From Vermamoeba vermiformis (taxonomy: Eukaryota): DNA of 20,000 nucleotides. The stretch lies in assembly GCA_045837725.1 (NCBI GenBank), contig JBEWZL010000276.1:484635-504634 (forward strand). The letters are read 5' to 3'. The notes under the pieces are model-generated. The model saw nothing but the letters and a program-made list of their open reading frames with translations. It made no database searches and was not told the origin of the DNA. Both the position numbers and the translations under genes were made by a program. Below are positions 1 to 20,000 of this stretch, piece after piece (position 1 is the first letter of the stretch; each line of letters opens with the position of its first letter).

Positions 1-385
1 GGTCGATTACTTTGCTAATATGATGAAAGAATTATTTGTTGACAAAATATTCATGGTTGGAGTTGCGACTGACATTTGCGTGCGCAACTCAGCTGTTGAT
101 GCGTTGCAACATAAATTTAAAGTCACCGTAATCATCGATGCTACTAAAAGTAAGTATTTAATGTAATGCAATATGCAATATTATTTTAAATATAATAATT
201 TAAAAAATTTGAAAAGTTGGTAAATTTTTACGATCGGATCTTGCTCCACAATCTAATCAGTATCTTTCAAAGGTGTGGAGCCTATGTCGAAAGTCAAAGC
301 AGATCTTGAAGCAGAGGGTATTGAAATTGCATATTCGAAGGATATTTTGGAGGAGCTGAAAAAAGAAACTAGCGTAAACTCTTAA
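1..385 (+). CDS. PNC1: Nicotinamidase/pyrazinamidase (isochorismatase family), 3' part; 5' end outside the window
   Basis: Frame 2 from nt 2 reads VDYFANMMKELFVDKIFMVGVATDICVRNSAVDALQHKFKVTVIIDATK, containing the G-x-A-T-D-x-C-V catalytic Cys motif of PncA/Pnc1. GTAAGT donor at 150; acceptor at 260 or 272 (same frame); last exon ...VEPMSKVKADLEAEGIEIAYSKDILEELKKETSVNS, TAA 383-385. Confidence 0.8.
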
Positions 386-536
386 ATATGATTGCTTGTA
401 AAAATTAATATTAATTGTAAATAGAACAAAAATAAACTGATTTATTACATGTTGAATTGATTAATGAAAGGACGGATCGAGCAGAAAAATAAACTAGATT
501 CCATTCAATAGTCCAATTTTGCCGAACAAAAATAAC

Positions 537-2843
537 TTAGCTTATCTGTTCAATAGGAGCCTCGTCGAGCCACAACTTATGGAACAAGTTATAGAGTTCA
601 GCAGACACAGACACTTTGTACGGTGTTGGGTTCAGTTGTCGCTTGTGGTCCTCACGAATGATGTCGAATTGTTTGCGCGAGTACTCGCGAACTTCTTTCA
701 GTGAAGGCAGAGCAACCTACGAGAGGGTGTTAGGAGCGATGGGATAATGCGTGGATGTCCTTTACCTTCTTGCCCATGTCCCAGACCAAGTGATGCAAAG
801 GCTCCACCGAGCTGGGTGTTACCTGATGATACGTGTCAAAACGGAGAACTGTTTCGAAGCTCTAGCAATGTACTTACATAGGCTCGCTTTGATTCGTCAA
901 AAGGATGTCTGCAGAGAATGCTCTTGTTCACTTCAGGTGCCTCGTGACCTACTTCAATCATCATGTCCAAAATTGCTTTGCCGTTTTGACCAAACAGTCT
1001 GCCAGCAAGTTAGGCTACTAGATACTTGGCTACAAAAGTAGTGCAACATACCTGAAGGCTTCTTTGCGAGCAGGAATGGTCACTTTGCTAATGCCCTCCG
1101 ACAACTTAAGTCTAGCCTGGTTATTGATGGAGACAAGTTTGTACACGCAGCCCAACGCCGGTTGTGCTTGACACGTGACCAAGTGCGTGCCGATGCCAAA
1201 GATGTCAATTTCGTGCTTTTGCTGATTGAGTGAGTAGATGGTTGTTTCGCTGATATCGCTGCTGGCACAGATTTTGATCTTGGCAAATTCGGGCTTATTG
1301 TACTCCTGCGCGATCGACGCGAAGATTCTACGAGTCTCACGTGACAAGTACGCCAAGTCGCCAGAGTCCAATCGAATGCCCACGGGCGAGTACCCGAGTT
1401 CTATTAATGCTAGCGCAACGAAACAAAAGTTCATCACACCTGATTTGAGAGTGTTATATGTGTCGACCAGGGCTAGATAACTATGAGGGAAGGCCAGAGC
1501 ATACGCTACAATGACAGTGTTAGCAGTAATACGCTAAATTTAGCGATGAAGTAACTCACCAATAAACGCTGCGAGTTCACCTTCGTTGGGGTCAGCGTTC
1601 AGCTTGAATTTGCTCTTGTATTTCAATACGATATCAACAAAGTCGTGCTCTTTGCCATCGGTGTCAACCTAATTCATAAGTTAGTCAATGTATCTTAATT
1701 GGAGCAATTGCTCACCAAAGTTCGATGATGCAAGTCGCGGAGTGAAGTAAATGATGACACGAAAGCATGAGCGTGAGTGCCTTAAACGTCTGTTAGCGAG
1801 TAGAGATTAAATTAAACAGTGATGTACCTGAAATCTCGATATCAAATAGTTGGCCAGCTTTTACGTTGCTCGTCTTGTCAAATCCACCAACAAAACAGTA
1901 TCGACTCGCAGAAATGCCACCGTCTATAATGCATTAGACCCATCGTATTAAATTGAGTGCTAATTACCAGGTCCTTGTGCTCTTCTCAAGCCGAATTCAA
2001 GCAATACTTTGTCTTCGCCTGCAGCATAGCGCATCCGCGCTGCATTTGTAGCAACCAAGCTGATTATCGATTATTAGACTTGTCCTCATGATATTATTAC
2101 TGAGCAAGTACCTCGGGTAATTGACAAGATTCAAAAGTGTCGTTTCTAGAAGCTACGATTATAAAGTTAATAAAATTGGTAGCAGGATCCAGATCCTTAC
2201 CTGACCAACAGCTAAGGGACCTTCAATTCGTAATAGAGGAATATTGGGGAATGTTACTGAACCTTCTTTAAGCGCGTAGACTTTCAGCTTGCTGCAGTCC
2301 ACTGTTGCTAACCAATCGAAAAATCCTTTGTCCGCGTGTGGCATAACGCGTTGCAAATAAGCGATATCTTCCGCATTGAATTTATACGTGTCGATAAATC
2401 GCAAGCACTAAATTTAGCAACGGGTCAGCTTTTGATTGCAGAAAAGTAAATAAAATTGGTTCTACGAAATATTTTCTAATTTCAGCCCAATTATTACGCT
2501 GATCAATATCGTTCATATTTGTATTTTATTGCACTTACCTCTTCTAAGCCGCAAAAAATAGTAAATTCACCGCCAAAAGGATTTTTTCTGAAATACAAAT
2601 CGAAGACAGCGTGATCCTCGTGCTTTGAATTTTTCCAATAGCCATAAGCCTACAAAAAAGTAAATTTAGTGTCCATTCGCAGGCAGATCCAGCGGCGTAG
2701 GCGGGAAAAATCAAGAGACCCGATCTCCGTCCCCCGCTAATTCTGCGGGCTGAAAATTGCATTAATATTCCTACCATTGTTATTTGATAAAAGTCCGTCA
2801 GCAGAGGACTCGTTAAATTATTGACTGGGCGCTGGTGATCCAT
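537..2843 (-). CDS. NAPRT: Nicotinate phosphoribosyltransferase, multi-exon
   Basis: Exons give [16 protein letters not shown]...[105 protein letters not shown] and C-terminal [18 protein letters not shown]...EAPIEQIS*. These are hallmark eukaryotic-type NAPRT motifs. Confidence 0.95.
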
Positions 2844-3084
2844 CTGAAAGTCTCGTGATATCGTACAAAAAAATATTTAGCTACGCAATAACGAGACTAA
2901 GAGTACTATAATAATAACCAATTCTTAGCTTCGTGGTATTACGTTCGGTGTGCAGTTGGAAAAAAAGCCTGCCAAAACTTCTTGGCTTACGTCAAACAAA
3001 TGTTTTTGTTCTTGTTGTACATTCTAAACAATAGACCTTACACTGATTTGGATTGCACGATACTCTTAAGTGAACCTATTGCAG

Positions 3085-6000
3085 ATGGGCTTATCGCAAT
3101 CATTCGTCAACTTGGTTCGCGAACAGAATGAAGATTATATAATATCTTTAATCGAGCAAAAGAAAGTCGATATTTTTGCACGAGATGATGAAGAACGCAC
3201 TGCTTTACATTGGGCATCTGCTGAAGGTAAAAACCAATTTTCCGTTTTTCTTGATCTAATTTTAATTGAATTGTCTATCACGTAAAATTATTGTATTCCC
3301 TTAATTGCAGTTAATAATACGTAATTTCTTATTTTTTCTAATTTTTACTACGTCGACAGGCAAGAAAAAAATAGCTTCTGTCTTAATTGACCAGGGAGTG
3401 CCAGTCAACTCGGTTGATAAGCATAAATATACGCCATTACACACAGCAGTATTTCGCAACCAAGAAGAGTCCGCAAAGCTGTTGATCCAAAAAGGAATTG
3501 ATATCAACCTTCAGGACGAAGCAGGCATGACGGCACTTCATTGGGTAAGAAACTAATTTATATGAGCCTAATAAGCGACTAACATATTTTTAGGCCGTTT
3601 ACGAGCACAATTACAGCTGCATGCAATTACTGCTTCGCAAAGGAGCGCGACTCGATATCAAGAATGAGAAGGGTCAAACCGTGTGGGACATTGCTCGTGG
3701 TTTGAAAAAAGCGCACAGAAATCGCGTGTTAGAGGCACTGCAAGCAAGCTCCTCAGTCAATGAACAAGGTAAGATCTGCCTCAAGTGGTTCATGAACAGG
3801 GAGTACTAATTTCATTAATGTTACTAAGGCTCAACAATGCTGTCTAACTGGAGTTCATTGACTACAAAAGAGATCTATTTGTCGAGTCTGTGTCAGTTGT
3901 GGGGTGCCATCAAGTTCATTCACCCGTACGTCGCATATCGCGATGACGTTGACTGGGATCTGGCTCTCGTTGAAACTCTCCCAAAAGTACGCATATTAAA
4001 CATAATATCTAGCGACTAACACGCTCTAGATTCTTAATAACACCAACTTGAGTCCACAAGACTTCAAAGTGGTTATTGTCGACATGTTGAAGAGACTGAA
4101 AGATCCGAACACAATCGTCGCGAATCTCGAGCCCTCCGTTCAAAGGCTCGTGCAAACACCAAAGCCAAGCAAGAAACAACTTACAGCAGAGCAAACACCA
4201 ACGAAGGCTGACAACCAATCAGCAGAGCCATTAGTCTCGTCAGCTGATCGCTCCAGCCCTATTATTCCTCGTGCCAATAAGACAGCACGACAAGAATCAA
4301 CAATCCCCACTGATGGAAATGACTCTACTTCTAGCGAGCCTACCACAACACCTGCCACACCCGAACCATCACGGAGACCAACTAGTCAACCTTATGTGGC
4401 AGTCATGTCTGACAACACAGGTGTCATCGTGACCACGGATTACAATCAATTCAATGACCCGCAGCGGTACAACGCGTTGTTACAGTCTATGTACACAGCC
4501 TTGAACAACTGCACGAGCGTTATTTTTGACGTGAGATGTCGCTCAGCTGAGCCATTGAAGAGTTCCAGCGCCCTGGCATTGTCGATTATGTACTACGAAG
4601 CCTTCAAGTTGTTTTTGACTGAGGACTTGTTCTTGCCTACCTACCGCCACAGAACATTCCACGGATATCCCGAGCACCGCAGAGGTACGATGACTAGTAT
4701 GTATGCAATATCTCATATATCCGCAGGTTACTCGCACATGTTCCATCACGGCTTCATGATCACTGACTGCGAGGTGTTGAGACCCGACGCGACCCAACGA
4801 CTACAATTCGTTCAAAGTTTGCAAACCCCTGCCACACCAGTTAAGACAGGCAGTGCGAGTACTCCAGGCACTCCGTTAGCCACTTCTGGCTCAAATCCTA
4901 ACTTGCTCGCATCGACTGAAGCACCCACGACACCAATGACCCCAGACAGACGGCAAGTCAACATTGGCACTCCAAAGACTCAGCGCAACACTCCCGCGGC
5001 TACACCGACCAAACCATTGCTCCCAGCTGGTCCTCAACTGCCATCGCTCAACAAATCACTTGTGTTTATTATCGATCAAGAAACACCGCAAGGAATCGTC
5101 GACATCGCTCTCGCACTCAAAGCTCAATACAAAGCTGGCATCGTGTATCAGGTATGTGGTTTGTTTTCATTTCGTATGATCGTTGTATGTAACTAGAGCT
5201 CTTCGCAGGCTGTGCCTGATGACTGTTACATCGACGAAGTGACCTCAGAGATGTATTTGCACGAGCCTGGCATTGCCATCTCTGTGATTAACTTGCCTCC
5301 TAGCTTGAAGGTGTTTGTTCGGCAAAACGAAAAAGTCAACCCTGACGGCACGATCGGCCTGAGACCCGACGTAGTTATCAAGCAGGAAAAACGTCCGTAC
5401 CACGACAAAGACGATGCTAACGATGCCGCGTTGGCCGAAGCACTAAAGCTAGCTATTGAAAAGACAACCAAAGATAATATCCCGGGTCCAACTGGAGGTA
5501 CGTGTTATAATAATGTCAGTAACGTAGGAAAAAACACTGATGACACTTATTTTCCGCAGCGGTAGCGGCAATATTCCCAAAGCGAAAGCTTGACGAGGAA
5601 TACAAAACAATGTTGTTCCCTAATGTAGAATATCGCTACCTGGCTTTGTTCAAGCTATGGAACATCGTTCATTACTTCTACCCGTACAAAGATCTGCTCG
5701 AGAAGCCATGGGATCAAGTGCTGGTCGAATCAATGCCCAAGTAAGTCTTAATATTGTTGCGCAATATCTTGCGTATCTTGCGAATACTCCGCACTTCATT
5801 GACTTTTAGACCTTCACAGAGTTTCTAACTGTTGCTGTTTTTGACAGGTTTGAGGCGTGTACGACACCGCTTGACTACGCCTTAGCGATCACTGAAGTAG
5901 TTAATAATATGCACGATACGCATGCCTATGTGCGTAACAGCGTATTATCTACTTTCACTGGCACGCACGTACCGCCCGTCAAGCTGCGCACGATTGGCAA

Positions 6001-8023
6001 TCAGACTGTCGTTGTGCAAGTCGAGCAATTGGGCCTCAATGATGAGCCTAAAGAAATGCAAGTGTGATAGTTGAACATTTCATTTCGTGTCACTAATTAA
6101 GGACTCTTTTTGACAGGCTGCAAGTTGGGGATCTGATTCTTGAAATCGACGGCGAAACTGTAGCAACTAAGCGAGCCAAGCTCGAAAACTTGATTTCAGC
6201 GTCAAGTCCTGCAGCGAAAGTGTGGCGCGTGGATACTAAACTATTGTCGGGTGCATTGGTAATGTTTCAAAATCAATTTATTGAAACGGTGTAAATTCAA
6301 TTAAGTCTAATTTGACGTGTCAATCTATTTAGGGCTCTGTTGCTAAATTAAAAGTGCTGCGCGAAATCATTAATGAATCAGGGTAAGATCCACTTTGATT
6401 GATTCTGGTTAACGCATGAAATTTAAATACAACATTTAGGGCCAAATCCGAGCTTACTCTTGACGTAGAAGTACCTCGTGTCATTCAAGCCCAGCAATTG
6501 CAGGTAAGCGAACAACAGAGAGCTCTCATTTGATTTTTTCTGCTCTTGTGTCAATATTTTTATTTATTGCGGTCTCAAGTGATTTCAACTTTGTAAATCC
6601 ATATCTTTGATGTCTGTACGCGCTGTTGATCCGTATATTAACTCTACATTTAGCCGTTGAGACAAGGACCTACGTTTGGACTCCTCGATAAAGTTGATGA
6701 TAGCGGCAAGCAGATCGGCTACATTGACCTCTCGCGCATCCAATTTAATGTAAGCGGCCTATTCGCATTATTCCTATTAGTATTTTTTGTAACATGTCGA
6801 TATGTGCCATTTTTAGGAGGTCGATCCGTCTATGGATGCACTTTTACATACCAATTCGCTGATTATCGACTTGCGTGGTTACATTAAGGGCACAATATAC
6901 AAGTAAGATACATTAATTAATTCACATTATTCGATTCTCAACCGGATTTCACCGCAATTTGCACAACGTTGGATCTGACTTGTTGGGATTCACAGATTGG
7001 CCCCTCGACTGGTCAACCGCAAGGTCGCAGTATCGCGTACCATTACGCCTATATTATCTTCTTCATTGCTCGTTGATGATCTTCAATCAGGCTCAGTTGT
7101 AAACCAGCAATATTGCACTCCTGCAACTTTCACGCTGAATCTGCAGAGGTAAACGCGTTATAAACATTAGCAGTAGGGGAATAACGTAACTAATATTAAT
7201 AATATGACCAGCGGATCAACTTCCGACGCCAACCCCGCTCATTACCAAGGCAAGATTGTTGCACTCATCGATACCGAGGTAAAACCTATTGGATGCACCT
7301 TTGCTCGACGTATTTAACGTTAATATTGCCAGACGATAAGCCACGGAGAACACAGTTGCTTGTGGTTGAAGGTAACAACGCTGAAAACATGATCCCGCTC
7401 TGTCATTTCACAATATCACTGTTCGACTCACATCAGATCGCGTTGTGAATTAACGCAAATTCTTTCTCTTTCGATTTCGCTTGCACCGAGATGTTAATCA
7501 AGCTTTACATCTGAATGCTAATATTCTGCTTATAACAGGCGTGTCGACCCGATTGTTATTTTATTGGCAAACCTACATCTGGAACTGTCGGCAACATCAC
7601 GAATTTGGTCTTGCCAGGCGGCGTGGCTGTTGGTTTTACTTCAATGGGCGTTCAAGACAGAGTAAGGCACTTATATATAATAGTTACTATTTATTAAGGC
7701 TGCTTTTCGAACACCAAATTAGATTTTAAAATGAACAGACCCGTCAAAAATTTCAATTAAAATAAAACGAGTGATATGATAAATTAATTTACGATTTATT
7801 GGCAGGACGGCTCTCAAGTACAGCGTGTTGGAATCAAGCCAGATCTGTTCGTGGAAGAAACAGTCGAGGCCATCAAAGTGAATCGCGACGTTATTCTCGA
7901 AGCTGGGATCGGACATTTCCAAACGAAGGACCCCAGTCAAGTTGTGCAACAGTAATGTTACTCGACTCGGATCCAGTTGCTCCTCGTAGTTCCCAAGCTA
8001 CGGAACTTTTAGCGTCAACATAA
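3085..8023 (+). CDS. Ankyrin-repeat + S41-family peptidase (degenerate first module, PDZ-like segment, intact second module), many exons
   Basis: Ankyrin repeats RTALHWASAEG, YTPLHTAVFRN, MTALHWAV. S41 motifs LWGAIKFIHP..DWD, LALFKLWNIVHYFYPYKDL, MHDTHA, LQVGDLILEIDG (PDZ-like), GYIDL, LIIDLRGY, YQGKIVALIDTE/TISHGE, IGKPTSGTVGN, LPGG, QRVGIKPDLFVEET...RDVILEAG. Stop TAA 8021-8023. ATG 3085 follows a CAG, so an upstream exon is possible. Confidence 0.85.
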
Positions 8024-8468
8024 AACCTCGGGAATTTAGCTGAATTGGATGTCTCACTAAAGATTATGAAGGATAATAGGAGGCATTTGGCGACATTGGG
8101 TTCTACAGTGAGTTCGAACCAACACGTGTCAACTGGGTGATTTGTGGATGTGTCCCTCGAACGTTCTTGTGAAGTGACACGGTTCGTAGTAATGAGAAAA
8201 TAGAGCATACAAAGAACTTCAATTAATGACGTGCAAATCATGATTCTCGCAGTGCATTGCAGCAAGATGTGTCAGTGGTGTCACAAAATCTGACGTGAAT
8301 GACAGGCGTGTCATCGAAAACTTATCAAAGTCAATTTTTTTCATTTCAGTTGTGACGCGAAGCTCTCAAACACACGTCACTACCAAGTGTTGCATCTGAA
8401 CAAACGATTTTAAGAGCCAACTCTTCGCGCATTCTAATATCCATCCAGTTATTATTCCCGAAACGAAG

Positions 8469-10091
8469 ATGACGACCCCAAATACTATTTTTTTGAAGGA
8501 ATCAGCTCCTGTTGCTCAGACCCAACACGTTGTGCGAGTGTCTCATCCGATCCGCCAAGATGTTACAGCCGACATGCAATACAATCGTGTAAGTCAATTT
8601 TTAGAACGAGCCTCGATGCGAGACGGAAACGCCATTTTTGGGACCAACCCAAAAATACTCTTCCTATTATTCATATAAACAAGATATTAACGCTATTCTT
8701 AATACTGACATGATTTTATTTAAACAGCTTTTGAACTATTGTCACAAGATTGCAGATCTTGCGTCTCAAGTCAACAGAACGAAACAATCACCCGAGATGC
8801 TTTCTGCAGCTAATAAGGTTCGTAATCACCTTAACCGTCACGTCTTAAACATTGTTTAGCCCGGATCTAATTTTTTAATTTAGGTCCTGCACGCTTTAAT
8901 GCTGTCTCTTGGCACCGCATCTGGCTCGCTAGACCCAAAGTTAGGACAAGAACAGGTAAGGATTAAGCGCCAATGCATACTTCAAAAGATTCTTTATCAG
9001 CGACGTCACTTGTCGTGGGTGAAAAAAGACAACGAAAAATCGATTTAATTTAAATGTGTGCGTTCAAATATGCTTTGCACTGGCATGTCATACCAATAAT
9101 TCAATAACGAATATCACTATTGTATTAGCCAAAAGAGAAATATTCAACTTATTTGATTTATTGAACGGATGGGACACGCACCTGTCAAACTTCAAATCTG
9201 GACTTGCTTTCCATCTTTACTACTATCCAGCTCTTGCTATACCTTAATACATTTATTTTGCCTCGGGTTCTTAACCCGGCAGTTAGAAGGAGCAATCTCC
9301 AGCGTCCTATTTTTACCGCACGTCAAATCCTGTTTTTAGAGCCTGTCAAACGAGATTGACCGGCTAATTTAATGTTAATCGGCAACCGCTCGTCGTACTT
9401 TTGGTGTCCTTTATATTATTAGACAGTGTTAGGGCCATTACTGCGGTTGCAATCATCTTTCTCACTTGCATCTGAAGCGGATGTACTGATCCTTCTTTTT
9501 GTAGCTTCCTGTGGAACAAAATCTGACTGGACAGCCAGATATTCTCGAACAGCTTATTATGAGCTTTATGAAGTGCAATATCGCTCCCAATCAACCAAAA
9601 CAACCAAGCTTTTTTGGCGATTCATTTTTGAGCACAGATCCAAATCCGCCTAAGGTAAGGCTTATTTTATATAAATCAATTGACGCGTAAATTTACTATG
9701 GACGGTGTTATTATAAAGTCTTTGCTTACAATTTTGGTGATTTTTTGATTTGTTTATTTCTTGACGCAGAAAACTAACTCATTTTCGGTAATCCAGAAGC
9801 GCAAAATTAGTGACGAGAATCCTCCTCATCTAACTCCTCCTGCCGTAATGCCGTTCTCTTATTCGTATCCTTTTTAACCCGAGTGGGAACTACGGAATTA
9901 TCCACGGCACTAAGTGCAAAAAAATCTACTTCATTGTTTCTCCTTAACCTCGGTAATCCAGATTTGCTCCTACAACCACCTCCAACCCATTCTCCACTGT
10001 TGAAACGCACGAGCGAAGGTCCGTTACTGTAGCGGATCACCGTCCGCGCAAGTCATCTGGCAGTGCTCCGCTTGACATGCTCTTGAACTAA
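8469..10091 (+). CDS. Hypothetical protein, about 6 exons, no recognised domain
   Basis: Phase-compatible exons: MTTPN..QYNR | LLNYCHKIADLASQV..AANK | VLHALMLSLG..GQEQ | LPVEQNLTGQPDILEQLIMSFMK..PNPPK (9505-9654) | KTNSFSVIQKRKISDENPPHLTPPAVMPFSY | SFAPTTTSNPF..SAPLDMLLN*. The last splice junction is uncertain. Confidence 0.6.
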
Positions 10092-10729
10092 ATTCCATCC
10101 CTGAATACGATACCCCCCGTTGCACGTGCTACTCGTATGGAATGTTTGTTAAATAGCAAAGCGAGGTAGCATTGACGGGGATTTCGAAACACCTTTAAAT
10201 CGAATCCAACAATCGATACCTTAGAACTTCACTGACAACCCTAGTCTAGTTTGCGAATTGTACATAATGTTAATATAAAATAATAATGAAGCGTCAAAAC
10301 GAAACGAAAATCGCAGGGTGGTGCTGTCGCTCAAGAGGTGTCACCACGGACGGCATATCAATAACACGTAAAAATTAACAAAATGCTTAAGTGCTTTACG
10401 TTGTTGACTCGTCCAGGAGAATTAGTGTCGTTTGTTTTTAATGGCAGTGTAAATGTCAATAGAAACGGGACCAAATGAACATCACAAAAAAGTATTGCCC
10501 TTTCTGACAGGAATACAACAACGCGTATTTAGCACCAATCTATTATTATTTAAATATACAAGTTTATTGCGATAACAGTATTGGCGAAGTGCTTTGGACA
10601 AACAGCGAGGTTAGATTTGATCAACTTTTTTTTCAATATAGAAGTGCGCTAAAATATACGTCATTCATCAATTTTGTTCCTAATATTTAAATTTACCTTT
10701 TGAAATATTAATTAAATATTTTAGAGATA

Positions 10730-13609
10730 ATGGATTCGATAGACGACCTACCACCTTCAGACGCAGCCGAAACTACAAGCTCGCACGATTTTTATTTATA
10801 TTCATTCCCCGACGAAGTTGTTATGGCCATTCTTTCGTTCATGGCTGCGCCAGATCTCAATAATTTGTCTCAGTGCTCAGTATTTTCTCAACATTTGGCC
10901 AATTCAAACGAGCTATGGCACGATTTGTTCACACGCGATAAGGCTGGTGTTCAACTATTAACAAGGCGTCAAAAGGTACGAGAGGAGAGTTCGGATGAAG
11001 AATTCGGTAAGTACGATCTACTCTTATAAATCTTACCTCAAACTTCGATGTAGACTTTGATGATGACGAGGAAGAGGACGAGGATATGGCGGAGGAAGCT
11101 GCACTACGAAGAAAAAGAAAGCTTGCATTGTTCAAGCGACTCAAGAATTTGTTGTGGCGGAGCGCCATGTCCAAGAACGAGTCCGAGTCCTCTGAAGAGC
11201 CCGCGCAGAAGAAAATCAAACTTGATTTAAGTGAGGAGCCGCAGAACAACGATGAAGAGAAGAATGAGAGTGAGCCTACTCCGAGTAAGTACAGCATCCG
11301 AAGGGCGATCTGAACAGAACATAAATAACATGCTTATTGTAGTGGAGCTGGAACAACCCGTAATAGTCGATGCCGCTCAAGACTTTTACGATTGGAAAGC
11401 AATTTATCGCAAAGCTAAGCCTTACGACTCAATTCAAGAAGCCGTCGACATGGCAATCGTAAGTAGTAGAGATTTGAGTTTCGCAAATACTAAGACTCGA
11501 AAGGACGGTGATACCATTATTGTGGGTCCTGGTCTGTATAAAGAAGGTATTCTGATCGAGAAGGCGATAAGTCTTGTTGGCAACGATTTCGAGAGCGTTA
11601 CGGACTCGAAAACTATTGAAAGAATCAAGAAATTGAAGAGAGACAAGCAACTCAAAGAGTCGGCGGGTAAGATATCATTTGGTTTTACGTTCGATTTACT
11701 AGCAGATCTTATCAGTGTTTACTTGTCTGCCATTCTTCGCTTATTAACTCTGTTGCAGAGGTCGAAAAGAAAAAGAGCGAAGGAAAAGAAGAAGTTCCCG
11801 AGAAGAAAGAGCGCATGATCGAAGAGTGGGAAAAAGGGCGCGTGATTTTATCGAGCAGCACGTACAACACAATCGAAGTCACGGTTAACACCAAAGTGTT
11901 GGTGAAGGTAAAGACATATCGATGCTGATTGTCCTGAAGCGGTGATGTGTTATTAACGATTGTGCTCAGAACATCTCGATTCAACAAGCAGTGAAACCTC
12001 CGAACAAGTGCTTCGGTGTTTGCGTGGATGTTGGCACTGTCACGCTCGATAACTGCGAGATCAGCTCGTCCTCCCTGTCCACTGCCATCGTAAGGAAGAG
12101 TGGCACATTGACACTCACGAATTGTTGGGTCAGTGATTCAGCGCAGATCGGTGCTTTTGCCGTCGGAAACTCCAATTTGATTGTGCAGTCTTCGAGTAAG
12201 TAACTTTCGAAACTAATAACTTATGTTTTAACTTGTTACAGCTTTCGAGCAGACACTGAGTTACGCCGTTGCATGTCTCAATGGCTCATCGTTGGTGCTC
12301 GAGAAGAACAAGATTATTGAGTGCGGCGGTGTTAAGATTGAAGAACACGGCACACGCGCGTTGCAAATCAACCACAACGAGTTTTATCAGCAAGTCTGGA
12401 CAGTACGTCGACTATATAGAGAAGTATACTTGGCTAATGGTTCTTGTAGGCTTTGAGAATTGACAAGACAAACGACATCGTGCTTTGCAACAACACGATT
12501 CATAAAGGCAAGACGCTTGGCATCACTGTGAAAGATTTAAAGGTACATCCGCGTGCTAAAATAGCAACTAATAACGTGCGCAGAGTGGTCTCATTGACGG
12601 CAACAAAGTTCAAGACAACGTCAAGTCCGGCTTGTTGATGCAGGACTCGCAAAACGTCGTCATCACCAACAACGTGTTTAGCGGAAATGGCGACTGCGGT
12701 GTTGATGCAAAAGATGTGAAAGACGTTACAATAGCCAACAATACCATCGTAAGTGTATTACAGCCATTGCGAGTACGGGCTGCTTAATCGACTGACAATC
12801 GCCGCAGGAAAATAATCTGATGTCGGGTGTGGATCTGTACAACTCGACAGCTGTCATTGACGGCAACAAGATCAATCACAACAATACTGGTGTCTACGCG
12901 TTTCACAAGTGCGTGCTCGAAGTTCGGAACAATACGTTGAACAAGAACAAGACCAACGGCCTAGAGATACGCATCGGAGTTCCCGTGAGCATTGAAAATA
13001 TGATTGGCAATACCGCGGAGTACAATGGTCAAAATGGAATCATAATTTGCCGACGTGACGATGGTGAGGCATCTGCCATTGACTCGGCATTCTTAACTGC
13101 TAACAACAAGTTAATGGGAAATTCGCACGAGGATCTGTTCGTGGAAGTCAAAAAGTATGCCTTCGATTCGGATCTCAAGCTGTCATTCGAAACTAGCGAT
13201 AAAGAAAAAGGCGAAAGTAAGCTCTCACAATATATTAAGCGTTTGACTAATGAGTATTGTTAGTCACTGCCGATGTCGAAGAGGCTATTAAGCGCGGAGT
13301 TTGCACGTTCTCTTACACTGGATATCACTTCCACCCGCAGTATTGGTAGGTTTAATAGACCGTCAACTATTTTACATCATGATTAATCCGCACTCGTAGG
13401 TGGACATGCGAGACGTGTAGTCTGATGGCTGGCAAGGGATTTTGCGCTGTTTGCAAGGACAAATGTCATAAGGGCCATTTGGTAACGCAAGAACCCCGGT
13501 TTGGTGGCTTTTATTGGTAAGATAATATTTACTGAAGTACGTTACTTCACGAGGTTTTAAACTAATAATTTACAGTGACTGCGGAGCCGAAATGCGATGT
13601 GTTGAATAG
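10730..13609 (+). CDS. FBXO11: FBXO11-like protein: F-box, right-handed beta-helix (CASH/PbH1) repeats and C-terminal UBR-type zinc finger
   Basis: F-box FPDEVVMAILSFM..DLNNLSQCS....LANSNELWHDLF; YDSIQEAVD..GDTIIVGPGLYKEGILIEKAISLVG; Asn/Gly-rich beta-helix repeats; CTFSYTGYHFHPQYWWTCETC..GFCAVCKDKCHKGH..FYCDCGAEMRCVE*, TAG 13607-13609. The domain order matches FBXO11; orthology is not proven. Confidence 0.8.
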
Positions 13610-13619
13610 ATACTTCATA

Positions 13620-14777
13620 TTAAAGACTTAGAGTTAAACCGATTTGTGAGTAGACGGTATCGAGCTCTTGTCCTACGTATTCTGGAGTGAATGTTTGAAC
13701 GCGTTCGCGCCCTTTTTGGCCCATCTGTTGTCGAAGGTCTGGATCAGCTTGCAACAGGGCCAACTTCGTCGCTAGGTCATCGACGCACTTGGGATCAACA
13801 ATGTAGCCATTTTGACCTTGCTCGACAAGCTCTTCAGCGGAGATAATGCTGCTAGTGACGATGATGGGCTTGCCAAACCACATGGCTTCCATTGCGACCA
13901 TACCTTGGGTCTCCATGAGAGATGGCAAGACAAACACGTCGCAGGCTGCGTAGTAGCCGGCTAGTTGATCGTGTTGAACAAACCCGAGGAAGTGCACTTT
14001 GGGTGACAGGCTAAGTCGAGCGCAGAGTGCCTCAAGAGTCGGTTTCAGGGATCCTTTTCCTGCTATCCACAACGAAGCATTGGGCTGCGTTTCGACGAAC
14101 TTGGCAAAGGCCTTCACAAGATATTCGACATTCTTTTCTTCTTCGAGTCTTCCGGCAAACAAGACAACGAACGAAGAAGGGCGCTCTGGCAATTGAACTT
14201 CGGACGAAGCCTGTTCGAACACAACTGGATTGCTGATGAAGCTGACTGGAGCTTCGATTTGTTGCCGCAACTCTTCGGAGAATTTTTTGGACACAGCGAT
14301 CACTTTGTTGCAGCTGTTGCAATACTTGACAATCTTCTTGCTGATCATCGATTTGAGGGGTCGCATGACGTTCTTGGCCAAGTGATCAACGGTCATGTGA
14401 TACGTGTAGACGCTGGGGATGTGGAGGTCTTTGGCGATTTTCCGCAAGCGAACCAGTAGTAATCCGAGATAGTGGAAGTGGATGATTGATGGTTGGATCT
14501 GCTGCACAATGCGCTTCAACTTGGCAGCCGAGGCAATGGCTTGATAATAGCCCATGACCTTCATAGTCTTCGCGCGATAGACGCTAACGCCGTTCCAGTC
14601 TTCTCTCGATTGCTGGTGAGATCGACGTGTAGTGATGATGGAGACGTCATAATTAAGCGCCACCAGCTGTTGTGCAATGCATTGGACGTGAAATCCAACG
14701 CCTGTCATAGCGGGTAGGAAATCTTCTGTCACGAGACACACTGCTTTACGAAGGTGAGTCTGCGTTATTTCAGTCAT
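13620..14777 (-). CDS. Glycosyltransferase family 4 (GT-B), intronless, resembling bacterial diacylglycerol glucosyltransferase-like GT4s
   Basis: Uninterrupted 385-aa ORF. N-terminal VTEDFLPAMTGVG, VYTYH, VLFAGRLEEEKN, VHFLGFV and DVFVLPSLMETQGMVAMEAMWFGKPII (E-x7-E motif), GQNGYIV. Confidence 0.9.
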   Translation of the reverse strand: MTEITQTHLRKAVCLVTEDFLPAMTGVGFHVQCIAQQLVALNYDVSIITTRRSHQQSREDWNGVSVYRAKTMKVMGYYQAIASAAKLKRIVQQIQPSIIHFHYLGLLLVRLRKIAKDLHIPSVYTYHMTVDHLAKNVMRPLKSMISKKIVKYCNSCNKVIAVSKKFSEELRQQIEAPVSFISNPVVFEQASSEVQLPERPSSFVVLFAGRLEEEKNVEYLVKAFAKFVETQPNASLWIAGKGSLKPTLEALCARLSLSPKVHFLGFVQHDQLAGYYAACDVFVLPSLMETQGMVAMEAMWFGKPIIVTSSIISAEELVEQGQNGYIVDPKCVDDLATKLALLQADPDLRQQMGQKGRERVQTFTPEYVGQELDTVYSQIGLTLSL

Positions 14778-14971
14778 GATTCTAAGCTATTGTTACTACT
14801 ATTGAATGCTCGAATTAAAATAGTGTTTATTCACCTCACATTTCTTTATACAGGGCTGAACCGAAGATTTCGTCGATTCACAACTGCGAGCGAATATTTT
14901 TGGAAAACTCGTTTTGCAGACCCTATGAAGCTTCAAGAACAAGTGAACAATGTTGATCATGTCTTCGAATA

Positions 14972-16860
14972 ATGGTTTTGAAGAGCTCTACGAAAATCAA
15001 GTTTGACGATCCGCGTTGTCGTAAGTGAATTGGTGTCACATGATTCTGGCTTTCGAAATTTATTCGTACTATTGGAATGTTATTTAATGTACATACTACT
15101 AACGTAACAATGAATCGAGTGCGAGTGCTCCACAACTTTCAACTTTCAATTCCGCTGTTGATTCAGTCCTCCGAAGCCAGCATTAATTGCAGCGATACAA
15201 CTAGCAATTATTTCGGTTTCACGTGTTTGACGACAGATTTTACAACAGATCAACTTATTTTTGTTATTCAATTTTATTGCGAAAACGACAACGGAGAACG
15301 CGAAGAAAGACAATGTTTGGAATGGGCAAAAAATCCGTAATAGGCGAACGAGTGGATGGTGCGATAACGAGCCTTATTTTGCGGGTGCGGATCAAAGAAG
15401 GAGTTTTTGATTTCAGAAAAAAGAAATTGCAAATAGGAAGAATAATAATTACGGGTTACTCAGCGAATGGTTCGAAAATTACCGAATTTTCCACCGACCC
15501 GTTTTTAATATGCGTCAAAACCAACAAATCCGTAGATCACGAAGGTAATTTTAAATTATCTATTTTTAAATATTAAAGAAATATTTATTGAAAAGAATAA
15601 TCACCAACGCGTGGCTCATTTACTCTTTTACCCTATTTTATGCTAGCATGTCTAATTAATGCTTGTGCAGTCACGATCCCGCTTCATTGCAATGCTGCGC
15701 CACAGCCGATTGAACAAAGTGCAGACTCGGCGATTAAAAATGCTTCATCAAGTCACATTGAAGATTCAGAACAAAGTTACGACTCAGAGCAACATGGCTC
15801 ACACAACTCCGAGCTATTTTCGATGGAAGAGTGCGTGTCCCCCTTACTTTCGTTTCAAACTGACGGACATTTAGGGACTATGCCGTGCTGCACTTCGGCA
15901 ACGCAGAGGTCGCGGGCAATTTTCGTGCTTTGAATTTTTACAAGGCGTCTGATCAACGCATCAAACAGGACATTGAGCGAATACACGCAGGTAAGAATTC
16001 TTTCAACCAAGTTACCAGTCAACGGTTTAACTAACGCTTGCAACGCTAGCTCAATGCCGCCAAACAATACTTTGCATCGAAGGTGTGCGATATCGCTTCA
16101 AAGACAACTTCGTAAGGACGCAACAAAGGTTCATTGGCTACATCGCGCAACAGGTTCAGCAGTTTGTCCCTGAGGCCGTGAAGTATATAAATGGTACGCA
16201 CCTTGTTACGTGTTTGATGAGGTCTAACAAATCTTGCAGGAATATTGCACGTTGACTACGAGGCACTTATTCCGTACATTAGCGAGTCTGTGCGACAAAA
16301 TTACCACGATATTAATCGCCTCGAAGACGATGTGAATCAGCTTCACGCGCTCATCGATCATCTTTACGCACAGTATCCAACGACTTGAAGCAGAGACACA
16401 ACAGCGCAAGGTGGCACCATTAAACAAGGTCGTAGAATATCCAAAGAAGCGGAATAAGCACTGTGGATCAATCGTTGGCGTGATAGTGAGTGCCTTCCTC
16501 GCTGTGGCAGTGCTGGTGTCGATATTGGTCATCTATCGTCGTCCTTTGACTCTCACGCACATACCAATTAGCAATCTAACAGCAGCAACGGCACCGAACT
16601 TCGAAAGAGAGTATTTAATAGAATTTTTCAATGCGACAAACGGCTTTAGCTGGAAGAAAAATGACAGCTGGCTGACCAGTGGCTCTATCTGTTATTGGTA
16701 CGGTGTTGTTTGCAATGCAGAGAATCGCACGGTTTTCTTGTCATTGCCCAGAAACAACTTGTACGGCACGATCCCACCTTCAATCAATCATCTATCGCAC
16801 CTGACGCATTTGGATTTGTCTCTCAACCTTCTTTTTGGCATTATTCCCACCCAACTTTAG
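14972..16860 (+). pseudogene. Disrupted MYRF/MrfA-like gene: uncharacterised N-terminal domain + peptidase S74 (ICA) autocleavage domain + coiled coil + TM + LRR ectodomain
   Basis: Spliced reading: ..LHFGNAEVAGNFRALNFYKASDQRIKQDIERIHA|AQCRQTILCIEGVRYRFKDNFVRTQQRFIGYIAQQVQQFVPEAVKYING|ILHVDYEALIPYISESVRQNYHDINRLEDDVNQLHALIDHLYAQY. After a 1-nt frame change it continues QRLEAETQQRKVAPL..KKRNK-TM(16471-16536)-LRRNT-LRR. The frame is broken near 16375 and possibly near 15330, and the gene is truncated at TTAGGG. The start codon is uncertain (14972 or 15110). Confidence 0.75.
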
Positions 16861-16868
16861 GGTTAGGG
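16857..16868 (+). repeat. Interstitial telomere-type repeat (TTAGGG)2
   Basis: TTAGGGTTAGGG at 16857-16868. The core AGGGTTAGGGAT recurs at 17098-17109 and 17316-17327. Confidence 0.9.
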
Positions 16869-17097
16869 ATAATATAATCCCTTAGGTACGTCATGGATCT
16901 GGTGCGGAGCGAACGCGGCGGCAGCCGCGTGAGCGACATATAATTAAACGCACCCAGATTACTGATATTTCTTTTAAATTTTAGGTAAAACGGCCATTAT
17001 AACCGCGATAATAGGCCCGCAATGCTTGAAATTCCTCTCGTCTCAGGAATTTCAATTTGAGCACGCGATCCCGACTGGCGATTTATTTTGGGGTTTG

Positions 17098-17532
17098 AGG
17101 GTTAGGGATCAGGTGACCAGATCCCGAGCCGTAGATCTCGCTTTCGCTCGCGATTTGAATCGCAATTGTTGCAGGTAATAATAGGCAATAGTAATGTCAA
17201 TCAGTTTTCTAATATGTTTTACTAGCAGGGTACACGGGCGAGCGGAGCGAGCCCGTGCAAAGCGCGATGTCAGAAATTCCATTCTGACATTCTGACACGA
17301 TGTCAGAAACTGGTTAGGGTTAGGGATCAGGTGACCAGATCCCGAGCCGTAGATCTCGCTTTCGCTCGCGATTTGAATCGCAATTGTTGCAGGTAATAAT
17401 AGGCAATAGTAATGTCAATCAGTTTTCTAATATGTTTTACTAGCAGGGTACACGGGCGAGCGGAGCGAGCCCGTGCAAAGCGCGATGTCAGAAATTCCAT
17501 TCTGACATTCTGACACGATGTCAGAAACTGGT
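17098..17532. repeat. Tandem duplication, two apparently identical 217-bp copies (17098-17314 and 17316-17532; period 218)
   Basis: Read directly: both copies start AGGGTTAGGGATCAGGTGACC and end GATGTCAGAAACTGGT. Confidence 0.95.
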
Positions 17533-17936
17533 CGCGCTGTATTTACGCCTCGCGATCATTAGCAACAACACAGGTAAGTAGTATATTATTATAATTGTTA
17601 TTATTAATCACTACTAACTGTTATTTTGTTAGTATTAGCAGTGCGAAGTCGAATCTTGCTCGCGATTTTCAGATCGACCCCGGAATCAATTCGAAATCAC
17701 TTGTAAGTAACATATTAATTTATTTAAAGCGTATTTGCTCACAACTAATGTATTTTTGAGTAGGAATTAATTTGGAATTGCTCGAATCTGCCGTAATTTA
17801 TTTAAATTTCAAATTTTAAAGTCCCGATCAACAGGTAAGTTAATATATCAATATAAACATTCATATATTAATTGTTTTTAGTAGATTTAATCTCTTTATC
17901 ACGCGAGTTTGCCGAATAAATTTCGGTTGGTTACAA

Positions 17937-20000
17937 ATGCGTAAGTTCAATTCAAACACGCGTGTTTCGCTCTTTATTAATGCACTTGACTAGAATTTAA
18001 CTGCGATCAATGCTCTAAGAGCTACAAGAAGATTGGCGATCTCAATCGCCACGTGAAGGACTGTCATGTTGATGAATCCTCGCGGACATGTCCTTCGTGC
18101 TCAAAGATTTTCGCATCTGTGCGTGCAAAAGATGAACATGTGGCGAATGTATGTCCTGCTGACCGTGCAAAATTGTGGACACCAACAAAACAAATAAATG
18201 ATAGTCAAAACGAGCAGCAGCGCCACAAACAATCAAAGAATGAGCTGTCTGCACAGTCAGTTCAAATAATCACAATGTTCAGAGAGTATTTGGCTGCTGG
18301 CAGTTCTTCCACGTTTATGTTGTCGCGTGGTAAACGCAACTTGTCTCAGTCAAGTGTCGACACTTACACTCACCACCTGCGTGACTTCTTAGATTTCTTT
18401 GACGTATGTAATTACAATTATTGTTGTTATAGAAACTAATTTTGCCTAGAAATCTGAAACAGAAGGTGAGGACTCCATCAAGTACTTTCTTGACTTGCGT
18501 GTCCTCAAAGATTACTTATCGTACCAAGAAAAGAGCAAGTACACCAAAAAGACAATCTTGAATCGATTGTTTTCATTAGAGCGTCTTTGTGGATTCATCG
18601 AAGAAAAGCTGGTTGTGCTAAATAACGAAGGCTTCACCACGCTTCCTGTCAATAAGCGTACACGCAATACAGTACAATCAGTGTTCGAATGGATTGGGGC
18701 TCAAATACAAGTTCTAAGTCCAGAAGCAGCTGAGGAGACACGAATCCGCAACTCGAAGGAAGTTATGGAAAAAGAAAATCGTTGGATCACTGCCAAGCAA
18801 ATCTTTGCCAAAGAGCTTGAACTCAAGCCAGAAATTGACTTGATAATGGAGCGTATTAGCAAGACCAATGTGCAGTAAGTTATCTTTTTGTCGGAGAGAA
18901 AGCATACTGATTCTAATTGATAGGCCCTCTATTCATGAATTGAACCTTGTTCAAGACTATATCATGTTCTTGTTGCTCATTCAGCGCCCCACAATGCGCA
19001 CTCAGAACTTGAGCTTGAAAATACTCGATAAAGTGCAGACAGCCAAAGAAGCCAAAGAAAATTGTATTGTTTTGACAGATACTGAAGTCATCGTTCAGTA
19101 CAATCAATACAAGACTGTAAAGTAAGATCGTGCTTGGTCATATTGTTGAAAACTAATAATGCGATTTAGAACTTATGGATTTCAAACTGCTTACTTGCCG
19201 AAAGACCTTGCTCAATACTTAAGAACCTTTGTTAAATCCATTCGACCATGGTTTTACAAGAACAAAGAGAAGCAAACAGTTGGGTCATTCTTATTTTTAA
19301 ACAAGAACGCAGAAGAGCTGAAAACTATTGGCTCTCGCTTCAAATCAATTATGCAGAAGTATTTTAATAGCAATGCTTCTGTAAGCTCTATTCGCAAGGC
19401 AATGGAGACTGCAATTGCTGCTAGTTCACTGCCAGAAGACCAAAAGCGCAGTCTGTCATTGGCAATGTTGCATGACCCCGTTACTGCTGAACGATATTAT
19501 GTAATGAAGGACAGTGTTGAAGAAAGCCAGCAGATTAACAGGCAATGGGCAATATTTCGACAAGCTCTACTGACTCAAGTCCAATCTCCAGCAACAATTG
19601 TTAGTAATAATGCAATTGCTTCAACCAACAATAATGCAACAGAAGTGCTCCAACCTGCTTGCAATCATCTTGAATTGATTCCAACTTCAACATTGTCGAG
19701 TCCATCAAAACTCAGAGTCTCTGACCCTCAAGCTGATGCAGTGCCAAGTCTTGCTTCTTCAGTGTGCAACTCAGCTGAAGAAAGTGAAGAAGAACAAAAT
19801 GAAACGACTCGGCAGCTCGCTGACAATATTGCGCAAAAGCTTGTACATCCTACGCCAAGTCCAATGCTTAGTCCAAGCAAGTTTCCTTTAAGGCCTGGAG
19901 ATTGGCCTTGCTCTTTTTGTGGGTACACCAACTTTGCTTACCGTGGAGTTTGTAATCGCTGTGGCAAAGCCAAGAACAAAAGAAGTGTTTATGAAGAAAG
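17937..20000 (+). CDS. Tyrosine recombinase with N-terminal C2H2 + C2HC zinc fingers and C-terminal RanBP2-type zinc finger; 3' end outside the window
   Basis: Exons 17937-17940, 17994-18403, 18450-18874, 18924-19121 and 19170->20000 splice in frame. They give MQFNCDQCSKSYKKIGDLNRHVKDCH..TCPSCSKIFASVRAKDEHVANVC, a core-binding-like region (LSQSSVDTYTHHLRDFLDF; TKKTILNRLFSLERLCGF), the catalytic motifs RPTMRTQN, YKTVKTYG, SSIRK and AMLHDPVTAERYY, then RPGDWPCSFCGYTNFAYRGVCNRCGKAK. Confidence 0.85.

What the first reader, a model, noticed from the sequence alone, without database searches (positions are those of the whole stretch)
15876..16860. MYRF-like self-cleaving S74 domain joined to a type II TM helix and an LRR ectodomain: candidate receptor-type membrane-tethered transcription factor
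Seen: after removing two short introns the frame encodes SDQRIKQDI (Ser 15948-15950, Lys 15963-15965), IGYIAQQVQQFVPEAV and ILHVDYEALIPYISESVRQ, then a coiled coil. A basic KKRNK patch precedes a hydrophobic helix, followed by an LRR N-cap (W..CYWYGVVC) and LxxNxLxGxIP repeats with N-glycosylation sequons. The ORF track does not show the S74 domain. Known: S-D-x-R-x-K is the Ser/Lys dyad of the intramolecular chaperone autoprocessing domain of phage tailspikes, animal MYRF and Dictyostelium MrfA, where it trimerises and releases an N-terminal DNA-binding fragment from the membrane. C. elegans MYRF works with a separate LRR-TM protein, PAN-1. Inference: here the LRR sensor is fused in cis, suggesting a one-component ligand-regulated self-releasing signalling protein. 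I do not recognise this architecture as described.
Basis: partly seen in the sequence, partly recalled or inferred. Interest (0 to 1): 0.85.

Follow-up and report, generated by a model that had tools for sequence, protein, structure and literature searches.

The report
Self-cleaving LRR receptor gene, broken copy
The window holds a damaged copy of a gene from a protist family in which one membrane protein joins a DNA-binding-like domain, a phage-type self-cutting module and an outside leucine-rich-repeat sensor, which suggests a direct surface-to-nucleus signalling device.

Summary
The + strand carries one five-exon gene (ATG 15110 to 16856). It encodes a 145-aa all-beta N-domain, an acidic linker, a Peptidase_S74 domain (Ser 15948-50, Lys 15963-65), a coiled coil, a KKRNK patch, a TM helix, an LRR N-cap and the first two plant-type LRRs. 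All four introns are in phase. With X at two frameshifts, the spliced product aligns colinearly with P0056, a 706-aa single-ORF metagenome homolog.

The window copy is broken. It has a 1-nt frameshift near 15336 and an extra base at 16377. A TTAGGG-ended, probably Crypton-like element sits after 16856. DNA contigs of the same species label lack the last two lesions, and allelic differences are 20 synonymous to 7 non-synonymous.

The S74+TM+LRR fusion recurs in 24 of 79 metagenome loci, always within one ORF, with Ser and Lys kept in 22 of 22 motifs.

The N-domain matches no model in the local Pfam copy. Two AlphaFold models both match the EBF1 DNA-binding domain best (Z 9.1 and 8.7). A MYRF-like self-releasing membrane-tethered factor is the best reading, but cleavage, DNA binding, ligand control and expression are untested.

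The parts
15110..15544 (+). Exon 1. It encodes the N-terminal all-beta domain (MNRVRVLHNF...WAKN / VIGER...FDFRKKK...). A 1-nt frameshift lies at about 15335-15337.
   Evidence: tblastn of P0056 matches residues 1-75 in frame 2 (15110-15331) and residues 89-134 in frame 1 (15364-15501). The family alignment is A2. An X2 contig covers 15250-15414 with no gap, so the frameshift is present in that DNA too.
15545..15670 (+). Intron 1 (126 nt, GT..AG, in phase).
   Evidence: The junction DHE|VTIPL aligns without a gap to DHEVTIGL of P0056.
15671..15830 (+). Exon 2. It encodes the Ser/Asp/Glu-rich acidic linker.
   Evidence: The VTIPLH motif is shared with P0056, P0071 and P0078.
15831..15874 (+). 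Intron 2 (44 nt, GTGCGT..TTAG, in phase).
   Evidence: One X2 haplotype has a 2-nt deletion here at 15839.
15875..15990 (+). Exon 3. It holds the stalk and the start of S74: GNAEVAGNFRALNFYKASDQRIKQDI. The catalytic Ser is at 15948-15950 and the Lys at 15963-15965.
   Evidence: Pfam PF13884 profile positions 1-28, E=0.015. The same motif occurs in 19 of 24 family loci.
15991..16049 (+). Intron 3 (59 nt, GTAAGA..CTAAC..TAG).
   Evidence: One X2 haplotype has two 1-nt deletions here, at 15997 and 16000.
16050..16193 (+). Exon 4. It holds the S74 core (CIEGVRYRFKD...FIGYIAQQVQQFVPEAV).
   Evidence: Pfam PF13884 E=2e-7, 31.6 bits against a cut-off of 22, profile positions 15-58.
16194..16239 (+). 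Intron 4 (46 nt). The position is shared with P0002 and P0003, which read through it.
16240..16856 (+). Exon 5, truncated. It holds the S74 C-terminal helix (ILHVDYEALIPYISESVRQ), a coiled coil, KKRNK (16444-16458), the TM helix (about 16465-16536), the LRR N-cap (about 16603-16713) and LRR 1-2. One extra base at 16377 shifts the frame.
   Evidence: The only X2 contig over 16377 lacks that base (depth 212 of 212). P0001 (93% identical) reads through both this site and the insertion site.
16857..20000 (+). Inserted mobile element that truncates the gene. Its left end is TTAGGGTTAGGGAT. It carries a 217-nt unit repeated at 218-nt spacing (17098-17314 and 17316-17532) and multi-intron ORFs with C2H2 fingers, a weak integrase SAM-like N-domain and a RanBP2 zinc finger. 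It runs off the window.
   Evidence: An X2 contig of 913 nt leaves the window sequence after 16856 and continues GGGTCAAATACAATCGCTAAAATCTATCAA. Joined to 16855-16856, this reads LGQIQSLKSI, the same residues that follow TQL in P0001.

Best explanation
The window carries a recently disabled allele of a gene from an expanded family in microbial eukaryotes.

**Domain order, N to C:**
1. An N-terminal beta-sandwich of about 145 aa. Near-invariant residues are F10, P15, WAKR and FDFR, and the domain usually ends in LLPKKR.
2. An acidic linker.
3. A Peptidase_S74 intramolecular-chaperone autoprocessing domain with its Ser/Lys dyad.
4. A coiled coil.
5. A basic patch.
6. One TM helix.
7. A plant-type LRR ectodomain of about 300 aa with Cys-rich N- and C-caps and N-glycosylation sequons.

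**Inferred topology:** type II, with the N-terminus in the cytoplasm and the LRRs outside.

**Proposed mechanism, by analogy with MYRF and MrfA:** the S74 and coiled-coil segments of three chains assemble. The Ser/Lys dyad cuts the chain just before the Ser. A trimeric N-terminal fragment is then freed from the membrane and probably goes to the nucleus as a DNA-binding regulator. The LRR ectodomain would supply the cue or gate for assembly or trafficking.

**Shown:** the architecture, its conservation, the catalytic residues, purifying selection and the lesions in this copy.

**Inferred:** cleavage, trimer formation in vivo, nuclear and DNA-binding activity, and ligand control.
For: **One gene.** Four GT..AG introns are in phase. 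The spliced product, with X at the two frameshifts, is 492 aa with no stop. It aligns colinearly with the single-ORF homolog P0056 (38% identity over 465 aligned positions) and has no gap at any of the four exon junctions.

**Domains.**
- S74 scores 31.6 bits in the window and E=1.5e-14 in P0056.
- The P0056 ectodomain matches plant LRR receptor ectodomains. The best is GSO1 at E=6e-125.

**The fusion is conserved.**
- P0002, P0003, P0056 and P0057 carry S74+TM+LRR.
- 24 of 79 fetched metagenome loci have S74 and LRR hits in order on one strand.
- In 24 of 24 of these, the LHVDY motif and a TM helix lie in one ORF. In 21 of 24 that ORF also matches a strict LRR pattern.
- Clustered at 95% identity, these ORFs from 23 of the 24 loci (L006, identical to L005, left out) plus P0056, P0057 and P0002 give 20 groups.

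**Catalytic dyad.** The motif was found in 19 of 24 loci, plus two second genes and the window. S-x4-K is kept in 22 of 22 motifs.

**Trimer model.** Three copies of P0056 residues 196-350 scored 0.91 in each of three runs, against 0.00 for the best of three controls.
- The runs agree in at least 88% of contacts, and the partner pLDDT is at least 85.
- In the tool's calibration, the mark was reached by 20 of 30 proteins solved as pairs of one chain and by 1 of 23 solved as single chains.
- S74 trimers have been solved, so this pass may come from memory.

**Topology.** Net charge is higher on the N-side of the TM in 21 of 23 sequences. There are 2-9 N-x-S/T sequons after the TM in 23 of 23. No hydrophobic N-terminal signal is present, because the domain starts at Met1.

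**N-domain.**
- 27 of the 29 full-library phmmer hits cover the whole domain.
- The AlphaFold2 models have pLDDT 90.8 and 89.4.
- The best match among 48,161 chains is the EBF1 DNA-binding domain both times: Z 9.1, rmsd 3.5, 128 aligned; and Z 8.7, rmsd 3.5, 126 aligned.
- DNA-binding beta-sandwiches fill 11 of 50 and 15 of 50 listed rows. They include RBPJ, CEP-1, velvet, Ndt80, CP2c, STAT, Rel/NFAT and MYRF.

**Selection.** Of 36 substitutions between the window and the X2 contigs in 15798-16806, 20 are synonymous, 7 are non-synonymous and 9 are intronic. Three of the five indels fall in introns.
Against: - No experiment and no RNA supports the gene. Three RNA-seq runs of the same species label were each 46-48% read. 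They laid 6, 14 and 9 reads, all at or beyond 16838, so none fell on the gene. None fell on the neighbouring GT4 gene piece either, so these runs may simply be uninformative.
- The window copy cannot make the protein. It has frameshifts near 15336 and at 16377 and the insertion at 16857. An X2 contig also has a 1-nt deletion at 15502 inside exon 1.
- The fold match is middling. The tool states that a best Z of 7-8 is typical for models without a clear relative.
- Foldseek found no PDB match at E<=0.001, and TM-scores were 0.35 or lower.
- The N-domain profile found no PDB sequence below E=1 and no family in the local Pfam copy.
- The alignments show no conserved Cys/His zinc knuckle of the kind I recall for EBF.
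- A shared beta-sandwich fold does not show DNA binding.
- In mammalian cells MYRF cleavage is constitutive, so ligand control need not follow from the architecture.
Confidence: 0.5

Rival explanations
1. The protein is a self-processing trimeric surface LRR protein and not a transcription factor. S74 acts as in phage fibres, as an assembly chaperone that trimerises the chain and then cuts itself off. This leaves a trimeric coiled-coil/TM/LRR receptor-like protein in the membrane. The N-terminal beta-sandwich would be a cytoplasmic adaptor, a regulatory cap or a discarded pro-piece.
For: - S74 plus the coiled coil is the best conserved part among paralogs: 51% mean pairwise identity, against 32% for the LRRs and 19% for the juxtamembrane/TM segment.
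- The trimer model interface runs along the coiled coil.
- The N-domain has no sequence-level link to any DNA-binding family.
- Non-DNA-binding beta-sandwiches also score Z 6-8 against the model, for example transglutaminase N-domains and the S-layer protein SlaA.
Against: - In phage fibres the mature functional part lies N-terminal to S74 and the chaperone is C-terminal and released. Here the large LRR part is C-terminal, which is the MYRF arrangement.
- The N-domain is strongly conserved, with near-invariant WAKR and FDFR and a common terminal LLPKKR. That is unexpected for a discarded pro-piece.
- The top fold match in two models is a DNA-binding domain.
Confidence: 0.3
2. The family is virus-derived or mobile-element cargo. 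On this reading it would be a fibre-like or host-recognition gene of polinton-like or giant viruses integrated in protist genomes, and not a cellular signalling gene.
For: - Passages of PMC12220804 say that S74 domains are ubiquitous in polinton-like virus fibre proteins of protists.
- The family is multicopy, with tandem arrays in L033 and L061.
- The window copy sits beside a mobile element.
- ESM Atlas look-alikes of the N-domain-plus-S74 part include viral S74 clusters, but at a score of only 0.80, which is a lead only.
Against: - The window gene has four spliceosomal introns like its neighbours, and one intron position is shared with P0002 and P0003.
- S74 lies mid-protein and is followed by a TM helix and a glycosylated LRR ectodomain. 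It is not at the C-terminus of a fibre.
- The N-domain model has only weak matches in the viral structure library, with TM-scores of 0.42 or lower.
- The adjacent element interrupts the gene and does not carry it. An empty allele exists.
Confidence: 0.05
3. The S74 part and the TM-LRR part are two separate neighbouring genes, or a chance juxtaposition, and the reading as one protein is an artefact of joining frames.
For: In the window the two parts are in different frames, and no RNA read joins them.
Against: - An X2 contig lacks the extra base at 16377, which puts both parts in one frame.
- P0001 reads through the same site.
- P0056 is one 706-aa ORF.
- In 24 of 24 loci the S74 C-terminal helix, the TM helix and the LRR region share one ORF.
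Confidence: 0.02

Closest known systems
MYRF / Dictyostelium MrfA (self-cleaving membrane-tethered transcription factors)
   Same: The order of parts is the same: an N-terminal beta-sandwich domain, an S74/ICA domain with a Ser/Lys dyad, a TM helix and a C-terminal non-cytoplasmic domain. A homotrimer is predicted through the ICA and coiled-coil segment. The MYRF mechanism is taken from the abstracts and listings of PMC3742443, PMC3742440, PMC3828593, PMC5436001 and PMC8326128.
   Different: - The N-domain is not NDT80/PhoG. There is no Pfam hit at E<=1. The fold Z to the MYRF or Ndt80 DNA-binding domain is 5.0-5.5, against 8.7-9.1 to EBF1.
- There is no MYRF_ICA or MYRF C-terminal domain hit.
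- The extracytoplasmic part is a plant-type LRR solenoid.
- The family is multicopy, with tandem arrays, and not a single developmental regulator.
C. elegans PAN-1 (LRR-TM protein) acting with MYRF-1
   Same: An LRR ectodomain is functionally coupled to an S74-cleaved membrane-tethered factor. PAN-1 and MYRF bind through their extracellular regions, and PAN-1 gates MYRF trafficking and cleavage (abstracts of PMC8099431 and PMC12803276).
   Different: In C. elegans these are two proteins acting in trans. Here the LRR and the S74 module lie in one chain. I did not test sequence relatedness between these LRRs and PAN-1. The nearest solved LRRs are plant receptor kinases.
Plant LRR receptor-like proteins and kinases (GSO1, FLS2, PEPR1 ectodomains)
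   Same: The repeats are 24-residue LxxLxLxxNxLSGxIP units with a Cys-pair N-cap and N-glycosylation sequons. P0056 matches GSO1 at E=6e-125 and FLS2 at E=3e-110.
   Different: - The orientation is opposite. These are type II proteins with no signal peptide and the LRRs C-terminal to the TM helix.
- There is no kinase domain.
- The cytoplasmic part is an S74 domain plus a beta-sandwich.
EBF/COE DNA-binding domain
   Same: It is the best structural match of the N-domain in two independent models, covering almost the whole domain: Z 9.1 with 128 of 147 residues aligned, and Z 8.7 with 126 of 153 aligned.
   Different: - Sequence identity is only 10-16%.
- The N-domain is shorter, about 145 aa against the 180-195 residues of EBF1 spanned by the match.
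- The alignments show no conserved Cys/His that could form the COE zinc knuckle. I recall that motif from memory.
- There is no Pfam hit.
Phage tailspike/endosialidase C-terminal chaperone and polinton-like virus fibre proteins
   Same: The Pfam family is the same (PF13884), and so is the S-x4-K dyad. There is weak direct similarity to a phage long tail fibre distal subunit, 6f45, at E=0.4.
   Different: In those proteins the domain is C-terminal and is released from a mature fibre (passages of PMC12220804). Here it is internal and followed by a coiled coil, a TM helix and an ectodomain.

Membership tests
Peptidase_S74 / intramolecular chaperone autoprocessing domain (PF13884) | Match to the family profile above the curated cut-off | tested here: met
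   The window piece holding exon 4 scores 31.6 bits against a cut-off of 22. P0056 scores 54.4 bits, P0057 42 bits and P0002 25 bits.
Peptidase_S74 / intramolecular chaperone autoprocessing domain (PF13884) | Catalytic Ser and Lys five residues apart (S-D-x-x-x-K) | tested here: met
   The window reads SDQRIK at 15948-15965. The dyad is kept in 22 of 22 motifs, found in 19 of 24 loci plus two second genes and the window. I recall the dyad definition; it comes from no call.
Peptidase_S74 / intramolecular chaperone autoprocessing domain (PF13884) | Homotrimer formation | tested here: inconclusive
   The model of three copies scores 0.91 against 0.00 for the best control. S74 trimers have been solved, so this pass may come from memory. 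It is a prediction only.
Peptidase_S74 / intramolecular chaperone autoprocessing domain (PF13884) | Autocatalytic cleavage at the Ser | not testable with these tools
   This needs expression of wild type and Ser/Lys mutants.
MYRF/MrfA family | NDT80/PhoG-type DNA-binding domain N-terminal to the ICA domain | tested here: not met
   PF05224 gave no hit at E<=1 in P0056, P0057 or P0002, or in the 30 N-domain sequences. The fold Z to Ndt80 or the MYRF DNA-binding domain is only 5.0-5.5.
MYRF/MrfA family | MYRF_ICA extension and MYRF C-terminal domain 2 | tested here: not met
   Neither is listed among the Pfam hits at E<=1. The C-terminal part consists of LRRs.
MYRF/MrfA family | ICA domain followed by a single TM helix, with the N-terminus cytoplasmic | tested here: met
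   A TM helix lies 70-130 residues after LHVDY in 24 of 24 loci. Charge bias and sequons are consistent with an N-in topology.
COE/EBF DNA-binding domain | Fold similarity over the whole domain | tested here: met
   3mln_A scores Z 9.1 (rmsd 3.5, 128 aligned) and Z 8.7 (rmsd 3.5, 126 aligned). It is the top row in both searches.
COE/EBF DNA-binding domain | Zinc-knuckle Cys/His motif and a sequence-profile match | tested here: not met
   No Cys or His is among the invariant or near-invariant columns of A2 or A4. There is no Pfam hit and no PDB sequence hit below E=1. I recall the motif definition.
Plant-type LRR receptor ectodomain (LRRNT_2 plus LRR repeats) | LRR repeat profile matches and a Cys-pair N-cap | tested here: met
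   In P0056, LRR_1 scores E=7.7e-28 and LRR_8 scores E=8e-25. LRRNT_2 is only sub-threshold: 14.7-19.1 bits against a cut-off of 20.7. PDB LRR receptor kinases match at down to E=6e-125.
Plant-type LRR receptor ectodomain (LRRNT_2 plus LRR repeats) | Signal peptide, type I orientation and a cytoplasmic kinase or short tail | tested here: not met
   The LRRs are C-terminal to the only TM helix. The protein ends at the Cys-rich C-cap, and there is no kinase hit.
DG1062_N (PF28397, Pfam 38.1) | Match to the family profile | not testable with these tools
   The only evidence is an ESM Atlas look-alike lead: score 0.85, with 54-60% of cluster members carrying the family. The local Pfam copy gave no such hit. 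Two literature searches for the name found nothing biological.

The most novel reading that the evidence does not exclude
These proteins are one-component surface-to-nucleus receptors. Ligand binding to the LRR ectodomain would drive or release trimerisation of the S74 and coiled-coil segment. The chain would then cut itself and send an EBF-like DNA-binding trimer to the nucleus. The family's expansion into many diverged, tandemly arrayed and frequently broken copies would mark it as a recognition repertoire of protists (for prey, pathogen, mate or kin). Fusing the LRR and S74 parts in one chain would make it a Rosetta-stone counterpart of the PAN-1/MYRF pair of animals.
Probability: 0.2. Interest if true: 0.9.

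Novelty: new variant of a known kind. Interest (0 to 1): 0.72.

Why it matters
MYRF and MrfA are the only characterised use of the phage S74 self-cutting module to tether a transcription factor to a membrane.

- **A second use of the module.** This family would be a second and independent domain combination built on the same logic. It differs from MYRF at both ends: a putative DNA-binding domain of another type and a bona fide ligand-binding ectodomain.
- **A natural test of outside control.** It offers a natural test of whether S74 cleavage can be controlled from outside the cell.
- **Link to PAN-1/MYRF.** An in-cis fusion of LRR and S74 is independent comparative support for the functional link between LRR proteins and MYRF seen in C. 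elegans.
- **A candidate receptor class.** It points to an unstudied class of candidate receptors in microbial eukaryotes.
- **The N-domain.** Its N-domain, about 145 aa long, has no model in the Pfam copy used here.

Tried and rejected
- **Whole genome of the window:** none is held, so paralogs in this genome could not be counted.
- **Earlier scan notes:** nothing relevant was found by place, by sequence or by words. The one sequence hit, e1-3115117, is an unrelated bacterial module.
- **First metagenome scan with P0003:** 58 pattern matches, none confirmed. The scan with A3 worked.
- **Word-index search with the P0056 N-terminal region:** it found only P0056 itself among 557 candidates. The full HMMER library was needed. 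From that list I dropped P0086 and P0087. They are proteins of 1000 and 598 aa hit by six short stretches at E of about 8e-4, which looks like repeat noise.
- **Foldseek of the N-domain model:** against the PDB it gave no match at E<=0.001 (best 1.0e-3), only generic Ig-like rows with TM-scores of 0.35 or lower. Against viral models, 4 matches reached E<=0.001, but all were generic beta-sandwiches with TM-scores of 0.42 or lower.
- **PDB sequence searches:** the N-domain profile hit only ribosomal protein S18 at E of about 1. An S74+coiled-coil piece of L013 hit only 6f45, at E=0.4.
- **ESM Atlas:** all scores were 0.85 or lower, so they are leads only.
- **RNA-seq:** no read fell on the gene. 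This shows neither expression nor silence, because the neighbouring gene piece was also empty.
- **Rejected splice ideas:** I considered a very short 21-nt intron at 16372 to explain the frame change, and an 80-nt intron at 15337-15416 to explain the exon 1 frame change. I rejected the first because the X2 contig and P0001 show a simple 1-nt difference. I rejected the second because the skipped stretch is homologous to coding sequence in P0056.
- **Off-by-one:** my first exon coordinates were off by one and gave a garbled translation. This was corrected.
- **L022:** the catalytic motif was not found although the region upstream of LHVDY (at 405) should be on the contig. I did not follow this up.
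Full report
**1. What is in the sequence**

Stop-to-stop ORFs on the + strand between 15044 and 16860 form a chain of short frames. Pfam finds Peptidase_S74 (PF13884) in two of seven window pieces.
- Piece 15864-16034 scores E=0.015 and 16 bits on profile positions 1-28.
- Piece 16031-16255 scores E=2e-7 and 31.6 bits (cut-off 22) on profile positions 15-58.
- Piece 16336-16860 has sub-threshold LRRNT_2, LRR_1 and LRR_8.
- The other four pieces hit nothing.

Ser is at 15948-15950 and Lys at 15963-15965 in SDQRIK.

**2. The whole gene**

Homologs showed that the gene is larger than the finding. P0056 is a 706-aa single ORF from a metagenome. It has an N-terminal domain of about 146 aa, a linker, S74 at residues 227-285 (E=1.5e-14), a coiled coil, a TM helix, an LRR N-cap, LRRs and a Cys-rich C-cap. 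It then ends.

tblastn places P0056 residues 1-75 at 15110-15331 in frame 2 and residues 89-134 at 15364-15501 in frame 1. The resulting model is:
- exon 1, 15110-15544
- intron, 15545-15670
- exon 2, 15671-15830
- intron, 15831-15874
- exon 3, 15875-15990
- intron, 15991-16049
- exon 4, 16050-16193
- intron, 16194-16239
- exon 5, 16240 onward

Read through with X at the two frameshift sites, the model gives 492 aa with no stop. It is 38% identical to P0056 over 465 aligned positions, with no gap at any of the four junctions. For example, DHE|VTIPL aligns to DHEVTIGL.

**3. This copy is broken, but recently**

The window copy has three lesions.
- A 1-nt frameshift lies near 15336. A DNA contig of run X2 (same species label) covers 15250-15414 without a gap, so the frameshift is present in that DNA too.
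- One extra base sits at 16377. The only X2 contig there lacks it (depth 212 of 212), which gives LYAQYQRLEAE. P0001, at 93% identity, reads LYAQFQRLEAE.
- An insertion follows 16856. A 913-nt X2 contig continues instead with GGGTCAAATACAATCGCTAAAATCTATCAA. In frame this reads LGQIQSLKSI, exactly what follows TQL in P0001.

X2 also shows a 1-nt deletion at 15502 inside exon 1.

X2 carries two sequence variants over most of the gene. I classified the 36 substitutions listed between 15798 and 16806. I left out three in the GT4 gene and one in the element, and the tool did not show one further substitution. Of the 36, 20 are synonymous, 7 are non-synonymous and 9 are intronic. Three of the five indels are in introns. 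This is the signature of a gene that was under purifying selection until recently.

Three RNA-seq runs, each 46-48% read, laid 6, 14 and 9 reads, all at or beyond 16838. None fell on the gene or on the 487-nt piece of the neighbouring GT4 gene. Expression is therefore simply unknown.

**4. The fusion is a family trait**

- The search with the TM-LRR piece gave 55 proteins among 1475 candidates. The top three are P0001, P0002 and P0003. P0002 and P0003 read from the S74 core through an in-frame intron into the coiled coil, TM helix, LRRs and C-cap. The other 52 are LRR-only matches, mostly plant receptor kinases.
- A region-restricted search gave 5 proteins among 909 candidates. Three of the five carry a precomputed PF13884 together with LRR families.
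- A metagenome scan with alignment A3 returned 79 loci. Of these, 24 have S74 and LRR hits in order on one strand, and 55 are LRR-only.
- In 24 of 24, LHVDY and a TM helix share one ORF of 263-510 aa. In 21 of 24 that ORF also matches a strict LRR pattern.
- The N-domain is found in 13 of the 24. It lies upstream of S74 in 9. In 4 it lies after the LRRs, as the start of the next gene in a tandem array. In two of those four, L033 and L061, the next gene's catalytic motif is also on the contig.
- Fourteen of the 24 loci share one contig-name prefix and six share another. Clustered at 95% identity, the LHVDY-ORFs from 23 of these loci (L006, identical to L005, left out) plus three of the proteins form 20 groups. 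Pairwise identity among the groups ranges from 25% to 88%. This is therefore a diverged multigene family.
- The motif NGNAEV.GNFRALNFYKASD...K was found in 19 of 24 loci. Four of the five misses have the exon off the contig, and L022 is unexplained. Ser and Lys are kept in 22 of 22 motifs, counting two second genes and the window.

**5. Topology**

The protein starts directly with the beta-domain at Met1 and has no N-terminal hydrophobic signal. Net charge in the 15 residues before the TM helix exceeds that after it in 21 of 23 sequences. All 23 have 2-9 N-x-S/T sequons after the TM helix, and Cys-rich caps flank the LRRs. I infer a type II orientation, with the N-domain and S74 in the cytoplasm and the LRRs outside.

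**6. The S74 module**

Three copies of P0056 residues 196-350, supplied with alignment A3, scored 0.91 in each of three runs. The best of three controls scored 0.00. Contact agreement was at least 88% and the partner pLDDT at least 85. In the tool's calibration, the mark was reached by 20 of 30 proteins solved as pairs of one chain and by 1 of 23 solved as single chains. The interface includes residues 209-238, which span the dyad, and 290-338, the C-terminal helices. Trimeric S74 structures exist, so this pass shows likeness and may come from memory.

**7. The N-domain**

- A full-library phmmer search with P0056 residues 1-147 found 29 proteins at E<=1e-3. Of these, 27 (151-325 aa) cover the whole domain, nearly all from their own Met1.
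- Near-invariant residues are F10, P15, W73, K75, R76 and F103-D-F-R106. Most sequences end the domain with LLPKKR followed by an acidic stretch.
- No family in the local Pfam copy matches.
- ESM Atlas points, as a lead only (score 0.85), to clusters carrying PF28397 DG1062_N. I could not test this.
- AlphaFold2 gave confident all-beta models for P0056 residues 1-147 (pLDDT 90.8, pTM 0.84) and for P0077, which is 25% identical to it (pLDDT 89.4, pTM 0.81).
- Against 48,161 representative chains, both models match the EBF1 DNA-binding domain best. The first gives Z 9.1, rmsd 3.5 and 128 aligned. The second gives Z 8.7, rmsd 3.5 and 126 aligned.
- In the second search the next unrelated row scores 6.9. 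In the first, SlaA scores 8.3.
- DNA-binding beta-sandwiches fill 11 of 50 and 15 of 50 listed rows.
- The tool warns that a best Z of 7-8 is common for models without relatives. I therefore take this as moderate support for a p53/Rel/EBF-like fold and as no proof of DNA binding.

**8. Comparison and novelty**

The logic matches MYRF and MrfA: a DNA-binding-like domain, an ICA domain, a TM helix and an extracytoplasmic domain. Membership fails on the NDT80 domain, the MYRF_ICA extension and the MYRF C-terminal domain.

[quoted passage not shown] In this family the LRR is in the same chain.

Searches for S74 or 'chaperone of endosialidase' together with LRR and transmembrane terms returned only the C. 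elegans PAN-1/MYRF papers and other MYRF or unrelated papers. In a recent screen for membrane-bound regulators, none of the ten passages that held my search terms mentions such a fusion, and 'S74', 'LRR' and 'leucine-rich' do not occur in its main text. Within that library I found no description of this fusion.

I class it as a new variant of a known kind.

**9. Verdict**

The architecture is real, conserved and under selection. The window copy is a disrupted allele. The mechanism, self-cleavage releasing an EBF-like N-fragment with LRR input, is the best-supported reading at about 0.5. The main rival, at about 0.3, is a self-processing trimeric surface LRR protein without nuclear function.

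Noticed in passing
window 16857-20000: A mobile element interrupts the gene.
- It begins with TTAGGGTTAGGGAT. The same 14-mer recurs at 17096 (93% identical) and at 17314.
- It holds a 217-nt unit repeated at 218-nt spacing, 100% identical.
- It holds multi-intron ORFs with C2H2 zinc fingers, a weak Phage_int_SAM_1 hit (E=0.009) and a RanBP2 zinc finger.
- By eye, the last ORF has tyrosine-recombinase-like motifs, so it may be a Crypton-like element. That is my reading, not a tool result.
- The few RNA-seq reads laid all fall on its left part.
   Followed up: partly
window 13620-14786 (- strand): An intronless 388-aa GT4 glycosyltransferase (Glycos_transf_1, E=1.6e-43) lies head to head with the S74-LRR gene, about 320 nt from its ATG. 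An intronless gene among intron-rich neighbours could have a bacterial origin. I did not test this.
   Followed up: no
window 10712-13263 (+ strand): A multi-exon gene whose last ORF carries right-handed beta-helix repeats (Beta_helix, E=9.7e-6; NosD, E=0.0029). By eye, the first exon looks F-box-like. I did not test this.
   Followed up: no
window 1030-2876 (- strand): Exons of a nicotinate phosphoribosyltransferase gene (NAPRTase, E=4.8e-4 on one exon).
   Followed up: no
window 15502: A T5/T4 length difference between the window and an otherwise identical 131-nt X2 contig falls inside exon 1. The T4 form would stop the frame after STDPF. It is either a second disabling allele or a homopolymer error in one of the two sources.
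   Followed up: partly
L033:2172-3424 and L061:6923-8089: Family genes stand in head-to-tail tandem arrays. The N-domain and catalytic motif of a second gene follow within about 100-200 nt of the stop of the first.
   Followed up: partly
P0059-P0085: Most N-domain proteins in the public library are ORFs of 150-240 aa that end soon after a conserved ...LLPKKR...EGK. This looks like a conserved exon end read into an intron by prokaryote-style gene callers. P0071 and P0078 run on into the VIPxxW linker motif. These records are probably first exons of larger genes and not small proteins.
   Followed up: partly
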